Part shown: one piece after another, positions 1 to 64,000 of the stretch
How the letters are laid out: every line of letters begins with the position of its first letter
How positions within the stretch are numbered: the stretch's first letter is position 1
Assembly (NCBI GenBank): GCA_013286305.1
Contig: JABDFW010000008.1
Span: forward strand, 1,596 to 65,595
Direction: 5' to 3'
Length of the DNA: 64,000 bases
Origin: Bacteroidota bacterium
GTDB taxonomy: Bacteria; Bacteroidota; Bacteroidia; Chitinophagales; Chitinophagaceae
Position numbers and translations under genes: made by a program
The notes under the pieces: model-generated
What the model saw: only the letters and a program-made list of their open reading frames with translations
The model's database searches: none
What the model was told of the DNA's origin: nothing

Positions 1-141
1 TATGGCTGTTACGCTGCTTGTTAACACAGGCGCCTTGCCATTGCCCCACATAGTTGTTGGCAGATCGGCCAGTTTGTTACAGTCGGTATATATAAAACCG
101 ATACTAACCATAACAAAAATGAGTTTTAAAATATGTTTCAT
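1..141 (-). CDS. SusE/SusF-like lipoprotein, N-terminal fragment running off the left edge
   Basis: ATG at 141..139. The translation MKHILKLIFVMVSIGFIYTDCNKLADLPTTMWGNGKAPVLTSSVTAI has a lipoprotein-type signal plus Cys, and its APVLTSSV segment parallels VPVLTASV in the adjacent SusE-like ORF. It is the last gene of the susC-susD-susE string. Confidence 0.4.
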   Translation of the reverse strand, partial: MKHILKLIFVMVSIGFIYTDCNKLADLPTTMWGNGKAPVLTSSVTAI

Positions 142-181
142 ACAATTAGTTTAAAATAATTTTTTTGTCAATTTTAATACC

Positions 182-1057
182 CTATTGTTTGGTAACGGTT
201 ATTATACCGGTTTGAAAATTTACATCAAATTTATAGGTGCCGGCTGCTATAGGGCCAGGGAAATTTGAACTTAAATCTAATCCAAACGTACCTCCCGAAA
301 ATGGCTGGCTTGCTGTATTGCTGCAAGCATATTTATGACTCCAGCTACCATTAACAGGTAATATAAGATATTGGTCACTTGCGTTGGAATTTGTTGGGTC
401 ACCGCCAGAAAGCGCTATGGTAAGCTGGTAATCAGTTGGGCTTACCTGTGTAAATTGCTGCGAACTTGGCACCGGGTTAGACCAACCGCCCATCAAGGGA
501 TCGCCGCCAACCAAAACCAATGTACCTGAAGCAGGTGGTTCAACAACAGGTGGGGGTGCATACGGCGTAACTTTATAATCAATCGCGCTAGACGCTAACG
601 GAGCTATGTTTGCAGAGCCGGAAGTATAAGGCGCCAACAATGCGACCACTCTAACCTCTAACGTATGCTGCTGCCCTAAAGAAAGCTGCAGGCCATTTGC
701 TATAAGGCTGTTCAATGCATCTACAGTAAATGAGGTGCCCAAAGCAGGGCTTATTTGTACGGTTTGCATGTGCGGGCTGCTAAAATTTGCCCCGGCTGTA
801 TCAAACTCCAGGTTGTAGGTAACATTGAGCGAGCTTATACCATCGCTAAACTTGTAGTTGGGATTTGTCCACGCAAACACTACCGCAGTATTGCCTTTAA
901 TGGAATTATCCAGCGGTATTGAGTCGCTTACTGAAGCAGTCAATACAGGTACAGTACCGCCACTGAAAGTAACATCTGTGCCTTCCTTCTTACATGCCTG
1001 CAAAAGAAGTATGCTGCATGTGGCGATAAGTAGTAATTTATTTAAAAACTTTTCCAT
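182..1057 (-). CDS. SusE/SusF-like outer-membrane lipoprotein
   Basis: 291-aa ORF with lipoprotein signal (LLLQAC), directly downstream of susD. The Gly/Thr/Ser-rich, all-beta composition is typical of SusE/F accessory proteins. Confidence 0.6.
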   Translation of the reverse strand: MEKFLNKLLLIATCSILLLQACKKEGTDVTFSGGTVPVLTASVSDSIPLDNSIKGNTAVVFAWTNPNYKFSDGISSLNVTYNLEFDTAGANFSSPHMQTVQISPALGTSFTVDALNSLIANGLQLSLGQQHTLEVRVVALLAPYTSGSANIAPLASSAIDYKVTPYAPPPVVEPPASGTLVLVGGDPLMGGWSNPVPSSQQFTQVSPTDYQLTIALSGGDPTNSNASDQYLILPVNGSWSHKYACSNTASQPFSGGTFGLDLSSNFPGPIAAGTYKFDVNFQTGIITVTKQ

Positions 1058-1082
1058 ATATTTTTAATTTTTCGCTTAAAAA

Positions 1083-2738
1083 TTAGTACCCCTTGTTTTG
1101 AGTTAAATTAGAATTTGCCTGCAGGTCGGTGATTGGTAGCGGGAAAATACTGTAGTGACTATCCACGCCGGTTCCGCTTGCAACACCACCTTTCCAGGGC
1201 CATAAATAACTGCCGCTCGTAAATTCGTTAAACCTCACAAGGTCAGTACGGCGAAAGCATTCCCAATATAATTCGCGCCCTCTCTCGTCCAGGATAAAAG
1301 GCAATGTAAGGTCAGCAGAAGAAATATTACCGGTGGTATTGCCATAAGCACGCGTTCTTAAAAGATTGATATAATTAAGTGCAGTTGCAGCATCCCCGCC
1401 TGCACCGCCACGCAACACAGCTTCGGCATATATAAGATATTGTTCACCCAGGCGAAATAACGGATAATCAGTAGAAACAAAAGTTCCTCCTGCATTGGGT
1501 TCTGCTTCAACACCGGCAGAAGTGATATTGGTATATTTTATCACGGGTAACCCCTGGTTGAATTGAGCTATATTAGAGATAGTTTTGGTTACCCCTGTAG
1601 TATTCAGGAATATAGCGCGTTTATCTACAGTAGTATCTGGTGTTGGAAAGAGGGCAGGAAGGTTGGCAGTGCTCCTGTTACCTCCCCATCCGCCGCTTGG
1701 CACGCCATAGTTGGCGGAACTCATTGCATAACCGGGGGCACCGGCAGTATAAGTAGAATTTACGCAGGCGCTGTTAACCAGGAAAGTTGTACCACCATAA
1801 GTTTGTGTGTTTATGCCGTCATACGGAATGGCTAAAATTACTTCCGGGTTGTTTAAATTATTATCGCCTTTAAAAAGGTTTGCATAACTCGGCATCAGGC
1901 TGTAGCCCGCATTAATAACCTTGCTTGCATAAGTGATCGCATCAGTATATCTTGGGGTACCTGTATAAACTTCTGCATTCAGGTATATACGGGCGAGTAA
2001 TGCCCATGCTGCGGCCTGGTCTGCACGGCCGTATTCATTTTGGTGCGGCGCAACCATGGCACTGTCGCATGAAAGCAATTCGGACTCTACGTATTTGAAC
2101 AGATCAGCACGCTGTATCTGTTTTGGAAAAGACAAAGGGCCTACGGGTGTGGTTTCTGTGCCAAATGCCGGATTGGCAAATGCATCCATCAAGGTTGCAT
2201 ATTGAAACGCACGTAAAAAACGGGCTTCTGCTTTGTAATAGGCTATATTGGCCGCATCTGCGCCGGTAATGTTGCGGCTTTGCAGGGCAGCGGCTGTACA
2301 ATGTGTAATAAAGTCATTGGCCAGTGTTACCTGGTAAAGGCTTCTTGCATACAAGCCTATCAGTATGGGGTCTGTTGCAGTCCAGTTCATATTATGAAAA
2401 TCGGGTACACCGGGGTCTCCCCATGCGCAAACAGCTTCATCAGTTGTCAACTCCTGCACATTCCATAAACACCTGATAAAATCCGAGGTGCCTGCATCAA
2501 CACCCTGTATATCTGAGCCACCGGGGCCTGAAACGCCTGTTAGAACATAACCGCCATAAACATTTGCAAGCTCCAGTTTATACCCTGCAGCGTTGCTGTA
2601 AACACTATCCGAAAAGACCGTATTCGCCGGTAAACGGTTCAGGTCTTTGTTACAGGAAACAAATGCTGCTGTAACAACGATAAAAGAAAGAGGTATTTTG
2701 AAAAGAATATTTTTCATATTTCTTATTTTTAAATTCAT
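1083..2738 (-). CDS. susD: RagB/SusD family nutrient-uptake outer-membrane lipoprotein
   Basis: 551 aa, lipoprotein box (AAFVSC), TPR-like SusD signatures (RAFQYATLMDAFANP, LIYAEA). Starts 5 nt after susC. An alternative start lies at M8 (2717). Confidence 0.9.
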   Translation of the reverse strand: MNLKIRNMKNILFKIPLSFIVVTAAFVSCNKDLNRLPANTVFSDSVYSNAAGYKLELANVYGGYVLTGVSGPGGSDIQGVDAGTSDFIRCLWNVQELTTDEAVCAWGDPGVPDFHNMNWTATDPILIGLYARSLYQVTLANDFITHCTAAALQSRNITGADAANIAYYKAEARFLRAFQYATLMDAFANPAFGTETTPVGPLSFPKQIQRADLFKYVESELLSCDSAMVAPHQNEYGRADQAAAWALLARIYLNAEVYTGTPRYTDAITYASKVINAGYSLMPSYANLFKGDNNLNNPEVILAIPYDGINTQTYGGTTFLVNSACVNSTYTAGAPGYAMSSANYGVPSGGWGGNRSTANLPALFPTPDTTVDKRAIFLNTTGVTKTISNIAQFNQGLPVIKYTNITSAGVEAEPNAGGTFVSTDYPLFRLGEQYLIYAEAVLRGGAGGDAATALNYINLLRTRAYGNTTGNISSADLTLPFILDERGRELYWECFRRTDLVRFNEFTSGSYLWPWKGGVASGTGVDSHYSIFPLPITDLQANSNLTQNKGY

Positions 2739-2742
2739 TCAA

Positions 2743-5721
2743 TTAAAACGACAGGCTTGCACCCGCTGTTATAGTTCTTGGCCGTGGATAAAGAACATTG
2801 TCTATCCCACTGTATATCTCAGGGTCTGAACCTGTGTACTTAGTGATAGTAAACACGTTTTGACAGTTTAGAGACAGCCTGAGGTTGTAATTATTTTTTG
2901 ACAGGAACCCGGCATTGTATGTAATACCCAGGTTATCCATTTTCAGGAACGAAGCATTTTCTACGTAATACGAAGAAAAGAACTGGTTATTGTAAAAGTT
3001 GGTTGTCAATACAGATGCCGGAGCATTCTGCAGGAATCCTGTCGGGTTCAATACATTTCTTGTTACAGCAAGGTTTGAGGCAGCGTTATTATACATGTAG
3101 TTACCAACACTTGCACGCAGTACTGTGCTGATGCTCCATTTTTTATACGTTACGCTTGTTGTAAAGCCGAATGTGAACGGTGCGAAAGGCGATTTGTAGT
3201 GTATCAGGTCTTTCTGATTAATTATCCCGTCCCTGTTCTGGTCTACATACAAACCTTCAATAGGCTTTCCATTTGCATTGTACACCTGCTGGTACACAAA
3301 GAAGGAATAAGGGGTATAGCCAACTGAATGCTCCTGTATGGTATTACCTGTACCGCCTGCAATGCCCCCAACAGCAAGGCTGCTGCTTGATTGGGCCAAT
3401 GAATCCTGTGATACAGACAGGTTGGTGATCTTAAATTGGTTGTAAGCAACATTAAACCCAACCTGCCATGCAAGGTCTCTGGTCTTTACTACGGTTGCAT
3501 CAATACTAAAGTCAACACCCTGGTCGGTCATATTGCCTACATTTCTTGTTAACTGGTTACCAAAGTCAGTAAGCGATGGCACAAATACATTTGCAAGCAA
3601 GTGGCTTGTTTTTTTATAATAATAATCTACGCTGCCGGTTATACGGTTATTTAAGAACCCAAAATCAAAGCCTGCATCCGAAGTGGCTGTTTGTTCCCAC
3701 TGAAGGTCTTTGGCATAAATAGCAGGGCTCCAGAAATTGTAATAGTTGCTTCCAAAATTGATCTTGGAAGTGTTTCCGCTTTGTGAATAATAATTAAGAT
3801 AGCTATAATAAGGTATGCCATCCTGTTGGCCAGTGATACCGTAACCTAAACGCAGCTTCAGATCGGATACAACTGTTGAATTCTTAAGAAAATCTTCCTG
3901 GTTGATCTTCCATGTAAAAGCCCCTGACGGGAAAACGCCCCAACGGTAACTTGGGCCAAAGCGTGAAGAACCATCGGTACGGATAGAACCCATAAGGATA
4001 TACTTATTATCGTAAGTATAGATCAAACGGCCATAATAAGAGATAAGTGTTACCTCGCTGTAGGATGTAGGGTAGGTAGGTGCAGTGCCCGGTAAAGTAT
4101 CATGAGCGGCACTGAACGACGGGTAATTGATATTATGGTAATAGTCATCATAGTAACCATAACCCGCTATAGCGTTAATATTACTTTTTATTGATTTGAT
4201 ATCTTTTACATAAGTCAAATAAAATTCGCCAACCTTATTTTGGTAATTATTATAATACTGGTTATCCTGCCCGCGTAAGGTTGGGATAGCATTATATGAT
4301 TGAGCCGCATACGAAGGTACCATCGTTGTTCCGTTATACTTGGCAATGTCATAACCTAAATTAAGGTTTGCATGCAGGTCTGGCAGAAAATGAAATTTGT
4401 AGTCAAATTGTATATTTCCAAAACTTCTTAATGCATGGTTCTCCGCATCATACTGCTGCAATAAGGCTACAGGGTTACGGTTTGATAAGGAGTTAGGCGT
4501 GGTGTCGTTGGTCTGCCACTCAAAATAACTTCCAAAGCTGCCTTTGTTGCTGAACACAGATTGTGTGGGATCGAAAGAAACCGCATTGCCAATTGCCCCT
4601 GTGTTCGCAGTGCGCGAATCGGTGCTTGAGCCATGGAGATTTATATCAATCTTCAGGTGCCTATCAAACAGGTAAGGTGTAAGGCTTACAGATACAGCTT
4701 CCCGTTTCAGGTTATCTGTTTTAAGAACACCGCTCTGGTTAAGGTATTCGGCCGAGATGCGGTATGGCAGGTTCTTTAAGCTACCGCTGATACTTAAATT
4801 GTTATCCGAAGTGATAGCCGTTTGGTACACCTGCTTCTGCCAGTCGGTATTTGAACTGCCCATCAATGCTTTTTGGGAAGTGGTACCAATAGAATCGATC
4901 AGGTTGCGGAACTGGGCCGCAGACATTACCGGGTACTCCTTTGGCACATAACCCGCAGAAAGCCCGGTGCTGAATGTTATTACAGGCTTCCCTCCTTTAC
5001 CATGTTTTGTAGTAATCATAATAACCCCGTTAGATGCTCTTGAGCCATAAATGGCAGTAGCCGAAGCATCTTTTAAAACAGAAAAACTTGCTATGTCATT
5101 AGGATTAATACCCTGTAAGTTAACAGAGCTGAGAGGCACACCATCAATAACAATAAGAGGGTCGCCGCTTGCATTTAAAGAAGCACCACCCCTTACACGT
5201 ATAGTGCTGCCAGCCCCTGGCTGGCCGCCGTTTGATGTAATAGTTACCCCAGCTACCTTACCTGCAATCAATTGTTCCGGCGAAGTAATAGAACCGGTTT
5301 GAAATTCTTTTTCACCAACGGTAGCAATTGAACCTGTAAGGTCTTTTCTCTTTACTGTTCCGTAACCAATAACTACAACATCATTCAATGAAGCGCTTAC
5401 CTGTATCATTGATACAGAAATAGTTCCTGAACCAATCGCTACCTCCTGCGTTGCATACCCTACTGAAGAAATAACCAATGTTTGGGCATTGGAAGGCACA
5501 GTTAGCCTGAATGCCCCGTTGTTAGCGGTCTGTGTTCCAATAGTCGTTCCTTTTGCAAGAACGGATGCCCCGGCAATTGGCGAGCCGGTGGAATCAGTAA
5601 CTTTTCCAGCTACCACTTTGTTTTGCGCAAGGGCTGGCAAGCTTATTATAAGCGCCGCTGGCAAAACAAGCATCATTAGCAGTCGTTTTAAATTCATAAT
5701 AGAAAGTTTTCTGGTTTTCAA
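2743..5721 (-). CDS. susC: SusC/RagA family TonB-linked outer-membrane transporter
   Basis: 992 aa. It has a signal peptide, a carboxypeptidase-regulatory-like N-domain (VAGKVTDSTGSPIAGASV), a plug (IRVRGGASL, VIDGVP) and a C-terminal barrel ending in F. Confidence 0.92.
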   Translation of the reverse strand: MKTRKLSIMNLKRLLMMLVLPAALIISLPALAQNKVVAGKVTDSTGSPIAGASVLAKGTTIGTQTANNGAFRLTVPSNAQTLVISSVGYATQEVAIGSGTISVSMIQVSASLNDVVVIGYGTVKRKDLTGSIATVGEKEFQTGSITSPEQLIAGKVAGVTITSNGGQPGAGSTIRVRGGASLNASGDPLIVIDGVPLSSVNLQGINPNDIASFSVLKDASATAIYGSRASNGVIMITTKHGKGGKPVITFSTGLSAGYVPKEYPVMSAAQFRNLIDSIGTTSQKALMGSSNTDWQKQVYQTAITSDNNLSISGSLKNLPYRISAEYLNQSGVLKTDNLKREAVSVSLTPYLFDRHLKIDINLHGSSTDSRTANTGAIGNAVSFDPTQSVFSNKGSFGSYFEWQTNDTTPNSLSNRNPVALLQQYDAENHALRSFGNIQFDYKFHFLPDLHANLNLGYDIAKYNGTTMVPSYAAQSYNAIPTLRGQDNQYYNNYQNKVGEFYLTYVKDIKSIKSNINAIAGYGYYDDYYHNINYPSFSAAHDTLPGTAPTYPTSYSEVTLISYYGRLIYTYDNKYILMGSIRTDGSSRFGPSYRWGVFPSGAFTWKINQEDFLKNSTVVSDLKLRLGYGITGQQDGIPYYSYLNYYSQSGNTSKINFGSNYYNFWSPAIYAKDLQWEQTATSDAGFDFGFLNNRITGSVDYYYKKTSHLLANVFVPSLTDFGNQLTRNVGNMTDQGVDFSIDATVVKTRDLAWQVGFNVAYNQFKITNLSVSQDSLAQSSSSLAVGGIAGGTGNTIQEHSVGYTPYSFFVYQQVYNANGKPIEGLYVDQNRDGIINQKDLIHYKSPFAPFTFGFTTSVTYKKWSISTVLRASVGNYMYNNAASNLAVTRNVLNPTGFLQNAPASVLTTNFYNNQFFSSYYVENASFLKMDNLGITYNAGFLSKNNYNLRLSLNCQNVFTITKYTGSDPEIYSGIDNVLYPRPRTITAGASLSF

Positions 5722-5908
5722 ATCAAAAAATTAGTGGTTGTTTATAGAAATTTGAATAGGCACAAGATCATTCACAGGCAAAAAAATTGCCTGTGGCATT
5801 ACAAAAAATCCAACATTATATACAGTAGGAAGCAAGCAGTCCACAGTTTTGGAAGATAATTTTGTTTGGTAAGGTTTCATTCTGACAGCAATTCGTTTTT
5901 GGCAATAA

Positions 5909-5952
5909 GTGTAAATTATACACAACCGTTTACAAATGTGTATAATTTACAC
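5909..5952. promoter_or_regulatory. Candidate operator: two 15-bp GTGTA-N5-TACAC boxes in inverted orientation, 14 bp apart
   Basis: GTGTAAATTATACAC (5909-5923) and its exact reverse complement GTGTATAATTTACAC (5938-5952). They lie about 190-230 nt upstream of susC and just downstream of the NUDIX regulator gene. Confidence 0.35.
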
Positions 5953-6097
5953 AACGTAAAAAAATTTTTTTTATGGATTTCGCCGATTTTTTAAAAAAAG
6001 CCAAAAAACCGCATGCAGCAGGAAATTCAGTTGCGGGGCTTTCATTAAATGCCTTGCTTAAAAAGTGCCGGGTTGAATAAAAAGGAACCCAGCAAGC

Positions 6098-6853
6098 TTA
6101 AAAATCAATACCCGTCCAACGACGCTTGTTCAATTCATATTTTTGAAAATTGAATTGGTAAAGCCTGCCCGGGCGGTGCGGAACATCGTCTTCATACTCG
6201 CCGGTATCAATCAAAAAATCCATAGAAAAGAATTTTTTCCTGAAATTCCTGCGGTCAAGCTTTACGTTTAAAATTGCTTCGTATAGGTTTTGGAGTTCAC
6301 GAAGGGAGAATTTTTCGGGCAGCAGGTTAAAGCCGAGGGGATGCTCCATAATACGTTTTTGCAGCCAGTTATAGCAATAATCCATTATTTCTTTATGGTC
6401 AAATGCCATTTCCTTAATATTCTGCACACTGTGCCAGTGCAACTCATTATCCATCTTCCCAAGCTTATGCTGCTCAATGTTTAATAATGAGCAATAAGCA
6501 ACCGTTAAAACACGCCCGCCGGGGTGCCTGCCCGGCTTACTAAAGGTGCGTACCTGTTCCAGGTAAACATCATCCATACCCGTTCTTTCACACAATACCC
6601 TGTAAGCGGCATCATCTAATTCTTCGTTATCTGCTGCAAAATCGCCCAGCAGCGACCACTGGCCTTTAAATATTTCAAGGTCGCTTCTTATTAAAAGTAT
6701 TTTTAATTCATTCTCATCAAAACCAAAGATCACGCAATCAACGGTAATAGGCACGCGCGGGTAGGAGGTAACGAGCTTTTCAGCACTTTTTATCAATCCG
6801 CCATTTTTGGTGCGCACAGGTTGTTGTATTACGGAGGAATCGTTATTCATCAT
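6098..6853 (-). CDS. NUDIX-domain transcriptional regulator (NrtR/AraR-like): NUDIX fold plus C-terminal winged helix
   Basis: 251 aa. A NUDIX-like core (WSLLGDFAADNEELDDAAYRVLCERTGM) is followed by a C-terminal segment (LRELQNLYEAILNVKLDRRNFRKK) typical of NrtR-family DNA-binding domains. Its position next to a PUL matches Bacteroidota sugar regulators. Confidence 0.7.
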   Translation of the reverse strand: MMNNDSSVIQQPVRTKNGGLIKSAEKLVTSYPRVPITVDCVIFGFDENELKILLIRSDLEIFKGQWSLLGDFAADNEELDDAAYRVLCERTGMDDVYLEQVRTFSKPGRHPGGRVLTVAYCSLLNIEQHKLGKMDNELHWHSVQNIKEMAFDHKEIMDYCYNWLQKRIMEHPLGFNLLPEKFSLRELQNLYEAILNVKLDRRNFRKKFFSMDFLIDTGEYEDDVPHRPGRLYQFNFQKYELNKRRWTGIDF

Positions 6854-6920
6854 GGCAATTAGTTAGTTGGCTAATGTTATTTTTAATGTATGGCAGCCCA
6901 AAAGTAATAAAATTTCTATT

Positions 6921-6935
6921 GTGTAAAATTAACAC
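6921..6935. promoter_or_regulatory. Third GTGTA-N5-AACAC box, upstream of the NUDIX regulator gene (possible autoregulation)
   Basis: GTGTAAAATTAACAC lies about 70 nt upstream of the regulator ATG and resembles the boxes at 5909-5952. Confidence 0.3.
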
Positions 6936-7095
6936 ATGTAAAACTAAAATTTCAAATATCTATTAAAAAGGCTAAAAAATTAGAAAAATAAAAAAATAAG
7001 CCGCCCATTTTAAATATTCACCCTGTTTTCTTTTACTTTATTAACTAATTACTTATTCATCTTTCCACCTTAATTTTATCGCCCAAACTTATTGT

Positions 7096-9276
7096 ATGTA
7101 TTCCGCAGAGCAAACAAAACATTTACAGCAGCAAACAAAAGCATTTATTGCCCATGCGCAGATAGATAAAAATGACGTTGAAGCTTTGCGCAATGTATTA
7201 CGGTTTCATGAATACAGGTATTACGTGTTAAATGACCCTCTTTTAGCCGACCCCGAATACGACCAGTTATTTAAACAACTTGAAAAGATTGAAGAAGGAA
7301 ACCCGGAATTGATCACCGGCGATTCCCCCACCCAAAGAGTTGGCAGCAGCCTTAACCAGTCGTTTCCTACAGTGCAGCACCTGGTTCCCATGCTAAGCTT
7401 AGACAATAGTTATGATGCCGATGACCTGCTTGATTTTGACAGGAAAGCGCGTGAATTGACAAGACTTGATGTGATTGAATATTGCATAGAGCCGAAGTTT
7501 GACGGAGCAAGTATTTCTTTAATATATGAGGATGATATGCTTGTTCGCGGTGCTACGCGGGGTGATGGTGTAGAGGGAGAAGATGTTACCACCAATATTA
7601 AACGCATACGCTCTATACCGTTGTCTGCGCCGTTTTCACAATACGGCATCCAGCAAATTGAAATACGCGGCGAAGTTTTAATGACAAAGGCTGCCTTTAA
7701 AAAATATAATGATGCACTTGCAGAACAGGGGCTTCCGCCATTGGCCAACCCGCGTAATGCAGCCAGTGGCAGCCTGCGTATTAAAGACCCCAAAATAGTT
7801 GGCAAAAGAAATCTTGAAGCGTTTTTGTATAATGTGAGCTATTATATTAGAGATGACAGATGGCAGATGACAGATGACAGGAAGAAGGAGGAAAAGGCTT
7901 CAGGCGCTTCTGTCAACTCTCATCTGTCATCTGTCAACCCTCTTTCCACCCACAGCGGTACACTGCAAATGTTATGGGAGTGTGGTTTTCGCTCTCCCCA
8001 AAAAGAAAAGATCGTTGTACAGGGCATTAATGAAGTAATTAAGCATGTACACGATTTTGAAGAAATGCGCGATACCCTGCCTTATGAAATTGACGGTATG
8101 GTAATAAAGGTAAATGAAATTGCGCTGCAGGATAAAATGGGCATGACCACCCACCACCCGCGCTGGGCAATTGCATTTAAATTTAAAGCAAGGCAGGCGA
8201 CAACTAAATTACGGGCGGTTGAATTTAATGTAGGCAGAACCGGCGCCGTTACCCCTGTTGCAAAACTTGACCCCGTGGCCGTTGGCGGCGTAACCGTTGG
8301 CAGTATATCTATGCACAACGAAGAATATATAAAAGAAAAAGACCTGATGATAGGCGATTCCGTTTTGATTGAAAGGGCCGGTGATGTAATACCACAAATT
8401 GTAAAATCTTTACCTGAATTAAGAACAGGCGATGAAAAACATATTCATTTCCCCAGGCATTGCCCTGTTTGCAAAAGTGAATTATACAAAACAGAGGATG
8501 AAGCTGTTTGGAGATGCATAAATATCGAGTGCCCCGCACAGGTGGTGGAACGCATCATTCATTTTGTAAGCAAAGATGCGATGGATATAAAAAGTTTTGG
8601 GGAAGCAAACGTGCGCAAGTTTTATGAATTGGGATTACTGAAAGATGTACCCGGCATTTATACGCTGGACTTTGATGCGATAAGCAAGCTTGAGGGGTTT
8701 GGTAAAAAATCAATTGATAATCTTCAAAGCGCCATTGAAGCATCTAAACAGCAGCCATTATACCGTTTAATATATGCGCTTGGCATTCGTTATGTAGGCG
8801 AAACAACTGCCAAAACAGTAGCCAATGCAATACACGATGTATTTGAATTGGAAAATATGAGCGATGTGCAATTGCAGCAAATGGAAGATGTTGGCGTTAA
8901 AGTAGCGCAAAGCATTTTTGCATTTTTTCAGAATAAAGAAAACATAAAAATACTTCACAAACTAAAAGAGCTTGGTTTGCAGATGTACAATATAAAGCGG
9001 TCTGCCCCAACAGAAAGCAATACCCTGCATGAACAAACATTTTTATTTACCGGAACGATGCTGAAACTTAAACGCAGCGAGGCTGAAGAAATGGTTGAAA
9101 AACACGGCGGCAAAATTGCAAGCGGCGTAAGCAGCAAATTAAATTACCTTGTAGTGGGTGAAGATGCAGGAAGCAAATTAGAAAAAGCAAAAAAAATAAA
9201 TACCATTAAGATCATCAGCGAAGATGAGTTTATAAAGTTGATTGGGGAAGAAGCCTCCTTAGCCCCCATCCCCTAA
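7096..9276 (+). CDS. ligA: NAD-dependent DNA ligase
   Basis: 726 aa. It has the KxDG adenylation motif (CIEPKFDGASISL), OB fold, Zn finger (CPVCKSEL...CINIECPAQ), HhH repeats and a C-terminal BRCT. Confidence 0.97.
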   Translation: MYSAEQTKHLQQQTKAFIAHAQIDKNDVEALRNVLRFHEYRYYVLNDPLLADPEYDQLFKQLEKIEEGNPELITGDSPTQRVGSSLNQSFPTVQHLVPMLSLDNSYDADDLLDFDRKARELTRLDVIEYCIEPKFDGASISLIYEDDMLVRGATRGDGVEGEDVTTNIKRIRSIPLSAPFSQYGIQQIEIRGEVLMTKAAFKKYNDALAEQGLPPLANPRNAASGSLRIKDPKIVGKRNLEAFLYNVSYYIRDDRWQMTDDRKKEEKASGASVNSHLSSVNPLSTHSGTLQMLWECGFRSPQKEKIVVQGINEVIKHVHDFEEMRDTLPYEIDGMVIKVNEIALQDKMGMTTHHPRWAIAFKFKARQATTKLRAVEFNVGRTGAVTPVAKLDPVAVGGVTVGSISMHNEEYIKEKDLMIGDSVLIERAGDVIPQIVKSLPELRTGDEKHIHFPRHCPVCKSELYKTEDEAVWRCINIECPAQVVERIIHFVSKDAMDIKSFGEANVRKFYELGLLKDVPGIYTLDFDAISKLEGFGKKSIDNLQSAIEASKQQPLYRLIYALGIRYVGETTAKTVANAIHDVFELENMSDVQLQQMEDVGVKVAQSIFAFFQNKENIKILHKLKELGLQMYNIKRSAPTESNTLHEQTFLFTGTMLKLKRSEAEEMVEKHGGKIASGVSSKLNYLVVGEDAGSKLEKAKKINTIKIISEDEFIKLIGEEASLAPIP
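7851..7936. repeat. Heptamer-word hairpin (GATGACA-type) inserted in frame within ligA
   Basis: The left arm AGATGACAGATGGCAGATGACAGATGACAGG (7851-7881) is imperfectly complementary to the right arm CTGTCAACTCTCATCTGTCATCTGTCA (7910-7936). It is translated as RDDRWQMTDDRKKEEKASGASVNSHLSSVN. Confidence 0.75.
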
Positions 9277-9402
9277 AGGGGGCTTTATAAACAGGTAATT
9301 TTTGATTAAACATACTGATAATTTATTAACACCAGAAGTTTGAGTAAAGTAGGTAACTATGATATTAACCCGGATAAACGCTCCTCTTTAGGGGATGGGG
9401 GC
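9262..9402. repeat. Pair of GC-rich hairpin repeats forming a perfect 17-bp inverted repeat across the ligA/HAD junction
   Basis: GCCCCCATCCCCTAAAG (9262-9278) and CTTTAGGGGATGGGGGC (9386-9402) are exact reverse complements. The ligA stop codon TAA lies in the CCCC-TAAA-GGGG loop. Confidence 0.7.
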
Positions 9403-10056
9403 ATTAAAGCAGTCATTTTTGATCTTGACGGAACTATTGCTGATACATTACCCCTGTGCATAAACGCCTTTAGAATAGCCATTGAGCCATTAGCCGGAAG
9501 AACATTAACTGATGAAGATATTATTGCAACATTCGGCCCTTCGGAGGAAGGGACCATTATGGCCCTGGTACCGGAATTTTATGATAAAGGGCTTGCGGAT
9601 TATTTAGTTTTTTACGAAGCATTGCACAACCATTGCCCCGCCCCTTTTGATGGTATTATTGAAATGCTTGAATTTTTACACAGCAGAGGGGTGCGTATAG
9701 CAATGGTTACAGGCAAAGGCCACAGCAGCACAGAAATATCTTTAAACCAATTTGGCATTAAGCACTACTTTTCGCAAATAGAAACAGGCTCGCCGCTTGG
9801 CCCAGTAAAAGCAGCTTGCATTGAAAAAGTATTGAATAACTGGAATGATCTTGATAAAAACGAAGTGGCATATATTGGCGATGCACCAAGCGATATAATA
9901 GCAAGCAGAAAAGCGGGCATCCCCGTAATTGGCGCTGCATGGGCTGAAACAACTGATGCCGAAAAATTAAAACTATTGCAGCCGGATCAAATTTTTTATA
10001 GCATCAACGACCTTGATAAATGGCTACAGGAAAACATTGCCAACGATCTCAATTAA
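9340..10056 (+). CDS. HAD-superfamily hydrolase (phosphoglycolate-phosphatase-like)
   Basis: HAD motif I (VIFDLDGTIADT), motif II (VTGK) and motif IV (YIGDAPSDI). The start is uncertain: a TTG at 9340, and the N-terminus overlaps a repeat copy. Confidence 0.8.
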   Translation: MSKVGNYDINPDKRSSLGDGGIKAVIFDLDGTIADTLPLCINAFRIAIEPLAGRTLTDEDIIATFGPSEEGTIMALVPEFYDKGLADYLVFYEALHNHCPAPFDGIIEMLEFLHSRGVRIAMVTGKGHSSTEISLNQFGIKHYFSQIETGSPLGPVKAACIEKVLNNWNDLDKNEVAYIGDAPSDIIASRKAGIPVIGAAWAETTDAEKLKLLQPDQIFYSINDLDKWLQENIANDLN

Positions 10057-10069
10057 AAAATTGTCTGTT

Positions 10070-11731
10070 ATGAAAAGATATTTATGGTTCTCTTTTTTAC
10101 TAACCAGCGCGGTTGCAACGTCCTGCTTTTTAAACAATAATGCGAATAAAGATGATGGCCTTGCTGCCTTTAGTGCAGACAGCCTTATTGAGCATATTAA
10201 AATACTTTCATCCGATTCGTTCCAGGGCCGCAAACCCTTTACAGCAGGCGAAACAAGAACAGTTGATTATCTACAAAAAGCTTTCGCTTCAGTTGGCCTG
10301 GAGCCTGGCAATGGCAACAGTTATTTACAGGATGTACCCATGGTAAATATCCTCTCACAACCTGCGCCATTTATGCAGGTACAATCTGCTAAAGGAAATT
10401 TCCAGTTAAAGGGCTTTGACGAATATATTCTTTCAACACCAAAAACCGATTCGCTTATCACCCTTAATAATGATCAATTGGTTTTTGCCGGCTATGGTGT
10501 AGTTGCGCCTGAGTATAACTGGAATGATTATGCAGGCCTTGATGTAAAAGGTAAAATTGTAATGGTGCTGGTAAATGACCCCAGTTTTAATAACAACGAT
10601 ACTACTTTATTTAAAGGCAAAACCATGACCTATTACGGCCGCTGGACCTACAAATTTGAGGAAGCAGCAAGACAGGGCGCGAAAGGATGTTTGGTTATAC
10701 ACAGCACCGCGGCGGCAAGCTACCCGTTCAGCGTTGTGCAAAACGGCTGGAACACTTCGGCACTGCATTTAAATAACGGTAACAAAAATGAAAATTTATT
10801 AGATGCGCAGGGATGGATAACGACCAAAGCAGCAAAGAAGCTGATCATAGCGGGCGGGCAGGACACCAGTATAATTGCCAAGGCAGATATAAGGGGTTTT
10901 AAAGCCGTACCCCTGGATGTAAAATTATCTACCACCATAAAGGCAACTGCAACGTATAACAAATCGCACAACGTAATTGGTAAAATAACCGGCAGTAAAT
11001 ACGCCGATGAATATATTATTTATACTGCACACTGGGATCATTTAGGTATTGGCAAACCCGATGCAAGAGGCGACTCTATTTACAATGGCGCACTTGATAA
11101 TGCCAGTGGCACCGCTTCACTGCTTGAATTTGCAAGGGCGTTCAAAAGCCTTAAAACGCCGCCTGAAAGAACTATTATTATTCTTGCCGTAACCGGTGAA
11201 GAACAAGGTTTGCTTGGCTCCGCCTATTATGCCCAACACCCTGTTTATCCTGCAGAAAAAACAGTAGCCAATATTAATGTTGACGAAGTGAACTACTATG
11301 GAAAAACAAAAGATATCATGGTTGTCGGGCAAGGACAAAATGAGCTTGAAGATATTTTGAAAGAAGAAGCAGAAAAACGTGGCCGCTATATTTCCTATGA
11401 CAATACACCGCAGGCCGGGCATTATTTCCGGTCAGACCATTTTAGTTTTGCCAAAGCGGGCATACCCGCTCTTGCCCAAAGTTTTGGTATTGATGTGATA
11501 GGCAAGGGCAAGCAATATGGCCAGCAAAAAGAAGAAGAATTTAATGAAAAGCATTACCACAGCCCGTCTGATGAATACAACACAAGCTGGGACATGAGTG
11601 GCGCAATAGACGACCTGCAACTGTTATTCCTTGTGGGCAAAAGGCTTGCTTTTGACCATACCTGGCCCGAATGGAAAGAGGGATCGGAGTTTAAGGCTAT
11701 AAGGGATAAAAGTAAGGGTGCAAGGGAGTGA
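10070..11731 (+). CDS. M28 family (aminopeptidase-like) metallopeptidase with PA domain
   Basis: Signal peptide MKRYLWFSFLLTSAVATSC from the ATG at 10070. M28 metal-binding motifs are present (HWDHLG, NGALDNASG, TGEEQGLLGS, HYHSPSD). Confidence 0.85.
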   Translation: MKRYLWFSFLLTSAVATSCFLNNNANKDDGLAAFSADSLIEHIKILSSDSFQGRKPFTAGETRTVDYLQKAFASVGLEPGNGNSYLQDVPMVNILSQPAPFMQVQSAKGNFQLKGFDEYILSTPKTDSLITLNNDQLVFAGYGVVAPEYNWNDYAGLDVKGKIVMVLVNDPSFNNNDTTLFKGKTMTYYGRWTYKFEEAARQGAKGCLVIHSTAAASYPFSVVQNGWNTSALHLNNGNKNENLLDAQGWITTKAAKKLIIAGGQDTSIIAKADIRGFKAVPLDVKLSTTIKATATYNKSHNVIGKITGSKYADEYIIYTAHWDHLGIGKPDARGDSIYNGALDNASGTASLLEFARAFKSLKTPPERTIIILAVTGEEQGLLGSAYYAQHPVYPAEKTVANINVDEVNYYGKTKDIMVVGQGQNELEDILKEEAEKRGRYISYDNTPQAGHYFRSDHFSFAKAGIPALAQSFGIDVIGKGKQYGQQKEEEFNEKHYHSPSDEYNTSWDMSGAIDDLQLLFLVGKRLAFDHTWPEWKEGSEFKAIRDKSKGARE

Positions 11732-11766
11732 GGAGACGGGGAAATTAATCATTACGACAAATCATT

Positions 11767-12816
11767 TTACGGTTCTTTAAAATGAAATTGAGGGATATTT
11801 TCACTTGCTTTTATGGATGTAACCATATAAGCAAATAAGTCTTGTAGTCCATCATCTTCATCAAAGATTTTTTCAATTCCAATTTTTATTTTTTCAATTT
11901 CTATATTCTTGCCGATAACGCTTCTTAATTGAATGGTAACTTGTTCTTCATTTAAATAATAGGGGCTTGCTAAATATAAGTTCGGTATAGACAAAGAATA
12001 ATATTTTGCATGTAACATAATAACACTAAGCATATCCTTTCTACAAAAAAGATCTAATTTAACTAATAGCTTTTTCCCAAAAAGGTTTAAAACAGTTATA
12101 CAACAGGTTTCGTCATCATTCACATGGACATGCGTAATAATAAAATGATCTAATTCAAAAATGTTCGGTAGCCCAACATAATCTTCTAAATCGTAATTGC
12201 CTGGATGTTCATCCCAAACATGGTTGGATTCCTTGTATTTTAAAAACTCTTTGTATTCGTTTAGAAATGGCAGGCCGACTTTCTGTAATCTTTCGAAGTT
12301 AATATTATCATTCAAAGCGTCATAAGTATGAGGAATCGTTGTTTCTGCTAATTCATCAAGTTTTTCGGCCGCCTTTAAAACAGCTAAAATTTCATCTTCA
12401 TTATAAATTCCCCGGAAAAATATTTCGTAATACAGAAATAAATTATAGCGCGTCGCGGTAATGCCAATTATAGGCAAAACTTCTACAGCATCTTGCAGCA
12501 TATTTCTTGCTTCTATCAAAATTGCTATATCTTTTTCAATGGGGGCAAGCAAGAATTTTTCAGCCTCATTTTTTAATTTTTCAAATAGTATGTCCGCCCT
12601 TTTTTTTACATTAATATTTGAAAACCCCTGTTCTTGGAGTATATCTGAATATTGCCATGCCATAAAGGGGAGTCCAAACTCGGTAAGGATTTCTTCTTCC
12701 AAAATTGCCATTGTTTGCCCTATTCCTTCGTCCAAAGAGCTTTCACCAGCTTCATGCCATTTGTAAGCAGCGTTTATATATTCAATAATTTTTTGCTTAA
12801 GCACTCCCTTTTCCAT
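11767..12816 (-). CDS. Hypothetical protein (349 aa), AT-rich island gene A
   Basis: Long uninterrupted ORF in a strongly AT-rich stretch. I recognise no family signature. It is co-directional with the next ORF, with a 31-nt gap. Confidence 0.65.
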   Translation of the reverse strand: MEKGVLKQKIIEYINAAYKWHEAGESSLDEGIGQTMAILEEEILTEFGLPFMAWQYSDILQEQGFSNINVKKRADILFEKLKNEAEKFLLAPIEKDIAILIEARNMLQDAVEVLPIIGITATRYNLFLYYEIFFRGIYNEDEILAVLKAAEKLDELAETTIPHTYDALNDNINFERLQKVGLPFLNEYKEFLKYKESNHVWDEHPGNYDLEDYVGLPNIFELDHFIITHVHVNDDETCCITVLNLFGKKLLVKLDLFCRKDMLSVIMLHAKYYSLSIPNLYLASPYYLNEEQVTIQLRSVIGKNIEIEKIKIGIEKIFDEDDGLQDLFAYMVTSIKASENIPQFHFKEP

Positions 12817-12847
12817 TAGTATTTCAGGTTAATCGGCTAAAAATAAG

Positions 12848-13510
12848 CTAACCTTTAACCCTGTCCGGGTTATTTAATATTTCAAACAATTTGGGACAAT
12901 TTCCTTTACTGATAGTCGCATTTCTCGCAACATTTAAAGTTATAAAGTTATCTACCAAATTGTCAACTAGTTCCAACCATAATTTTTTTGAGCGAGCAAC
13001 TATTATGATAGCCTTTCTTTCAAGGGCCTTTTTTACCAAATGCATCGTATAATCACGTGATGGCAAATTTTTTATGTGCCTAAATTCTTTGGAGCTATAT
13101 GGGTCATATTGTATAACAGAAACTATTTTAGAAACGCCCTCCCAATCTTTATAAAAAGGAAGTAGCTGTTTTAATTTGGGTTCCCAATAGCCTTTCCCGA
13201 CCTGAATATTGGGGTCAAGGCCAAAAAATGGAAAATGCTTACATTCATGTTTAAATACACTCATTAATTTTTCCTTATAGTGCTTATCTTCTTTCGCTTT
13301 AGTTCCTTTGTCATATTTTGGATTCGACATCAGGATTACAATTTCACTATTAAATACGTCGCCACTAAATGGAACGGGCATAACATCAAGCATTATTTCG
13401 TAATTCTTCCCTTTCCATTTTTCATTATGATTAAATATCGCTTTCTCGTCTTCAGGTAATACAAAAGGTTCATTTTGTGGTATATTATACCAGGGATTTA
13501 CAATTTTCAT
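12848..13510 (-). CDS. Hypothetical protein (220 aa), AT-rich island gene B
   Basis: Long ORF in the same AT-rich block. It contains PVPFSGDVFNSEIVILMSNP and IQYDPYSSKEF segments but no family I can name with confidence. Confidence 0.65.
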   Translation of the reverse strand: MKIVNPWYNIPQNEPFVLPEDEKAIFNHNEKWKGKNYEIMLDVMPVPFSGDVFNSEIVILMSNPKYDKGTKAKEDKHYKEKLMSVFKHECKHFPFFGLDPNIQVGKGYWEPKLKQLLPFYKDWEGVSKIVSVIQYDPYSSKEFRHIKNLPSRDYTMHLVKKALERKAIIIVARSKKLWLELVDNLVDNFITLNVARNATISKGNCPKLFEILNNPDRVKG

Positions 13511-13901
13511 AACCGGATTTTTTTATTTTATTTTAAACTTAGAAATGATAATTTTCACTACGAAGACCAATTCAGGATTAAATAATTTGTTCCAACAAGA
13601 TACCTATTTTATTTCGGGATTTCAAACATTTTGACGAGTTTTTTGCGAAAAATTTTAGCCTATTTTATAAGGATTAAATTCAAATTGATAGAAAGAAATG
13701 GTGTCAAAAAGTGATGCGGGTTTATACTTGTTCGTTCTAAAGCATTCCCCAAAACCCCGATAGCCCCTTTACGGTAAACCTAAAATCTTTTTTTTATTCC
13801 CTTCAAAACCTCTTCTCGCCCCCAAAATTTCTCATTTTTCCACTTCAAACAAACAACGTTTCTTTGCAGCAAAATTAGCCTGGGAGTTCAATAGCCGGCA
13901 A

Positions 13902-13961
13902 GTCAGAAAGATACCTATACCATTTCTTGCAGACTTTCTGTCTTCCGGACTTTCGGACTTT
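13902..13961. repeat. Short-word hairpin containing the dispersed 15-mer CTTCCGGACTTTCGG
   Basis: GTCAGAAAG...CTTTCTG complementarity, plus CTTCCGGACTTTCGG at 13942-13956. The same 15-mer occurs at 42631-42645, and inverted at 31155-31169. Confidence 0.6.
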
Positions 13962-13980
13962 TACCAACTACATACATTAA

Positions 13981-15285
<1,305 letters not shown>

Positions 15286-15390
15286 CTAACCTACCCTTCT
15301 CTATGGCTGGAGGGTGTGATGCAAATAGAATGGAGGAAAAAGCCGGAATTATAGGAAGAAGCACCTTGTGTTTAAATAATTTATTTTATT

Positions 15391-15437
15391 AATCGTTGGC
15401 TGATTTTGTACTTTTACATCAGCCAACGATTTTTTAT
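15391..15437 (+). terminator. Rho-independent terminator downstream of eno
   Basis: 14-bp stem AATCGTTGGCTGAT / ATCAGCCAACGATT with a 13-nt loop, followed by TTTTTATTT. Confidence 0.6.
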
Positions 15438-15439
15438 TT

Positions 15440-15754
15440 ATGAAAACGGCATCCGGGATATTCCATTTCATCAGCAATAAATACGTCATCGCTATTGTGG
15501 TATTTGCCGTGCTTATGCTGTTTGTTGACAGGAATGACATGTTTGTACAAAGACAGAGAACAAAGCAGTTAAACGACCTGCTGGCAAGCAAAAAATTCTA
15601 CCAGGACGAGATAGAAAAAACAAAAAAAACATTGTCAAACCTCCGTGATAACCCCGCCGCCCTGGAAAAATATGCCCGCGAAAATTACCTGATGAAAAAA
15701 GACAATGAAGACCTTTTTATTGTGGACAGTGCAGCGGATAACACAAAAAAATAA
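15440..15754 (+). CDS. Septum formation initiator (FtsB/DivIC-like) protein
   Basis: 104 aa with one N-terminal TM helix then a coiled coil (LLASKKFYQDEIEKTKKTLSNLRDNPAALEKYARENYLMKKDNEDLF). Located downstream of eno, as in many bacteria. Confidence 0.75.
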   Translation: MKTASGIFHFISNKYVIAIVVFAVLMLFVDRNDMFVQRQRTKQLNDLLASKKFYQDEIEKTKKTLSNLRDNPAALEKYARENYLMKKDNEDLFIVDSAADNTKK

Positions 15755-15870
15755 TTTATTTACAACAATATTCTTTTTACCTGCCCGTTTAAAGATAGGC
15801 TTGCAAGGCTATTATATAAGATCCAATAATACTGTGAGGTGATTTATTACTTCATTTTACAATTTTTGCT

Positions 15871-16110
15871 ATGCCGAATTTTACTACTGAAGACCTGCTA
15901 CTTTATATGTATAATGAAATGAGTAAACTGCAAAAAGCTGCCCTTGAAAAGGAGCTTAAAACTAACTGGGCGTTAAGGGAAAAATTACGTGTTTTAAGCG
16001 AATCTGAACAAAGGTTGCAAAAATTAAGCCTTCATTCCCCCCGAAAGCAAACTGTTGAAGCTATTATGGAATATGCCGCAAATTCATCGGAAGTTTCGTC
16101 GTCAAGGTAG
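15871..16110 (+). CDS. Small hypothetical protein (79 aa)
   Basis: ORF with a helical, non-repetitive sequence. Only the last few codons run into the TACGAAT repeat block. No recognisable family. Confidence 0.45.
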   Translation: MPNFTTEDLLLYMYNEMSKLQKAALEKELKTNWALREKLRVLSESEQRLQKLSLHSPRKQTVEAIMEYAANSSEVSSSR

Positions 16111-16348
16111 CTTTCCGTATCTACGAATACGAATCTATCAAGGTAGTTTCCCGTATCTACGAATACGAATAAATACGAATATACGAATTGGAGGCTACAT
16201 CCATCTACGAAATACGAATCAATACGAATATACAAATTGGAGGATATAAAGAAAGCGGGTTGAATTTGCAATGTACGAGATTCTTAATGCTAAGACACTT
16301 TAAACCCGTGTCGTTCTCTATTCGTAAATTCGTATTGATTCGTATTTC
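16103..16348. repeat. TACGAAT-word repeat block with an inverted distal arm
   Basis: Two tandem ~35-bp units (CAAGGTAG(C/T)TT(T/C)CCGTATCTACGAATACGAAT) and further (A)TACGAAT words at 16103-16240. The complementary words ATTCGTAAATTCGTATTGATTCGTATT sit at 16320-16347. Confidence 0.75.
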
Positions 16349-16386
16349 ATAGGACAACTCACTATTTGGCTTATTTTTGGCCTGCT

Positions 16387-17034
16387 ATGACGATTAAAGA
16401 ACGCTACAAAAGAGTGCTTGATTATTTGCAGGAACAAATACCCATACCAGAAACAGAATTGGTATATGATAGCCCTTACCAGCTTTTAGTATCCGTTATT
16501 TTATCTGCCCAGTGCACGGATAAACGGGTTAACATGACCACCCCGGCAATATTTCAAAAATACCCCACTGCCGAAGCGCTCTCCAAAGCCAGTTTTGATG
16601 AATTATTCCCTTATATCAAGAGTGTTTCGTATCCAAACAATAAAACCAAGCACCTCATCGGCATGGCAAAAATGTTGGTAGAAGATTTTGGCGGCAAAGT
16701 GCCTATGACGGTTGAAGAACTGATAAAATTACCCGGTGTGGGGCGAAAAACGGCAAATGTAATTACATCAGTTATAGATGAGCAACCTAACATGGCCGTT
16801 GATACCCATGTTTTCAGGGTATCAGCAAGGCTTGGCTTAACTAAACATGCCACTACTGCATTGGCTGCCGAAAAGCAGCTTGTACAACATATCCCAACAG
16901 AGCTTATCCATAAAGCCCATCACCTGCTTATATTATTTGGAAGGTACATGTGCACCGCCCGCAACCCTAAATGCCCGGAATGCGGGTTGAAGGATATTTG
17001 CTCTTATTATAAAAAGTTACCAAAAACAAAATAG
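16387..17034 (+). CDS. nth: Endonuclease III (DNA glycosylase/AP lyase)
   Basis: HhH-GPD motif (LPGVGRKTANVI) and a C-terminal 4Fe-4S cluster loop (CTARNPKCPECGLKDIC). ATG at 16387. Confidence 0.95.
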   Translation: MTIKERYKRVLDYLQEQIPIPETELVYDSPYQLLVSVILSAQCTDKRVNMTTPAIFQKYPTAEALSKASFDELFPYIKSVSYPNNKTKHLIGMAKMLVEDFGGKVPMTVEELIKLPGVGRKTANVITSVIDEQPNMAVDTHVFRVSARLGLTKHATTALAAEKQLVQHIPTELIHKAHHLLILFGRYMCTARNPKCPECGLKDICSYYKKLPKTK

Positions 17035-17155
17035 GGACAACAACCGCTCCGAAATTTGCTCAAAACCATTTGCAAAATTATTTTTAATCAAATGATTAAA
17101 AAATTTGTTTAATTCAAAAAGTTGCCTTTATCTTTGTACAGGATTTGAAATAAAT

Positions 17156-17788
17156 ATGAAAGCAGAGAAACAAAAAATACCAAAAGATGGTTCAACAGAG
17201 GAAAGGATAAAAGAAGCTGCAAAAAGGTTGTTCACGCAAAAAGGGTTTGCTGCTGTTAAAACAAGGGATATTGCCGAGGAGTCGGGGATAAACCTGGCAT
17301 TGCTTAATTATTACTTCCGCAGTAAACAAAGGCTGTTTGACATTATTATGATGGAGAATATGCAGCAGTTTATACAGGGTACCATCATGAAAATAAGCGA
17401 AAGCAATATCGGCATAGCGGAAAAAATAGAGACGGTTGTAATTGCATATATTGATATGATAACAGCCAACCCATACCTGCCAATATTTGTGATGAACCAG
17501 ATGCAAAATGTCCCTTCAAAGCTGGTTGAAAAGATGGAGCCTGTGATGAAGCCGATACGGGCCAATTTTATAAAACAGCTTGAAGAAGCGATGGAAAAAG
17601 GCGAGATAGCAAAAATTCATCCCTTCCATTTCATGGCTAACCTGGTGGGGTTAACAATATTTCCTTTTATTGGCAAACCCTTGTTGCAAAGGGTTAGCGG
17701 GGTTACCAATGAAGAGTTTGCTACGCTGATGCAGGAGCGGAAAAAGCTTGTGCCGAAATGGATAAATATGATACTTAACCCAGGATAA
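17156..17788 (+). CDS. TetR/AcrR family transcriptional regulator
   Basis: N-terminal HTH (RIKEAAKRLFTQKGFAAVKTRDIAEESGINLALLNYYFRSK). It precedes an efflux operon. Confidence 0.85.
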   Translation: MKAEKQKIPKDGSTEERIKEAAKRLFTQKGFAAVKTRDIAEESGINLALLNYYFRSKQRLFDIIMMENMQQFIQGTIMKISESNIGIAEKIETVVIAYIDMITANPYLPIFVMNQMQNVPSKLVEKMEPVMKPIRANFIKQLEEAMEKGEIAKIHPFHFMANLVGLTIFPFIGKPLLQRVSGVTNEEFATLMQERKKLVPKWINMILNPG

Positions 17789-17895
17789 AAATGAATGAGT
17801 AATAAAATATTCTTCTCACTCATTCGTCGGTTGGAATTAATGAATTTTTTTGATACCCGTTTAATCAAATGATTAAAATTAAATATTGAAATGGT

Positions 17896-19179
17896 ATGAC
17901 AAGGTTATCGTTAAATATGAACCGCTGCCTTCTTGCAGCAGGCTTATCGTTGGCTGCTCTTCTCGCTGGTGCACAAACTACCGCTCCGCTTACGATAGAA
18001 CAATGTTACACGCTTGGCAGGCAAAATTATCCTTTGGTAAAACAGCATGAACTAATAGAAAAAAGCAGGGATTATTCAGTCAGCAACGCGGCTAAGGGGT
18101 ACCTGCCTCAATTAACTATCAGCGGCCAGGCAACCTATCAATCAGATGTAACAAACATCCCTATAAAATTACCTGGCATCAACATTCCCACGGTTACCAA
18201 AGACCAGTATAAAATTTATGGCGAAGCAGATCAAACTATTTTTGACGGTGGCACTATAAAATACCAAAAACAATCGCAGGAAGCAACCGCATCTATAAAA
18301 GAACAAACACTTGAAGTAAACCTGTATGCATTAAAGGACAGGATAAACCAGCTTTTTTTCGGTATTTTATTAATAGATGAGCAATTAAAACAAAATGATA
18401 TTCAGCAAAAAGATGTGCAGAATGGTATAGATAAAACAAATGCATTAATAGCCAATGGCACTGCTTTTCGCAGCAGCCTTGACGAACTGAAAGCAGAGCT
18501 ACTGAAGGCAGACCAAAGCAGGATAGAACTTAACGCAAACAGGCAGGCCTATTTAAATATGCTGGGGTTATTCATTAACCAAACGCTGGATAATAATACA
18601 GTGCTTGAAAAGCCGCAGCCAAAAGTGCTTACAGATAATATTGCCAGGCCCGAAATATCATTATATGATTACCAGAAAAAAACTTACGATATACAAGATA
18701 GATTATCAAAGTCGAACACGCTTCCAAAACTGCAGTTCTTTGCCCAGGGTGGTTACGGCAAACCCGGCTTAAATTTATTAAAAACTGACTTTGCATTTTA
18801 TTATACAGGGGGGCTGCGTTTAAACTGGTCGTTAAGTAATTTATACACCTACAAAAACGATAAACTTATATCAACCATAAACAGGAACGACCTTGATGTT
18901 CAAAAGGAGACATTTTTATTCAACACACGAATAACACTAAAGCAACAAAGCGCGGATGTTGCCAAATATACCGCACTGTTGAGCGAAGACAATGATATAA
19001 TTGTTTTGCGGGCATCAGTAAAAAATGCCGCGGCCGCGCAACTTGCAAACGGCGTAATAACATCCCATGATTATATTACACAGCTTAATGCAGAAGACCA
19101 GGCAAGGCAAAGTTTTATTCTTCACGAAATACAATTACTGCAGGCTGAGTACAATTATCAAACAACATCAGGCAACTAA
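17896..19179 (+). CDS. TolC family outer-membrane efflux protein
   Basis: 427 aa with a signal peptide and two TolC-like repeat halves. First gene of the efflux operon. Confidence 0.85.
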   Translation: MTRLSLNMNRCLLAAGLSLAALLAGAQTTAPLTIEQCYTLGRQNYPLVKQHELIEKSRDYSVSNAAKGYLPQLTISGQATYQSDVTNIPIKLPGINIPTVTKDQYKIYGEADQTIFDGGTIKYQKQSQEATASIKEQTLEVNLYALKDRINQLFFGILLIDEQLKQNDIQQKDVQNGIDKTNALIANGTAFRSSLDELKAELLKADQSRIELNANRQAYLNMLGLFINQTLDNNTVLEKPQPKVLTDNIARPEISLYDYQKKTYDIQDRLSKSNTLPKLQFFAQGGYGKPGLNLLKTDFAFYYTGGLRLNWSLSNLYTYKNDKLISTINRNDLDVQKETFLFNTRITLKQQSADVAKYTALLSEDNDIIVLRASVKNAAAAQLANGVITSHDYITQLNAEDQARQSFILHEIQLLQAEYNYQTTSGN

Positions 19180-19206
19180 TTTAACACACAGACAAACTAA
19201 AAAAAT

Positions 19207-20163
19207 ATGAGATCATTTTCTTTCATACCAATTTTAACTGCAACGCTTTTTGCCGCCTGTACAGGCAGCGGCAATAAATTTGACGCCACCGGCAATTTTG
19301 AAGCAGATGAAGTAATTGTATCTGCACAGCAAAACGGCCAGCTACTCTCTTTTAATATAAATGAAGGCGATACGGTTAGCGCCGGAAAGCTTGTAGGCAT
19401 GATAGATGTAAAAAATGTGCAATTACAAAAAGAACAGGTAGAAGCGTCTATACAGGCGCTGAGTGAAAAGACCACTACACCGCAGCCGCAAATAGACCTG
19501 GTGAGAAAACAATTGGCTGTACAGGAAGCACAGTTAGCGCAGCAACTGAAGGAGAAGACAAGAACAGAAAACCTTATTAAAGCGGATGCAGCAACACAAA
19601 AGCAATTGGATGACATTAATGCTGCGATAGACCAGTTGCAAAAACAAATTGCCGCTACAAAGCAGGAGATTTCATTAGATGAGTCAAACGTTGAAACACA
19701 AAACCGAAACGTAATGAGTGAAAAAACGCCTTTGGAAAAATCGGCGGCGCAAATACAGGACCTTGTAAATAAAGGACAGGTGATTAACCCCATTAGCGGC
19801 ACGGTACTTACCAAATATGCACTGCAGGGTGAGATGACAACCGTTGGCAAAGCCCTTTATAAAATTGCAGACATTGATACCATTACCTTAAGGGCTTATA
19901 TAACAGGCAGCCAGTTAACAACGGTAAAGCTGGGGCAGCAGGTAAGGGTGTTTATTGATAACGGCACCAAAGATTACAGGCCATATACAGGCACGATTTC
20001 ATGGATATCGGACAAGTCGGAGTTTACACCAAAAACAATACAAACAAAAGATGAAAGGGCCGACCTCGTATATGCTATTAAGATAAGGGTTAAAAACGAT
20101 GGTTATATAAAAATTGGGATGTACGGCGAAGTAAAATTTTCAATGAATGATAACGCTAAGTAA
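19207..20163 (+). CDS. HlyD-family membrane-fusion (periplasmic adaptor) protein
   Basis: 318 aa with a lipoprotein-like N-terminus (LFAAC), a coiled-coil hairpin and a C-terminal barrel (YbhG-like). Confidence 0.85.
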   Translation: MRSFSFIPILTATLFAACTGSGNKFDATGNFEADEVIVSAQQNGQLLSFNINEGDTVSAGKLVGMIDVKNVQLQKEQVEASIQALSEKTTTPQPQIDLVRKQLAVQEAQLAQQLKEKTRTENLIKADAATQKQLDDINAAIDQLQKQIAATKQEISLDESNVETQNRNVMSEKTPLEKSAAQIQDLVNKGQVINPISGTVLTKYALQGEMTTVGKALYKIADIDTITLRAYITGSQLTTVKLGQQVRVFIDNGTKDYRPYTGTISWISDKSEFTPKTIQTKDERADLVYAIKIRVKNDGYIKIGMYGEVKFSMNDNAK

Positions 20164-21049
20164 CATAAAGAAAACATATAACAAAGGCGCAGTAACTGCG
20201 GTAAAGGATATTAATTTTTCTGTGAATAGGGGCGAAATATTTGGGCTGATCGGCCCTGATGGCGCGGGCAAAACAACGCTGTTCAGGATACTTACCACTT
20301 TGCTGCTGGCTGATGAAGGCACCGCTACCGTTAACAGTTTTGATGTGGTAAAAGATTACAGCAAAATACGGGATTGTGTTGGCTACATGCCGGGAAAATT
20401 CAGCCTCTACCAGGATTTGACTGTAGAGGAAAACCTTAATTTTTTCGCAACGGTTTTTGGCACAACTATCAAGGAAAACTATAACCTGATAAAAGACATT
20501 TATGTGCAGATAGAGCCTTTTAAAGACAGGAGGGCAGGCAAGCTATCCGGTGGCATGAAACAGAAGCTGGCTTTATGCTGTGCACTTATTCATAAGCCGG
20601 TAGTATTGTTTTTGGATGAGCCCACCACGGGCGTGGATGTGGTATCAAGAAAAGAATTTTGGGAGATGCTTAAGCGACTTAAAGCACAGGGAATAACCAT
20701 TTTAGTTTCCACAGCATATATGGATGAAGCCAAACTGTGCGACCGTATTGCGCTAATACAAAAAGGCGGGATACTCTCTATTGAAACGCCTGCAAAAATT
20801 GTTGAATCATTTCCTGGTAAGCTGTATGCATTGAAAGGAGGCAAAGCCTACCAGGTGTTGGAGGATATAAGAGCTTACAGTGGCACGGAAAGTTGCTTTG
20901 CATTTGGCGATGCATTGCATGTTACTTTTAAAAACGGGCAGGATAATGGTGCGCTGCAATACCTGCATGAGAAAGGCCATAATGATGTTAGCATGGAAGT
21001 AATACCACCCGGAATTGAAGACTGTTTTATACACCTGTTAAAAGGATAA
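20147..21049 (+). CDS. ABC transporter ATP-binding protein (YbhF N-half-like)
   Basis: Walker A GPDGAGKTT, signature LSGGMKQK, Walker B VLFLDEPT. Overlaps the HlyD-family gene's end by 17 nt. Confidence 0.9.
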   Translation: MITLSNIKKTYNKGAVTAVKDINFSVNRGEIFGLIGPDGAGKTTLFRILTTLLLADEGTATVNSFDVVKDYSKIRDCVGYMPGKFSLYQDLTVEENLNFFATVFGTTIKENYNLIKDIYVQIEPFKDRRAGKLSGGMKQKLALCCALIHKPVVLFLDEPTTGVDVVSRKEFWEMLKRLKAQGITILVSTAYMDEAKLCDRIALIQKGGILSIETPAKIVESFPGKLYALKGGKAYQVLEDIRAYSGTESCFAFGDALHVTFKNGQDNGALQYLHEKGHNDVSMEVIPPGIEDCFIHLLKG

Positions 21050-21055
21050 CAATAG

Positions 21056-21150
21056 AGTTTCCAGTTTATAGTTTACAGTTTCCAGTTGGTGAGGATGGTA
21101 ACAATTTTACAAACTGAAAACTATAAACTGGAAACCGAAAACTATAAACT
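21056..21150. repeat. Short-word hairpin (CCAGTTT/ATAGTTT words) between the two ABC ATPase genes
   Basis: AGTTTCCAGTTTATAGTTTACAGTTTCCAGTT (21056-21087) is complementary in word content to AAACTGAAAACTATAAACTGGAAACCGAAAACTATAAACT (21111-21150). Confidence 0.7.
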
Positions 21151-21156
21151 AAAATT

Positions 21157-21894
21157 ATGCCGCCTGTAATTATAACAGATAAATTAACCAAACGCTTTGG
21201 CGCTTTTGTTGCAGCCAGCGAGCTTACTTTCCAGGTGGAAAAGGGAGAGATATTTGGGTTTTTGGGCGCAAATGGTGCAGGTAAAACTACGGCTATGCGC
21301 ATGCTCTGCGGGCTGCTGAAACCTTCATCAGGCAAAGCAACCATTGCAGGGTTTGACGTCTATACCCAAACAGAAAAAATAAAACGCCGGATCGGTTATA
21401 TGAGCCAGAAGTTTTCCTTATATGACGACCTTACTGTTTCTGAGAATATACGTTTTTACGGGGGTATATATGGGATGAATACCAAACAAATAAAAGCTAA
21501 AACGCAGGACCTGCTTGCCGAGTTGCAATTGGAGAACGAAGCCAAAACACTGGTACGGGACCTTCCTTTAGGATGGAAACAGAAATTAGCTTTTTCTGTA
21601 TCATTGGTACACAGCCCCGATATTGTTTTTTTGGATGAGCCTACCGGGGGTGTTGATCCTGTTACGCGCCGGCAGTTTTGGGATTTGATCTATCATGCTG
21701 CCGATAAAGGTGTAACAGTTTTTGTTACCACACACTACATGGATGAGGCTGAGTACTGCAACCGCGTAAGCATAATGGTGGATGGAGTTATTGCGGCGCT
21801 GGACAGCCCCGCAAACCTGAAGCAAAAATATAATCATAGCAATATTGAAGATGTGTTTTACGAACTGGCAAGAAAGGCGAAGAGATCGGAATAA
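21157..21894 (+). CDS. ABC transporter ATP-binding protein (YbhF C-half-like)
   Basis: Walker A GANGAGKTT, signature LPLGWKQK, Walker B VFLDEPT. Confidence 0.9.
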   Translation: MPPVIITDKLTKRFGAFVAASELTFQVEKGEIFGFLGANGAGKTTAMRMLCGLLKPSSGKATIAGFDVYTQTEKIKRRIGYMSQKFSLYDDLTVSENIRFYGGIYGMNTKQIKAKTQDLLAELQLENEAKTLVRDLPLGWKQKLAFSVSLVHSPDIVFLDEPTGGVDPVTRRQFWDLIYHAADKGVTVFVTTHYMDEAEYCNRVSIMVDGVIAALDSPANLKQKYNHSNIEDVFYELARKAKRSE

Positions 21895-21945
21895 ATAAAA
21901 GTCATTGGGTCAGTAGGTCATTGGTCATTAAGTCATTAGGGCAAT

Positions 21946-22138
21946 ACCCTGAAGGGGTTAAATATGAATAGCCCCGCATGAAATACGGGGAACAAAACAT
22001 AGTGTGTTTATACAACCCTTAAGGGGTTGAATAAATACGGTTTTACAGGTTGAACCCCTGCAGGGTTCAGGGGAGCGGATAGTTGTTTTGTTCCCCGGGC
22101 TACGCCCGGAGTTATTCATATTCAATCCCTTCAGGATT
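21946..22138. repeat. ~190-bp composite structured repeat made of two inverted ~55-bp units plus internal GGGGTT/AACCCC hairpins
   Basis: The reverse complement of the unit at 21946-22000 (ACCCTGAAGGGGTTAAATATGAATAGCCCCGCATGAAATACGGGGAACAAAACAT) closely matches 22083-22138 (TTGTTTTGTTCCCCGGGCTACGCCCGGAGTTATTCATATTCAATCCCTTCAGGATT). The centre holds AACCCTTAAGGGGTT and GAACCCCTGCAGGGTTC hairpins. Confidence 0.7.
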
Positions 22139-22278
22139 GCATGGTATGTGTGAAAAAGTGATTTAAAAAAAAGGTTGATGGCGTAAGGTATAGGAAAGAA
22201 GATAAAAGGCAAACTGCTTATAGCATACAGCGTGAGGCTTATAGCGGATTTTCGGATTTCTAAATTAAAAACGAACAG

Positions 22279-23385
22279 ATGAAACAATTAGTGGTTTTTA
22301 TACGAAAAGAATTTTTGCAGGTGTTCCGCGACAGGAAAACATTGCTGATGCTGTTCGGGCTGCCTATTGCACAAATTGTGCTGTTTGGCTTTGCACTTTC
22401 CACCGAAATTAAGGACAGCAAAATAGTAATAGTTGATTATGCCAAAGATGAAGTAAGCACGCAGATAATAACCGAAATTGGCAGCAGTAAATATTTTGAC
22501 CTGCAGCAAAACCTGCAAAGCACCGGGCAATTGCAGGCTGCCTTTAAAAAAGGGATCATAAAAATGGCAGTCGTGTTCCCTGCAAACTTTAGTAAAGACC
22601 TGCTGCATACCGGCAAGGCTACCATACAGGTGATCGCCGATGCATCAGACCCTAATACTGCAACAACCATTACCAACTATGTTACCAACATAATTAATAC
22701 CTACAACACAAAGTTATCAAATGCTGCAGGGCAACCTTTACAGATAAATTCCGAAGTGCAAATGCTGTATAACCCTGAGCTTAAAGGGGCCCCCAATTTT
22801 GTGCCCGGCGTTATGGCGCTGGTACTGATGCTGGTATGCACCATGATGACGTCTGTAGCCATTGTAAAAGAAAAAGAGCTTGGCACAATGGAAATACTGC
22901 TGGTATCGCCGTTTAAGCCGATATACATTATTATTTCGAAGCTGGTACCCAACCTTATTATATCAATAGTAAACCTCTTTATTATACTTATACTAAGCGC
23001 AGTGTTTCTCGATCTGCAGGTAAAGGGCAGCCTATTGTTATTGGTATTTGCCAGTACGCTGTTTATTATCACATCGCTTTCTGTGGGGCTTTTGTTATCT
23101 ATCGGGGCCAGCACGCAACAAGGCGCGATGACGGGCTCGCTCATGGGCATGATGCTGCCTACCATGCTGCTTACAGGCTTTTTATTTCCTATTGAGAATA
23201 TGCCCTGGGTGCTGCAGGCACTGGCAAACCTTGTGCCGTCACGATGGTTTTTTATTATTGTAAAAAGGGTAATGCTCGAGGGGCTTGGCTTTACTGCTGT
23301 TTGGAAGGAAATGCTGATACTCCTGGCCATGTGCGTATTCCTGTTAACTATCAGCCTCAGAAATTTTAAAATAAGACTGCAATGA
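22279..23385 (+). CDS. ABC-2 type transporter permease (YbhS/YbhR-like)
   Basis: 368 aa. One N-terminal TM, a large periplasmic loop, then 5 C-terminal TM helices. Confidence 0.9.
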   Translation: MKQLVVFIRKEFLQVFRDRKTLLMLFGLPIAQIVLFGFALSTEIKDSKIVIVDYAKDEVSTQIITEIGSSKYFDLQQNLQSTGQLQAAFKKGIIKMAVVFPANFSKDLLHTGKATIQVIADASDPNTATTITNYVTNIINTYNTKLSNAAGQPLQINSEVQMLYNPELKGAPNFVPGVMALVLMLVCTMMTSVAIVKEKELGTMEILLVSPFKPIYIIISKLVPNLIISIVNLFIILILSAVFLDLQVKGSLLLLVFASTLFIITSLSVGLLLSIGASTQQGAMTGSLMGMMLPTMLLTGFLFPIENMPWVLQALANLVPSRWFFIIVKRVMLEGLGFTAVWKEMLILLAMCVFLLTISLRNFKIRLQ

Positions 23386-24497
23386 AAACACTGTTCTTTC
23401 TTCTTGAAAAGGAATTTAAGCAACTGATGCGCAACAAAGGTGTGCTGCGCACGCTGCTTATTGCACCTATGATACAGTTGATACTGCTTCCGCTTGCAGC
23501 CGACTATTCAGTAAAAAATATACACATTGCGGTAGTGGATAACGACCACTCAACCTTTTCACAAAAGCTCATAAACAAAATAGCTTCATCCGGGTATTTT
23601 ACACTTACCGGTTCCACGCCATCGTATAAACAGGCGCTGGTGATGGTAGAGCAGGATAAGGCCGACCTTGCCCTGCACATACCCGCAGGGTTTGAAAGGA
23701 ACCTGGTGCGTGAAAACAACCAAAAATTATATGTAGCCATCAATGCCATTTCAGGTACAAAGGCCAGCCTCGGCGGCACTTATCTTTCCAGTATAGTACA
23801 GGATTATAACAGCGATATACGATTGCAGTGGGAAAATGGCGCTGAAGACACCACCCCAAAAATAGGCGTGGCTTCATACTACTGGTATAACCCTTTTATG
23901 AATTACCATCTGTACATGGTACCGGCCATATTGGTTACCCTTGTAACTGCATTAGCGGCCATGCAGAGCGCCTTTAATATTGTTGCAGAAAAAGAAAGCG
24001 GCACCATTGAGCAAATAAATGTAACGCCCATAAAAAAACACATATTCATTATTGGCAAGCTGCTGCCTTTTTTAGTATTGGCCAGCGTTATTTTTACCAT
24101 CGGCTTAATACTTTCGTGGGTGCTGTATGGCATTGTACCTGTGGGCAACCTTGCGGTATTGTATGCTTCGCTTATTGTGTATCTTTTTGCGATGCTGGGC
24201 CTCGGGCTGCTTATTTCCACTTATTCAAACACTCAAATGCAGGCCATGTCGCTGGCATTCTTTTTCATCAATATATTTAACATGCTCAGCGGGGTATTCA
24301 CATCCATTGACAGTATGCCGGTGTGGGCACAAACTATTGTTGAAACTTTTCCGCCCAGCCATTTTATTAAAATCATGCGCATGGTGGTGCTTAAAGGCAG
24401 CGGGCTTGGCGATATAACCTATCATCTTGGGGCTATGTTTGTAATAGGCATCGTGTTTAATACCTGGGCAATTATTAATTATAGAAAGAGGGCGTAA
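23382..24497 (+). CDS. ABC-2 type transporter permease (YbhS/YbhR-like)
   Basis: 371-aa paralogue of the preceding permease, with a 4-nt overlap (ATGA). Confidence 0.9.
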   Translation: MKTLFFLLEKEFKQLMRNKGVLRTLLIAPMIQLILLPLAADYSVKNIHIAVVDNDHSTFSQKLINKIASSGYFTLTGSTPSYKQALVMVEQDKADLALHIPAGFERNLVRENNQKLYVAINAISGTKASLGGTYLSSIVQDYNSDIRLQWENGAEDTTPKIGVASYYWYNPFMNYHLYMVPAILVTLVTALAAMQSAFNIVAEKESGTIEQINVTPIKKHIFIIGKLLPFLVLASVIFTIGLILSWVLYGIVPVGNLAVLYASLIVYLFAMLGLGLLISTYSNTQMQAMSLAFFFINIFNMLSGVFTSIDSMPVWAQTIVETFPPSHFIKIMRMVVLKGSGLGDITYHLGAMFVIGIVFNTWAIINYRKRA

Positions 24498-24582
24498 TAA
24501 CGTTTGGGGACGGGCTGCAGTGCGGATGGCATCATGGGTTGTGTCACTCACTTCAGGGGTTGGTTTTTCAATGGAGCGAGGG

Positions 24583-24615
24583 AGATTTGACAACTTTTGA
24601 GAAGTTGTCAAATCT
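24583..24615 (+). terminator. 14-bp perfect hairpin downstream of the efflux operon (no U tract)
   Basis: AGATTTGACAACTT-ttgag-AAGTTGTCAAATCT. Confidence 0.35.
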
Positions 24616-24744
24616 GTATGTTCTAATCGCACAAACATCCCCTCATCCAAAAAATCCACCCAAATCACCGTTCAGAAACATTTTAAGTGTCAGTTTAACA
24701 ATTTCCATCATATATTAGCCTCTCGAAAATAAAATACTTGCTGT

Positions 24745-26067
24745 ATGAAACGGAGAGCATTTCTGCAATCGTCCTCAAAATATATTGCCGGGGCAGGTTT
24801 AGCTGCCATGTTGCCCGCGGATGTTTTTGCCGCAGGCAGGCGTATTGCCGCCAGCGATAAAATTAATGTAGCGGCCATTGGCATTAACGGCATGGGCTGG
24901 GCAGATATTACCGCCATTATGAAAAATCCCGAAGTTAACCTGGTTGCCTTATGCGACGTTGATAAGAATGTACTTGACCGCAGGGTTGCCGAACTGGATA
25001 AACAAAACATAAAAGTTGCCAACACTTACGGCGACTACCGCAAAATATTAGACGACAAAAATATTGACGCAGTTGTTATTGGTACGCCCGACCACTGGCA
25101 TTGCAAAATAATGGCAGATGCCTGCGCTGCGGGTAAAGATGTGTATGTGGAAAAACCCGCTGGTAATTCCATAGCAGAGTGCGATGCAATGATGGCAGCG
25201 CAAAAAAGGTATAACCGTGCTGTGCAGGTAGGGCAATGGCAGCGCAGTGAGAAACACTATGCTGATGCTGTTGCGTTTGTGCAGTCGGGCAAGCTTGGGC
25301 AAATAAGGCTTGTTAAGAGCTGGGCCTACCAGGGCTGGATGGCTTCAATACCAAAAAAACCTGACGGAACTCCGCCGCCCGGCGTTGATTATACTATGTG
25401 GCTGGGGCCTGCTCAAATGCGGCCTTTTAATCCCAACCGCTTTCATTTCAACTTTCGCTGGTTTTACGATTATGCCGGAGGTTTGATGACAGACTGGGGC
25501 GTACACATGATAGATTACGCATTGCTTGGCATGAATGCCTCTGTTCCAAAAAATGTAATGGCTTCCGGTGGCAAATTCGCTTATCCTGATGATGCGGAAG
25601 AATGGCCTGATACACTGCAAACCGTGTATGAATTTGACGGCTTTAATATGCTATGGGAACATGCGACCGGTATAAATGGCGGCCCATACAACCGCGACCA
25701 TGGCGTTGCTTTTATTGGCAATAATGGTACGCTTATAGTTGACCGCGGCGGCTGGGAGGTAGTGCCTGAAATAGACAACAAAAAACCGAGGATGGAAGCA
25801 GTTGCACGCCAGCAACGCGTAGATGATGGCCTTACACTACATGCAAAGAATTTTATAGAAGTAGTAAAGTCAAGAAAGCTTGAAGACCTGCATTGCCCTA
25901 TCCAGGCCGGGGCGCACGTGGCAACGGTTTGCCAAATGGGCAACATTGCCTGGCGCGTAGGGAAAAAAATATATTGGGATGCTGCCGCTAACAAGTTTAA
26001 GGAAGAGGAGGCCAATAAATACCTCGCAAAAGAATATCACAATGGATATACAATGCCTAAGGTGTAA
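24745..26067 (+). CDS. Gfo/Idh/MocA family oxidoreductase with Tat signal
   Basis: Twin-arginine-type N-terminus (MKRRAFLQSS...AAG), Rossmann motif (INVAAIGINGMG) and a GTPDHWH segment. Confidence 0.9.
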   Translation: MKRRAFLQSSSKYIAGAGLAAMLPADVFAAGRRIAASDKINVAAIGINGMGWADITAIMKNPEVNLVALCDVDKNVLDRRVAELDKQNIKVANTYGDYRKILDDKNIDAVVIGTPDHWHCKIMADACAAGKDVYVEKPAGNSIAECDAMMAAQKRYNRAVQVGQWQRSEKHYADAVAFVQSGKLGQIRLVKSWAYQGWMASIPKKPDGTPPPGVDYTMWLGPAQMRPFNPNRFHFNFRWFYDYAGGLMTDWGVHMIDYALLGMNASVPKNVMASGGKFAYPDDAEEWPDTLQTVYEFDGFNMLWEHATGINGGPYNRDHGVAFIGNNGTLIVDRGGWEVVPEIDNKKPRMEAVARQQRVDDGLTLHAKNFIEVVKSRKLEDLHCPIQAGAHVATVCQMGNIAWRVGKKIYWDAAANKFKEEEANKYLAKEYHNGYTMPKV

Positions 26068-26118
26068 AAACTATTCTGAAGAACATTTAACATCATTCAA
26101 TAATTTAATTTTTATAGT

Positions 26119-26898
26119 ATGCTAAAACATTTTTTTCTTGCAGGCGCCTCTTTGTTAACTGCTGTTGCAGTATTAGCACAGAATAATCAGAAAATGAAAC
26201 CCGAAGACACAGAAGTGTATCAGCCGGTACCGCCTGTTGTTACGCCGGGCAGCACCCCGCAGGATGCACCTTCTGATGCGGTTATTTTATTTGATGGTAA
26301 AAACCTTGATCAATGGAGAATGACCAATGATACCACGCAACCAGCCAACTGGACAGTGGCAGATGGCATACTTACCGTTAAGAAAAAAGGAAGCGGCAAC
26401 ATTGAAACAAAACAACGTTTTATGGATTACCAGTTGCATATTGAATGGCGCATTCCTTCTAACATACAAGGCACAGGCCAGGCTCGCGGCAACAGCGGTG
26501 TTTTTCTTGCTTCAACAGGCAAGGGCGACGGTGGATACGAAATGCAGGTACTGGATTGCTACAATAATACTACATACACAAACGGCCAAACAGCCGCCAT
26601 TTACAAACAATCTGTTCCCCTGGCAAATGCCTGCAAAAAACCCGGAGACTGGCAGACTTACGACATTGTATGGACAGCCCCGCGCTTTAATGATGACGGA
26701 AGTTTAAAATCTGCCGCACGTGTAACAGCTTTTCACAATGGCGTACTTGTGCAAAACAATTATGAATTAACCGGCCAAACCTTGTACATAGGCCATCCGT
26801 CTTATAAGGCACATGGCGCTTCGCCTATTAAATTGCAGGCCCATGGCGACAGCAGCGAACCCATAAGTTTTCGCAATATTTGGGTAAGGCCTTTATAG
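26119..26898 (+). CDS. DUF1080 (3-keto-disaccharide hydrolase-like) secreted protein
   Basis: Signal peptide. The W...DG(I/V)L...G.G...T...F.DY.L..EW and NSG(V/I)FL pattern and the C-terminal FRNIWVRPL are typical of DUF1080, which is commonly paired with Gfo/Idh/MocA enzymes. Confidence 0.85.
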   Translation: MLKHFFLAGASLLTAVAVLAQNNQKMKPEDTEVYQPVPPVVTPGSTPQDAPSDAVILFDGKNLDQWRMTNDTTQPANWTVADGILTVKKKGSGNIETKQRFMDYQLHIEWRIPSNIQGTGQARGNSGVFLASTGKGDGGYEMQVLDCYNNTTYTNGQTAAIYKQSVPLANACKKPGDWQTYDIVWTAPRFNDDGSLKSAARVTAFHNGVLVQNNYELTGQTLYIGHPSYKAHGASPIKLQAHGDSSEPISFRNIWVRPL

Positions 26899-26918
26899 AA
26901 GGTAAATAATATTATACG

Positions 26919-26960
26919 AAGCCCCTGCAGTGTTTGCAAACGCCGCAGGGGCATTTCTTT
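26919..26960 (+). terminator. Putative terminator after the DUF1080 gene
   Basis: GCCCCTGC (26921-26928) pairs with GCAGGGGC (26945-26952), followed by ATTTCTTT. Confidence 0.5.
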
Positions 26961-27029
26961 GCCGGTTTTATTGCAGCGGCCAAATGTTGAAGCAATTTTG
27001 CTACCTTCAACACAGTAAAACACATAACC

Positions 27030-28904
27030 GTGTTCCGTGATCCGTGTATAAAAAATTCTTTTGCAGGCAACACCTGTATAAGCAAAAGAGTATTTTGTAC
27101 ATCTTCCCCTGCTAAGCAAAATCACATACCGGTACCTAATTTTCTTATAAAATTTCTTTTAAGTTCTGTGCTTGCCATTGCATGTTGCCTGCAATCCGCC
27201 GCCGGAGTTTTCGATACGCTGCAAAAAGTTGCAAAGGCTGACAGGATTAAATACGCAGAAGATATTTATACAAAAAAATTACGCACTGCTGATTCCGCTT
27301 ATGCTATAGCCCAAATAAATGAACTTATTACGCTGTCGAATAAAATAAACGACCATTCGCTGGAGTGCGCAGGATGGTCGCTGCTTGCTGACCATTATGC
27401 CCGTATAAGAGGCTCAAATGCAACATCTGACAGCTTGCATGCCAAAGCAATTGACCTTTCAAAAAAATATCATCTGCCGCTAATGGAGGGCATTTGCAAT
27501 TATAAAATGGGGCGGTATTTTTATAGTTTTAAAAGATACCCGCCGGCGTTTGAATATTTGTTAAAAGCGAATGACATTTTTGATGATATTGGTTATACTA
27601 ACGTGCCCCTGGCAAGTAATTTTCTATATTATTTGGGCAGCATATATTACGAAACAGGCGATCTGGACAGGGCTGCAAATTTTTATCAGCAATCCCTTAA
27701 CCTCCCAACAACTGAAACATGGCAGGTTATCCAGGCCAATTATACCTTAGGTGTTATCGCTTTGAAAAAAAAGGACTATCCCCTGGCGCTTGCGTTTATG
27801 CAAAAAGTATTTGGCATTGTAGCAGCCAGTAAAGATTCAATATGGACGGGCATTTGTTCCGGCAGTATCGGGGATATATATTTTACTACGCAGAATTATA
27901 CAAAGGCAATTCCTTACTTACAAACAGGTTACCGGCTGAATGTAAAACATCGGGAGTGGAAAAACGCTATAGCCAATCTTACAGATCTTATTAAAATATA
28001 TCTCGCCAGGAACAATGAAACAATAGCCAAACAATTAATTGATGCTGAAGCAATTTTAATAAAGCACGATAATTCATTCAAAAGCCTCTCTAATTATTAC
28101 GAGGTGCTGGCTTTATACTACGAAAAAACAGGCAATACTGACGACGCGCTGACATATTGGAAAAAACAACAGGAAGCTTTGGACAGCATTAAACAACTTA
28201 CAGATGAAACTTTGTACGGAAATATTCAGCAGAAAGTTGAAACAGAAAAGCACATATCAGATCTTAAAAATATAGAAGCACGTACCCAAATGGCCCTGCT
28301 GAAACGAAACTTATTTATCATCATCCTGTTTTTATTGATGATTGTTTCGCTGCTGGTTTATAACAGGATGCGTGTTAAAAGAAAAGCGGAAAAAGAATTG
28401 TTTCTAAAACAGGAGGCATTGCTTACTTCGGAAAAATTAAGGGCTGAAGCAGAACGGTTGAGGGCGGAAGATGATCTGCAGAATGCAACAGCGCTTTTAA
28501 AAAAATATACCGACAACATACGTCAAAAAAATAAACTTATTGAACAGTTCCACAACGAAATTGAAAAGTTCCGGGCAGCCTTACCCGAACAACAGGAAAG
28601 CCAAAAATTAGACAATTTTGAGAAATTGATCCAATCGACCATATTAACAGATGCTGACTGGGACGATTTTAGAAACCTTTTCGAAAAAGTGCACAAAGGA
28701 TTTTTTTTCAACCTTAAACAAAACTTCCCGAATATTACTGTTACTGATACCCGATTACTGTCTCTCATTAAATTGCAACTGTCAAACCGCGAAATGGCCA
28801 ACATGCTGGGCATTAGCATTTATGCCATTAAAAAAGCAAAACAGCGCCTGAAGAAAAAAATAAATATAGAAAAGGAGCTGGAAGATATGCTCATATCTAT
28901 GTGA
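27030..28904 (+). CDS. TPR-repeat protein with one TM segment, a coiled coil and a C-terminal LuxR-type HTH
   Basis: TPR-like repeats (YYLGSIYYETGDLDRAANFYQQSL etc.), TM LFIIILFLLMIVSLLVY, and a C-terminal HTH (LSNREMANMLGISIYAIKKAKQRLKKK). The start codon is uncertain because there is no ATG near the N-terminus. Confidence 0.7.
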   Translation: MFRDPCIKNSFAGNTCISKRVFCTSSPAKQNHIPVPNFLIKFLLSSVLAIACCLQSAAGVFDTLQKVAKADRIKYAEDIYTKKLRTADSAYAIAQINELITLSNKINDHSLECAGWSLLADHYARIRGSNATSDSLHAKAIDLSKKYHLPLMEGICNYKMGRYFYSFKRYPPAFEYLLKANDIFDDIGYTNVPLASNFLYYLGSIYYETGDLDRAANFYQQSLNLPTTETWQVIQANYTLGVIALKKKDYPLALAFMQKVFGIVAASKDSIWTGICSGSIGDIYFTTQNYTKAIPYLQTGYRLNVKHREWKNAIANLTDLIKIYLARNNETIAKQLIDAEAILIKHDNSFKSLSNYYEVLALYYEKTGNTDDALTYWKKQQEALDSIKQLTDETLYGNIQQKVETEKHISDLKNIEARTQMALLKRNLFIIILFLLMIVSLLVYNRMRVKRKAEKELFLKQEALLTSEKLRAEAERLRAEDDLQNATALLKKYTDNIRQKNKLIEQFHNEIEKFRAALPEQQESQKLDNFEKLIQSTILTDADWDDFRNLFEKVHKGFFFNLKQNFPNITVTDTRLLSLIKLQLSNREMANMLGISIYAIKKAKQRLKKKINIEKELEDMLISM

Positions 28905-28985
28905 TTAACAGACAATTACATTTGTCTCCCATTTGTCCACCGCCAATGTGAATCCCTTAACAATATTCAGGGCAATTTTGCGCAA

Positions 28986-29135
28986 ATGAATGATATAAAG
29001 AAAGACCCACTAAGGAAAGTGGTGATTATTTACACAATTATTGTACTGATCTTTTTAATATTAATATTTTGCCTAGCGGTTTATTATACCAAACAAGCTT
29101 ATGAAATACACGATCAGCCGTCTTTGATAAAATAA
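28986..29135 (+). CDS. Possible small membrane protein (49 aa)
   Basis: ATG ORF MNDIKKDPLRKVVIIYTIIVLIFLILIFCLAVYYTKQAYEIHDQPSLIK with one clear TM helix. It is below the ORF-track cutoff and unsupported otherwise. Confidence 0.3.
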   Translation: MNDIKKDPLRKVVIIYTIIVLIFLILIFCLAVYYTKQAYEIHDQPSLIK

Positions 29136-29343
29136 TTTATCCCAGGATAAATTATTTAAAAAAAGCAGCATTAGCGTTTTTGAACAGGCAAATAAGCAGC
29201 CTGGAGTTTGTCTTTTCTTCTTTTGCAATTTACCTTTCAATATCAAAAACGCAGGGCACGGTGTCATTTTATTTTTACAAACCATTTGTTATTCATTATT
29301 TCATATCCACTGCTGGGTTTTTGATTTTATTTTTGTCTTCATT

Positions 29344-29955
29344 ATGCTGTTACATATACATCCTGACAATCCCAATCCGCGCCATATTAAAACTGTGGCA
29401 GAATGCCTGCTGGATGGGGGTGTTATAATTTACCCCACCGATACCATTTATGGTTTGGGCTGTGATATTTTTCAGCATAAGGCAGTAGAACGTGTTTGCC
29501 GCATTAAACAGGTTGATCCCCAAAAAGCGCAACTTAGTTTTGTTTGTTATGATCTCAGTGACCTGAGTAAATACACCAAGAGCATTTCTACCCCGTTATA
29601 CAGGCTATTAAAAAGTTACCTGCCCGGGCCTTATACTTTTATTTTGCCTGCCAGTAAAGAAGTGCCTAAAATTTTACAAAGCCGCAAAAGCACCATTGGG
29701 CTTCGTGTGCCGGACAATAATATTGCAAGGGCGATTGTGCATGAATTATCACATCCCATTCTTTCAGCTTCATTGCCCGGTGATATGGTAGAAGAATATA
29801 CCGACCCTGAGCTGATGTACGAAAATTTTGAGAATCTTGTTGATATTGTGATTGACGGAGGCCCTGGTGGTATGGTACCCAGTACAATAATTGATTGCAC
29901 TAAAGAGCAATATGAAATAATAAGGATAGGCGCAGGCGAATGGGTAGAAGAATAG
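29344..29955 (+). CDS. tsaC: L-threonylcarbamoyladenylate synthase (TsaC/YrdC/Sua5 family)
   Basis: 203 aa with YrdC-domain signatures (IIYPTDTIYGLGCD, PGPYTFILPA, IGLRVPD, SASL). Confidence 0.9.
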   Translation: MLLHIHPDNPNPRHIKTVAECLLDGGVIIYPTDTIYGLGCDIFQHKAVERVCRIKQVDPQKAQLSFVCYDLSDLSKYTKSISTPLYRLLKSYLPGPYTFILPASKEVPKILQSRKSTIGLRVPDNNIARAIVHELSHPILSASLPGDMVEEYTDPELMYENFENLVDIVIDGGPGGMVPSTIIDCTKEQYEIIRIGAGEWVEE

Positions 29956-29959
29956 GGGC

Positions 29960-31048
29960 TTAATTCCCCATCATCTTAAAAAAGTCGTCAAAAAGATAGC
30001 GGCTGTCAAACGGGCCTGGTGTTGATTCAGGATGGTATTGCACACTAAAAGCAGGCTTATCTTTCAGGCGGATACCCTCAATACTGTCATCATTCAGGTT
30101 AATGTGAGTAACCTCAACATTGGGGTGGTTACGAACAGCAACAGGGTCAACACCAAAGCCGTGGTTTTGCGTAGTTATTTCGCAGATATCGTCAATAATA
30201 TTTTTTACCGGATGGTTAAGCCCCCGGTGGCCATGGTGCATTTTAAAGGTAGGTATATCATTTGCAAGGGCCAGCAACTGGTGCCCCAGGCAAATACCGA
30301 ATACCGGCTTTTGTTCCTTTAGTATTTCCTTAAGCGTTTCTATTGCATAAGGCATAGCTGCGGGGTCGCCGGGGCCGTTTGAAATAAAATAACCATCGGG
30401 ATTAAATTCTTTCAATCTGCTAATGCTTGTTTTAGCAGGGTGCACCCTTATATATGCGCCACGGTCTGTAAGGCAGGTAAGTATATTGTGCTTTATGCCA
30501 TAATCAAGTACAGCCACTTTAAGCTTCGAATTAACATCGCCCAATTCGTATTCTTCCTTAGTGCTTACCGTGCTGGCAAGCTCAAGACCATCCATGTCAG
30601 GCACATTCGCCAAAATACCTTTCAACTCATCAATATCTAATATGTCGGAGGAGATAACACAGTTCATAGCGCCTTTGGTACGTATATGCGTAACCAATGC
30701 CCGGGTATCAATATCTTCAATAGCTACTATTTCATTGGCCTTTAAATATTCATCTAACGAGCCTGTTGCCTGGTAGCGTGAAAAACGGTCTTCCAGGTTC
30801 CTTCCTATCAGCCCGCGAATTTTAACGCTGTCACTTTCAAGGTCTTTTAAATTAACGCCGTAGTTGCCCACATGAACATTGTTCATTATAAGTACCTGAC
30901 CATAATAGCTGGGGTCGGTAAATACTTCCTGGTAGCCCGTCATCCCGGTATTAAAGCATATTTCACCGGTGGTTGTGCCTATCTTTCCAAAAGCTTTACC
31001 GTAAAAAACATGGCCATCCGCTAAAACCAATACTGCTGTGTGTGACAT
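29960..31048 (-). CDS. carA: Carbamoyl-phosphate synthase small (glutaminase) subunit
   Basis: The true start is MSHTAVLVLADGHVFYGKAFG (ATG 31048..31046). GATase triad motifs are present (GICLGHQLL, HGHRG). The 93 codons upstream in the ORF track are translated repeat DNA. Confidence 0.95.
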   Translation of the reverse strand: MSHTAVLVLADGHVFYGKAFGKIGTTTGEICFNTGMTGYQEVFTDPSYYGQVLIMNNVHVGNYGVNLKDLESDSVKIRGLIGRNLEDRFSRYQATGSLDEYLKANEIVAIEDIDTRALVTHIRTKGAMNCVISSDILDIDELKGILANVPDMDGLELASTVSTKEEYELGDVNSKLKVAVLDYGIKHNILTCLTDRGAYIRVHPAKTSISRLKEFNPDGYFISNGPGDPAAMPYAIETLKEILKEQKPVFGICLGHQLLALANDIPTFKMHHGHRGLNHPVKNIIDDICEITTQNHGFGVDPVAVRNHPNVEVTHINLNDDSIEGIRLKDKPAFSVQYHPESTPGPFDSRYLFDDFFKMMGN

Positions 31049-31127
31049 TGTATCCTTCTGATTTTTCGAGTGCAAAAAAAGAATATAATTTTTAAATAAC
31101 AGGTGAAAGTTTCGCACAAATCCAGTC

Positions 31128-31335
31128 TGGGGTAAGTCCGAAAGTCCGCCGAAGCCCGAAAGTCCGGAAGAATCAGCGGCAGAGTCCGAAAGTCCGCCGA
31201 AGTCCGAGAGTCCGGAAGAATTCACATTTACATTCTTGGGGCTTCGGTCTTTCCGACTTTCGGGCTTTCCGTCTTTCGGACTCCCGGTCTTTCCGTCTCC
31301 CGGTCTTCCCGACTTTCGGACTCCCACCGGACTTT
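31128..31335. repeat. ~200-bp imperfect palindrome built from GTCCGAAAG/CCGGAAG words
   Basis: The left arm holds repeated AGTCCGAAAGTCCGCCGAAG / AGTCCGGAAGAAT words and the right arm holds the complementary CTTTCGGAC / CTTCCCG / TCTTTCC words. The centre is near GAATTCACATTTACATTC (about 31218-31235). Confidence 0.75.
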
Positions 31336-31358
31336 CCGTCTTCCCGTCTTTCTCCTAA

Positions 31359-31395
31359 CAAAAAAGGCAAAACCGTTAAACGATCTTGCCTTTTA
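31359..31395 (-). terminator. Rho-independent terminator of rplQ
   Basis: The minus strand reads AAAAGGCAA-gatcgtttaacggtt-TTGCCTTTTTT. Confidence 0.65.
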
Positions 31396-31416
31396 TATTT
31401 TCTAAAAACCCTGTCA

Positions 31417-31962
31417 TTATTCTGCCGGTTTTTCGTCGTGTTTTGTTTCTTCAATAACTTCTGCTTCAGTAACAGCTTTTTCAGCCTTTGGTGCAGTGGG
31501 TGCGGCCTTCTTAGCAGCGCCTGTACTACGTCCGCGGCGGGTTTTCTTACCTGCTTCAGCAGCAGCCTGTGCGGTTTTGCTGTAAACTTCGTTAAAGTCA
31601 ACCAGCTCTATCATCGCCTTTTCGCCATTATCACCCGGGCGAATGCCCAATTTAATTATGCGGGTATAACCGCCGGGGCGGCTTGCTACTTTAGGGCCAA
31701 CTACAGTAAATAATTCCTTTACCGCAATTTTATCCTGCAAATAGCTGAATACAACGCGGTGCTGGTGGCTTATCTCTGTCTCGTTGCCGGTTTTCTTTGT
31801 TTTTGTAATCAGTGGCTCAACGTAAGTCCTCAAAGCCTTGGCTTTTGCCAAAGTGGTGGTTATACGTTTGTGCACTATAATTTGGCTGGCTAAATTTGCC
31901 AGTAACGCATCCCTGTGTGCCTTCTTACGGCCCAGGTTGTTTATTTTGTCTCCGTGACGCAT
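31417..31962 (-). CDS. rplQ: 50S ribosomal protein L17 with Lys/Ala-rich C-terminal extension
   Basis: N-terminus [25 protein letters not shown]...; 181 aa. Confidence 0.95.
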
Positions 31963-32094
31963 GGCTGTTTAATTTTAGAATGTTGCACCGTGCCAGGAAT
32001 TGCAACATTGGAGTTTAAAAAAAGTTCCAAAAGTTCCAATGTTCAAAGTTCCAGAGTTTAGAACCGTGAACTTGTGAACTATTGAACTCGTGAA

Positions 32095-33096
32095 CTATTT
32101 ATCTATATCATCCAAACCCAGCTTGCTAAGGTCCATACCAAAATGCAAACCGCGTTCTGTTAATACCTGCTCTATTTCGCTTAACGATTTCTGGCCAAAG
32201 TTCCTGAATTTCATCAGATCTTCCTGTTCGTATTGTACCAGTTCGCTTAAGCTGTTGATCTTTGCCGCTTTTAAGCAGTTGAAAGCGCGTACTGAAAGGT
32301 CGAGGTCTTCCAGCGGGGTCTTCAATACTTTTCTTAGCTGCAGCACTTGCTCATCCACTACATCTTCTTTCTTATCTTCCTTATTATCAAAAGTGATGTT
32401 TTCATCAGTGATGATCATAAGGTGCTGAATTAAAATGCGTGAAGCCTGTTTAACCGCTTCTTCAGGATGAATAGTACCATCGGTAGCTACATCAAGAACT
32501 AATTTTTCATAGTCAGTTCTCTGTTCTACACGATAGTTCTCAATGCTGTATTTTACATTCTTTATAGGAGTGTGGATAGAGTCAATGGGAATTGATCCAA
32601 AAGTTGCATCCTTCAGCTTGTTTTCTTCAGCGGGTATATAACCACGGCCCTTGGCAATGGTTAATTCAATATCCAGCCTGCCGGTAGGATCCATGGTGCA
32701 GATAACCAGTTCAGGGTTCATCACCTGGAAGTTCTGGCTTGCTTCGCCAATATTGGCTGCGATAAACTCTGATTTGCCTTTGATAGATAATGTTATCTTT
32801 TCGCTGGCTACATCATGTTCCACTGTTTTTTTGAAACGAACCTGTTTAAGGTTCAGTATTATTTCGGTTACGTCTTCTGTAAGCCCTTTAATGGTGGCAA
32901 ATTCATGATCCACACCTTCAATCTTAATACCATTAATAGCATAACCTTCTAAGCTGCTCAACAACACTCTGCGCAAAGCATTCCCGATGGTTAAGCCAAA
33001 ACCAGGCTCAAGCGGACGAAACTCAAATTGACCTTCGAAATCGTTTGCTTTCTGTAAAACGATCTTGTCAGGTTTCTGGAAGTTTAAAATGGCCAT
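32095..33096 (-). CDS. rpoA: DNA-directed RNA polymerase alpha subunit
   Basis: 333 aa, with NALRRVLLSSLEG near the N-terminus and a C-terminal domain (LDLSVRAFNCLKAAKINSLSELV). Confidence 0.98.
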   Translation of the reverse strand: MAILNFQKPDKIVLQKANDFEGQFEFRPLEPGFGLTIGNALRRVLLSSLEGYAINGIKIEGVDHEFATIKGLTEDVTEIILNLKQVRFKKTVEHDVASEKITLSIKGKSEFIAANIGEASQNFQVMNPELVICTMDPTGRLDIELTIAKGRGYIPAEENKLKDATFGSIPIDSIHTPIKNVKYSIENYRVEQRTDYEKLVLDVATDGTIHPEEAVKQASRILIQHLMIITDENITFDNKEDKKEDVVDEQVLQLRKVLKTPLEDLDLSVRAFNCLKAAKINSLSELVQYEQEDLMKFRNFGQKSLSEIEQVLTERGLHFGMDLSKLGLDDIDK

Positions 33097-33124
33097 TTTA
33101 TATTCCTTGTTTTGTGCTCTTAAT

Positions 33125-33162
33125 CCCCGTCCGACCGTGTCATCCCGGGCGGGCCTAAAGGG
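33125..33162. repeat. GC-rich hairpin repeat, long form (CCCCGTCCG-N-CGGGCGGGCCTAAAGGG)
   Basis: CCCCGTCCGACCGTGTCATCCCGGGCGGGCCTAAAGGG closely matches the copies at 56486-56529 and 48089-48133. A short-form copy, CCCCCTTTAGGGGCTGGGGGC, is at 33219-33239. Confidence 0.75.
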
Positions 33163-33238
33163 ACTTAAAGCGGTTTATATTTCTAATTTCTTACTGCGCC
33201 ATTGCAGTTCCCTTTCTTCCCCCTTTAGGGGCTGGGGG

Positions 33239-33844
33239 CTACTTACTGTACAACTCCACTATCAGCTGCTCCTTAATGTTCTCAGGAACACTTTCCCTTT
33301 CAGGATAAGCGATGAATGTACCTTTTTTCTCAGCATCATTCCAGTCAAGCCAGTTGAATTTTGCATTCTTGCCGCGAATCTGGCTTGTTAAAGAAGTATT
33401 GCCTTCGCTTTTTTCCTTGAAACCTACGCTGTCGCCTGGTTTTAACTGGAAAGAAGGAATGTTAACCACTTCACCATTTACAGTAACATGCTTATGGCTT
33501 ACCAATTGGCGTGCCGCAGGCCTTGAAGGTGCAATACCCAGGCGATAGACTGTATTATCCAAACGGGACTCAAGCAACCTGATGAGGTTTTCGCCGGTAA
33601 CGCCTTTTATGCGGGCTGCTTCTTCAAAAGTGTTGCGGAATTGTTTTTCCAGCACACCATACGTGTACTTGGCCTTTTGTTTTTCTTTTAACTGTGTTGC
33701 ATACTCACCCGGCGTTTTACGCTTTTTAGCAGCGCCATGCTGTCCCGGAGGGACACTGTTTTTTGTTAACCATTTACCATTGCCAAGAATGGGTTCGCCG
33801 AACCTTCGGCAAATCTTTGTTTTTGGTCCCGTGTAACGTGCCAT
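33239..33844 (-). CDS. rpsD: 30S ribosomal protein S4
   Basis: [19 protein letters not shown]...; 201 aa. Confidence 0.98.
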
Positions 33845-33927
33845 AATTTTTGTTGTTGATTTTTTGGTGACGATGTGTAATCATTAAAAATCTAAAATCA
33901 ATTACACACCCATTTATAAAAATTTTT

Positions 33928-33992
33928 GATCTTGAGATTTTGCGATTTTGTGATTTAAAAAGAAATCACAAAATCCCTCAATCCCGAAATCA
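33928..33992. repeat. Short-word hairpin (GATTTTG words) in the rpsK-rpsD spacer
   Basis: GATTTTGTGATTT (33944-33956) and AAATCACAAAATC (33964-33976) are exact complements. The flanking words are partly complementary. Confidence 0.65.
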
Positions 33993-34000
33993 GCAATTAC

Positions 34001-34408
34001 TTAAACTCTTCTCTTTTTAGGAGGGCGGCAACCATTGTGCGGCAAAGGAGTAACATCTTTTATCATAGATATTTCAATACCGCTTTGTGCCAGTGCGCGA
34101 ATAGCTCCTTCGCGTCCTGCGCCAGGGCCTTTTACATAAACATCAACTCTTTTCAAACCAGCTTCCATAGCAACCTTAGCAGCATCCTGCGATGCAGTTT
34201 GTGCGGCATGCGGTGTGTTCTTTTTGGAACCCTTAAAACCCATTTTACCGGCTGATGACCAACTGATAAGCTGTCCCTGCTTGTTGGTTAATGAAATGAT
34301 AACATTGTTGAAAGTGGCATTGATGTGGGCATCGCCATATGCATCCACTTTTACCACTCTTTTTTTGCTGGTTGTTTTTACATTACCAGCCTGTTGTGCT
34401 TTTGCCAT
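34001..34408 (-). CDS. rpsK: 30S ribosomal protein S11
   Basis: Start [22 protein letters not shown] at 34408..34406, ending with the ...[13 protein letters not shown] tail. Confidence 0.95.
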
Positions 34409-34457
34409 AATTGTTTTTGAGGTAGTCTTCTTAAATTGTGTCCCCTCCATTCTGCTA

Positions 34458-34569
34458 AATGCAAAATATCCGGCGGATTATATAAATGTGAAAATCCCAG
34501 GTATAAAGTACCAAATTCCAAACGCAACTTTACAGTGGAATTTGGAATTTGGCTTTTGGGATTTTGCAT
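34458..34569. repeat. ~110-bp nested word hairpin filling the rpsM-rpsK spacer
   Basis: There are three nested complementary word pairs: TGCAAAAT/ATTTTGCA, AAAATCCCA/TGGGATTTT and CCAAATTCCA/TGGAATTTGG. Confidence 0.75.
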
Positions 34570-34570
34570 C

Positions 34571-34951
34571 TTATTTCTTAGGTGCCTTCTTTTTACCGGC
34601 AACTGTTTTACGCTTGCCTTTCCTGGTACGGCTGTTGGTACGGGTACGCTGGCCGCGAACCGGCAAACCTTTACGGTGGCGCAAGCCACGGTAACAGGCA
34701 ATATCAAGCAAACGCTTAATACTCATCTGTACTTCACTGCGCAAAGCGCCTTCTACCTTAAACTCATTGTTAATGATGTTACGGATAGCACCCTGCTCCT
34801 CATCATTCCACTGGCTTACCTTTTTGTCCCAGTCAATACCTGCTTTGGATAATATATACTGGGCGGTTGAACGGCCTATACCAAATATATAGGTTAAGCC
34901 TATTTCGCCTCTTTTGTTCTTTGGTAAGTCTATACCGGCAATACGAGCCAT
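34571..34951 (-). CDS. rpsM: 30S ribosomal protein S13
   Basis: [26 protein letters not shown]...; 126 aa. Confidence 0.98.
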
Positions 34952-35059
34952 ACTTTAATTTACGATTTTTTGATTTTTGATTTTGGGATTGAAATGGGAG
35001 AGCAAATCTGCCACAAAGTGACCCATTCGGGCAATCGCCACCGCCAATCCGCAATTGTC

Positions 35060-35176
35060 TTATCCCTGGCGCTGTTTAAAGCGGGGATTCTTTTTGTTAA
35101 TAATATACAGCTTGCCCTTTCTGCGAACGATCTTGCAGTCAACGCTACGCTTTTTTACTGATGCTCTAACTTTCAT
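35060..35176 (-). CDS. rpmJ: 50S ribosomal protein L36
   Basis: This 38-aa ORF is not in the track. Its translation is [38 protein letters not shown], and it lies between infA and rpsM as expected. Confidence 0.9.
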
Positions 35177-35195
35177 GACTTTATAATTTTTCAGC

Positions 35196-35414
35196 CTATT
35201 TATACCTGAAAATGATCCTTCCCCTTGACAGATCGTAAGGGCTCATTTCAACCCCAACCTTATCTCCCGGTAAAATTCTAATGTAATTCATCCGCATTTT
35301 TCCTGAAATGGTTGCCAGTATTTCATGACCGTTTTCGAGTTTAACCCTGAACATTGCGTTGCTCAGAGCCTCCAGGATAACACCATCTTGTTTAATGAGC
35401 GGCTGTTTCGACAT
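35196..35414 (-). CDS. infA: Translation initiation factor IF-1
   Basis: 72 aa: [41 protein letters not shown]... Confidence 0.98.
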
Positions 35415-35519
35415 AATTTTTGGGAGCGCAAAGATAATGCAATGAGGTGGAATAAGAAAAATTTATCAAATAAATTTCCACATTTAAATGAATTTCAGGG
35501 CAAAAAACGCCTTTATTGG

Positions 35520-38354
35520 CTAATTTAATATTATAATGGGCGCAATTATCTCTAATATATTACCTCCGCCGTTTAATAAATGGCTGTAACGCATCCCTAT
35601 TGTAACAGGCTGCTCATTCCAAATTTTGGCATCAAGCAAAACCTCTGTACCAAAACTGTTAAAATTTGTTATAGTTTGATATCTAAGGCTTTTGACGGCA
35701 AAATAATCAAAGAATATATTTGCCCGTACCCGATGGATAAAGGCGAGGTTAGCAAAACCCCAATCCGGGTAAGCTAATGGAAAATGATAATTAAACCCGG
35801 CTTTCCACATACGGGGGTAATCCGGTAGATTGCGATAACCCCGGGCGGTAGGGAAATCATTGGTATAATAACGGGGGCCTATGCCCAAAGTATCCCTGGC
35901 TTGGTAAGCCGAGTTTATTACAAGATTGTGGGTACTAAACAAACCCGGAAGGTAAAAGGAACTGTTTGCCAAAAACTGGTACGCGGTCCTGTTTTCTGCA
36001 CTGCTTTTTAATTGAAGCGTAACCACCTGCGCCCAGTGAGGGTATATCTGCTTTACCCCCTGCTGAATTTGGCTAACAAAAATTATACGGTATTGCAGGT
36101 ATCTCAAATCATCATTCGAAAAAAATTGCTTTGCCACCCCTTTATAATTAATAGAGCTGTAATTATAAGTAGCAGATAAAGTAAGCGTACGGTATTGCCT
36201 GCCTTCAGAAAAATTAAATGGCAATTGTAATCCCCCTGAAACATTAAATTCATTCCATTTAAAAGTAGTGTCCGCGTTATAAAAAACGCTTCGGTTATAT
36301 GTTTTATTTATATCAAACACAGGTTCTACATAGGTACCCCCATAAATGCCGGAAAACCCAAATTGATTATATCTTTCATTATGGTTATGTGTATAATATA
36401 GCTGGGTTTGCAACGTATAAAGCACATCCTGCCCATATAAAATAATTGAGGTGTTGGGATAATCATAAAGAGGCCGGTAGCTGTGCAGGTTTATTAAATG
36501 TGTGGTCTTTGGATATATTTTTACAGGATAGACACTGTCCTTAATGGATACCAGCAGGTTATTATCAACAGCATTAAAAGGCGTTCTTACATATAGGTTT
36601 TTTAGCGTATCGCCCGGCTGTGCTGCCTGCCAGGAGGTATTAAATATAGCCAACCTGTAGCCATCGGCTGTAAAAGCAGAGGCAACAAGCTGCCTGTCTT
36701 TATTAAAGACGGCCTGGTAAAGCCCTGTGGCATAGCGCGCGAGCCTAAAATCCTGGTGCTTTGATTCAACATACGCCCATATTTCGTCATAACCATTGTT
36801 TGAGCAGGTATATAACAATGTATCGCCCTGCACAACGGGATAACCTAATATACGGTTCCTGAAATTAAGCACAACAGTAACACTGTCGTCGGAGATGTTT
36901 CTTTTCTCAATCCCCATATCGCCCCTGTTATCTCTTGTTATTTCATAAATGAATTTATCGTCAGAAGAAAATTTTGGATATGAGTAGATGATCGCATTTT
37001 TGTTGCTCCACTCTTTTAATATTTTTCCATCTGCTGCATTAAGCAAAACAAGGGTAGCACGCAGCCCGGGTTCAATTTTAACAGTTACGATCAATTTGCC
37101 GTCATGAGATATATCGGGTGAAAAATATTTTGTGCTGTGCTGAATAGTTTTGGTCGCTCCTGCACGGGCAGTAAACCCCGGGCCTGAAATAACAGTTACA
37201 ATTTCCGGTTTTTCAATATCCACTACTTTTATTATACTGTAATCCCTGTTGCCCCAGCGTGAATCAGCTTTAAAAGCCGCATAAACGATCTTACCGTTGT
37301 TATAAGAAAAATAATCATCATAGGCAATATCCCTCACAACAATATTCTCCTCCGTGCCATCGGGGTGTTTTATGATAAAATGCGGAATTTCTTTATAACT
37401 GTTTTTCAAAACTAATAAACTCCCATCGGGCAACAGGTAAGGGTATTTATAATCAGTTACATTGTTTTTTTCTATAGATGTTATCCAGTTAACCTGTGCA
37501 AGCGTATCGTTTTTCCATTGGTCATGGTAAAAGTCAAATGCCTCGTTTACAAATTGCGTGAACGAAATACCGGAATACTTTTTAACCGCGTGCTGAAATG
37601 GATAAAAAAGCGGATGGAAAGCAGATGCGTCTTCCGTTACCTTTCTCCAAAAATCAAGGCCGTATTTATCCCTTCCATACGCCACCAGCATATAGCCGAT
37701 GGGGTAATGATCGGGTATATAGTGTTGGTACGACCCATTGCGCAACTGCATATAGGTATAATGCTTGCCAAGGCCAAAGATACTCCGGTACCCGGCAAAA
37801 AAAGCGGGCAGGCGGCCCCTTCCCTGGTGGCTTAACAATGTTTCATTGTAAACGGCATCCCCTTCAAAAAACCAGTTTGGTATTGAGGCTGCATTACCAA
37901 GGTCCTGGCCCTGCTCACCAAAAAGAAAGGAAAGCCCTTTAGACAACCCGCGGTCAAAATTGCTGTATTGCTGCACGTGCCTGAATTCGTGGATAGACAG
38001 GTTATCTCCCCAGTTTTGGGCGCCTAATTCAAACGCATTTTGCGGCGGGGTTAAATAAAACTCGCTGCGGTAGGGCGCCAACGCTACATAACCATTTGTA
38101 ATGGATGAGTTGCTTTGCAGGATGATATTAACCTTTCTTAATTTGCTTCCAATGGTGGCGCTATAATTTTTTTGAAGCGTATGAGTGATAGAAGCTATTC
38201 GCTGCGCTATTGAGTCAAGCCCTTTAGGATAAATAACCCGCACAACATCTGTATTTACCTGCCGCCATTCAATGGATGAGGGGTTGCCGCCAAACTGTTG
38301 TGCGTAAGCAAGGTGGCAAGCAAAAAGTGAAATTACAAAAATGGCTTTCTTCAT
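35520..38354 (-). CDS. Large secreted protein (944 aa) with an HExxH motif; central beta-propeller-like region inferred
   Basis: Signal peptide MKKAIFVISLFACHLAYAQ, HExxH at SIHEFRHVQQ, and a Tyr/Asn-rich C-terminal third suggestive of a beta-rich or barrel domain. The function is not established. Confidence 0.6.
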   Translation of the reverse strand: MKKAIFVISLFACHLAYAQQFGGNPSSIEWRQVNTDVVRVIYPKGLDSIAQRIASITHTLQKNYSATIGSKLRKVNIILQSNSSITNGYVALAPYRSEFYLTPPQNAFELGAQNWGDNLSIHEFRHVQQYSNFDRGLSKGLSFLFGEQGQDLGNAASIPNWFFEGDAVYNETLLSHQGRGRLPAFFAGYRSIFGLGKHYTYMQLRNGSYQHYIPDHYPIGYMLVAYGRDKYGLDFWRKVTEDASAFHPLFYPFQHAVKKYSGISFTQFVNEAFDFYHDQWKNDTLAQVNWITSIEKNNVTDYKYPYLLPDGSLLVLKNSYKEIPHFIIKHPDGTEENIVVRDIAYDDYFSYNNGKIVYAAFKADSRWGNRDYSIIKVVDIEKPEIVTVISGPGFTARAGATKTIQHSTKYFSPDISHDGKLIVTVKIEPGLRATLVLLNAADGKILKEWSNKNAIIYSYPKFSSDDKFIYEITRDNRGDMGIEKRNISDDSVTVVLNFRNRILGYPVVQGDTLLYTCSNNGYDEIWAYVESKHQDFRLARYATGLYQAVFNKDRQLVASAFTADGYRLAIFNTSWQAAQPGDTLKNLYVRTPFNAVDNNLLVSIKDSVYPVKIYPKTTHLINLHSYRPLYDYPNTSIILYGQDVLYTLQTQLYYTHNHNERYNQFGFSGIYGGTYVEPVFDINKTYNRSVFYNADTTFKWNEFNVSGGLQLPFNFSEGRQYRTLTLSATYNYSSINYKGVAKQFFSNDDLRYLQYRIIFVSQIQQGVKQIYPHWAQVVTLQLKSSAENRTAYQFLANSSFYLPGLFSTHNLVINSAYQARDTLGIGPRYYTNDFPTARGYRNLPDYPRMWKAGFNYHFPLAYPDWGFANLAFIHRVRANIFFDYFAVKSLRYQTITNFNSFGTEVLLDAKIWNEQPVTIGMRYSHLLNGGGNILEIIAPIIILN

Positions 38355-38472
38355 TCTTATAGGTGAGCTTTTACAGCAAATAATAAAACCACCTGTTTAG
38401 GCAGATGGTTTTGTATTAATATTATGATAAATAGCTGTTCGTTATTAAACTTACGATATAAAGATAGCTTAT

Positions 38473-38880
38473 TTATACCATTACTTCGGTGGTGAGATGA
38501 ATTTTGGTCATTTGCAGGTAGTGGTTTTGCAACTGGTGTATATAATGCACATCCGGGTGATGCCTTTTATCTTCCCGGTACCACATTTCCAGGGAAGAAA
38601 AATCGCCTTCTTTCGGGATCATTATCCTGAACGACCCTTTTTTGTATTTTACCGAACCATCACTCATCAATTCCTTTGAAAAATTAAGGTTACCCAGGCT
38701 TTCATCTGTGATAGGAATGGGATACAGGTGTTCCGGTTCAAACCAAAATTCCTGCACTTCTGTTTGAACGCAAACCTGTTTTTCATCCCCGTTAAGGGCT
38801 ATTACTTCCCCATCCCACTTTTGCCCTTCATATTCGCCCATAACGTAATCGCCAATTTTAACTTCATTAAATTTTATCAT
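38473..38880 (-). CDS. Hypothetical protein (135 aa)
   Basis: Clean ATG ORF with a globular-looking sequence. No family recognised. Confidence 0.55.
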   Translation of the reverse strand: MIKFNEVKIGDYVMGEYEGQKWDGEVIALNGDEKQVCVQTEVQEFWFEPEHLYPIPITDESLGNLNFSKELMSDGSVKYKKGSFRIMIPKEGDFSSLEMWYREDKRHHPDVHYIHQLQNHYLQMTKIHLTTEVMV

Positions 38881-39095
38881 ACGGCTGTATTTTTTAGAGT
38901 TTTAATTTACAACAGTTATTGTAACTGCAAAAAAAAGTTTTTGTAACCAGAGGAAAAAGATTGAAAGATTAATTGAAAATAGTGTCGCACTTTTCGGGCA
39001 AATCCAACTATTTTTTGTAAATTACATACAATGTTTCAACACAAAAATATAGGTTATTTTTTAGGCGAAGTTTTGGCAAAAAACGGCCCGTCAAA

Positions 39096-39279
39096 GCTAT
39101 TTTTAAGGAACCATCTGGACAAAAACGATGTCATTGGTGTATAAGTGTAAGATTGAATAACGGATAACAAGTAAGGAATTTTAAATCAATGAAGTGAAGA
39201 AAAGAATACATAAATCAGAAAAAGCTATTTTTTCAAAGAACCATTCGTACAAAAACGATGTCATTGGTGTATAAGTGTA
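39096..39279. repeat. Intergenic direct repeat (two ~55-bp units, 31-bp exact core, 130-bp period)
   Basis: ACAAAAACGATGTCATTGGTGTATAAGTGTA occurs at 39119-39149 and 39249-39279, with similar upstream flanks (GCTATTTTTAAGGAACCAT / GCTATTTTTTCAAAGAACCAT). Confidence 0.8.
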
Positions 39280-39524
39280 CGGATGATTTAATGTGGAGAC
39301 TTATTTTGTCAGTTTGTAGATTCGGAGGATAAAAAGTTGTTTAAAAAATCACGCCAAGGCGCAAAGCCGCAAAGAGAGTAGTAATAAATACATTTTTTTC
39401 TTTGCGTCTTTGCGAGTGGTTGGTAATAACAATCAAACCCCTTTAGTGAACTACTGAAACTTGGGAACCCGTGAACTCATTGAACATTCAAACCCTCAAA
39501 CTTTCAAACAATCAAACAAACGAA

Positions 39525-40394
39525 TTACGACCCGTGAACTTCGCCGTATTTAATAAGGTCGTTCACTATCTTTTTTATAGTATTCACCGGTATGGCATAG
39601 GAATAACCCGCATAAGCTCCGGTAGGGGAAGCAAGCGCTGTATTAATGCCAATTAACTCGCCGCTGGTGTTTATAAGCGCGCCGCCGCTGTTGCCCAGAT
39701 TAACGGCAGCATCGGTTTGTATGAATTCTTCAACGGGATGGTCAGGTTTGTCAATACCGAGCGATCTTGTTTTAGCGCTGATGATGCCTGCGGTAACCGT
39801 AATATCAAGGTTCCAGGGGTATCCAATGGCAAGCACCCACTGGCCGGTTTGCAAATTGTCGCTGTTGCCATATACAAGAAAAGGCAGGTGTGCCGCTTCA
39901 ATTTTTAATACGGCAATATCAGTTTTGGCATCAGTGCCCACCAGCCTTGCTTTATAGGTTTTGTGGTTAATAAGCGTAACGGTAATATTATCTGCATCCT
40001 CAATTACATGGTTATTGGTAACTATATACCCGTCATCACTTAAAATAACGCCGCTGCCACTGCCAAGCTGTTCAGGAATGGTGCGTGGCTGGCCAAAAAA
40101 ATTGGAAAAGGGGTTATCGTCATCCTCTTGCTTATTGCTTACCTGTCTTTGGCTTATATGCGTTTTTATATGAACTACTGACGGCGTGGATGAGGATGCT
40201 GCGGTAGTAAAATCAGTTGCGGCTGTATTATTATTATTATTCCCGTCAAAAAAATGGGTGTATTTAACGGGCAATTTTTCAGCCAACTGCATATCGCCGC
40301 CATTTTTAGATATAAGCTTGCCATATACAAAAACACTCAAAACAGAGGTTACTACACTAATCGCAACAGCGGAAAAAAAGATCCTGAGTTTCAT
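39525..40394 (-). CDS. Trypsin-like serine protease (S1C, HtrA/DegP-like, no PDZ domain seen)
   Basis: N-terminal TM or signal segment, catalytic His region (IVTNNHVIEDA), Asp (TDIAVLKI) and Ser (GNSGGALIN). Confidence 0.85.
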   Translation of the reverse strand: MKLRIFFSAVAISVVTSVLSVFVYGKLISKNGGDMQLAEKLPVKYTHFFDGNNNNNTAATDFTTAASSSTPSVVHIKTHISQRQVSNKQEDDDNPFSNFFGQPRTIPEQLGSGSGVILSDDGYIVTNNHVIEDADNITVTLINHKTYKARLVGTDAKTDIAVLKIEAAHLPFLVYGNSDNLQTGQWVLAIGYPWNLDITVTAGIISAKTRSLGIDKPDHPVEEFIQTDAAVNLGNSGGALINTSGELIGINTALASPTGAYAGYSYAIPVNTIKKIVNDLIKYGEVHGS

Positions 40395-40501
40395 TGTTAC
40401 CGGTTTTACTTAACAAAGAAACGATGGTTATGCACGTATAAGTTCGTACCTCCGGCTTTTAACAAAAAATTGACGAAGGATGTCGTAGATGGATGTTCTC
40501 C

Positions 40502-40539
40502 TAACGGATGACATCTTTTTGGAAAGATGTCATCCGTTA
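40502..40539. terminator. 17-bp perfect hairpin between hmgA and the protease gene
   Basis: TAACGGATGACATCTTT-ttgg-AAAGATGTCATCCGTTA. The plus strand has CCCCTTTTTTT 10 nt downstream. Confidence 0.45.
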
Positions 40540-40574
40540 AACCGTGCCCCTTTTTTTAATGACGGGCTGCATAA

Positions 40575-40692
40575 ATGATTTATTGACTAATGACCCCAAT
40601 GACTTGCCTTTTCCAATGACTTATTGACCAATGACCCAATGACTTTCCTTCTCCCCCAATGACTTACTGACTCAATGACCCAATGACTTTTT
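40575..40692. repeat. CCAATGAC-word repeat block
   Basis: At least 7 copies of (C)CAATGAC(T/C) within 120 bp, directly after the hmgA stop. The complementary GTCATTGG words occur at 21901-21940, 39130-39137/39260-39267 and 45675-45682. Confidence 0.75.
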
Positions 40693-40694
40693 TC

Positions 40695-41852
40695 TCATTC
40701 ACTCCAGCTCATAATATAATGCGGGTTTTCAATTTCCAGCGCATCTATAGTTAACTGCAACGGATGAAAAGTATCAACCATCACGGCCAGCTCTTTGGTT
40801 TCTTTAGCGCCGATGCTTTTTTCAACAGCGCCAGGGTGTGGCCCGTGAGGTATGCCGCCCGGGTGAAGCGTTATCATGCCCCTGGTAACATTTTTCCGGC
40901 TCATAAAATCTCCGTCAACATAATAGATCAGTTCATCACTGTCAATATTGCTATGGTTATAAGGAGCTGGAATGGATTGGGGGTGATAATCAAAAAGCCG
41001 TGGCACAAAGCTGCATACCACAAAGTTATTTGCCTCAAAAGTTTGGTGCACAGGCGGTGGCTGGTGTACGCGACCGGTAATAGGCTCAAAGTCGTGAATG
41101 CTAAAGGCAAATGGATAGCAACACCCATCCCAGCCAATTACATCAAACGGGTGAAACCCATAATGTATATGGTACATACGCCCGCTCTTTTTTGTGTGTA
41201 TCACAAAATCACCCGGCTCGTCTGTGGTGGATATATTTTTTGGCGTGCGTATATCTCTTTCGCAATACGGCGAGTGTTCCATTAACTGCCCCCATTTGCT
41301 TACATATTTTTTTGGGTAACGAATGGGGCTAAAACTTTCTACAATAAACAGCCTGTTATCGGTGCTATCAAAGTGTATTTGATAGATGGTACCCCGTGGT
41401 ATCACCAAATAATCGCCATACCCAAATACCAGTTCCCCATATTGTGTCAATAATTTGCCGCTGCCCGTATGTACAAATATCATCTCATCCGCATCTGCAT
41501 TTTTGTAGAAATAATCTTTCATGCTTTCCTGCGGCGCAGCCAAAACAATATGGCAATCATTGTTCACTAACACAGGTTTCTTGCTTTGTAAAAAATCCGC
41601 TTCCGGTTTTACATTAAACCCCTCAAAGCTGCGGTGCTTAAGCATTTTCTCCTCGGCGATACGTGGCTTTACATCATACGGCTCTTCGGTATGAATGATA
41701 ACGGTTGGGGGGTGGCAATGGTACAGCAAGGAATAGTCGCTGCTAAAACCTTCTGTGCTAAATAATTGTTCAGCATATAAAGAGCCATCCGGCTTGCGAA
41801 ACTGTGTATGGCGTTTATGAGGCAGTTGCCCCGATTGAATATAGTGTGACAT
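40695..41852 (-). CDS. hmgA: Homogentisate 1,2-dioxygenase
   Basis: 385 aa with an HGD-like sequence throughout (MSHYIQSGQLPHKRHTQFRKPDGSLYAEQLFSTEGFSSDYSLLYH..., HPGGIPHGPHPG). Confidence 0.93.
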   Translation of the reverse strand: MSHYIQSGQLPHKRHTQFRKPDGSLYAEQLFSTEGFSSDYSLLYHCHPPTVIIHTEEPYDVKPRIAEEKMLKHRSFEGFNVKPEADFLQSKKPVLVNNDCHIVLAAPQESMKDYFYKNADADEMIFVHTGSGKLLTQYGELVFGYGDYLVIPRGTIYQIHFDSTDNRLFIVESFSPIRYPKKYVSKWGQLMEHSPYCERDIRTPKNISTTDEPGDFVIHTKKSGRMYHIHYGFHPFDVIGWDGCCYPFAFSIHDFEPITGRVHQPPPVHQTFEANNFVVCSFVPRLFDYHPQSIPAPYNHSNIDSDELIYYVDGDFMSRKNVTRGMITLHPGGIPHGPHPGAVEKSIGAKETKELAVMVDTFHPLQLTIDALEIENPHYIMSWSE

Positions 41853-42128
41853 GGCAATTTGAGAATTTGGAAATTTGAAGATTTGAAAATGACTGCACGA
41901 GTATTCCTAAAATTGTTAATTAATTAGTGAAAGCAATTATGTAGCAAGCTGTGGTACAACATTAAACATTAGTGGCGTCGCACACTGCAACATTTGAAAT
42001 ACTAATCAGCAATGCGCATAGATAATTCGAGCGTGGTCAGCAGGAAAACATATTTCCATTTACGTTTATCTATCCAATAGGTAAAGTTTCTGTGGAATGG
42101 CATAGTATAAAGATAACAAAATTAAACC

Positions 42129-42518
42129 CTAAAGGTTATCTAATATCTTTTGCTGCACTGCCTTTAGCTCTTCCGGTGACAATTTTAATTTTCCATGCGT
42201 AAAATTCAGGTCATTGGCGGAGTTAATAGGGGCAAGATGTAAATGAGCATGAGGCACTTCCAGCCCTATTACTGCCATCCCGCAACGGTTGCAGTCAAAC
42301 GCCTTTTCAATGGCCTTTGCAATGGGTTTGGAAAATAATAGCATTTCAGATAAATAATCATCCGGCAGATCGAACAAATTATCAACCTCAACTTTAGGAA
42401 CAACAAGCACATGCCCCTCAACAAGCGGAAATATATCGAGAAAGGCAAAGAACTTTTCATTCTCTGCAATTTTATATGAGGGGATCTGGCCGGCTATGAT
42501 CTTTGAAAAAATGGTCAT
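42129..42518 (-). CDS. HIT (histidine triad) family protein
   Basis: 129 aa with the HVLVVPK and histidine triad motif VPHAHLHL. Confidence 0.92.
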   Translation of the reverse strand: MTIFSKIIAGQIPSYKIAENEKFFAFLDIFPLVEGHVLVVPKVEVDNLFDLPDDYLSEMLLFSKPIAKAIEKAFDCNRCGMAVIGLEVPHAHLHLAPINSANDLNFTHGKLKLSPEELKAVQQKILDNL

Positions 42519-42674
42519 ACAATAGTTATTACTTATTGTGAAAAAGCAAAAGTAAAAGTTATTATTAGAAAGCGAAGTATCTTAATATGATAGCAGTGCG
42601 TTATCTGCCAAGGTGCTAATGATGCTGACTCTTCCGGACTTTCGGGCTTGCTGACTTCCGCTCTCCTGCTTCAA

Positions 42675-42711
42675 ACAAAAAAGCTATCCGCAATTGAACG
42701 GATAGCCTTTT
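42675..42711 (-). terminator. Rho-independent terminator of greA
   Basis: The minus strand reads AAAAGGCTATCCG-ttcaattg-CGGATAGCTTTTTTGTTT. Confidence 0.7.
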
Positions 42712-42731
42712 AAGTTTTCAGTAACCCGGTA

Positions 42732-43211
42732 TTAAACCGTAATTTCTTCAATTTTAAATTTAATAAGGCCGGTTGGCGCTTTAACCTCTGCAACCTCTCC
42801 CTTTAGCCTGCCCATCAAGCCTTTACCAATCGGCGAGCCTGCAGAAATTTTTCCTGCTTTAAGATCAGCCTCTTTTTCTCCCACAATCTGGTAGGTAAAA
42901 GTTTTTTTTGTTGCCATATTGGTTATGGTAACCCTTGTAAATATAGAAACCTTGCTGGTATCTATATTGTTAGTATCCACAATACGGGCAATAGCGATCT
43001 GGCCTTCCAGTTGCGACATTTTAGCTTCCAACATCCCCTGCGCCTCTTTAGCCGCATCGTATTCGGCATTTTCTTTCAGGTCACCCTTTTCACGTGCTTC
43101 GGCAATAGCCCGCGAGGCCGCAGGTCGGTCAATAGCCTTCATCCGGTGAAGCTCTTCTTTCATTTTATCAAAAGCCTCTTTTGATACGTACATTACATCA
43201 CTCATGGTCAT
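42732..43211 (-). CDS. greA: Transcription elongation factor GreA
   Basis: 159 aa: coiled-coil N-domain (RPAASRAIAEAREKGDLKENAEYDAAKEAQ) plus the C-terminal FKBP-like domain. Confidence 0.95.
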   Translation of the reverse strand: MTMSDVMYVSKEAFDKMKEELHRMKAIDRPAASRAIAEAREKGDLKENAEYDAAKEAQGMLEAKMSQLEGQIAIARIVDTNNIDTSKVSIFTRVTITNMATKKTFTYQIVGEKEADLKAGKISAGSPIGKGLMGRLKGEVAEVKAPTGLIKFKIEEITV

Positions 43212-43391
43212 TCCGGTTTAAATAGAGATAAAAAAAATACAACGCCACATAGTGAGTGCAGCGTTGCAATACACAAATATAAAAAAAATCATTTAAAAAA
43301 ATATCAAATTAATAACATAGTTTTTTTGGCTTGGATATAAAGAGTATTTTTAACTGCATGTTAACCAATTATTTATACGCAGGCGACTACT

Positions 43392-44813
43392 TTACATGTC
43401 AAATATTTTACCGGCGTTTAAAATATTATTCGGGTCAAAAACCTTTTTTATGTGCCGCATAAGCCGCAGGTTTGTCTCCTCAAAAATAATGTCCATAAAG
43501 CCTTTTTGTACAAGCCCAATGCCATGTTCGCCACTAATGGTACCCCCAAGTTCTTTAACTATAATGAACAATTTCCTCAATATAACATTCATTTCCTCAT
43601 TGCCAAAACTATTGCTGATCCCTTCTTTTTTAATGCGGATGTGCAGGTTGCCGTCTCCCGCATGGCCATAAAATACGGCGTGAAAACTGTATTCTTTCCC
43701 CAGCGTTTTCACACGCCTTATCAATTCAGGCAGCTCCGCCCGTGGCACTACCGTATCTTCCTCAATAGTATAACCCTTTATTTTCACCGCTTCTGCAGTT
43801 CTGCGGCGCAATTTCCATAACTCAGCTTTCTGCTGGGCATCATCTGCAAAAAATATTTCACCTGCTTCATATTGCTCCAGTATGCCGGCAATGGCTTCCA
43901 TATCTGCCATTAATACATCCATGTTATTGCCATCCACTTCAATTATAAGATGTGCGGCAATATCATCTGTAACAGGTACGGCAAAACTATCAACCATTGT
44001 GCTAACAATTTTAAGCGCATCTATTTCCACTAACTCCATTGCGCTGGGTGTAATACCCGCGCGAAATATAGCACTTACCGCCTCGCTTGCTTTTTCAAGT
44101 GAGCGAAAAGGTGCCAGCATCAGCAGGTCATATTTAGGCAGTGGTATTAGTTTCAACACAATTTTTGTTACAATACCCAGGGTGCCTTCACTGCCTACCA
44201 TAAGCTGGGTAAGGTTATAACCCGTAGAGTTTTTCAAAACATTAGCACCCGTCCAAATAATTTCTCCCGTTGGCAACACTACTTCAAGATTCAATACATA
44301 ATCTTTTACTACGCCGTATTTTACCGCTTTGGGGCCACCGCTGTTTTCTGCTATATTGCCGCCAATAAAACATGACCCCCGGCTGCTTGGATCAGGTGGA
44401 TAAAACAACCCCTTTTCTTTCACTGCATTTTGAAGCACCTCGGTTATTACGCCCGGTTCAGTAATAACCTGCCCGTTACGTTCATCAATTTGAAGGATAG
44501 TATTAAACCGCTCCATCGAAAGAAGTACCCCGCCCAAATGGGGCAATGCCCCACCGCTTAAACCGGTTCCGGCCCCGCGTGGCGTAACTGCTACGCGGTA
44601 TTCGTTGCATATATGCATTATCGCGCTCACCTCTGTGGTAGTCCGCGGCTTTATTACAATCTCGGGCAAGTACAATAAATGTTCTGTTTCGTCGTGGCCA
44701 TAATGCTTCCTGTTCTCGTCATCTGCAAGTACATAGGCCTGCCCTACAATACCTTCAAACCGGCTTATAAGTTCTTCGGTAACTAAGCCTAACGGTAATA
44801 CATCATCCTGCAT
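43392..44813 (-). CDS. FAD-binding oxidoreductase (GlcD / D-lactate dehydrogenase-like, FAD_binding_4 plus FAD-oxidase_C)
   Basis: 473 aa with PRGAGTGLSGGALP, GEHGIG and a C-terminal DPNNILNAGKIF. Confidence 0.9.
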   Translation of the reverse strand: MQDDVLPLGLVTEELISRFEGIVGQAYVLADDENRKHYGHDETEHLLYLPEIVIKPRTTTEVSAIMHICNEYRVAVTPRGAGTGLSGGALPHLGGVLLSMERFNTILQIDERNGQVITEPGVITEVLQNAVKEKGLFYPPDPSSRGSCFIGGNIAENSGGPKAVKYGVVKDYVLNLEVVLPTGEIIWTGANVLKNSTGYNLTQLMVGSEGTLGIVTKIVLKLIPLPKYDLLMLAPFRSLEKASEAVSAIFRAGITPSAMELVEIDALKIVSTMVDSFAVPVTDDIAAHLIIEVDGNNMDVLMADMEAIAGILEQYEAGEIFFADDAQQKAELWKLRRRTAEAVKIKGYTIEEDTVVPRAELPELIRRVKTLGKEYSFHAVFYGHAGDGNLHIRIKKEGISNSFGNEEMNVILRKLFIIVKELGGTISGEHGIGLVQKGFMDIIFEETNLRLMRHIKKVFDPNNILNAGKIFDM

Positions 44814-44935
44814 GAAAAAGTTTTCTCAAAATTACAAGGGTACAGTGATAAACAGGCAAAATAAAACCGCAGGAAGTATAATTTGGAATCATTATTGTCA
44901 ACCTTCTTCAAAGCATCGCATATTAATTTTACAAA

Positions 44936-45658
44936 ATGAAAACAGCATTAATAACAGGAGCAAATAAGGGGATAGGCTTTGAAACCGCAAAACAATTATT
45001 ACAAAAAGGCTATCATGTTTTTATTACCGCACGGGATGAGGCAAAAGGCGAACAAGCTTTAGAGCAACTGAAGCGGCGGGGATTTTTGAATATTAGTTTT
45101 GTGCAAATGGACGTCGCTTCTCCTTCATCCAATTTACAGGCGAAAGAAAATATTGCGGCACAAATAAAAAGCCTTGATGTGCTTGTTAACAACGCAGGCA
45201 TACGGGGCAATGGCCCGCAAGCCCCTTCAGTTATTGCCATTGAAGATGTTCGCCGGGTTTTTGAAACCAATTTTTTTGGCGTAATACAGGTAACCCAGGC
45301 CTTTATGCCCTTACTAAAGTTATCGGCTGAACCAAGAATTGTAAATGTTACAAGTGACCTTGCTTCGCTTACATTGCATAATGATCCTTCCTGGAGATAT
45401 TATGCTTTTAAAGGAGCAGCCTACGGGCCTTCCAAAACTGCGTTGAATGCCTATACGGTATCGCTGGCTTATGAATTGCGGGATACCCCGTTTAAAGTTA
45501 ATGCCGTTAACCCCGGTTATACAAAAACAGATTTTAATGAGAATAGGGGAACTAAAACAGCTGAAGATGCCGCACAAATAATCGTGCAATATGCTACGCT
45601 TGGTAACGATGGCCCTACTGGAAAGTTTATCAGCGATTATGGTGAATCGCCGTGGTAA
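44936..45658 (+). CDS. Short-chain dehydrogenase/reductase (SDR)
   Basis: TGANKGIG cofactor motif, NNAG, and catalytic YGPSK. Confidence 0.9.
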   Translation: MKTALITGANKGIGFETAKQLLQKGYHVFITARDEAKGEQALEQLKRRGFLNISFVQMDVASPSSNLQAKENIAAQIKSLDVLVNNAGIRGNGPQAPSVIAIEDVRRVFETNFFGVIQVTQAFMPLLKLSAEPRIVNVTSDLASLTLHNDPSWRYYAFKGAAYGPSKTALNAYTVSLAYELRDTPFKVNAVNPGYTKTDFNENRGTKTAEDAAQIIVQYATLGNDGPTGKFISDYGESPW

Positions 45659-45719
45659 AAAATATGGTCAGTGAGTCATTGGTCAATAAGTCATTAAGTT
45701 AAACAATCTGTAGTCTTGC

Positions 45720-47084
45720 TCAGCCCCGGCCGATCAACCACTCTTTCAACGATTCAAAATTTGCATCCACTAAAATACTTTTCTTTTCCCTGGCAGCAAG
45801 GTATTGTACGCTTTCCGGGAAAGGGATTTTGGTTCCGGTTGCCTGCTCTACTACTTCCGGGAATTTAACGGGATGAGCTGTTTCAAGAAAAATGCCCTTA
45901 CCATTCGGATGGGTTTTCAAATACTCACTTAAGGCATAGTATCCCACTGCGCCATGGGGGTCAAGCATATAGCCGCATTTTGTATATACTTCTTTTATTG
46001 TTTGAGCGGTAGTTGCATCGTCAACACTATAGCTGCTTAACATTGATTTGAGGTTACCGGTGTTTTGGTCAAACATCTCCATGATACGGACAAAATTGCT
46101 GGGGTTGCCCACATCCATTGCATTTGAAATGGTTGCCACCGCTGGTTTCGGAGTATAATTGCCACTTTCCAGAAACTGCGGCACTACATCATTTGCATTG
46201 CAGGCTGCAATAAAATGTTGCACCGGCAAACCTGATCTATACGCTAACATACCTGCACAAATATTGCCGAAGTTGCCACTCGGTACTGATATAACAGGCG
46301 GCTGCCCGTCAGCCCATTGCTGGTATGCGAAGAAATAATATAACTGCTGCGGCAACCAGCGTGCCACATTGATAGAGTTGGCAGAAGTAAGCTGTAATTT
46401 TTGACTGAGATCGTTATCCATGAAAGCCTGCTTTACCATAGCCTGGCAATCATCAAAGGTTCCGGTTACTTCCAGTGCGGCAATGTTTTGCCCAAGGGTG
46501 GTTAACTGAAGTTCCTGTATAGGGCTTACCTTACCCGAGGGATATAATATCACAACATCAACCCCTTCCACACCGAGAAAACCATTGGCAACTGCACCGC
46601 CCGTATCGCCGGAAGTTGCTACAAGCACTGTTGTATGATGGTTGCTGTTGCGGTTAAAATAACCAAGACAACGGCTCATAAATCTTGCGCCCACATCTTT
46701 AAATGCTAAAGTAGGGCCGTGAAACAGTTCAAGCGAATAAACAGCATCATTTAGTTTAACCAATGGAAACTCAAAGTTGATCGTTTCACTGATGATATGC
46801 TGCAATACATTTCCAGGGATGCTATCACCCACGTAAGGCTGCATAACTGTAACGCCTATTTCTTCTTTTGAATAGTCCCCGATATTCTCAATAAAACCTT
46901 TCGGTAACAAAGGAATAAGCTGAGGGAAATATAAACCTTTATCAGGCGCCTGCCCCTTTACCGTGGCTTCTGCGAATGTTACCGCCGGGGATTGATGGTT
47001 GAGAGAATAGTAAGCCCCTACTCGTGCCCCCGCCCCCTGAAGGGGGGAAAGCAAAAACCGTTTATTAAAATTTATACTTACCAT
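45720..47084 (-). CDS. thrC: Threonine synthase
   Basis: The conserved N-terminus YYSLNHQSPAVTFAEATVKGQAPDKGLYFP and the PLP Lys region (HGPTLAFKDVG) are present. The annotated ATG puts a GC-rich repeat copy (SPLQGAGARVG) into the N-terminus, so the true start is uncertain. Confidence 0.92.
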   Translation of the reverse strand: MVSINFNKRFLLSPLQGAGARVGAYYSLNHQSPAVTFAEATVKGQAPDKGLYFPQLIPLLPKGFIENIGDYSKEEIGVTVMQPYVGDSIPGNVLQHIISETINFEFPLVKLNDAVYSLELFHGPTLAFKDVGARFMSRCLGYFNRNSNHHTTVLVATSGDTGGAVANGFLGVEGVDVVILYPSGKVSPIQELQLTTLGQNIAALEVTGTFDDCQAMVKQAFMDNDLSQKLQLTSANSINVARWLPQQLYYFFAYQQWADGQPPVISVPSGNFGNICAGMLAYRSGLPVQHFIAACNANDVVPQFLESGNYTPKPAVATISNAMDVGNPSNFVRIMEMFDQNTGNLKSMLSSYSVDDATTAQTIKEVYTKCGYMLDPHGAVGYYALSEYLKTHPNGKGIFLETAHPVKFPEVVEQATGTKIPFPESVQYLAAREKKSILVDANFESLKEWLIGRG

Positions 47085-47133
47085 TTATTGAGATAATGTT
47101 GAGTTATATTAAACAACCCTTGGATTTGCTTCT

Positions 47134-48147
47134 TCACTCCCCTTTAGGCCCGCCCGTGCCGGTACGGACGGGGGCAGGGGGTACAACCTTCACGCCTTCC
47201 ATATTTATTGTTGTTACATGCGTTTGATACGCCACTCCTATTCTTTCATATACTTCTTTCATTACGACTTCAACAACCCTTGCCGTTTCCGCATCCCTAC
47301 TCAGCATAAAAATAGAAGGACCGGAACCTGAGATGCCACCACCCAATGCGCCTGCTTCTTTACAATTTTTCTTTACCTCGTCAAAACCGGGGATGAGGAT
47401 GCTTCGAATAGGTTCTATAATAACATCTTCAAGCGAGCGGCCAATAAGATCATAATCGCCTTTTATAAAACCTGCTACAAGGCCCGCAATATTGCCCCAT
47501 TGCTTAATAGCATCTTTTAATAATACCTGCTGTTTAAGTATTTGCCTCGCGTCAGAGGTACGCACTTCTATCTGCGGGTGAACAACGGTTACATGCAGCG
47601 GCGGCGCATCAATTTGCACTATATCCAGCGGGTGAATAGAACGAATTAATGTGACACCACCGTAGATACAGGGTGCAATATTATCGGCGTGCTTAACCCC
47701 GCTGGCAACCTTTTCGCCAAACATTGCAAAGCGCACAAGGTCTTCCTTACTAAAACGGTTACCAAGTAAATGATTTGCTGCAACAACTGAACCTGCGGCG
47801 CTTGCGGCACTTGAACCAATACCGCTGCCCGGCTTGATGTGTTTTTTGCTGTATAATGTAAAGCCTTTTACGTCGGGGGTTTCCTCAAGCAGGGCAAGCA
47901 AGGCAGCACCGCTGACATTTTTTTCTGCCACGGTAGGCAAATCGAACTCGTCCTGGTTGATGATGTGCACGCCCGGCTCATCACTTAACTGCAAAGTGAT
48001 CTCATCATTCGGGCCGTTCAGTGCAAAGCCGAGTATATCAAACCCGCAGACAACGTTTGCAACGGTCGCGGGAGAGAGAATGGAGATGCCCCCTACCCCC
48101 GTCCGTACCGGCACGGGCGGGCCTAAAGGGGGGTTGTGTAACTGCAT
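47134..48147 (-). CDS. thrB: Homoserine kinase (candidate start at the internal ATG 48147; the ORF is open up to 48561)
   Basis: GHMP kinase motifs (SPATVANVVCGFDILGFAL, KPGSGIGSSAASAAG). The only ATG between the DUF559 part and the kinase core gives MQLHNPPLGPPVPVRTGVGGISILSPATV. Confidence 0.85.
   Translation of the reverse strand: MQLHNPPLGPPVPVRTGVGGISILSPATVANVVCGFDILGFALNGPNDEITLQLSDEPGVHIINQDEFDLPTVAEKNVSGAALLALLEETPDVKGFTLYSKKHIKPGSGIGSSAASAAGSVVAANHLLGNRFSKEDLVRFAMFGEKVASGVKHADNIAPCIYGGVTLIRSIHPLDIVQIDAPPLHVTVVHPQIEVRTSDARQILKQQVLLKDAIKQWGNIAGLVAGFIKGDYDLIGRSLEDVIIEPIRSILIPGFDEVKKNCKEAGALGGGISGSGPSIFMLSRDAETARVVEVVMKEVYERIGVAYQTHVTTINMEGVKVVPPAPVRTGTGGPKGE
47139..47181. repeat. GC-rich hairpin repeat, long form, at the thrB 3' end
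   Basis: CCCCTTTAGGCCCGCCCGTGCCGGTACGGACGGGGGCAGGGGG is the reverse complement (42/43) of the copy at 48089-48133. It is translated as the thrB C-terminal tail PPAPVRTGTGGPKGE. Confidence 0.85.
48089..48133. repeat. GC-rich hairpin repeat, long form, between the DUF559 and thrB portions
   Basis: CCCCCTACCCCCGTCCGTACCGGCACGGGCGGGCCTAAAGGGGGG is the inverted partner of 47139-47181. It is translated in frame as PPLGPPVPVRTGVGG. Confidence 0.85.
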
Positions 48148-48561
48148 AAGTTTCTTTTGAATAGTTGAAAGAACAGTTTCCAATTTTCCTATTATTTCTT
48201 CATTTTTAAATCGAATAACAGTTAGACCGAAATCCCGCAAATCATCTTCACGTTGTATATCATTGCTTTTTACATCTTCACGTTCGTGAATATTCCCGTC
48301 AATTTCGATTACCAATTTAAGTTTGTGACAGTAAAAATCCGCAACATATAAAGAAATCGGATGTTGTCTTCTAAATTTGAATCCCCAATCATTCGTCTTT
48401 AAATAATTCCATATCAATTCTTCTGCAAAAGTCATCCTGTTTCTTAATTGTTCTGCTTTTTTAAATATCAGAGGATGCGCTCCATAATGCATATCCCAAT
48501 TCTTTTGGGAATTATCTTCGCCAGGATGATATTGAACTATATTATCGAAATTTAATCTCAC
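48148..48561 (-). CDS. DUF559 (Vsr-like/PD-(D/E)XK) endonuclease-domain ORF without its own stop codon, reading in frame into thrB
   Basis: MRLNFDNIVQYHPGEDNSQKNWDMHYGAHPLIFKKAEQLRNRMTFAEELIWNYLK...FKFRRQHPISLYVADFYCHKLKLVIEIDGNIHE...DFGLTVIRFKNEEI matches the DUF559 pattern (FRRQ..., DF.C..., IE.DG..H, RF.N.E.). Confidence 0.8.
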
Positions 48562-48594
48562 CGCTGTTTAATTTACTTAACAAGTTGACTTTTT

Positions 48595-48702
48595 CTCTCC
48601 TCTCCCTTTAGGGTTGGGGCTTTGGCTTTTCTCTCCTCTCCCTTTAGGGTTGGGGCTTTGGCTTTTCTCCCTTCTCCCTTTAGGGCCGGGGCTTCGGCTT
48701 TT
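48595..48702. repeat. Three tandem 36-bp GC-rich repeat units abutting the thrA stop codon
   Basis: CTCTCCTCTCCCTTTAGGGTTGGGGCTTTGGCTTTT appears twice exactly (48595-48630, 48631-48666), followed by the diverged third copy CTCCCTTCTCCCTTTAGGGCCGGGGCTTCGGCTTTT (48667-48702). Confidence 0.9.
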
Positions 48703-51190
48703 ATACCGTTGCCACCCTTATTATATCTGCAAATACACCGCTTGCTGTAACATCTGCACCCGCGCCCGCTCCCTTTACCACCAGTGGCTGTTCAGGATAA
48801 CGCTGTGTGTAAAAGAGCACGATATTATCCTTACCATAAAGATGATAAAAATCGCTGTTTGCCGGAACATGCTGCAACCCAACCTGTGCTTTACCATCTG
48901 CATAACTGGCAACAAATTTAAGCTTACAATTTTCCGCACCGGCAGACTTATATAGCGCTTTAAAATGATCTTCGTGCTTTGCCATTTCTTTATAAAAATC
49001 GGCTACATCACCTTCAAAGCAACTGGCAGGCAAAAAACTATTGTTGGCAATATCATTCATTTCAATCTTTTCACCGGCCTCACGCGCGAGTATCATTATT
49101 TTACGCATTACATCGGTGCCGCCAAGATCGAGGCGCGGGTCTGGTTCTGTGTAACCTTCATCCTGGGCTTGTTTTACAACTTCTGCAAAAGGCCTGGTGC
49201 CATCATAATTATTAAAAACAAAATTAAGCGTGCCGGATAAAACGGCTTGTATCTTATTTACCTTATCACCACTTCTTCTAAGATCATTTAAAGTACCTAT
49301 TACAGGTAACCCTGCCCCAACATTTGTTTCAAACAGGAAGAGTGCATTGTACTCATTTGCCAGCGCCTTTAAATGGTTATAGTTTTGGTAAGAAGATGAG
49401 GCAGCTATTTTATTGCACGCCACTACTGAAACAGCTTTTGACAATAACCTGTCATATACAGTAGCAACTTCTGCGTTGGCTGTTACATCTACAAAAACTG
49501 AGTTACGCAGGTTTTTATTTATCACCGTTTCAACAAATTCGTCAAGGTTATTGTCCTGTGCATTTAGCAACAGTTCCTTCCAGTTGGCAAGATCTATCGC
49601 ATTACCATTACCAACAAACAACATTTTTTTGCTGTTAGATATGCCGGTTACCCGCACCTGCAGGTTAAGGTGTTCCAATAAAAATTGCTGTTGCTGTTTT
49701 AGCTGCCCGAGCAATTTGCTGCCCACATTGCCTGCGCCTACAATAAATATATTTAGCTGTTTATACGCTGTTTCAAAAAATGCTTCGTGCAAAACGTTTA
49801 CACCTTTCTTTACATCGTTTGCAGAGATAACAGCAGAGATATTTCTTTCAGATGATCCCTGTGCTATAGCCCGCACATTAATGCCATTTCTTCCCAAAGC
49901 ATCAAACATTCTTCCACTTATACCCGGGTGGCTTTTCATTTTATCACCAACAAGCGCAATGATGGAAAGGCCCTGTTCTATTTTTAAAGGCTCTACCCGG
50001 CCTTGCGCTATTTCTATTTCAAATGTTTTGTCAACTGATTCTGTTGCCCGTGCAACATCGGCGCTATTTACGCCTACGCAAATAGAATGCTCTGAGGAAC
50101 TTTGTGTTATCAGTATTACATTAATGTTTTCATGCGCCAATGCTTCAAATAATCTTTTTGAAAAGCCCGGGATACCTACCATACCGCTACCCTCAAGGCT
50201 TAGCAATGCAATGTTATTGATACTGGATATGCCCGTGATGATACCTGAGCCCCCATCCCCCCGAACTGAATTCGGGGCAGGCTCTAAAGGAGTGTGAAGT
50301 ATAATGTTTTCACCCATTACCGTACCGGCTTCATTTGGCGCAAATGTGTTTTTTATCCAGGTGGGTATCTGTTTTCGCATTACCGGCTGAATGGTTGGGG
50401 GATAAATCACTTTAGCGCCAAAATGCGATAATTCCATTGCCTCCTGGTAAGAAATTTGGCTAATGGTTTTTGCGTTGGGTACCCAGCGCGGGTCTGCTGT
50501 CATCATACCTGTAACATCTGTCCATATTTCAAGGCACGATGCATTTACAGCCGCCGCAAAAATAGCAGCCGTATAATCAGAGCCGCCCCGGCCCAACGTG
50601 GTTATGTGGCCATGATCATCACTGGCGATAAAACCGGGGGCCAAAAAAATACCTTTTCCGGATGACGTTATCCTGTAAGAAATAAGATCGTTGGTAATAC
50701 TGAAATTAACAGCGGCAAATCCGTAATGGCTGTTGGTTTTTATAACAGCCCTTGAATCAATCCAATCGTGATCCACACCGGCAGACAGCATATAAGCTGA
50801 AATAATTTTAGACGACAGCAATTCCCCAAAACTTACAATGCGGTCTATAATGCGGGACGACAGTTCTTCCAGGTAAAATATGCTGTTGCATATTTCTTCC
50901 AGTTCGTTGCAGTGTTTTTTTATCATGCTTAAACAACTGCTTTGGTGTGTTACCGGCAATAAGGCCCTGGCGGTATCAAGATGCTTTTTTTCTAATTGCT
51001 GCAATACTTCTTTATATACTTCATCATTTTTCTCTGCTAAACTGCCGGCTTTAAGCAGTTGGTCTGTTACGCCGCCTAAAGCAGATACAACAACTACACT
51101 GGGTTCAGTATTGGTTTTAATTATACTAACTACCTTTTGAATATTTTCAGCATTTGCTACCGAAGAACCGCCAAATTTTAAAACTTTCAT
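48701..51190 (-). CDS. thrA: Bifunctional aspartokinase / homoserine dehydrogenase
   Basis: 829 aa: N-terminal MKVLKFGGSSVANAENI, aspartokinase, ACT domains, and homoserine dehydrogenase (FIVGAGNVGSKLL... through the C-terminus). Confidence 0.95.
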   Translation of the reverse strand: MKVLKFGGSSVANAENIQKVVSIIKTNTEPSVVVVSALGGVTDQLLKAGSLAEKNDEVYKEVLQQLEKKHLDTARALLPVTHQSSCLSMIKKHCNELEEICNSIFYLEELSSRIIDRIVSFGELLSSKIISAYMLSAGVDHDWIDSRAVIKTNSHYGFAAVNFSITNDLISYRITSSGKGIFLAPGFIASDDHGHITTLGRGGSDYTAAIFAAAVNASCLEIWTDVTGMMTADPRWVPNAKTISQISYQEAMELSHFGAKVIYPPTIQPVMRKQIPTWIKNTFAPNEAGTVMGENIILHTPLEPAPNSVRGDGGSGIITGISSINNIALLSLEGSGMVGIPGFSKRLFEALAHENINVILITQSSSEHSICVGVNSADVARATESVDKTFEIEIAQGRVEPLKIEQGLSIIALVGDKMKSHPGISGRMFDALGRNGINVRAIAQGSSERNISAVISANDVKKGVNVLHEAFFETAYKQLNIFIVGAGNVGSKLLGQLKQQQQFLLEHLNLQVRVTGISNSKKMLFVGNGNAIDLANWKELLLNAQDNNLDEFVETVINKNLRNSVFVDVTANAEVATVYDRLLSKAVSVVACNKIAASSSYQNYNHLKALANEYNALFLFETNVGAGLPVIGTLNDLRRSGDKVNKIQAVLSGTLNFVFNNYDGTRPFAEVVKQAQDEGYTEPDPRLDLGGTDVMRKIMILAREAGEKIEMNDIANNSFLPASCFEGDVADFYKEMAKHEDHFKALYKSAGAENCKLKFVASYADGKAQVGLQHVPANSDFYHLYGKDNIVLFYTQRYPEQPLVVKGAGAGADVTASGVFADIIRVATV
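50247..50294. repeat. GC-rich hairpin repeat inserted in frame inside thrA
   Basis: GAGCCCCCATCCCCCCGAACTGAATTCGGGGCAGGCTCTAAAGGAGTG is translated (minus strand) as HTPLEPAPNSVRGDGGSG, in the linker before the ACT region (GISSINNIALLSLEG). Confidence 0.7.
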
Positions 51191-51346
51191 AGTATGCTTT
51201 TCCTTAGAGGAAATATTTATATAATAATGTATGGGTTACTAACTTTTGTTTCTCCTGGTATCTTTAGGAATGGGAATAAAATATTCTTTTTTTGTTTTCA
51301 CTCCTGAAAAAGGAGGCCAGGTGGCGATATGATACTGTTTAACCCT

Positions 51347-51430
51347 TTACAGGGTTGTTGTAATAGTAGTAGTGGCGGGTGTCCCGGGAGTAGAGGAAGA
51401 AGAAATGATATGTTGATATAAGCTTACCAT
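51347..51430 (-). promoter_or_regulatory. thrL: Candidate thr operon leader peptide (27 codons, Thr-rich)
   Basis: The minus-strand ORF MVSLYQHIISSSSTPGTPATTTITTTL-stop lies 156 nt upstream of the thrA ATG. Eight of 27 codons are Thr, including TTTITTT. The stop codon sits inside the AACCCT-gtaa-AGGGTT hairpin. Confidence 0.6.
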
Positions 51431-51508
51431 TTGTAACTGAACCCGAAGATACGTTAAGATACTTTATAACAAGTGTTAGTTTATTAAGAAATTTTTATTG
51501 CTACCTCA

Positions 51509-52765
51509 TTACACCAAATACCCAAACAACGTATCATCTTTATTTAGCTCCGTAAAGTCAATATTATACTGCCGCATTTTTTCAACCAGGTCGTCGTAAT
51601 CATGCCTTGATTGCAATTCTATCCCCACCAATGCAGGCCCTGATTCTTTATTTGTTTTTTGTATATACTCAAAACGGGTAATATCGTCTTTGGGGCCAAG
51701 CACAAGGTTTAAAAATTCCCGCAAGGCACCGGGCCGTTGTGCAAAGTTCACCAGGAAATAATGCTTCAATCCCTCATACTGCAGGGAACGCTCTTTTATT
51801 TCAGGCATACGGTCAATATCATTGTTGCTTCCGCTTACAATGCAAACCACTGTTTTACCTTTTATCAATTCTGCATAATCATCAAGCGCAGCGATAGATA
51901 ATGCGCCGGCAGGCTCAACCACTATTGCATCTTCATTGTATAATTTCAAAATGGTGGAACATACTTTCCCTTCGGGTACAAGGCGCACGTCGTCTAACAC
52001 TTCTTTGCAAATAGCAAATGTAATGTCACCTGTACGTTTTACTGCGGCACCATCAACAAACCTGTCTATACTATTCAATGTTACCGGGTAGCCCGCTTTG
52101 AATGCTTCCAGCATACTTGGAGCGCCTTCAGGTTCAAGCCCAATTATTTTTGTTGAAGAAGAAACGGTTTTAAAATAAGTGCCAACACCTGATGCCAGGC
52201 CACCGCCACCGATGGGTACAAATACGTAGTCAATGTTGGTTAAATCCTCAAGTATCTCTACGGCAACCGTTCCCTGCCCTTCAATGATCCGGTAATCATC
52301 AAATGGCGGAATAAAGGCCATGTTGTGTTCTTCCGTATATTTTTTTGCAGCAACAGCGCAATCATCAAAGGTGTCGCCAATCAATACTATTTCAATACTA
52401 TCTTCTCCAAACATCATAGTTTGCCTAACCTTTTGTTTGGGGGTAATAATAGGCATGAAAATAACGCCTTTAATACCCAGCTTCCTGCAACTATAGGCGA
52501 AGCCCTGGGCATGATTGCCCGCACTGGCGGTAGTTACGCCATTCTTCAATTTTTCTGGTGGCAATGTACTTATCATATTATAAGCGCCGCGTAATTTGTA
52601 GGAGCGTACAACCTGCAGGTCTTCCCTTTTCAAATAAATATTTGCGCTATACCTCCGTGAAAGATTATGATTAAGCTGAAGCGGTGTTCAGTTAACTATA
52701 TCCTTTAGACGGTTGTGTGCGGCTATAAAATCCAAATGATATGTTGTGTCGGTAATTTTATTCAT
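51509..52765 (-). CDS. ilvA: Threonine ammonia-lyase (biosynthetic threonine dehydratase) interrupted by an in-frame TGA at codon 26; possible pseudogene or sequencing error
   Basis: The ATG at 52765 gives [62 protein letters not shown]..., where TGA is the plus-strand TCA at 52688-52690. The ORF-track version (51509..52633, TTG start) lacks the conserved TPLQ N-terminus. Confidence 0.85.
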
Positions 52766-52866
52766 AAAACCAGGCAGAGAAAAATATTTTATCTATAAAG
52801 TGTTTTACAAAGTCAGCAGGTTAATAAACAATGAGTTTAGGTATCACAGATTTTATAAATGCCTTA

Positions 52867-53127
52867 TCAGCATTTATTTTTAAAGCCATACTTAGGCCTT
52901 CTTTCTTCGTGATATTCTTTTTTGAAATCAAAATCATCAGTAAAGGTTAATTCAGGTTTTGGCATGCTGTCAAGTATATCAAGCAGAGATTGTTCTTCCT
53001 TATTTCTTGTGAGTATCCTGAAATGATCTTCCACTAATTCAGATAAGCTTAACCCTTTTTTTGCAGCATACATTTTTGCCTTTTTTAGCAATGTTGCTTC
53101 AATGGTAATATACAATATCGCTTTCAT
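52867..53127 (-). CDS. DUF6364-like small protein (antitoxin-like, RHH-type N-terminus), orphan
   Basis: The 86-aa MKAILYITIEATLLKKAKMYAAKKGLSLSELVEDHFRILT pattern matches the Bacteroidota DUF6364 family. No adjacent toxin ORF. Confidence 0.65.
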   Translation of the reverse strand: MKAILYITIEATLLKKAKMYAAKKGLSLSELVEDHFRILTRNKEEQSLLDILDSMPKPELTFTDDFDFKKEYHEERRPKYGFKNKC

Positions 53128-53164
53128 TTCTAAAATTCGTTGAGTTACACACTTATCTTAATTA

Positions 53165-53407
53165 TTAACCAAATAAATCTTTTAACACCTGCTCTTTTGA
53201 TATAGCAAAATGTACTGATACCAGCGTTATTATTCCATTGAGTGTGCCTATTTTAATTGGATCGTGGTTAGGTATTGCTAAATGATGTTCTCCTTCCCGT
53301 TGAGTTGTAACCATTATATGACTTCCATTTTGACGGATTACCTGATAGCCATATACCTTCAGGGCTTTAATTACATCCTTTCCGGATATATCCCGTGGCA
53401 TTTTCAT
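53165..53407 (-). CDS. hicA: HicA-family (YcfA-like) mRNA interferase toxin
   Basis: 80 aa: MPRDISGKDVIKALKVYGYQVIRQNGSHIMV matches the HicA signature (..GKE.IK.L...G....RQ.GSH). It overlaps the upstream hicB by 4 nt. Confidence 0.85.
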   Translation of the reverse strand: MKMPRDISGKDVIKALKVYGYQVIRQNGSHIMVTTQREGEHHLAIPNHDPIKIGTLNGIITLVSVHFAISKEQVLKDLFG

Positions 53408-53613
53408 AAGGCCATAATTTCATCCCGCACAAAGTGCAAATGCGCAAATATTGGTGTATTTTCGGCCTTATTAAAATAACAATCTATCCCCCCCTTTATA
53501 TTTTCTTTTAACTCCTCTATTGTTTCCCCTTCAGCAAAAATTCCTAACCCTGCGGCCTGTGCATAATAGCCCCCTTCATCTGCTTCATGTACTAAAAAAG
53601 TAATTTCTTTCAT
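53404..53613 (-). CDS. hicB: HicB-family antitoxin (UPF0150-like domain only)
   Basis: 69 aa: FLVHEADEGGYYAQAAGLGIFAEGETIEELKENIKGGIDCYF matches the HicB N-terminal fold pattern. Translationally coupled to hicA. Confidence 0.8.
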   Translation of the reverse strand: MKEITFLVHEADEGGYYAQAAGLGIFAEGETIEELKENIKGGIDCYFNKAENTPIFAHLHFVRDEIMAL

Positions 53614-53657
53614 ACCCTAAAGTTAATTTATTTTCAGCAACTCCTGTTTTCCGCATA

Positions 53658-54362
53658 TCAATATTCTGCCAGCTTATCGATTGCCCTCTTATATAAATTT
53701 AAAAGATTAGGCACCCTTTCAACGGTCCAGGCATAAAAGGCATCATGCACAAGAATTAAGGTTATTTTCAAATTCTCTGGCCTACGGGATTCGTACGAAA
53801 GCAAAATTTTTCCGATTTCGGGTTCTAAGTTGGCAAAACGCGCCTGATTATCATAAATGTCTGTTAGCAGGCTATATGTACGAAGATCAATTTTAGCAAC
53901 AATATTATTTTGCTTGGCAGCCTGCCATGCTACGTCATTAATATCGTGCAACATAATGCCATGTGGTGGTGGTGTTATTGCTGATAAATTTATTGCCCCA
54001 TTGTTTAAGAATTTTTGAGCAATGGCAGGGTATTGTTCTGCGGAGTCTATTTTCTTAAATACTTCAAGGTGATAAGCATATTGCGACTTCACGGATTCGC
54101 TATTTGTAATCAATTCCTCCTTAAGCTGGTGTAATATTTCTCTTGTTTGCTGCTTTTCATGAAGGCTGTTAAAGAACTCTGTAAGTATCAATGCAAGCAA
54201 TACGCTGAATATAATAAGCGTGGATTCACCTACATATTCCTTCCAGTTGCGCACGGCTATCACCTCGGGCAATTCTTTCTTTTCTTTTTTCCCCAGGGCA
54301 ACCTGCAGTGCTTTTTCCGGCGGCTGTTGCGGCAATGATTCTTCCGGTAATGTTTCTTCCAT
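53658..54362 (-). CDS. Hypothetical single-pass membrane protein (234 aa)
   Basis: Acidic/Pro-rich N-terminus, TM STLIIFSVLLALILTEFF, and a ~150-aa C-terminal domain. No family recognised. It lies between ilvC and hicB. Confidence 0.55.
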   Translation of the reverse strand: MEETLPEESLPQQPPEKALQVALGKKEKKELPEVIAVRNWKEYVGESTLIIFSVLLALILTEFFNSLHEKQQTREILHQLKEELITNSESVKSQYAYHLEVFKKIDSAEQYPAIAQKFLNNGAINLSAITPPPHGIMLHDINDVAWQAAKQNNIVAKIDLRTYSLLTDIYDNQARFANLEPEIGKILLSYESRRPENLKITLILVHDAFYAWTVERVPNLLNLYKRAIDKLAEY

Positions 54363-54513
54363 TAAATTTATTTTACTTTAAAACAAATGCTAAGGAAACA
54401 AAGGGATGGCAACTTTTAAAAACTGCCATCCCTTGTATAATAAAAAAGTATCCTATTCTCATAGCCTCCACTCTTTTACTCACTACTACTCCCTTCAGGG
54501 CCGGGGCATCCTC

Positions 54514-55560
54514 TTATTGGTTCTCAGGCCTTAAGCTTCTTACCGTTTTACCTGCACGCCACATTTCGCTTTCCCTCAGTTCTTTTAATTCTTCATTCAG
54601 TTTTTCACGATAGTCAGGCTGGCTGTTGCTGTCAATACTGCGCTGGCTTTCTTTGCCTGCAGCAACGCTTTCATACAATTCTTTAAATACAGGCGCCGTT
54701 GCATCACGAAACCTTTTCCACCAATCCAATGCGCCACGCTGCGCTGTAGTGCTGCAATTGGCATACATCCAGTCCATACCATTTTCTGCAACCAAAGGCA
54801 TTAATGATTGCGTTAGTTCTTCTACTGTTTCGTTAAATGCTTCTGAGGGGGTATGGCCTTTATCACGCAGCACCTGGTACTGTGCAGCAAAAATTCCCTG
54901 AATAGCACCCATTAAAGTTCCGCGCTCACCGGTAAGATCGCTATATACTTCTTTCTTAAAGTTGGTTTCAAAAAGGTAGCCGCTGCCCACCGCAATGCCA
55001 AGTGCAATAACTCTGTCTTTTGCTTTGCCTGTTGCATCCTGAAAAATAGCATAGCTGCTGTTCAATCCACGCCCCTGCAAAAACATCCTCCGCAAAGATG
55101 TTCCCGAGCCTTTAGGAGCAACCAAAAATACATCTACATCAGCGGGAGGAATAATGCCTGTTTGTTCGTTAAACGTAATACCAAACCCATGTGAAAAATA
55201 TAAAGCTTTGCCGGCAGTTAAATGTTTTTTAACCGTAGGCCATAATTCAATTTGCGCTGCGTCGCTGAGCAGGTAACAAATAATGGTACCACGTTCTAAG
55301 GCTTCTTCAATGTCAAATAAAGTTTCGCCGGGCACAAAGCCATCAGCTACTGCTTTATCCCATGTTTTGGAGCTTTTGCGTTGCCCAACAATTACATTAA
55401 TACCATTGTCGCGCTGGTTCAATGCCTGGCCGGGGCCCTGCACGCCGTAACCTATTACTGCTATGGTTTCATTTTTTAAAACTTCCTGTGCTTTGCTTAA
55501 CGGAAACTCGTCGCGGGTAACTACATTTTCTTCTACCCCGCCGAAATTTAATTTTGCCAT
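54514..55560 (-). CDS. ilvC: Ketol-acid reductoisomerase (class I)
   Basis: 348 aa with VIGYGVQGPGQALNQRDNG and LSDAAQ motifs. Confidence 0.97.
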   Translation of the reverse strand: MAKLNFGGVEENVVTRDEFPLSKAQEVLKNETIAVIGYGVQGPGQALNQRDNGINVIVGQRKSSKTWDKAVADGFVPGETLFDIEEALERGTIICYLLSDAAQIELWPTVKKHLTAGKALYFSHGFGITFNEQTGIIPPADVDVFLVAPKGSGTSLRRMFLQGRGLNSSYAIFQDATGKAKDRVIALGIAVGSGYLFETNFKKEVYSDLTGERGTLMGAIQGIFAAQYQVLRDKGHTPSEAFNETVEELTQSLMPLVAENGMDWMYANCSTTAQRGALDWWKRFRDATAPVFKELYESVAAGKESQRSIDSNSQPDYREKLNEELKELRESEMWRAGKTVRSLRPENQ

Positions 55561-55790
55561 GTTTGTTGTTTTGTACGCCCCACCCTAAAGGAAGTTCCGG
55601 GGCTGGTTTTTAAATATTACTTGTTGTTGGTTATAGAAATTTTTTGTTTGCCTGCTGTATATCCTTATGCTGCTTTACTTGTGTCACACTCTTGTACGTT
55701 CTTTTTTTTATTGAGCATTGAACATTGAGTATTGAATATTTCAACATTGATTATTTCGATATTACTTTTTTTGTACAATCATCTATTATA

Positions 55791-56477
55791 TCATTTAATT
55801 GTATCAAGGTTCTGCTTAATAATATCTGTTATCAGTTCCAGCCGTTCCTGTTGAATTTCCTTTCTTGCGTCTATTACCTTATCAACAATTTCTTTCTCCG
55901 CTGTTTTGGGTGAGCCCGCATTAAATGGTGGTGACGGGTTATATTCCATCATCAACTGAATTTCCTTAGCTGCATTTTCGCCTGCCAATTCAGCAACTAC
56001 AAATAAACCAAAATCTATTCCGGCGGTTACACCTCCTCCTGTTATCCTGTTCCTGTCCATCACTACCCTTTCTTCCAACACCTCCACATCAAACAGGCTC
56101 AGCAGGCCTAACGACAGCCAATGTGTTGTGGCTTTATACCCATTCAACAAACCTGCTGCAGCCAACACTAAAGCGCCTGTGCAAACAGATGTAACATATT
56201 TTGCATGCACTGCCTGTTGCTGTAAATAATGCAACAACTTTTTATTTTGCATTGCGCCAAACACTCCTTTACCACCGGGAACAAATAATATATCAACCTG
56301 CGGCGAATCGTCAAATGTTATATCAGGTGTAAGTACCAGTCCTGCATCACTTGTGACCGGTGCTAAACTTTCAGCCACCAAAAGAATTTGTACACCTGGC
56401 AATCTACCAAATACATCATAAGGGCCCGTAAGGTCCAGTTGAGTTAATTCCGGAAAAATCACCATACCTATTGTCAT
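55791..56477 (-). CDS. DJ-1/PfpI family protein (class-I glutamine amidotransferase-like fold)
   Basis: Start MTIGMVIFPELTQLDLTGP at 56477, with a nucleophile-elbow Cys (VTSVCTGALVLA). Upstream codons in the ORF track are a translated GC-rich repeat. Confidence 0.85.
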   Translation of the reverse strand: MTIGMVIFPELTQLDLTGPYDVFGRLPGVQILLVAESLAPVTSDAGLVLTPDITFDDSPQVDILFVPGGKGVFGAMQNKKLLHYLQQQAVHAKYVTSVCTGALVLAAAGLLNGYKATTHWLSLGLLSLFDVEVLEERVVMDRNRITGGGVTAGIDFGLFVVAELAGENAAKEIQLMMEYNPSPPFNAGSPKTAEKEIVDKVIDARKEIQQERLELITDIIKQNLDTIK

Positions 56478-56485
56478 AGACCATG

Positions 56486-56529
56486 CCCCTATCCCCGTCC
56501 GGCCAGTCATCCGGGCGGGCCTAAAGGGG
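56486..56529. repeat. GC-rich hairpin repeat, long form (ilvN / DJ-1 junction)
   Basis: CCCCTATCCCCGTCCGGCCAGTCATCCGGGCGGGCCTAAAGGGG. Confidence 0.8.
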
Positions 56530-56598
56530 TATTTTAATTTATTACAACTGTTCTCAACTATCACAATCAGACGGAGACCGTCAGATCGTATCGAGAGT

Positions 56599-57186
56599 TT
56601 ACATACTAAATACTTCTTCCTGCTTATTCAAAAATTCGTTCTCCACCACTTCTTCGCCCGGTTCCCCCTGTTCAAATTCTTTTAATTTTTCATGAAACCC
56701 ATTACTTGTTTTTATAATAGCCACTCTCGCACTGCGTACAAACTCTATTAAACCATAAGGCTCCAGTGCTTTGATCAAACCTTCTGTTTCTTCGCGGTGG
56801 CCTGATGTTTCAAACACCGTATAATCCTTGCGGATCAATACTGCTCTTGCCCCAAACTGGCGCAGCAATCTTTCTACTTTTACTTTTTCTGCAATTACAT
56901 CGGTAGGCACTTTATACAGAGCAAGTTCCTGCCAAACAATTTCTTCGTTGGTATTATAATAAGCTTTTAAAACTTCAACCTGCTTTTCAATTTGGCGGCA
57001 AAGCTTACGCACAACCTCTTCTGTTTCGTTTATTACAATAGTAAAACGGTGAACGCTTTCAATTTCCGAAGGTGATGTATTTAAACTTTCTATATTGATC
57101 TTACGCCGCGAAAAAATGATCGCGATACGGTTTAGCAAACCAACCTGGTTTTCTGTATAAACTGTAACAGTATATTCTTGTTTCAT
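56599..57186 (-). CDS. ilvN: Acetolactate synthase small (regulatory) subunit
   Basis: 195 aa with an ACT domain (TVTVYTENQVGLLNRIAIIFSRRKINIESL) plus the ALS_ss_C region. Confidence 0.93.
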   Translation of the reverse strand: MKQEYTVTVYTENQVGLLNRIAIIFSRRKINIESLNTSPSEIESVHRFTIVINETEEVVRKLCRQIEKQVEVLKAYYNTNEEIVWQELALYKVPTDVIAEKVKVERLLRQFGARAVLIRKDYTVFETSGHREETEGLIKALEPYGLIEFVRSARVAIIKTSNGFHEKLKEFEQGEPGEEVVENEFLNKQEEVFSM

Positions 57187-57276
57187 AATCCCTATCCCCT
57201 AAAGCGGGGCTTTTTAAACCACCCTATCTTAACGGGGAGTTGTTTGTTAATAAATTTTATAATAATGCCTCTTCTT

Positions 57277-57313
57277 CCCCTTTAGGGCCGCCTGTGCCGG
57301 TACGGACGGGGGC
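57277..57313. repeat. GC-rich hairpin repeat, long form (ilvB / ilvN junction)
   Basis: CCCCTTTAGGGCCGCCTGTGCCGGTACGGACGGGGGC matches the copy at 47139-47175 at 35/37 positions. A short-form copy, CCCTATCCCCTAAAGCGGGGC, is at 57190-57210. Confidence 0.85.
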
Positions 57314-57323
57314 ATCTGTTCTC

Positions 57324-59066
57324 CTACTTCAATCTTATCTCTCCTACACCACAACCCTGCGGCACCATCGGGAACACATTATTCTCTTTACCCACCATTA
57401 CTTCCAGCAGGTAAGAGCCCTCATGTTCAAGCATTTCCTTTAATGTTGATCTCAAATCTTTTCTGTCGCTGATAGATTTGCCTGCAATACCATACGCTTT
57501 AGCGATCATTACAAAATCGGGGCTTTGAATATCTACAAAAGAATATCTCCGGGAATTAAACAGTTCCTGCCATTGGCGCACCATGCCCAAAAACCTGTTA
57601 TTCAGAATAATGATCTTAACGTCAGCACCAAACTGCATAATAGTGCCAAGTTCCTGCAAGGTCATTTGAAAACCACCATCGCCAATAATAGCAACCACCG
57701 TTCTTTCCGGCGCTCCATATTTTGCCCCTATTGCTGCAGGCAATGCAAAACCCATGGTGCCTAAGCCCCCGGAAGTAACATTACTTTTTGACTGTGTAAA
57801 TTTTGCATAACGGCAGGCTACCATCTGGTGCTGGCCTACATCTGTTACAATAACAGCATCACCTTTGGTAAATTCGTTCAAGGCATCTATTACTTCGCCC
57901 ATGCTCATCTCTTGCTTAGAAGGATGAAGTTCATCATAGATCACTATTTCATTTTCTTTTACCGTTGCTTCATGAAAACGCTGTAGCCATGCGGTATGTT
58001 CTTTCTTTTCAATCAGTTCAGTTAACAGGGGCAATGTTTCCTTGCAATCGCCCCATACAGGCGCTAATGCCTTTACATTTTTATCAATCTCAGCAGGGTC
58101 AATATCCAGGTGAATAACTTTTGCCTGCTTTGCATATTTATCCAAACGGCCTGTAACACGGTCGTCAAAACGCATACCCACCGCTATCAATACATCACAT
58201 TCATTGGTAAGCACATTTGGGCCATAATTGCCGTGCATGCCAAGCATACCCACATTTAGAGGATGGCCGGTTTCTAATGCACTTAAGCCAAGAATAGTCC
58301 ATGCGGCCGGTAAACCGCCTTTTTCAATAAATGCCTTTAATTCATTTTCTGCTTCGCCGAGAATCACACCCTGGCCAAATATTACAAAAGGCCTTTCCGC
58401 TTCATTAATAAGCTTTGCTGCCTGGGCAATATATTCTTTACGCACGATTGGCTTGGGGCGGTAGCTGCGTACTTTTTTACATTTAGTGTAGCCTTCATAA
58501 TCAAATTTTTGCACTTGCGCATTTTTGGTAATATCAATCAGCACCGGGCCGGGGCGGCCGCTCTTGGCAATATAGAATGCCTTTGCAAGTGCAGCAGGTA
58601 TTTCTGTAGCGTCTGTTACCTGGTAATTCCATTTGGTAACGGGTGTAGTTATATTTATAACATCAGTTTCCTGGAAAGCATCTGTACCCAGCAGGTGCGC
58701 AAACACCTGGCCTGTTATACATACCAGCGGAGTACTGTCAATTTGTGCATCAGCCAAACCCGTAACTAAATTTGTTGCACCGGGGCCGCTGGTTGCAAAT
58801 ACAACACCCACTTTACCGGATGTTCGCGCAAAACCCTGCGCGGCATGTATGGCGCCCTGCTCGTGGCGTACCAATATATGTTCCAGTTTATCCTGGTAAT
58901 CGTACAATGCATCATAAATAGGCATAATGGCGCCGCCGGGATAACCGAAAATAGTTTTTACACCTTCTGCTATCATGGCTTCCAGTACTGCCTCGCTCCC
59001 GGTAATGCTAACTGTTTTTTTTGCAGGTACCGAAATTCTTTCTTCTATTATTTCAAGGATTTCCAT
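57324..59066 (-). CDS. ilvB: Acetolactate synthase large (catalytic) subunit
   Basis: 580 aa with ThDP motifs (IFGYPGGAIMPIYDAL, GLGTMGFALPAAIGA, IIGDGGFQM). Confidence 0.97.
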   Translation of the reverse strand: MEILEIIEERISVPAKKTVSITGSEAVLEAMIAEGVKTIFGYPGGAIMPIYDALYDYQDKLEHILVRHEQGAIHAAQGFARTSGKVGVVFATSGPGATNLVTGLADAQIDSTPLVCITGQVFAHLLGTDAFQETDVINITTPVTKWNYQVTDATEIPAALAKAFYIAKSGRPGPVLIDITKNAQVQKFDYEGYTKCKKVRSYRPKPIVRKEYIAQAAKLINEAERPFVIFGQGVILGEAENELKAFIEKGGLPAAWTILGLSALETGHPLNVGMLGMHGNYGPNVLTNECDVLIAVGMRFDDRVTGRLDKYAKQAKVIHLDIDPAEIDKNVKALAPVWGDCKETLPLLTELIEKKEHTAWLQRFHEATVKENEIVIYDELHPSKQEMSMGEVIDALNEFTKGDAVIVTDVGQHQMVACRYAKFTQSKSNVTSGGLGTMGFALPAAIGAKYGAPERTVVAIIGDGGFQMTLQELGTIMQFGADVKIIILNNRFLGMVRQWQELFNSRRYSFVDIQSPDFVMIAKAYGIAGKSISDRKDLRSTLKEMLEHEGSYLLEVMVGKENNVFPMVPQGCGVGEIRLK

Positions 59067-59120
59067 AATCCAATTTTTATTTTTTAACGATCAATATTCA
59101 GCTTGAATGTTAATTGCAGT

Positions 59121-60809
59121 TCAACCCATTTCATCCGTCACACAACCTTCAGCGGCATTCTTAACATTCTTTGCATATTTATATAAAACCCCATTTGTTG
59201 CTTTTAATGCAGGCTGTTTCCAGGCTGCCTTCCGCTTAGCTATTTCCTCATCACTCACTTTAAGCGTCATCTTTTTGTGTACTACATCAATTTCAATTAC
59301 ATCATCATCTTTTACCAGGGCTATCAATCCTCCCTCAAACGCTTCCGGAGTGATGTGCCCGACGACAAACCCATGCGTACCACCACTAAACCTTCCATCC
59401 GTTATTAGTGCTACCGATTTACCAAGCCCCGCGCCTATAATAGCTCCGGTAGGCTTTAGCATTTCGGGCATACCAGGTGCTCCTTTAGGGCCGATGTGCC
59501 TTATTACCACCACGTCACCCGCATGAACACGTCCGCTCTGAATACCTTTTATAAGATCGTGCTCGCCGTCAAACACTCTTGCAGAGCCTTCAAAACGTTC
59601 GCCTTCTTTTCCGCTTATTTTCGCAACACTGCCGCCTTCTGCAAGGTTGCCATACAATATTTGCAAATGGCCTGTTTTTTTCAGCGGGTTCTCCAGCGGA
59701 TGTATAATATCCTGTGTGTTAAAATCAAGGTCAGGTGCATCGGCCAGGTTTTCTGCAACGGTCTTACCCGTCGCTGTCAAACATTCGCCGTGCAAAAGCC
59801 CGTTGTTTAATAAATATTTCATAACGGCAGGCAACCCTCCTTTTGCATGCAGGTCTTGCATCAAATATTTGCCGCTTGGTTTAAAATCTGCAAGTACCGG
59901 TATTCTGTCGCTGATGACCTGGAAATCATCCTGCGACAATGGCACTCCTACACTTTTTGCCATTGCAATTAAATGCAATACGGCATTGGTACTGCCGCCA
60001 AGAACCATTACAACTGTAATTGCATTTTCAAATGCTTTACGTGTCATAATGTCCCTGGGCTTAATATCTTTTTCCAATAACAATTTTATTGCCTTGCCAA
60101 TCGCAGCACATTCTTTTTGTTTGTCTTCGCTCAATGCCGGGTTAGATGATGAATTAGGCAGGCTCATACCAAGCGCTTCAATGGCACTGGCCATCGTATT
60201 TGCCGTGTACATGCCTCCACAGGCGCCAGCACCGGGACAAGAGTGGCGAACAATATTTTTAAAATCAGCTTCATCCAGGTTACCTGCGATCTTCTGGCCA
60301 AGCGCTTCAAAAGCCGAGACAATATTCAGGTCCTGGCCGTTGTAATGCCCGGGGGCTATGGTACCGCCATATAACATAATAGAAGGGCGGTTAAGCCTGC
60401 CCATAGCCATAATAGAGCCGGGCATATTTTTATCACAGCCGGGTATTGTAATTAAGGCATCATAATATTGGCCACCGGCGTTTGTTTCAATACTGTCAGC
60501 GATCAGGTCGCGGCTAACCAGGCTAAAACGCATACCGTCAGTACCCATGCTTATACCATCACTTACACCGATGGTATAAAAACGCAAACCAAGCAAACCT
60601 TCTGTTGCATTAACGCTTTTTTTCACATCTGTCGCAAGATCGTTCAGGTGCATATTACAGGGGTTGCCATCCCAGCCCATACTTGCAATGCCCACTTGTG
60701 CTTTATTAAAATCTTCTTCAGTAAAGCCTATAGCATAATACATTGCCTGCGCCGCAGGTTGCGTTGGATCCTGTGTTAACGTTTTACTGTACTTGTTAAG
60801 TTCCGCCAT
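59121..60809 (-). CDS. ilvD: Dihydroxy-acid dehydratase
   Basis: The true start is [29 protein letters not shown] (ATG 60809..60807), with the CDKNMPG and [15 protein letters not shown] motifs. The 40 upstream codons include a translated repeat. Confidence 0.95.
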
Positions 60810-60951
60810 ACCCCTATCCCCTGAAGGGGGATTTGAAACTTGATTACTGCCATTTTGCTGGTTCATGATTAAATCTTTGTGTTTATTATTCCGGCTTTTG
60901 TTCTTTACTAAAAATTTGTTGCGTCGCACACTTCAACAGATTGTTTATTAT

Positions 60952-61365
60952 TCAACTTTTATTTATCAACTCGTATGATTGTTTCATCCATTTCTTTAAC
61001 TGTTCATCTATATCTTTCTCACCGTCAACCTTTACAATATGCACCACCCTGTGTTTGGATGTTTGTAAAAATTTTGCAACAGGCGGCACATCTTCCAGGT
61101 GATCTAAAAAAAACTCAATCTCCAGGTGGCTCTTCTTAACCTTTACTGCCAGGAAGGTACTTTTTGTTTTAAAAAAAATCACATCCGGCGCAACTGCTTC
61201 TTCCCTGTACCTGCCAAAAGTTTTGACTATTGCCTCTATTTCCTCAAATAATCCTTTCAATAATGGCGGCCGCTTTATAAAAAAGCTTTCCTTATCAACA
61301 AGCTTACATCCGTGTATTTGCTCAGCTTTTTTAAAGCTACGTCCGCATTTTGGGCATATCCACAT
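60952..61365 (-). CDS. Small Zn-ribbon plus DUF5655-like protein
   Basis: 137 aa: MWICPKCGRSFKKAEQIHGC, followed by a domain resembling DUF5655/DUF4287-type proteins. It starts 18 nt after the attenuator terminator. Confidence 0.6.
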   Translation of the reverse strand: MWICPKCGRSFKKAEQIHGCKLVDKESFFIKRPPLLKGLFEEIEAIVKTFGRYREEAVAPDVIFFKTKSTFLAVKVKKSHLEIEFFLDHLEDVPPVAKFLQTSKHRVVHIVKVDGEKDIDEQLKKWMKQSYELINKS

Positions 61366-61382
61366 AATAAATGAGTAATAAA

Positions 61383-61410
61383 AAACCCGCCTCTCTGTGG
61401 AGGCGGGTTT
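61383..61410 (-). terminator. Attenuator terminator of the ilv leader
   Basis: The minus strand reads AAACCCGCCTC-cacaga-GAGGCGGGTTTTTTATT: an 11-bp GC-rich stem plus a U tract, 25 nt after the leader stop codon. Confidence 0.8.
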
Positions 61411-61434
61411 GCTATAATTTGTTTATTGTTATAA

Positions 61435-61533
61435 CTAACTTATACCTCCATGCAGGGCAGGAATAATAATGACAACGACTACCACAACTATTGTGATATT
61501 GTTTACAATATTATTTATCCTGTTTCTAAGCAT
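61435..61533 (-). promoter_or_regulatory. ilvL: ilv operon leader peptide (32 codons, Val/Ile-rich)
   Basis: The minus-strand ORF is MLRNRINNIVNNITIVVVVVVIIIPALHGGIS-stop. It has a run of 6 Val and 3 Ile, plus more Ile and Val upstream, and is followed by a canonical terminator. Confidence 0.8.
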
Positions 61534-61550
61534 AGCGGCTTTATATACTA

Positions 61551-61581
61551 CGAATATATGAAAGCCTGTTCAAACTGCAAA
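61551..61581 (-). promoter_or_regulatory. Possible Bacteroidota-type promoter (-33 TTTG / -7 TATATTCG) for the ilv leader
   Basis: The minus strand reads cTTTGcagtttgaacaggctttcaTATATTCG, with a 19-nt spacer. The -7 box has one mismatch to TAnnTTTG. About 18 nt upstream of the leader ATG. Confidence 0.3.
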
Positions 61582-61586
61582 GATCT

Positions 61587-62092
61587 GACCACGATTTTGA
61601 CCTGATTTTTCTGATTGCCCTGACGGGCCTTTTACTTATAATCAGGCTAAGCCCCCGGCAACGGCTTATACTTTTTATTAAATAACCTTTTCCACTCAAG
61701 GCTGCCCGCACCAAAATTTATTAACATACCTACCTCAAAATTATAAGCCTCCAAATAATTAAGCCCCTGGTTGAGGTGGCTATTTTCTAACTTACTTAAA
61801 GCCTTTATTTCAACTGTTATTTTTCCTTCAACTAAAAAATCAACCCTTCGGTCACCAATTAATTTATCGCGATAATAGATTTGCACACTGGCTTCCTTTT
61901 TAAAATCAATCCCCATCAATTCAAACTCTATTGCCAAAGCTCTCTGACAAATAATTTCCTGGAAGCCATTACCCAATGCACCATGTACTGTCATGCATGC
62001 TTTAATTATTTTCTCCGTTATTTCACTATACTTGTACTCCATATTCAATAAGCGTTCAGGGCAATCAGAAAAATCAGGTCAAAATCGTGGTC
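61587..62092. mobile_element. 506-bp cassette: GxxExxY gene bounded by perfect 37-bp terminal inverted repeats
   Basis: GACCACGATTTTGACCTGATTTTTCTGATTGCCCTGA (61587-61623) is the exact reverse complement of TCAGGGCAATCAGAAAAATCAGGTCAAAATCGTGGTC (62056-62092). Confidence 0.7.
61647..62048 (-). CDS. GxxExxY family protein (PD-(D/E)XK nuclease-like)
   Basis: 133 aa: ...HGALGNGFQEIICQRALAIEFELMGIDF...RVDFLVEGKITVEIKAL... The G-x-x-E-x-x-(Y/C) and D...E.K pattern is typical of the GxxExxY family. Confidence 0.85.
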   Translation of the reverse strand: MNMEYKYSEITEKIIKACMTVHGALGNGFQEIICQRALAIEFELMGIDFKKEASVQIYYRDKLIGDRRVDFLVEGKITVEIKALSKLENSHLNQGLNYLEAYNFEVGMLINFGAGSLEWKRLFNKKYKPLPGA

Positions 62093-63206
62093 ATATGATC
62101 GTCGATTTTCTCAACTCTATATTTCCCTTATTCACTTCGCCGGTTATTTTGTTGCTTACAAAATCTGCTATCAGCTCCCCGATAGTGGAAGTGAAATAAA
62201 AATTTATGCTGTCAATATCTTTTGTTACAAAACTGTTCTGCAAGGTCCAGTTAACACCATCACGCACGTGTGCAGCTTCGTTCGGCATTCCTAAATAATC
62301 GAGCATCATGGCTGTAGATAAAATGGAGCCCAACGGATTGGCAATGTCCTTGCCTGCTGCCTGCGGGTATGAGCCATGAATGGGCTCAAACAATGCAGTT
62401 CCGGTTCCTATAGAAGCAGATGGCAATAATCCCAGCGAACCACTTAATACACTTGCCTCGTCACTGATAATATCACCAAACATATTTTCCGTAAGTATTA
62501 CGTCAAACTGTTTAGGGTTAAGTATAATCTGCATGGCGGCATTATCAACAAACATGTAGTCAACTAATACATCGTTATATTGCCCCGCTATTTCCTGAAC
62601 TACTTTTCGCCATAAGCGCGATGTTTCCAATACATTGGCTTTATCAACCAATGTCAATTTCCTTTTTCTCTGTTGTGCATATTTAAAAGCAAGGTGTGCT
62701 ATTCTTTCAATTTCGGGACGGGTATAAACGCAATCGTCACTTGCCCGGGTTTTGTCCTCACTCAACTCCTTCTTACCAAAATAAATTCCACCTGTCAGCT
62801 CGCGAAATATAATAAAATCAACCCCTTCCATTTGTTTCGCTTTAAGCGGCGATAAATGCTGCAACGATGGGTATGTAGTTATCGGGCGTATATTGGCAAA
62901 CAACTGCAGGCTTTTACGCAATTTAAGCAGCCCTTGCTCGGGCCTTACTTTCGCTGTAGGGTCATTATCATATTTGGGATGCCCTATTGCGCCAAACAAT
63001 ACCGCATCGCTATTTAAACAACTCTCAATTGTTTCATCAGGCAAGGGGTTGCCGGTTTTGTCAATGGCATCTGCCCCCATCAGGCAATAGGTATAATTAA
63101 ATGTATGGCCATATTGATGCCCCACTGCCTCTAATACTTTAATTGACTGGCGTGTAACTTCAGGCCCTATGCCATCGCCCAATATTACCGTTATATTCTT
63201 TTCCAT
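62091..63206 (-). CDS. leuB: 3-isopropylmalate dehydrogenase
   Basis: 371 aa with ITVILGDGIGPEV, NMFGDIISDEASVLSGSLGLLPSAS and EPIHGSYPQAAGKDIANP. The stop codon lies at the edge of the cassette TIR. Confidence 0.97.
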   Translation of the reverse strand: MEKNITVILGDGIGPEVTRQSIKVLEAVGHQYGHTFNYTYCLMGADAIDKTGNPLPDETIESCLNSDAVLFGAIGHPKYDNDPTAKVRPEQGLLKLRKSLQLFANIRPITTYPSLQHLSPLKAKQMEGVDFIIFRELTGGIYFGKKELSEDKTRASDDCVYTRPEIERIAHLAFKYAQQRKRKLTLVDKANVLETSRLWRKVVQEIAGQYNDVLVDYMFVDNAAMQIILNPKQFDVILTENMFGDIISDEASVLSGSLGLLPSASIGTGTALFEPIHGSYPQAAGKDIANPLGSILSTAMMLDYLGMPNEAAHVRDGVNWTLQNSFVTKDIDSINFYFTSTIGELIADFVSNKITGEVNKGNIELRKSTII

Positions 63207-63250
63207 AACACCTCTATCCTTTTAAGAATAGTTTGTTTTTTTAAGGTTCG

Positions 63251-63970
63251 CTAAGCAGCTATCACTGCTTTACTAACTGCACTTATTTGGTAACCATCCA
63301 CCAGCAATTCCAAAACATTTGTAATACATTTTGGTATTTCCTGTTCATAATGGCTAACATATATCAATGTCTTATTCAATCTTGTACACAATACATCGGT
63401 TAAGGCAACAAAATTTTGCACCTGTTCTTCATCAAGGCCCTGGCAGGGCTCATCAAAAACAAGCAATGGCGGATTTTTTACTAAAGCTCTTGCCAGCAAA
63501 ATCAAACGCTGTTGGCTCGTCGAAATTGTCGCAAGGGGCTTTTGTTGCACATGAGATAATCGCAAAAAACCCAACCATTGCCGTAATATGTTGTCCTGTT
63601 CCGGGGTTAATTTTTTATATAACCCGATTGTATCAAAAAAACCAGATGCTATAGTATTATAGCATGTAATATTTGTATCAAAATACCAATGCAATTCAGG
63701 TGACACATACCCTATCTTTCGTTTAATATCCCAAATACTTTCGCCTGTGCCCCTTTTCCTGTCAAATAAAACTATTTTATTAGCGTATGCTTGCGGGTGG
63801 TCACCTGTAACCAGGCTTAACAGCGTTGATTTACCCGCACCATTCGCGCCCCTTAACAGCCATTTTTCGCCACTGTTGACCTGCCAGTTCATATTTTCAA
63901 TGATCACTTTTTGTTGGTAGGCAACCCGAACATTTTCCATTTTTACAGCGATATCAAAATCGCTGTTCAT
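63251..63970 (-). CDS. ABC transporter ATP-binding protein (ModF-like single cassette)
   Basis: Walker A GANGAGKST, signature-like ISTSQQR, Walker B LLVFDEPCQGLD. Confidence 0.85.
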   Translation of the reverse strand: MNSDFDIAVKMENVRVAYQQKVIIENMNWQVNSGEKWLLRGANGAGKSTLLSLVTGDHPQAYANKIVLFDRKRGTGESIWDIKRKIGYVSPELHWYFDTNITCYNTIASGFFDTIGLYKKLTPEQDNILRQWLGFLRLSHVQQKPLATISTSQQRLILLARALVKNPPLLVFDEPCQGLDEEQVQNFVALTDVLCTRLNKTLIYVSHYEQEIPKCITNVLELLVDGYQISAVSKAVIAA

Positions 63971-64000
63971 CTGCCGGAATGGTATGTCGCCGCCAAATGA

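Follow-up and report, generated by a model that had tools for sequence, protein, structure and literature searches.

An in-frame tandem-heptamer hairpin in ligA of a Chitinophagaceae bacterium and its history at the same site in relatives

The stretch of DNA analyzed here (64 kb, hereafter the window) carries an NAD-dependent DNA ligase gene, ligA, within which lies a hairpin of 93 bases built from tandem 7-base words (7849-7941). The features at the locus are the following:

7096-9276, + strand: ligA, NAD-dependent DNA ligase gene, 726 aa, intact (ORF list, Pfam, match to 2owo)
7813-7830, + strand: codons of the conserved upstream anchor LEAFLY, residues 240-245, within the predicted strand 240-252, which ends just before the insert
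7849-7880, + strand: 5' arm of the hairpin, with units at 7852-7879 reading GATGACA, GATGGCA, GATGACA, GATGACA
7861-7863, + strand: TGG codon of W256, in unit 2, which would be TGA if the GATGACA unit were perfect
7861-7932, + strand: codons of residues 256-279, predicted by AlphaFold2 to be disordered and without secondary structure
7881-7909, + strand: apical spacer between the arms, 29 nt, purine-rich, encoding KKEEKASGA
7910-7941, + strand: 3' arm of the hairpin, with units at 7911-7938 reading TGTCAAC, TCTCATC, TGTCATC, TGTCAAC
7948-7989, + strand: codons of residues 285-298, THSGTLQMLWECGF, a conserved anchor downstream of the insert at which E. coli LigA aligns again

The ORF at 7096-9276 (+) matches the E. 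coli LigA structure 2owo over its full length (E = 8e-149). The Pfam domains on record for its protein, P0001, which is the sole member of its own 90% cluster, are Nlig-Ia, adenylation, OB, Zn-finger, HhH, and BRCT, and this domain order, together with the KxDG adenylation motif, is that of an NAD-dependent LigA. The motif (E132, P133, K134, D136, and G137) is invariant across 68 homologues, as are L240, F243, and Y245 in the upstream anchor and H286, W294, and G297 in the downstream anchor. HMMER aligns query residue 285 with E. coli residue 238, and the loop at the insert site comprises 36 residues here versus 9 in E. coli LigA. The hairpin encodes LigA residues 252-282 (31 residues) in frame, and the encoded peptide, IRDDRWQMTDDRKKEEKASGASVNSHLSSVN, agrees with that given in the first-pass annotation. 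AlphaFold2, used with the 68-sequence alignment, returned pLDDT values below 50 at residues 256-279, between strand 240-252 and helix 286-295. With an unbroken ORF and an insert predicted to be disordered, the hairpin resides in frame at a structurally tolerant position, and, going by the model, LigA probably accommodates the insert as a flexible loop.

The first-pass annotation had described four tandem heptamers, a spacer, and their imperfect inverse complement, in frame within the LigA adenylation domain; the sequence was confirmed by reading, Tandem Repeats Finder (TRF), and a repeat search, and its placement by the unbroken ORF and the match to 2owo. The repeat search returned two 32-nt arms, 84% complementary and 29 nt apart, for which 27 Watson-Crick pairs and one G·T pair of 32 were counted on the alignment, and TRF reported 4.3 copies of AGATGAC at 7851-7880 (91% matches) and 4.0 copies of TCTGTCA at 7909-7936 (80% matches). 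The 3' arm is a mixture of GTTGACA and GATGACA complements. Allowing up to two mismatches, GATGACAGATGACA occurs six times in the 64-kb window, every time at the ligA hairpin, with 0.16 occurrences expected from shuffled sequence and six reached in none of 100 shuffles. An assembly artefact is very unlikely on these sequences, because equivalent hairpins are found at the same site in the independent assemblies of relatives.

All units of the 5' arm except unit 2 read GATGACA. Across all 10 sequences of the GATGACA and GTTGACA classes the unit-2 codon is not TGA but TGG, TCA, TTA, ATT, or GGG, and the array ends ahead of the next TGA. In the window, the stop-avoiding A-to-G change retains a G·U pair. 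These codons show that the reading frame constrains the hairpin and that stop-codon avoidance shapes its words.

The claim that other ligases have only a short loop at the insert site was borne out for E. coli LigA and for more than 80 Chitinophagaceae LigA proteins, and loop length varies between 15 and 64 residues over the 168 Chitinophagaceae ligA loci compared. A hairpin or partial hairpin is nevertheless present at the same codons in 9 of 11 close relatives, and paired arms, in differing words, occupy the site in the window and in loci L163, L165, L167, L164, L161, L166, L168, L083, and L002 (folding energies for these ten, -29 to -51 kcal/mol). The boundaries of the element are identical between relatives, and, depending on the lineage, it has been reworded, halved, or deleted. 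For example, L001 has a loop of 17 aa and has lost the hairpin, L003 keeps just the outer ends of the element, L169 retains the 5' arm alone, and the 3' arm is shortened in L162; relatives have repeatedly lost one arm, or the core, by in-frame deletion, and a decayed copy is retained in distant lineages. A fresh insertion into this genome does not agree with the presence of the element at this site in species 15-30% apart in LigA protein, and the element is, as far as the alignments tell, inherited at its locus and not copied in from elsewhere. The refuting case, in which all orthologues would hold an equivalent non-repetitive segment, applies to some clades, which have a decayed segment of 31-35 aa, but not for many others, which have nothing there.

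The same loci bear on the suggestion of phase variation, according to which heptamer slippage at a contingency locus toggles ligA or varies its loop. Arrays of tandem heptamers are prone to slippage, and species differ widely in loop length; yet ligA is an intact, single ORF, in frame, in all 168 loci. Contingency loci rely on an uninterrupted tract, whereas both arrays here are interrupted (the 91% and 80% unit matches above), a slip of one unit would shift the frame, and a perfect unit 2 would create TGA. Relative to the window, the length differences are +6, +6, -6, +9, +12, +21, +48, -15, -42, -60, and -69 nt, only two of which are multiples of 21 nt. Phase variation is not borne out by these data, and we regard it as barely credible.

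Four word classes, related yet distinct, occur at the ligA site, namely GATGACA, GTTGACA, GTTGCCG, and GTTTCCA. Hybrid arrays connect these words by single-base steps; for example, GATGACA is mixed with GTTGACA-type units in L167 and L165, TGTCAAC with TGTCATC in the 3' arm of the window, and a GTTGCCA unit lies within the GTTTCCA array of L002. In an alignment of 13 sequences, 76% of cells pair, compared with 21-43% in controls that shift the partner by 1-3 columns, and both sides have changed at 18 of 32 pairs, values reached by none of 500 shuffles; this is the behavior of a covarying stem, with the caveat that the repeated units are not independent and the count is inflated, one word change across four units being scored several times, so that independent changes amount to about 3-4 word positions. 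Core-gene DNA identity among these taxa is about 78-90% and the arms are 69-84% Watson-Crick paired; that the arms still pair despite this divergence argues that complementarity is actively restored. Units also resemble their arm-mates more than the equivalent units of other lineages, with identities of 0.75-0.77 within a sequence versus 0.60-0.63 for corresponding units between word classes. The word classes do not track the ligA tree, in which deep nodes of the clade tree are poorly supported and L168 (GTTRCCG) is sister to L169 (GATGACA) with 100% bootstrap, so an explanation has to call on repeated switching of words, on sorting of a composite ancestral array, or on recombination between loop alleles. 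A search for recombination behind this mismatch gave no clear transfer signature: in sliding-window identity along the gene, L168 is nearest L169 throughout, including the -60 window beside the loop, and no recombination signature was seen in the flanks.

The peptides encoded by these words could instead be what is kept, in which case the insert would be a functional loop, adaptive for LigA as a protein, and the palindrome in the DNA a relic or by-product. The motif [DE][DG]x[WK][QK][MVF]x[TS]D[DEG] is found again in lineages at distance 0.3, in some cases with synonymous changes; for example, L026 has GACGACGGATGGAGAATGTCTGACGAA, encoding DDGWRMSDE. Conservation of the loop in the Parafilimonas-type clade exceeds that of the remaining protein (0.92 versus 0.88), which shows protein-level constraint on the loop in this clade. 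On the other hand, loop identity is 0.43-0.50 versus 0.84-0.85 for the core in the Sediminibacterium-type and Panacibacter-type clades, and many LigA proteins of the family have no loop. Among the closest relatives the peptides are wholly different between word classes (DDRWQMTDD, VAGYRLPDTG, VPGFQFPVSS) while DNA pairing is kept, and residues 256-279 are predicted to be disordered. As a general account, protein-level adaptation is decidedly unlikely.

As RNA, the ligA hairpin folds at -47.7 kcal/mol (z = -6.9, equalled by 0 of 200 shuffles) and, as DNA, at -21.6 kcal/mol (z = -5.0), and among 6390 overlapping 100-nt windows covering the 64 kb it ranks first for fold stability. Other very stable folds, at 14331, 48041, and 22011, are G+C-rich stretches with modest z-scores (-1.2 to -3.0), and were rejected as word hairpins. 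The stability of the ligA fold (z = -6.9), the strong covariation of its arms, its retention in most close relatives despite about 15-20% divergence of core DNA, and the G·U pair kept by stop avoidance in the window all speak for a selected RNA structure in the mRNA, whether it would serve processing or stability, pause translation, or mediate autoregulation, the covariation then reflecting selection for the fold. The mismatches of the stem on the sense strand do not follow this expectation: G·U (23) is not favored over A·C (38), which argues against selection on the mRNA fold, and these counts are easier to reconcile with a process acting on DNA than with selection on the sense transcript. 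Conservation does not extend to the apical loop; L001, L003, L169, and most distant lineages have lost half or all of the hairpin while keeping ligA intact; and intergenic DNA contains hairpins of this architecture in many other words. Nothing in the window reached the gathering thresholds of Rfam 15, the sole matches being microRNA-precursor models at 16-24 bits versus thresholds of 60-100, and a terminator and promoter scan found nothing meaningful. An intrinsic terminator has a GC-rich stem followed by a T run; the ligA hairpin has no such tail, its 3' tail being CCCTCTTTCC, and there are no terminator-like sites in 7000-9400. A selected RNA structure is an unlikely, though not negligible, explanation.

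The architecture of the ligA hairpin is shared with intergenic word hairpins of the window, as the first-pass annotation had proposed and as TRF and the repeat search confirm. There are seven other word hairpins in the window, all intergenic, and only 12 of 118 arrays of period 6-9 outside the ligA loop lie well inside long open frames; such arrays are nearly excluded from coding sequence. One candidate coding case, the hairpin at 31134-31350 within the ORF 29960-31327, was rejected, the true carA start lying downstream of it in the direction of transcription, and it is non-coding DNA upstream of carA. The ligA hairpin is a coding-region outlier among word hairpins and arrays which, elsewhere in this genome and in its relatives, are intergenic. 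The array rate in the flanks is 0.19 per kb at loci with a live ligA hairpin versus 0.095 at the others (p = 0.003), a weak difference driven by few loci with flanks of 5-6 kb.

Alternatively, the ligA element could be a recent in-frame insertion of a mobile palindrome of Rickettsia palindromic element (RPE) or MITE type, its words reflecting independent hot-spot insertions. RPEs, as summarized in PMC10969869 from work of 2000 and 2002, are palindromic sequences of about 100 nt that reside in frame in housekeeping genes and are translated, and that account describes them as dispersed families with conserved sequence and peptide, copied to many genes. The ligA hairpin is likewise a palindrome of about 100 nt, translated in frame within a housekeeping gene, at a loop where the fold of the protein can accommodate extra residues, as PMC10969869 describes for RPEs. 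Close relatives differ in which intergenic word hairpins they carry: the array upstream of enolase is present in the window and L162 but absent from L161, and the element at 16102-16352 is missing from the same site in L161. Unlike RPEs, however, the ligA arms consist of tandem heptamers with a locus-unique word, reworded in place as species diverged with pairing kept. Among 169 loci and the window itself, arrays of GATGACAGATGACA, CCGGTTRCCGGTT, and GTTGACAGTTSACAG are confined to ligA loops; searches of the window and of about 790 kb of related DNA turned up no further copy of any ligA word array, and lone matches to ligA words in L019 and L137 are chance occurrences, not hairpins. Other arrays of the window use other words (GACTTTCG, AGTTTCC, GATTTTG, CGCAAAG, AATGACT); each word is locus-specific, so a dispersed mobile element is unlikely. 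The identical boundaries, the hybrid arrays linking word classes, and the decayed homologues in distant lineages also speak against mobility. The whole element is an inverted repeat, and no flanking direct repeat is visible at 7840-7848 or 7942-7950, but an old duplication could have decayed. A recent mobile insertion is accordingly highly improbable.

We lean modestly towards the view that the ligA feature is a long-lived, self-homogenizing DNA quasi-palindrome in a permissive surface loop of LigA, shaped by stop-codon avoidance. From the pattern of change in the aligned loops we infer a mechanism of slippage and template switching: replication slippage among tandem units would homogenize each arm, and intramolecular template switching between the arms of the quasi-palindrome would restore complementarity. 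Maintained by these two processes, the element would persist without serving LigA, the protein merely tolerating it, and in some clades the decayed peptide may have become fixed as part of the protein. Counting against self-maintenance, selection could also account for the persistence in 9 of 11 close relatives and for the conservation of the DDRWQM..HLSS peptide in distant lineages. More tentatively, and with considerable doubt, Chitinophagaceae may carry an undescribed class of word hairpins, with arms of tandem 7-8-nt words, a word that differs per locus, and renewal by concerted evolution of units and arms. In a stronger version, the pairing may be selected for function, as a structure acting on ligA mRNA or DNA, or a dedicated enzyme may generate word hairpins.

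Heptamer repeats of the STRR type are reportedly known from cyanobacteria through work of Mazel and colleagues in 1990. Long simple-sequence repeats (LSSRs) with 7-nt units are attributed to Mrazek et al. (2007), as that work is cited in PMC4679880. The ligA element resembles STRRs and LSSRs in its tandem 7-nt units (4.3 and 4.0 copies by TRF), and the word arrays do so in being overwhelmingly intergenic, lineage-abundant, and presumed to grow by slippage. STRR and TAACTGA-type repeats, on the other hand, are direct arrays of a few genome-wide words, whereas here the word differs per locus, the array is paired with its inverse complement as a hairpin, and the ligA case is coding; the same word at many loci, typical of STRRs and LSSRs, was not found. 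In our literature search, no account of hairpins built from heptamers or words came up for Bacteroidetes or Chitinophagaceae; the closest match was the TAACTGA direct-repeat paper (PMC4679880). REP/BIME elements are genome-wide intergenic stem-loops with one consensus that depend on a transposase (PMC10969869); the other word hairpins of the window are intergenic stem-loops too, but they differ in word per locus and no associated enzyme was identified. Template switching is known to create and maintain hairpins and to homogenize the arms of inverted repeats (PMC8794818, PMC8604942, PMC7202029). As in quasipalindrome template-switch mutagenesis, arm-to-arm copying would explain one-step compensatory changes, homogenized arms, and clustered multi-nucleotide changes, coding sequence included; the published studies concern short inverted repeats or non-coding RNA stems, and the extension to ligA is our inference.

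To our knowledge, a hairpin with 32-nt tandem-word arms kept in an essential ORF across genera has not been described before. The ligA site offers an unusually clean natural experiment on the persistence and evolution of DNA hairpins: the essential ORF fixes position and frame, so homologous hairpins can be aligned base by base across many species, and rewording, arm-to-arm compensation, stop-codon avoidance, and decay are all directly readable. If maintenance is mechanical, through slippage and template switching, it would be a large and long-running example of a process able to mimic selection on RNA structure, a caution for covariation-based RNA discovery; if it is selective, ligA in Chitinophagaceae carries an unknown cis-element. 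Repeat DNA here supplies new, sometimes later-constrained, peptide segments to a core enzyme. The ligA case is also a pointer to a population of intergenic word hairpins in Chitinophagaceae that has so far gone undescribed and, if such a class is real, it would show that an essential gene can harbor an element of this kind over a very long period, reworded, paired, and in frame.

The heptamer hairpin that the first-pass annotation described within ligA is real and lies far beyond chance, as judged by repeat finding, word counts, and fold z-scores. It occupies positions 7849-7941 of the window, inside a full-length ORF with all LigA domains.

7096-9276, forward strand: ligA, NAD-dependent DNA ligase, 726 aa
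7851-7880, forward strand: 5′-arm array, 4.3 copies of a 7-mer (Tandem Repeats Finder)
7909-7936, forward strand: 3′-arm array, 4.0 copies of a 7-mer (Tandem Repeats Finder)

Read directly, the 5′ side consists of AGA, the units GATGACA, GATGGCA, GATGACA, and GATGACA, and a G, followed by a purine-rich 29-nt spacer and a 3′ side made of C, the units TGTCAAC, TCTCATC, TGTCATC, and TGTCAAC, and CCT. The arms measure 32 nt each and are 84% complementary by inverted-repeat search, and all six matches to the two-unit word (≤2 mismatches) in the 64-kb window fall at this hairpin, against 0.16 expected. The RNA fold of 99 nt at this site reaches -47.7 kcal/mol (z = -6.9) and the DNA fold of the same 99 nt -21.6 kcal/mol (z = -5.0); the hairpin ranks first in fold stability among 6390 overlapping 100-nt windows across the 64 kb, the background for 100-nt windows of this genome being -18 ± 6 kcal/mol (mean). 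The host protein matches E. coli LigA (2owo; E = 8e-149) and has an intact KxDG motif, and the HMMER alignment between the two is interrupted exactly at the hairpin (query 28-248 with E. coli 8-228, and 285-717 with 238-670), which thus leaves 36 residues in the window LigA against 9 in E. coli. Residues 252-282 are encoded by the hairpin; AlphaFold2 (68-sequence alignment) gives residues 256-279 a pLDDT <50 and no secondary structure, between a predicted strand (240-252) and a predicted helix (286-295), and on this model the protein carries the insert as a floppy and hydrophilic loop. Divergently upstream of ligA lies the gene for a Nudix protein with NrtR/AraR-type winged-helix domains (6098-6853, reverse strand; from Pfam matches on the syntenic genes of relatives), and the order NrtR-like gene, ligA, HAD hydrolase, M28 peptidase is kept in the related loci L161, L163, L165, and L166. 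At the ligA 3′ end, a 20-nt inverted repeat (GCCCCCATCCCCTAAAGGGG / CCTCTTTAGGGGATGGGGGC; 9262-9281 and 9383-9402, 95% complementary, arms 101 nt apart) covers the stop codon with its 5′ arm and has its 3′ arm just within the start of the next ORF, the HAD hydrolase.

The nearest LigA proteins belong to Chitinophagaceae, with uncultured relatives at 81-85% identity and Panacibacter, Foetidibacter, and Filimonas at 71-76%. When the loop segment between the conserved anchors ..FLY and TH.G.L..LW was taken from 168 loci (L001-L169 being the handles of related ligA loci), its length ranged from 15 to 64 residues, with 40 in the window, 31-35 in several clades, and a short loop of 15-22 residues in >80 of the 168. 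The closest relatives of the window (protein distance ≤0.18) carry a tandem-heptamer hairpin at the same codons in another spelling: the word in the loop is GATGACA in the window, L164, and L167; GTTGACA in L163, L165, and L162; GTTGCCG or GTTACCG in L161, L166, and L168; and GTTTCCA in L083 and L002. In all four word classes the 3′ arm holds the matching complement, with folds of -29 to -51 kcal/mol. Losses occur within the same clade: L001 has a 17-residue loop, L003 is left with no more than the outer ends of its two arms, L169 with the 5′ arm alone, and L162 with a shortened 3′ arm. The peptide can still be recognised in distant lineages, Sediminibacterium (distance ~0.3) among them, as DDRWQM[TA]DD...HLSSNN, with pairing weak or at background (folds of -32 in L069, -30 in L036, and -14 to -26 kcal/mol in most others). 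Because the hairpin is kept reworded in near relatives, decayed in distant ones, and deleted in many, the element is old, alive in some lineages and fossil in others. The first-pass reading holds in part: the word hairpin is in frame and its LigA loop is variable, but the insertion is not a fresh one.

Other clades show further elements in ligA. A second word family (GGGAGTC / CGACTCA, CCGACTA, CAGACTA) occupies the same loop in L017, L121, L154, L094, L101, and L009, and short-loop members of that clade have only the 3′-arm array left, which reaches the codons for the conserved L.T just ahead of the invariant His. A G+C-rich clade (L139, L147, L150, L153, L159) has a 53-55-residue loop (..EGWQVTDGH..PGEEPTGE..LPVHEALK) that opens with the same EGWQ.TDG motif and folds to -51 to -60 kcal/mol (raw energies, uncorrected for composition). 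In one distant relative, L152, a weak heptamer array (CAATTAG, 3.7 copies, 1733-1758) lies elsewhere in ligA, at about residue 540.

The arms have changed together. When 13 loops were aligned by MAFFT with both arms in register and scored by the window's own pairing scheme, standard pairs filled 76% of cells, against 21-43% with the partner slid by 1-3 columns, and none of 500 shuffles matched any observed covariation measure. Changes on both sides were seen at 18 of the 32 pairs, which, the units being repeated, go back to only some 3-4 changed word positions. Units of the arms evolve in concert, identity being 0.75-0.77 within one sequence and 0.60-0.63 for corresponding units of another word class. 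The classes are joined by single-base steps through hybrid arrays: in L165 and L167, GATGACA stands beside GTTGACA-type units, the window 3′ arm has TGTCAAC and TGTCATC together, L002 has one GTTGCCA unit amid GTTTCCA units, and unit 4 of the GTTGCCG class still starts with GAT. Since the ligA core of the hairpin taxa shares only about 78-90% DNA identity, at which an unmaintained 32-bp stem should have decayed, something must have restored pairing repeatedly.

The reading frame, judging from the codons used, shapes the repeat. Because 7 and 3 share no factor, a perfect (GATGACA)n or (GTTGACA)n array would, whatever the frame, place a TGA every 21 nt. In the ligA frame it would land in unit 2, where all 10 GATGACA- and GTTGACA-class sequences have another codon: TGG in the window, L069, and L036; TCA in L163, L165, L167, and L164; TTA in L162; ATT in L119; and GGG in L093, where the entire unit has diverged. 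The array in the window stops just short of the next would-be TGA, and GTTGCCG, GTTTCCA, and every 3′-arm complement are free of stop codons.

Maintenance could act on RNA, protein, or DNA. A sense-mRNA fold under selection would tolerate G·U but not A·C, whereas the stem mismatches comprise 23 G·U and 38 A·C. No terminator-like tail was found at the hairpin, no Rfam family matched it, and the 13-loop alignment holds no conserved apical loop. The mRNA role raised in the first-pass annotation is unsupported by the single available test, G·U versus A·C. Phase variation, also proposed there, is not supported. At the protein level, loop peptides are unrelated between word classes, and peptide constraint differs among clades with a decayed hairpin. 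In a Parafilimonas-type clade (L008, L010, L015, L019, L029, L039, L099, L107, L109, L112), where most pairing is gone, the 33-residue loop (TTLEGKKVSDEKDHSKENISKKEAPF) has a conservation of 0.92 versus 0.88 for the rest of LigA, which suggests that in at least one clade the peptide has been taken into service and functionally fixed; in Sediminibacterium-type and Panacibacter-type clades, loop conservation is 0.43-0.50 versus 0.84-0.85. Parafilimonas terrae (L013) has 31 more residues inserted within the loop. A DNA-level process is the remaining candidate. In such a process, slippage between tandem units would keep each arm homogeneous and template switching between the quasi-palindrome arms would restore pairing, both being documented mechanisms (PMC7202029, PMC8794818, PMC8604942). 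The ligA loops of L104 (2364-2492) and L105 are identical save one 9-nt cluster in the final 5′-arm unit, CGTTCAATG versus AGTTTACAG, a suggestive multi-nucleotide change such as template switching or conversion would be expected to leave.

Further arrays of the ligA words were found neither in the rest of the 64-kb window nor in ~790 kb of related DNA; two single matches outside the loop are attributable to chance. Taken with the shared boundaries and the hybrid arrays, this favours evolution in place over dispersed elements having inserted repeatedly. Word classes nevertheless disagree with the ligA tree, in which L168 (GTTRCCG) and L169 (GATGACA) are sisters at 100% bootstrap and L161 and L166 (GTTGCCG) branch apart from L168. 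Loops may have switched repeatedly between a handful of neighbouring words, a composite ancestral array may have been sorted, or an exchange of loop alleles may have escaped detection; identity profiles along ligA gave no recombination signature in the loop flanks, and the arrays of L167 and L169 still open with a GTTGCCA-like unit before GATGACA units, which hints that the ancestor may have been composite.

Tandem Repeats Finder reported 19 more arrays of period 6-8 in the window, which also holds seven more word hairpins, their arms built of tandem 7-10-nt words and inverse complements, each locus with its own word (as listed, AATACGAAT, AGTTTCC, AAGTCCGA, AAAGTTCC, GATTTTG, TGGAATT, CGCAAAG).

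16102-16352 (hairpin 16205-16352): intergenic, 250-nt AATACGAAT element upstream of nth
21057-21150: intergenic, AGTTTCC; fold of 21050-21155, z = -6.1
31134-31350: intergenic
32021-32097: intergenic
33921-33998: intergenic
34491-34565: intergenic
39352-39414: intergenic

An overlap of one word hairpin with carA is only apparent, reflecting an upstream ORF extension. Intergenic word elements are gained or lost between relatives: the GGACTTTC array upstream of enolase, present in the window and L162, is missing from the corresponding position in L161, as is the 250-nt element upstream of nth. The GGACTTTC word is found again at 31134-31350. The word AGTTTCC / GGAAACT is common to the ligA loops of L083 (3236-3388) and L002 and the intergenic hairpin at 21057-21150, which may be fortuitous or may mean that favoured words are few. 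One-armed arrays (period 7-8) that lack an inverse partner in the vicinity occur at 13932-13961, 21899-21940, 39483-39519, 40574-40689, 41852-41890, 45665-45695, and 55710-55750, several directly upstream of gene starts. Between two minus-strand genes, 48591-48702 holds three tandem copies of a 36-nt unit (TTTTCTCTCCTCTCCCTTTAGGGTTGGGGCTTTGGC, 93% matches) whose CCCTTTAGGG core is similar to the inverted repeat at the 3′ end of ligA, and an inverted repeat at 21948-22135 (52-nt arms, 79% complementary, 84 nt apart) adjoins a GTCATTAG word array.

In the literature searched, we found no description of word hairpins of this kind in Bacteroidota. As an in-frame palindrome in a housekeeping gene, the ligA hairpin has its nearest analogue in the Rickettsia palindromic elements, which lie in frame within housekeeping genes (PMC10969869), but it is without their defining dispersed identical copies. 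It has the 7-nt tandem unit in common with STRR-type and LSSR-type repeats (PMC4679880), although its array is paired with its own complement and locus-specific. In mechanism, here inferred, it comes closest to hairpins maintained by template switching (PMC8794818), but is much larger, longer-lived, and inside an essential ORF. Outside the ligA loop, only 12 of 118 distinct arrays in the window and 169 loci lie well inside long open frames, several of these with period 6 or 9, so that the ligA hairpin is an unusual coding case in a population found mostly between genes. On balance, we lean towards reading it as a quasi-palindrome that homogenises itself, resides in a permissive loop of LigA, and is constrained by the reading frame.

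Follow-up and report, generated by a model that had tools for sequence, protein, structure and literature searches.

An AT-rich two-gene island in a Chitinophagaceae genome encodes a Brig1-related putative DNA glycosylase and a putative acidic accessory protein

Which function could be served by two genes that lie side by side between an M28 peptidase gene and eno, in a block much richer in AT than its surroundings? The question concerns a 64,000-nucleotide stretch of contig JABDFW010000008.1 (Bacteroidota, Chitinophagaceae), called the window hereafter, in which a prediction made from the nucleotide sequence had singled out this island as a candidate for a horizontally acquired two-component module. 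Both open reading frames are on the minus strand, with exactly the coordinates and lengths given in that original prediction: geneA (12848..13510) encodes 220 aa and geneB (11767..12816) encodes 349 aa. The 31-nt spacer between these co-directional ORFs (12817..12847, minus strand), in which no minus-strand terminator-like site was found, is consistent with a single transcription unit. GC content is 0.29–0.35 over positions 11600–13800 versus 0.40–0.47 in the flanks, and when the window's 45 non-overlapping ORFs with a minimum length of 150 aa are ranked by GC, this pair supplies the two lowest values, 0.325 (z = −4.64) and 0.333 (z = −4.25), which bears out the AT-rich island that had been delineated by eye. 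Of the two deviations that had been proposed for checking, in GC content and in codon usage, the first was recovered, also at third codon positions (GC3 is again lowest for the pair, with z = −3.95 and −3.00 relative to the same ORFs), and the second was not, the codon-choice log-likelihood computed against the window pool flagging neither gene (z = +1.5 and +1.8). We set the latter measure aside in favor of GC and GC3 because its value is largely determined by the AT preference of the genome itself.

Upstream of geneA, a non-coding spacer of 491 bp (13511..14001, no strand assigned), presumed to be a promoter region, separates geneA from the divergent eno gene. It contains no ORF of at least 50 aa and has a GC content of 0.338, in agreement with the predicted AT-rich stretch of about 490 bp, except that only the geneA-proximal 300 bp are AT-rich, the eno-proximal 200 bp being GC-normal. 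Promoter and terminator matches around the island were not above chance, no Rfam match was found around the island or in the 13511..14001 spacer, and searches around the island found no tRNAs and no flanking repeats or att sites of note. The flanks of the island in the window are housekeeping genes, as had been proposed, and include no defense or mobility genes; nth, which encodes endonuclease III, lies 3 kb from the island. A synteny comparison with 80 metagenomic loci containing relatives of the M28 peptidase (44–74% identity), where eno, ligA, the HAD gene, geneA and geneB were all absent within 8 kb, is uninformative rather than negative as to an insertion, since gene order in this region is not conserved at all in the nearest relatives available.

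Neither geneA nor geneB matched Pfam, PADLOC, NCBIfam or PHROGs, and a Pfam scan of 58 members of the geneA family also gave no matches. The original prediction that the proteins belong to no recognizable family thus stands as far as these databases are concerned; it does not hold in the wider sense, since geneA belongs to an unnamed family, absent from Pfam, with 1,973 representatives at 50% identity. The AF2 model of geneA (pLDDT 95.9, pTM 0.92) was compared by Foldseek with the PDB and with a viral library (BFVD), and the top matches were enzymes from several families of the UDG superfamily (BdiUNG, TDG, family 4, UdgX, UNG and phage UDGs). All of them score weakly, with a best E-value of about 1e-2 (at least 9e-3), probabilities of up to 0.94 and TM scores of 0.3–0.4. 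Judging from this model, geneA has a UDG-like fold, in keeping with the earlier hunch of a DNA-modifying fold for the 220-aa protein.

Sequence comparison points to a more precise relationship. Profiles of the geneA family aligned with Brig1 over ~110 columns with hhalign E-values of 2.4e-5 (profile A4) and 7.8e-6 (profile A3) and probabilities of 76–84%; in a control, the score was 42.5 for the real Brig1 sequence versus 13.4 ± 2.5 for 100 shuffled sequences (maximum 20.4). With phmmer, 21 members of the family matched Brig1 directly at E<1e-3 (best 2.4e-6), and the pairwise BLAST comparison of geneA with Brig1 is marginal when taken alone (E 0.011). By these profile and family-level comparisons, geneA is remotely homologous to Brig1, a glycosylase whose antiviral activity has been proven experimentally. 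It lies outside the canonical UDG families 1–6 (Ung, MUG/TDG, SMUG, family 4/5, UdgX) insofar as it has neither a PF03167 match nor a match to a UDG sequence in the PDB, the family profile retrieving no UDG from PDB sequences at E<=10, and an hhalign comparison with the verified E. coli MUG aligned one motif alone (motif A, see below; E 0.06). The profile searches that had been recommended thus assigned neither gene to a housekeeping family, and for geneA they led to Brig1 instead.

The alignments place the residues known to matter in Brig1 opposite the best conserved positions of the geneA family. Motif A of geneA, 'EIVILMSNPKY' (residues 56–66, 13313..13345, minus strand), contains the N63-P64 pair, which corresponds to the Asn-Pro of 'LGLNPG' in Brig1 and 'GINPG' in MUG in a register that is consistent across alignments; among 256 family representatives, the Asn is present in 253 and the Pro in all 256. 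Y108 (13187..13189, minus strand) falls, in the hhalign register, opposite Brig1 Y121, a base-stacking residue required for activity (PMC11078745), and its column contains W (213/256) or Y (39/256). Motif B, 'VIQYDPYSSKEF' (residues 132–143, 13082..13117, minus strand, hhalign register versus Brig1), carries Q134 (13109–13111, minus strand) at the position of Brig1 E147, which reads the base face and whose replacement by Gln abolishes immunity to T4 (PMC11078745). geneA therefore has no Glu equivalent to E147. In the family, this column is occupied by E in 215 of the 256 representatives (84%), by Q in 36 (14%) and by N in 2 (1%), and the family members linked to a geneB gene all have Q or N, which suggests that the Gln marks a change of substrate class and does not place geneA outside the superfamily. 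Altogether, N63-P64, Y108/W109, E/Q134 and P137-Y138-(H)-S140 are nearly invariant; geneA itself has a Ser where the family has a His (206/256), and this 'PYSS' state, like Q134, is common to its two nearest homologs.

These data also bear on whether geneA might have a UDG-like fold without being a glycosylase, acting for example as a DNA- or nucleotide-binding sensor or through other chemistry. Such a role would accommodate a structural similarity that, at TM 0.3–0.4, is one of fold alone, the replacement of the Glu essential in Brig1, and the presence of non-UDG, alpha/beta hydrolase-like folds (cutinase, metformin hydrolase) among the weak matches. The latter, however, have probabilities of 0.06–0.16 versus up to 0.94 for UDGs, and the positions aligned with the catalytic and recognition residues of Brig1 and MUG are precisely the most conserved ones in the family, so that we consider a non-glycosylase extremely improbable.

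The likeness between geneA and Brig1 extends beyond the hhalign (E about 1e-5) and phmmer links. Both are small, single-domain members of the UDG superfamily without a Pfam UDG match, both appear to occur in variable AT-rich or defense contexts, and Brig1 and the geneA family share the patterns 'P-[DE]-P-[WYF]-x-G ... L-x-L-N-P-G' and 'E-[LY]-[YF]-P-[WY]-H-S' as well as the aromatic stacking residue. They differ in that geneA is only ~20% identical to Brig1, carries a Gln where Brig1 has E147 and a Ser instead of the motif His, and in that its family comprises ~2,000 clusters (50% identity), in other phyla too, compared with 42 reported Brig1 homologs. Moreover, Brig1 acts alone, whereas geneA has a dedicated neighbor here.

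This neighbor, geneB, is far rarer: its homologs form 26 clusters among 5.8 billion proteins, were found among reference genomes only in a handful of Chitinophagales MAGs and were absent from viral contigs. The 349-aa protein had been described as helical and acidic with a C-terminal beta-rich part, a description that its net charge of −25 and its AF2 model (pLDDT 82) corroborate. According to DSSP applied to the model, an N-terminal all-helical domain (residues 1–205, 12202..12816, minus strand), for which no fold or family match was found, is followed by a beta-rich domain (residues 219–337, 11806..12162, minus strand) with the order beta-beta-beta-alpha-beta-beta. The helical domain is the most conserved part of the family, with a mean column conservation of 0.74 over alignment columns 1–110. 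The C-terminal domain of the model is possibly an OB-fold: ~20 of the top 50 Foldseek matches of geneB are OB-folds (SSBs, Cdc13, Stn1, B subunits of AB5 toxins), all weak, with a best E-value of 0.04 and low TM scores. At the sequence level, the geneB-family profile retrieved neither an SSB nor any other relevant match from PDB sequences, the Pfam SSB domain PF00436 did not match geneB, and hhalign against E. coli SSB (E 0.19) aligned an irrelevant region and revealed no similarity. Note that the strong acidity of geneB makes an SSB-like wrapping of ssDNA unlikely.

The most telling feature of the geneB family is its C-terminus. In 23 of the 26 homologs, a poorly conserved linker leads to a terminal acidic-[LYF]-PF sequence that resembles an SSB tip (D-[DG]-L-P-F) and matches the SSB-Ct sequences DDDIPF and DDDLPF (PMC5531588, PMC5872125). 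The relatives of geneB thus resemble SSB in having a folded, possibly OB-like domain, a variable linker and an acidic-hydrophobic-Pro-Phe-COOH tip; they differ from it in their lack of sequence homology, their additional 200-aa helical domain and their strong acidity. A further difference is specific to the window, where geneB ends in ...FHFKEP and the SSB-type tip ([IL]-P-F-COOH after a disordered linker) is missing despite being a family feature. A stop codon has removed it, and its decayed remnant follows in frame (11752..11766, minus strand; AAT GAT TTG TCG TAA), reading N-D-L-S-stop versus S-D-D-L-P-F-stop in the homologs. Gene calling in an independent assembly (L016) gave an identical 349-aa product. 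We also considered that the tail might be a beta-clamp-binding motif, and rejected this on the motif itself, D-D-L-P-F-COOH being distinct from the QL[SD]LF of clamp-binding proteins.

Loss of the tip raises the possibility that the horizontally acquired cassette is a decaying remnant, non-functional in this genome, and the Ser present in geneA instead of the usual His and the Gln found where 84% of the family have Glu could be read in the same way. The 'PYSS' and Q134 states are nevertheless common to the two nearest homologs of geneA and therefore look like a subfamily trait rather than decay. Besides, both ORFs are full length and free of frameshifts, the family-invariant residues are kept, and the same sequence is found in independent assemblies. 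For the island as a whole, decay thus seems very unlikely.

The genomic surroundings of the homologs of geneB provide further evidence. At all 12 distinct geneB loci examined, geneB adjoins a partner gene, which is of the geneA type, encodes a DUF1643 protein or is of a third, 251-aa type, and which lies either upstream or downstream; gene order flips between loci, some of which contain one or two intervening TPR genes. This agrees with the expectation that the two families should co-occur elsewhere, with the extension that geneB may have an alternative small partner. In 10 of 11 geneB loci the cassette is AT-rich (GC 0.28–0.34, 3–11 points below the flanks), and the sites are unrelated: one cassette lies within a nuo operon, one where a Mu-like prophage ends and one beside a Y-family polymerase gene. 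The fixed position and normal composition that would have spoken against the original prediction were therefore not observed. Members of the geneA family are mostly solo, including the closest homolog of geneA, whose defense island also encodes a NucC-like nuclease and an AriA/OLD/GajA-type protein (6e-59). Other members adjoin Cas9, AbiEii/WYL, PemK or PIN genes, and the Ferruginibacter cassettes adjoin a defense-type WYL regulator. An HhH-GPD glycosylase gene is found two genes away from one member of the family. A 220-aa gene upstream of geneB at locus L104 was compared with the geneA family and turned out not to belong to it. As for the alternative partners, single-sequence hhalign and PDB searches with the DUF1643 and 251-aa proteins gave no significant evidence of a UDG fold, and a three-sequence DUF1643 profile aligned with A4, A3 and Brig1 over a 'GLNP[SG]' motif alone, with non-significant E-values of 0.03–0.16. 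Pfam, we presume, places DUF1643 in the UDG clan.

Partner swapping would be explained if geneB were a DNA mimic, which could inhibit diverse UDG-fold enzymes. The pair would then be a toxin–inhibitor module in which geneA damages host DNA and geneB, an acidic inhibitor like Ugi, p56 and SAUGI, prevents geneA from attacking the chromosome unless infection occurs or the cassette is lost, either of which would release it. Protein inhibitors of UDGs are well known (PMC3711442); like geneB, Ugi, p56 and SAUGI are acidic, tied to UDG-fold enzymes and located on mobile elements, and the charge of −25, the constant adjacency of a UDG-like partner and the operon-like 31-nt spacing suit this scheme. 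The known inhibitors, however, are phage- or SCC-encoded DNA mimics of 56–112 aa that block the host Ung, whereas geneB has 349 aa and two domains, is encoded beside the enzyme that it accompanies, has no homology to them and gives no Pfam UGI or SAUGI match. Nor is the arrangement that of the fixed pairs of type II toxin–antitoxin systems: gene order flips, TPR genes intervene, the partner family is swapped and the geneA family is mostly solo, the ~2,000 largely solitary clusters implying that the enzyme is tolerated without geneB. With the conserved SSB-like tip also left unexplained, we regard a toxin–inhibitor module as unlikely.

An SSB tip typifies the hubs of genome maintenance, and repair is the primary role of the UDG superfamily. 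The island could accordingly serve a lineage-specific DNA repair process in which geneA would excise an endogenous lesion and geneB would hold it, by way of the SSB interactome, at ssDNA coated with SSB or at replication forks. The housekeeping flanks, with nth 3 kb off, the HhH-GPD glycosylase near one family member and the Y-family polymerase gene near one cassette could be taken in its favor. Repair is harder to reconcile with a patchy distribution, varying loci, a strong AT bias relative to each host, the presence of geneB in only a handful of Chitinophagales MAGs, and contexts such as a nuo-operon insertion, a prophage end and defense islands. It was by mobile and defense contexts that defense glycosylases were separated from housekeeping ones (Getz et al., bioRxiv 2025.10.29.685425), and a role in repair appears improbable to us.

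The reading that we favor, with a probability of roughly 0.55, is that the island encodes a Brig-type defense glycosylase and a new accessory protein, which together would form a small, mobile cassette of a new two-part design directed against phages. geneA would most likely be a highly diverged UDG-superfamily glycosylase that flips a non-canonical base out of phage DNA and cuts its N-glycosidic bond; the resulting abasic sites would block phage replication, and unmodified host DNA would be spared. Classical UDGs read the base face with an Asn. Brig1 does so with a Glu (PMC11078745). Set against these two, the Gln of geneA makes a uracil- or thymine-type modified pyrimidine a likelier target than a cytosine derivative. 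Against this reading stand the low-scoring fold matches, the lack of any UDG among the Pfam and PDB sequence matches of the family, the marginal pairwise comparison with Brig1, the replacement of the Glu that Brig1 needs, and the housekeeping flanks of the island in the window. The deviating composition, the fold, the homology with Brig1, the conserved active-site positions, the constant proximity of geneB to such enzymes, the tail motif with its loss and the changing insertion sites were observed here; glycosylase activity, the class of substrate, a part in defense and the way in which geneB acts are inferred.

The literature offers precedents for such a cassette. Brig1 and Brig2 are single-gene UDG-like defense glycosylases in AT-rich, mobile contexts (PMC11078745; bioRxiv 2025.10.29.685425). 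Brig2 and related integron-borne UDG-like proteins are at most 20% identical to Brig1 and have more than 500 homologs, including some in Bacteroidota, but only one of seven integron UDG-like candidates was protective against the phages tried (Getz et al., bioRxiv 2025.10.29.685425), a proportion that speaks against the favored reading. By their description, Brig2-type proteins resemble geneA in their divergent UDG fold and, it seems, in their AT-rich mobile regions, and the thymidine-type hypermodifications targeted by Brig2 fit the Gln/Asn variant to which geneA belongs; unlike geneA, they are described as solo cassettes with no geneB-like partner. In this last respect the closer parallel is Brig3, which works with an operon partner, BapA, that widens the range of the glycosylase (Mejia-Pitta et al., bioRxiv 2026.02.25.707755): here too, a Brig-type glycosylase, putative in the case of geneA, is encoded in one closely spaced operon with a single accessory protein, whose family was not known before. 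BapA is, however, a two-beta-barrel, ASCH-like glucosyl hydrolase (bioRxiv 2026.02.25.707755), whereas geneB, compared with this published description, combines a 200-aa helical domain with a single beta domain, is strongly acidic and, in its relatives, ends in an SSB-Ct-like tip.

As to the accessory protein, geneB would most likely couple the glycosylase to the SSB interaction network. The C-termini of SSBs bind UDGs (Handa et al. 2001, cited in PMC7145534), and SSB-Ct is known to have more than 17 partners, UDGs included. The geneB tip might thus bind the UDG-fold enzyme in the way that SSB binds Ung; or else SSB-partner nucleases or helicases might be recruited to the damaged phage DNA. 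The tipless copy in the window counts against this mechanism, which depends on the tail, and the net charge of −25 counts against ssDNA binding by geneB; in this genome, where the stop codon removes the tip, the coupling has probably been lost or altered. A bolder proposal, which we make tentatively and consider doubtful, is that geneB represents a new class of 'Brig-associated' adaptors, SSB-tip mimics that would plug interchangeable UDG-fold glycosylases (of the geneA, DUF1643 and 251-aa types) into the host SSB network, thereby coupling base excision in phage DNA to replication-fork proteins or SSB-partner nucleases.

Only a few families of defense DNA glycosylases are known, to our knowledge. 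All are recent, Brig1 dating from 2024, Brig2 from 2025 and Brig3-BapA from 2026 (PMC11078745; bioRxiv 2025.10.29.685425; bioRxiv 2026.02.25.707755). The present locus ties a large unannotated family, with ~2,000 clusters at 50% identity, to Brig1, and the residue that reads the base switches naturally between Glu, Gln and Asn in this family, so that the substrate class of a member could perhaps be predicted from it. In addition, the locus brings to light another type of operon partner, the second so far, for Brig-type enzymes, and the SSB-tip-like C-terminus of this partner's relatives suggests a route by which base excision may be coupled to the replication and repair hub. If the cassette is indeed antiviral, glycosylase-based immunity would extend to Bacteroidota, new glycosylases specific for modified bases would become available as tools, and DUF1643, which is also found on SCCmec elements and phages, would gain a candidate function. 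Should the adaptor proposal be correct, geneB would be the first defense accessory known to act by SSB-tip mimicry, and a function would be assigned to DUF1643 and to the unnamed ~2,000-cluster glycosylase family.

The island consists of geneA (minus strand, 12848..13510, 220 aa) and, 31 nt away, geneB (minus strand, 11767..12816, 349 aa), exactly where the original prediction had placed the two genes. The sliding GC profile reads 0.29–0.35 over positions 11600–13800 versus 0.40–0.47 on either side, as expected from the AT-rich block described earlier, and when the window's 45 non-overlapping ORFs of 150 aa or longer are ranked, the two lowest GC contents (0.325 and 0.333; z = −4.64 and −4.25) and likewise the two lowest GC3 values (z = −3.95 and −3.00) belong to this pair of genes. 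This composition anomaly is far beyond chance. The spacer towards eno, previously put at about 490 bp of non-coding DNA, measures 491 bp, contains no ORF of at least 50 aa and is AT-rich in its geneA-proximal part. No repeats, tRNA or RNA families mark the island borders. Searches of Pfam, PADLOC, NCBIfam and PHROGs returned no match for either protein, in keeping with the earlier statement that no family could be recognized; for geneA, however, this statement must be amended, as the protein has both a large family and an experimentally characterized relative.

A word-indexed search returned only two relatives of geneA; the exhaustive profile search of 1.84 billion representatives gathered 1,973 proteins at E≤1e-3, including 103 at E≤1e-30, which are annotated as 'hypothetical protein' in the source records. 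Most are about 220 aa long and some contain extra domains: DUF6508 (PF20118) is fused N-terminally to some members (P0049, P0214 and P0283), and larger members (P0045, P0063, P0068 and P0121; 450–725 aa) display extra regions without Pfam match. The very confident AlphaFold2 model of geneA, based on a 110-sequence alignment (pLDDT 95.9, pTM 0.92), finds its best Foldseek matches in the PDB among UDG-superfamily enzymes of several families, namely Bradyrhizobium UNG (E 1.2e-2, probability 0.94), human TDG, the Thermotoga and Thermus family-4 UDGs, UdgX, and the cod, human and S. aureus UNGs; on the viral side, UDG-like proteins of phages rank highest. The fold scores are weak (TM 0.3–0.4), so the resemblance to UDGs is at fold level only. 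Note that the family has no Pfam model and no PDB relative detected by sequence, and that geneA falls outside the definitions of the canonical UDG families.

The characterized relative is Brig1, a UDG-superfamily glycosylase that removes alpha-glucosyl-hmC from T-even phage DNA and provides immunity as a single gene (PMC11078745). Its sequence was taken from the supplement of that paper and reconciled with the DNA, which puts Y121, N145 and E147 at the published positions. Aligned with hhalign, two geneA-family profiles match Brig1 with E-values of 2.4e-5 (A4) and 7.8e-6 (A3), at a probability of 76–84% over about 110 columns; the real sequence scores 42.5, versus 13.4 ± 2.5 (maximum 20.4) for 100 shuffled versions. 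In addition, 21 individual family members match Brig1 with phmmer at E<1e-3, the best being P0037 (2.4e-6), which is 38% identical to geneA. The alignment superimposes (i) 'PDPWVGD...LVVLGLNPG' of Brig1 on the family motif 'PEPfLG...VVLLNLNPG', which reads ...IVILMSNPKY in geneA (N63-P64); (ii) Y121-W122 of Brig1 on Y108-W109 of geneA; (iii) 'NFE147LYPWHS' of Brig1 on the family motif 'CVEYFPYHS', which reads VIQ134YDPYSS in geneA. These landmark columns are the most conserved of the family: among 256 representatives, the N63 column contains N in 253 and the P64 column P in all 256, the Y108 column contains W (213) or Y (39), the Q134 column E (215), Q (36) or N (2), the Y138 column Y in 255 and the S140 column S in 251. 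From the profile and phmmer matches, the shuffle control and the conserved landmarks, we assign geneA to a large branch of the UDG superfamily that is related to Brig1. Next to this conservation, it seems very improbable that geneA is a non-catalytic UDG-fold protein.

The E147 position bears on the substrate. In Brig1, E147 reads the flipped cytosine derivative on its Watson–Crick face; the E147Q substitution abolishes immunity, and according to the same authors ordinary UDGs have an Asn at this position (PMC11078745). Gln or Asn is found there in geneA, in its two close homologs and in all geneB-linked family members, suggesting that the target of this subgroup may be a uracil- or thymine-type base. 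Such a putative target would parallel that of Brig2, which defends against thymidine-hypermodified phages (bioRxiv 2025.10.29.685425).

The pairing of the two genes also held up, although the type and order of the partner vary: a small partner gene adjoins geneB in 12/12 distinct geneB loci with usable flanks. The partner belongs to the geneA family in the window (upstream of geneB) and in loci where it lies downstream of geneB, either directly (L010/11, L012) or beyond one (L013, L015) or two (L004/5/6/14) TPR genes. Elsewhere it is a DUF1643 gene, upstream (L002/3, L103) or downstream (L104/5) of geneB, or a downstream gene for a 251-aa protein with the motifs 'FLGSSPGG' and 'MHPSRS' (L007, L008/9). 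A 'G-x-(N/S)-P-[GS]' motif found in both DUF1643 and the 251-aa protein lines up with motif A of geneA (around N63-P64); a relation of either to the UDG fold found no statistical support. Since geneA-family genes are mostly solo, the closest geneA homolog included, and since the closest geneB relatives (58–59% identity) have partners from outside the geneA family, the pair is real but modular, with geneB constant and the enzyme exchangeable. In staphylococcal SCC elements, DUF1643 genes adjoin the gene for the uracil-DNA-glycosylase inhibitor SAUGI (PMC10581047, PMC10821479), an adjacency that is suggestive given that three clades have DUF1643 in place of the Brig-like enzyme as the neighbour of geneB. 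The very acidic character of geneB (net charge −25) raises the alternative that it inhibits the glycosylase or acts as its antitoxin, which we consider unlikely; we favour a role as an adaptor, based on its C-terminal tip.

GeneB is rare, with only 26 clusters among 5.8 billion proteins; among reference genomes it occurs only in Chitinophagales MAGs (Ferruginibacter and relatives), and none was found in viral contigs or phage records. Its AlphaFold2 model (pLDDT 82) agrees with the helical, acidic protein with a beta-rich C-terminal part anticipated from the sequence: an all-helical domain (residues 1–205) precedes a beta-rich domain (residues 219–337) of strand-strand-strand-helix-strand-strand order. 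Foldseek gives only weak matches (best E 0.04), among which OB-folds are frequent (bacterial and mitochondrial SSBs, Cdc13, Stn1, AB5 toxin B subunits); by sequence, geneB matches neither SSB nor any PDB entry. In 23 of the 26 homologs, a poorly conserved linker leads to a C-terminal acidic-[L/Y/F]-P-F tip, most commonly D-[DG]-L-P-F, which copies the C-terminal tip of bacterial SSB (DDDIPF in E. coli, DDDLPF in Firmicutes; PMC5531588, PMC5872125). More than 17 proteins of genome maintenance dock on the SSB tip; uracil-DNA glycosylases are among them (Handa et al. 2001, cited in PMC7145534). The window copy lacks such a tip, ending in ...FHFKEP before a TAA stop; the following in-frame codons, AAT GAT TTG TCG TAA, read N-D-L-S-stop, by its sequence a decayed image of the S-D-D-L-P-F-stop of the homologs. 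An independent assembly has the same 349-aa gene call. That the whole cassette is a decaying remnant appears quite unlikely.

The cassette has a GC content of 0.28–0.34 regardless of the host background (0.31–0.43), 3–11 points under its flanks in 10 of 11 geneB loci, and its sites are unrelated to one another. In the window it lies between the M28 peptidase gene and eno. In L009 (1955–3782; also L008, 8001–9315) it is flanked, together with the 251-aa partner, by NuoL-type and NuoM-type Proton_antipo_M genes, apparently inside a nuo operon. In L007 (1–9450) it adjoins the repressor end of a Mu-like prophage with Mu Gam, DnaA_C-like, AAA_22 and Cro/C1-type HTH repressor genes and a 708-aa gene that has no Pfam match and may be a transposase. 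In L002 its neighbours are a Y-family polymerase gene and a small TA-like pair, and in the Ferruginibacter loci it borders a WYL/WCX regulator. In three Chitinophagales MAGs the cassette is followed by a conserved trio of WYL/WCX regulator, PNP_UDP_1 nucleoside phosphorylase-like and HSDR_N_2 genes (L004 9497–11985, L010 8256–10534, L013 4203–6694), of which the latter two may be either part of the system or housekeeping genes. The closest geneA homolog has on its contig a compact defence island (L001, 1150–6560), whose products are a DUF6602/NucC-like PD-DExK nuclease, a DUF2130 protein and an ATPase-TOPRIM protein of AriA/OLD/GajA type (E 6e-59), and other family members neighbour Cas9, AbiEii/WYL, PemK and PIN genes; plasmids of Streptomyces and Variovorax carry a few members, and an unannotated phage contig carries one. 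In L020 (6001–11511), about 500 bp separate a family gene from the type II CRISPR locus (Cas9, Cas1, Cas2) downstream of it, with an AbiEii/WYL gene nearby. Beside such neighbours, it is improbable that the geneA–geneB pair serves repair rather than defence.

Elsewhere in the window, the longest M28 peptidase ORF (572 aa) starts at a TTG and shares 44 nt (10013–10056) with the HAD gene upstream; its true start is probably downstream, since the gene is called with 553 aa in a public contig of identical sequence. The region between a 79-aa ORF and nth (16102–16346) contains a 36-nt unit repeated 1.9 times (16102–16170) and several copies of a AATACGAAT(A/C) decamer, one of them inverted (16328–16346); this repeat produces mirror-image ORFs on the two strands of the region, which are artefacts.

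Altogether, the reading that we favour, with a probability of roughly 0.55, is that the island is a mobile antiviral cassette that would combine a Brig-type glycosylase with a lineage-specific accessory protein. The low GC content, the unrelated sites and the constant presence of a partner support the original prediction of a horizontally acquired two-gene module, of which phage defence would be the putative function. The glycosylase would depurinate or depyrimidinate modified phage DNA, and geneB would couple it, through its SSB-like tip, to the SSB interaction hub, a tip lost in the window genome. We found no description of a defence accessory with such a tip in the literature searched, and the one precedent for a Brig glycosylase with an operon partner is Brig3–BapA (bioRxiv 2026.02.25.707755); compared by description, the architecture of geneB is unlike that of BapA in print. 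The locus would pair a Brig-like glycosylase with a partner of a new type.

Follow-up and report, generated by a model that had tools for sequence, protein, structure and literature searches.

Results

Layout of the infA-rplQ block

The infA-rplQ block occupies the minus strand of the window, as we call the whole 64,000-nt stretch of DNA analyzed (Table 1). Its successive gaps measure 19, 108, 162, 156, 142 and 132 nt; the original prediction had the gene order and the gap sizes of 108–162 nt exactly right, and an independent gene call on an identical contig returned the same gene boundaries. It had also assumed that short gaps are the rule elsewhere, which is borne out for E. coli, where the gaps taken for comparison are 16, 33, 25 and 40 nt. 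Its central claim, that hairpin repeats had lengthened the spacers in this genome, does not hold, as equal lengths are usual in 80 relatives. These are the 80 closest loci from a scan of a genome collection, all of them Chitinophagaceae; the matches listed by a protein search had at least 85% identity. The median gaps in these relatives are 44, 64, 153, 144, 95 and 116 nt (72–80 relatives for the last four), and neither the order of the genes nor their tight linkage varies among the 80 loci. The spacers of the relatives are as long as those in the window and are structured as well, rather than long and unstructured, the outcome that the original prediction had named as its refutation.

Each long spacer is bipartite: a fast-evolving stem-loop follows the stop codon, and a conserved RNA motif then precedes rpsK, rpsD and rplQ. 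The reading of every spacer as filled with repeats had merged these two things, the rapidly changing post-stop hairpins and the conserved, covarying single-copy motifs. The quoted repeats exist, but in three spacers the 3′ portion, between a third and a half of the length, consists of conserved single-copy sequence. Folding significance, expressed as a z score against dinucleotide shuffles, divides the spacers: z is –4.8 for rpsM/rpsK, –5.3 for rpsK/rpsD and –5.1 for rpoA/rplQ, and folding significantly beyond the shuffles was not seen for rpmJ/rpsM (–0.8) or rpsD/rpoA (–1.6). The first three are structured in 62–85% of relatives.

Table 1. Genes and sequence features of the infA-rplQ block (positions in the window).
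Feature	Position	Strand	Remarks
infA	35196-35414	-	
rpmJ	35060-35176	-	
rpsM	34571-34951	-	
rpsK	34001-34408	-	
rpsD	33239-33844	-	
rpoA	32095-33096	-	
rplQ	31417-31962	-	
TATCTTTG, Bacteroidetes-type –7 promoter box upstream of infA	35429-35436	-	TAnnTTTG match
Weak hairpin after rpmJ, words GCGGAUUG/GCGAUUG	34983-35054	-	–24.5 kcal/mol; z –0.8, not significant
AAAAAUC tandem, about 3 copies, A-rich rpsM leader	34964-34984	-	tandem repeat finder, period 7
Word hairpin after rpsM, CCAAAUU paired with GGAAUUUGG words	34485-34570	-	–30 kcal/mol domain
Candidate rpsK leader core (P1, internal loop, P2)	34433-34484	-	covariance model R3, 22.5 bits, E 0.0016
GACUACCU box, family consensus GAUUACCU	34420-34427	-	11 nt before rpsK AUG
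Word hairpin after rpsK, GAUUU paired with AAAUC words	33921-33998	-	–28.9 kcal/mol
Candidate rpsD leader P1, 11-bp stem, loop GAUUUUAGAUUUUUAAU	33872-33910	-	covariance model R2
AAAAAAUC, 3′ strand of putative pseudoknot	33858-33865	-	pairs with loop GAUUUUU 33886-33892; 13 nt before rpsD AUG
Two inverted copies of dispersed GC-rich CCCTAAAGGG element, rpsD/rpoA spacer	33153-33230	-	spacer z only –1.6
Word hairpin after rpoA, AGUUCAC paired with GGAACUU words	32022-32089	-	–26 kcal/mol
Candidate rplQ leader hairpin, 9-bp stem, AUU bulge, CC/GG pair, loop UGGCAC	31979-32009	-	covariance model R1
Canonical intrinsic terminator after rplQ, operon end	31357-31399	-	GGCAAGAUCGUU...AACGGUUUUGCC then UUUUUUG, z –4.3

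Post-stop hairpins

In the window, one arm of each hairpin is made of tandem 7–8-nt words and the other arm of the complementary words. We confirmed the repeat arms in rpsM/rpsK (34491-34520/34536-34565 and 34459-34467/34561-34569) and rpsK/rpsD (33921-33956/33963-33998), the word arrays in rpoA/rplQ (32020-32058 and 32066-32099), and CCTAAAGGG/CCCTTTAGG at 33154-33162/33221-33229 in rpsD/rpoA. The pair AATGTTGCA/TGCAACATT (31979-31987/32001-32009) is the stem of the conserved rplQ motif and not a repeat. The rpsM hairpin begins at the first base past the stop codon, and the rpoA hairpin is the only one in the window with seven U behind it. The CCCTAAAGGG family is over-represented in the window, with 25 matches against 4.3 expected, and is the only dispersed repeat in these spacers; the words of the three word hairpins are confined to their own hairpin and do not have the many copies of REP- or MITE-like elements. 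All five internal gene ends of the operon carry hairpins of –22 kcal/mol or lower; of the 38 gene ends elsewhere in the window, about 5 reach –20 kcal/mol. Similar word hairpins lie between unrelated genes of the window at 21056-21151, 7851-7936 and 39352-39414, which fits a genome-wide mutational origin.

Among the relatives, the stem-loop starts 0–9 nt past the upstream stop codon, with the strongest hairpin at a median of 3–7 nt. When the leaders are trimmed off, post-stop hairpins are found after rpsM in 71% of relatives, rpsK in 72%, rpoA in 67%, rpsD in 50%, rpmJ in 35% and infA in 13%, so they are commonest just ahead of the cistrons with candidate leaders. They are missing in 28–33% of relatives at each of the rpsM, rpsK and rpoA sites and are therefore not indispensable. 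Many relatives have ordinary GC-rich stems at the same position instead of words. Position and stability persist family-wide and the sequence turns over quickly: relatives with 95–97% identical S4 have exchanged the hairpins in part or entirely but retain the leaders, with compensatory changes. The rpsM hairpin is conserved in relative L082 and partly replaced in relative L083, the rpsK hairpin consists of other words and is 50–60 nt longer in both, and the words of the rpoA hairpin are common to L082 and not to L083. The proposed 110-bp nested hairpin in rpsM/rpsK was set aside: the outermost pair of arms (34459-34467/34561-34569) shares sequence with P2 of the candidate rpsK leader, and this possible alternative pairing is not conserved in L082 or L083. 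In a strand-asymmetry test sense hairpins were more stable than antisense ones, but a coding-sequence control was equally biased, which gives no support for selection at the RNA level. We found no account of word hairpins in Chitinophagaceae in the literature.

Conserved motifs upstream of rpsK, rpsD and rplQ

The rplQ motif (match to model R1 at 31975-32012, 44.3 bits) occurs in 70 of 73 relatives; its loop is invariant, and 24 nt separate the hairpin from the AUG of rplQ. Double changes are seen in 8 of 11 pairs, and 91.7% of cells are paired compared to 25–38% when the columns are slid; none of 500 shuffles reaches the covariation score.

The rpsD motif (match to model R2 at 33842-33934, 78.5 bits) is present in all 80 relatives, directly upstream of rpsD, and in the window it ends 13 nt before the AUG. 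P1 shows double changes in 10 of 11 pairs, again with a score that 0 of 500 shuffles reach. Pairing between the P1 loop and the downstream strand is possible in 78 of 79 relatives (A.U in 72, C.G in 5 plus two mis-parsed loci judged by eye, and G.C in 1), where the covariation comes from few clades and possibly from only two or three events. We propose that the U-rich P1 loop and AAAAAAUC form an H-type pseudoknot that would cover the A-rich initiation region of rpsD. The element is a candidate S4 leader.

The core of the rpsK motif comprises P1 (UCC-g-CC/GGGGA), an internal loop (GGAUA/UGGA) and P2 (UUUUGC-AUUUA-GCAGAA), of which the window has a weak, short variant (22.5 bits). Double changes are seen in 11 of 11 pairs; 85.6% of cells in alignment A5 are paired, compared to 30–53% with the partner column slid, and the score is reached by 0 of 500 shuffles. 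The motif occurs in 73 of 79 relatives, and so does the GAUUACCU box, 6–18 nt ahead of the AUG. This box, in the window GACUACCU, resembles GAUCACCU of the 16S rRNA 3′ tail and is the one lead towards mimicry of an rRNA binding site; neither the window nor the loci of the relatives include rRNA. An anti-Shine-Dalgarno sequence is given in PMC7797042. From its position, the element is a candidate leader for S11, and its box is anti-Shine-Dalgarno-like.

Models R1, R2 and R3 give one match per locus, in the expected place, and none elsewhere in 660 kb that include the whole window. All three motifs are covariation-backed structures immediately upstream of their genes, as leaders in general are, and lie within 10–30 nt of A-rich initiation regions that have no Shine-Dalgarno sequence. 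Upstream of rpoA, rpsM and rpmJ the relatives show no conserved structure, only A-rich leaders. No Rfam 15 family matches the motifs, either at gathering thresholds over the window or at E ≤ 10 on a 4.3-kb region and 76–111-nt queries; below threshold, the output was limited to Alpha_RBS matches and to noise of the microRNA type, the latter on the long hairpins. No ribosomal-leader family matched the rpsD element at E ≤ 5 in eight relatives. The S4-leader models of Bacteroidia and Flavobacteria gave no match at E ≤ 10 in 33835-33945, nor did the L17 leader model in 31955-32030, although the position upstream of rplQ fits. Our literature search found no account of the rpsK, rpsD or rplQ motifs.

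Promoter and terminators

Internal promoters were sought with the pattern TAnnTTTG, as a sigma-70 scan is not applicable to Bacteroidetes. The pattern lies at most 120 nt upstream of infA in 71 of 74 relatives (96%), compared to 0–7% for the internal spacers. The TATCTTTG box is thus likely to be the single promoter of the block. Since the box stands before infA and almost never inside the operon, the hairpins are intra-operonic.

Terminators were called with a strict stem-plus-U-tract scan; counting U tails after minimum-free-energy domains was insensitive, with the rplQ terminator merged into a larger domain. A strict terminator-like site follows rplQ in 61% of relatives compared to 4% of shuffles. 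Such sites follow rpsK in 14% and rpoA in 15% of relatives, and 14 of 79 have one within 25 nt of the rpsM stop. Two scans called none on the mRNA strand of the window spacers.

Discussion

Ribosomal-protein leaders are the main bacterial means of balancing ribosome components, and they are lineage-specific. To our knowledge, they are largely unknown outside Proteobacteria and Firmicutes. With moderate confidence, we favor the reading that the long spacers are an inherited, modular trait of the Chitinophagaceae infA-rplQ transcription unit, combining private leaders with insulating hairpins, and not a recent repeat expansion. The three motifs are probably autoregulatory leaders for S11, S4 and L17; both the repression and the ligands are inferred, the ligands from gene position. 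Each leader would bind the protein encoded just downstream once this is in excess of free rRNA, and the protein-bound fold would occlude the initiation region, so that each cistron is repressed separately. The post-stop hairpins may act as RNA-level insulators between the separately regulated units, serving as a barrier to 3′-to-5′ decay, a processing site or a leaky or partial terminator, and they may also stop ribosomes from sliding into the next cistron. As originally proposed, a regulatory relevance of the structures between cistrons is very probable, and three of the spacers are very stably folded. Instead of one S4 operator and coupling over gaps of 16–40 nt as in E. coli, the operon would use modular spacers of about 150 nt that each combine a hairpin with a leader of their own. 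This logic suits a phylum in which translation starts without Shine-Dalgarno pairing.

Stem-loops between cistrons have known counterparts. The REP sequences in malE-malF, the RNase III hairpins between T7 early cistrons, and the rplL-rpoB attenuator with its RNase III site stabilize or process polycistronic mRNA. Like the hairpins described here they are stable and stand just after a cistron within an operon, and they give cistrons different mRNA stabilities or terminate part of the transcripts, with no additional promoter involved. REPs, however, are dispersed and conserved in sequence, whereas the words found here are local and lineage-specific.

The original prediction also pointed to the S4 operator of the E. 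coli alpha operon (Rfam RF00140, Alpha_RBS). An S4-type mRNA structure does occur in the block, but upstream of rpsD instead of rpsM, and it falls outside the E. coli family. The two have in common the operon and a pseudoknot overlapping the ribosome-binding region, and in both the 30S subunit would be trapped or excluded, presumably in response to S4. The E. coli site lies at rpsM and controls the whole operon via coupling, whereas the rpsD element has a simple H-type fold and shares no sequence with it. Alpha_RBS scores 20.3 bits in the window against a gathering threshold of 38, and this match is at rpsM (34919-35009) and not rpsD; scores in relatives are 19.9–25.6 bits in 6 of 8. No conserved structure that could be a sole regulatory site was found upstream of rpsM. 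Other parallels are the leaders for S4 that immediately precede rpsD in Bacteroidia and Flavobacteria, and the one for L17 that precedes rplQ in Actinobacteria and Proteobacteria (Eckert & Weinberg 2020, PMC7247131). They have the same positions, are short hairpin-type motifs recognized by covariation, and were given their ligand from gene context; those for S4 are from the same phylum. Their Rfam 15 models nevertheless do not match the window elements, and the 2020 survey lists neither a Chitinophagia motif nor an S11 leader (PMC7247131). The locus offers three covariation-backed candidate leaders within a single operon, none of them in Rfam 15, from a large family of soil and water bacteria, and a tractable system for stoichiometry without coupling and for the role of the word hairpins that abound in these genomes.

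A version of the earlier reading, in which neutral or selfish hairpin-forming repeat DNA inflates spacers where it is tolerated and any effect on the operon is incidental, accounts for similar word hairpins that the window has between unrelated genes, for the turnover of the hairpins between relatives with 95–97% identical S4, for the dispersed CCCTAAAGGG element in rpsD/rpoA (25 matches versus 4.3 expected), and for the 28–33% of relatives that have no post-stop hairpin at a given site. It does not explain why the spacers keep their length throughout the family regardless of how much repeat they contain, or why about half of three spacers is single-copy and covarying. The words are moreover local and not copies of a dispersed element, the hairpins keep a fixed position 0–9 nt past the stops, also in the many relatives with GC-rich stems and no words, and they are enriched in the operon compared to other gene ends in the window. 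We consider this explanation unlikely.

Two further explanations accept the structures and assign them other roles. The post-stop hairpins could be efficient terminators that leave rpsK, rpsD-rpoA and rplQ as separate units with unrecognized promoters, the motifs then being ordinary 5′ UTR leaders of monocistronic mRNAs. Hairpins after rpsM, rpsK and rpoA are indeed about as frequent as after the terminal rplQ, seven U stand behind the rpoA hairpin in the window, and some relatives have strict terminator-like sites (14–15% after rpsK and rpoA, 14 of 79 after rpsM). Such sites are nevertheless much less common in the spacers than behind rplQ (61%), none was called on the mRNA strand of the window spacers, TAnnTTTG precedes infA in 96% of relatives against 0–7% for internal spacers, and order and tight linkage are invariant in 80 of 80 loci, which together make this arrangement improbable. 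Alternatively, the motifs could be real RNA structures that serve as RNase or processing signals, or as enhancers of initiation without Shine-Dalgarno sequences, and not as ribosomal-protein sensors. We give this only a slight probability. A general signal should recur, yet each gene has a fold of its own with no other copy in 660 kb, and rpoA and rpsM have no such motifs; in addition, the positions agree with those of the S4 and L17 leaders of other lineages (PMC7247131). The placement of all three motifs within 10–30 nt of A-rich initiation regions would suit such a signal, as would the lack of similarity to known ribosomal-protein leaders and the assignment of ligands by position only.

Separate leaders and insulating hairpins, the reading that we prefer, can be set beside a known Bacteroidetes system. 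Bacteroidetes mRNAs are without Shine-Dalgarno sequences (PMC7797042), and rpsU/rpsR in this phylum are subject to Shine-Dalgarno-based autoregulation (Jha et al. 2021, PMC7797042). As that study notes, the binding site of uS11 is close to bS21/bS18, and a strong Shine-Dalgarno sequence precedes rpsK in 14% of Bacteroidia, with none found in Chitinophagia (PMC7797042). The candidate described here would resemble the rpsU/rpsR system in being ribosomal-protein autoregulation in the same phylum with a link to the 16S 3′ tail. Unlike it, rpsK in this block has no functional Shine-Dalgarno sequence at –8; the anti-Shine-Dalgarno-like GAUUACCU lies near the AUG, and an SD-like GGAG lies about 50 nt upstream in the folded element. 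A bolder proposal, which we regard as rather improbable as a whole, is that the rpsK element would be an autoregulatory RNA responsive to uS11, the first of its kind, mimicking the 16S 3′ tail with its GAUUACCU(C) box by the AUG and the SD-like GGAG in the folded P1/P2, and that post-stop hairpins unzipped by terminating ribosomes would remodel the downstream leaders. If so, S11 supply would be tied to the anti-Shine-Dalgarno sequestration peculiar to Bacteroidetes ribosomes, and freed hairpin arms, for example AAAAUC words acting against the S4 pseudoknot, would provide structure-mediated translational coupling without Shine-Dalgarno sequences.

Spacer lengths and folding of the infA–rplQ operon

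A separate annotation of an identical public contig, with gene calls and Pfam hits, places the boundaries of the seven genes from infA to rplQ at the same positions. The window spacers are long by the standard of E. coli K-12, because the gaps between the same cistrons there are only 16, 33, 25 and 40 nt. Every inverted repeat and word array quoted in the original prediction is found in the window, and to this extent the sequence observation is real; that every spacer is expanded and that the spacers are filled by repeats are overstatements. We folded the spacers as mRNA and compared them with dinucleotide-preserving shuffles (n = 200). The rpsM/rpsK (z = –4.8), rpsK/rpsD (z = –5.3) and rpoA/rplQ (z = –5.1) spacers are far more stable than their shuffles, none of the 200 being as stable, and no excess stability over dinucleotide shuffles is found for the rpmJ/rpsM (z = –0.8) and rpsD/rpoA (z = –1.6) spacers.

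For comparison with relatives, species-representative genomes were scanned with the S4 protein and the 80 closest loci taken, all from Chitinophagaceae or Chitinophagales, with identities to the window of 78–87% for S4 and up to 92% for rpoA. All seven genes were placed in each locus by tblastn and the gaps were then measured. The median gaps show that long spacers are a family trait and not an expansion in this genome. In the relatives, 62% of rpsM/rpsK, 85% of rpsK/rpsD and 78% of rpoA/rplQ spacers are structured (z < –2), and the strongest hairpin in these three spacers starts a median of 3–7 nt past the upstream stop codon. Compared side by side, the spacers have a variable 5' part and a conserved 3' part. 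The operon is better described as having a modular architecture shared across the family: three new candidate leaders for ribosomal proteins lie upstream of rpsK (S11), rpsD (S4) and rplQ (L17), and fast-evolving, putatively insulating hairpins stand just after the upstream stop codons.

Spacer lengths in the window and in relatives, and relatives with a post-stop hairpin after the upstream gene
Spacer	Window (nt)	Median in relatives (nt)	Post-stop hairpin (% of relatives)
infA/rpmJ	19	44	13
rpmJ/rpsM	108	64	35
rpsM/rpsK	162	153	71
rpsK/rpsD	156	144	72
rpsD/rpoA	142	95	50
rpoA/rplQ	132	116	67

Operon features in the window
Feature	Position	Strand	Remark
–7 box upstream of infA	35429–35436		TAnnTTTG
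infA	35196–35414	minus	
rpmJ	35060–35176	minus	
rpsM	34571–34951	minus	
Hairpin after rpsM			words CCAAAUU paired with GGAAUUUGG
rpsK leader core	34433–34484		short version
rpsK leader box	34420–34427		
rpsK	34001–34408	minus	
Hairpin after rpsK	33921–33998		words GAUUU paired with AAAUC
rpsD P1	33872–33910		
rpsD pseudoknot, loop strand	33886–33892		
rpsD pseudoknot, 3' strand	33859–33865		
rpsD	33239–33844	minus	
rpoA	32095–33096	minus	
Hairpin after rpoA			words AGUUCAC paired with GGAACUU
rplQ leader hairpin	31979–32009		AATGTTGCA/TGCAACATT
rplQ	31417–31962	minus	
Terminator downstream of rplQ	31357–31399		canonical

Conserved candidate leaders upstream of rplQ, rpsD and rpsK

The pair AATGTTGCA/TGCAACATT, listed as a repeat in the original prediction, is instead the stem of a conserved single-copy hairpin. 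Its form, NNNNNNGYA-AUU-CC-UGACAC-GG-U-RCNNNNNN, occurs in 70 of 73 rplQ spacers, usually 21–29 nt before the AUG. Among 68 distinct sequences stem pairing is 91.7%, compared to 25–38% with the partner column slid; both sides change in 8 of 11 pairs, and the covariation score is reached by 0 of 500 shuffles. Directly 5' of the rplQ AUG (31960–31965), GUC is kept in at least 90% of relatives, exceeding the general A-richness of the initiation region.

Upstream of rpsD, GGGUG-NNNN-AUU... ...GAU-NNNN-CACCG is present in all 80 loci. The P1 stem has 11 bp, with double changes in 10 of them, and the loop that it closes reads UNAUUUU(A)AGAUUUUUANU; AAAAAAUC lies 3' of the stem, 9–16 nt before the AUG. 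Pairing of the loop GAUUUUU with AAAAAUC is possible in 78 of 79 loci. The A·U pair beside the U/A run becomes C·G in five loci (CGCUUUU with AAAAGCG) and G·C in one, and the same CGC/GCG change was judged by eye in the alignment for two loci that the parser misread (L055 and L068). These changes support an H-type pseudoknot, which would cover the A-rich initiation region.

The rpsK leader consists of a GAUUACCU box 6–18 nt before the AUG (73 of 79 loci) and, upstream of it, a folded core composed of P1 with a CC/GG pair, an internal loop GGAUA/GGA and a variable P2 hairpin. Double changes are seen in all 11 consensus pairs of the core, and 85.6% of cells are paired compared to 30–53% when slid. 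Many relatives (e.g. L016:3336–3438, L027, L034 and L060) carry a long variant with two additions, a pseudoknot and a P3 hairpin. The pseudoknot joins the P2 loop to an upstream pentamer, as GGUGC/GCACC in 17 loci and GGUGU/ACACC in 4, with no mixed pair. In a strict scan, P3 with a U tract, resembling an intrinsic terminator, precedes the box in 23 of 79 loci, which suggests that transcription attenuation may operate at the rpsK leader in P3-bearing lineages. The window leader has neither the P2-loop pseudoknot nor the P3 terminator-like hairpin.

The box, GAUUACCU(C), can be likened to GAUCACCU(CC) at the 3' end of 16S rRNA. Exact GAUCACCU is found in the box of two relatives, and an SD-like GGAG lies inside the folded core. 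Jha et al. (PMC7797042) remark that uS11 is located near the proteins responsible for anti-SD sequestration. We regard the resemblance of the box to the 16S tail as a lead only, not as established. The outermost arms of the 110-bp hairpin described in the original prediction (34459–34467/34561–34569) connect, by base pairing, the nucleotides directly following the rpsM stop codon to the 5' side of P2 in the rpsK leader. This pairing is a possible alternative structure for the rpsK leader; no conservation of it is seen in L082 and L083, two close relatives.

Covariance models of the rplQ, rpsD and rpsK motifs (R1, R2 and R3) give one match each per locus, at the expected place, and no further match to any of the three in about 660 kb, the whole 64-kb window included. 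R3 also recovers the non-seed loci L014, L082 and L083. The three leader motifs are single-copy cis elements, not repeats. As 76–111-nt queries they match none of the 4227 families of Rfam 15, even at E up to 10. In a 2020 survey of ribosomal leaders (PMC7247131), Bacteroidia and Flavobacteria have S4 leaders in front of rpsD, and an L17 leader is given for Actino- and Proteobacteria; the survey contains neither a Chitinophagia entry nor any leader for S11. Additional literature searching yielded no account of the three motifs. Systems of this kind are known; the present structures, and the way they are arranged, appear to be undescribed.

Upstream of rpoA, rpsM and rpmJ the relatives have no conserved structure, only A-rich leaders. 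Sub-threshold matches to the Rfam family Alpha_RBS (20–26 bits, against a gathering score of 38) span the rpsM start in the window (34919–35009) and recur at the homologous position in L003, L007, L017, L045, L060 and L068. Their most likely source is conservation within the rpsM coding region, together with the A-rich leader.

Post-stop hairpins within a probable single transcription unit

The words of each strong hairpin in the window are essentially restricted to that hairpin. In the two closer relatives (S4 97% and 95% identical) all three leaders are retained with compensatory changes. The hairpins have changed more: one relative retains the rpsM hairpin and the other has half of it replaced, the rpsK hairpin has another word set and is 50–60 nt longer, and the rpoA hairpin words are common to only one. 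With the leaders trimmed off and a threshold of –10 kcal/mol or better, hairpin frequency across the relatives peaks just upstream of the cistrons that carry a leader. All 5 internal gene ends of the window operon bear a hairpin at or below –22 kcal/mol, and –20 is reached by about 5 of the 38 other gene ends in the window. The word-hairpin type is genome-wide, not operon-specific.

Could these hairpins mark ends of separate transcripts? In 71 of 74 relatives the Bacteroidetes –7 box TAnnTTTG precedes infA, and it is present in only 0–7% of internal spacers. Strict terminator-like sites follow rplQ in 61% of relatives, rpoA in 15%, rpsK in 14% and rpsD in 1%. After rpsM the figure is 44%, mostly P3 of the rpsK leader and not post-stop hairpins; a strict site starting 25 nt or less from the rpsM stop occurs in only 14 of 79 loci. 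Since the –7 box is rare internally and strict terminator sites are few in the spacers, the post-stop hairpins are intra-operonic, and a subset of them may at best be leaky terminators.

The window's –7 box lies 15 nt 5' of the infA AUG (region 35415–35520), implying a very short leader. In many bacteria infA is preceded by secY-map; here the preceding gene encodes a protein of 944 residues for which no Pfam hit is recorded.

Proposed mechanism

Translation initiation in Bacteroidetes proceeds without Shine–Dalgarno pairing (PMC7797042), so it can be expected to require an A-rich region that is open. The leaders would each be a protein-bindable fold set against or across this region. Judging from position, its ligand is likely the protein of the cistron just downstream, as is standardly assumed for ribosomal-protein leaders. 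We infer an overall mechanism of leader repression and hairpin insulation, in which surplus S11, S4 or L17 would stabilise its own leader fold and prevent translation of its own cistron from starting. E. coli relies instead on tight coupling and on a single operator for S4, located at rpsM; here rpsK, rpsD and rplQ each have a candidate leader. The post-stop hairpins may insulate the units by one or several of three routes: as a barrier to 3'-to-5' decay when the unit downstream is being repressed and broken down, as a processing site or partial terminator, or by stopping post-termination ribosomes from moving on.

Shared and dispersed words

The words GAUUU/AAAUC reach about 10 per kb in the family's post-rpsK hairpins, GAUUU occurring elsewhere at about 2 per kb, and are those of both strands of the rpsD-leader pseudoknot. 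An alternative pairing of hairpin arms with the leader is conceivable from these words, though not established. The pseudoknot-strand word AAAAAUC also stands three times just upstream of the rpsM AUG (34964–34984).

The GC-rich CCCTAAAGGG element of the rpsD/rpoA spacer is the only one of the operon's spacer elements that is part of a dispersed family, with 25 matches in the window against 4.3 expected. Its core also lies within a 36-nt unit of about three copies (48591–48702), and the element is present in the rpoA/rplQ spacers of L024, L044 and L064. Local word hairpins of similar style, with the words AGTTTAC/AAACTAT, AGATGAC/TCTGTCA and CGCAAAGC/TCTTTGCG, are found near or between unrelated genes at 21056–21151, 7851–7936 and 39352–39414. 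The word GTCATTGG, unlike the operon hairpin words, recurs at many separate intergenic sites (21901, 39130, 39260, 40596–40680, 42210 and 45675). Period-8 word arrays of the AAGTCCGA and TTCGGTCT types occupy 31134–31350, between the rplQ terminator and carA, and give the carA ORF a spurious low-complexity N-terminal extension.
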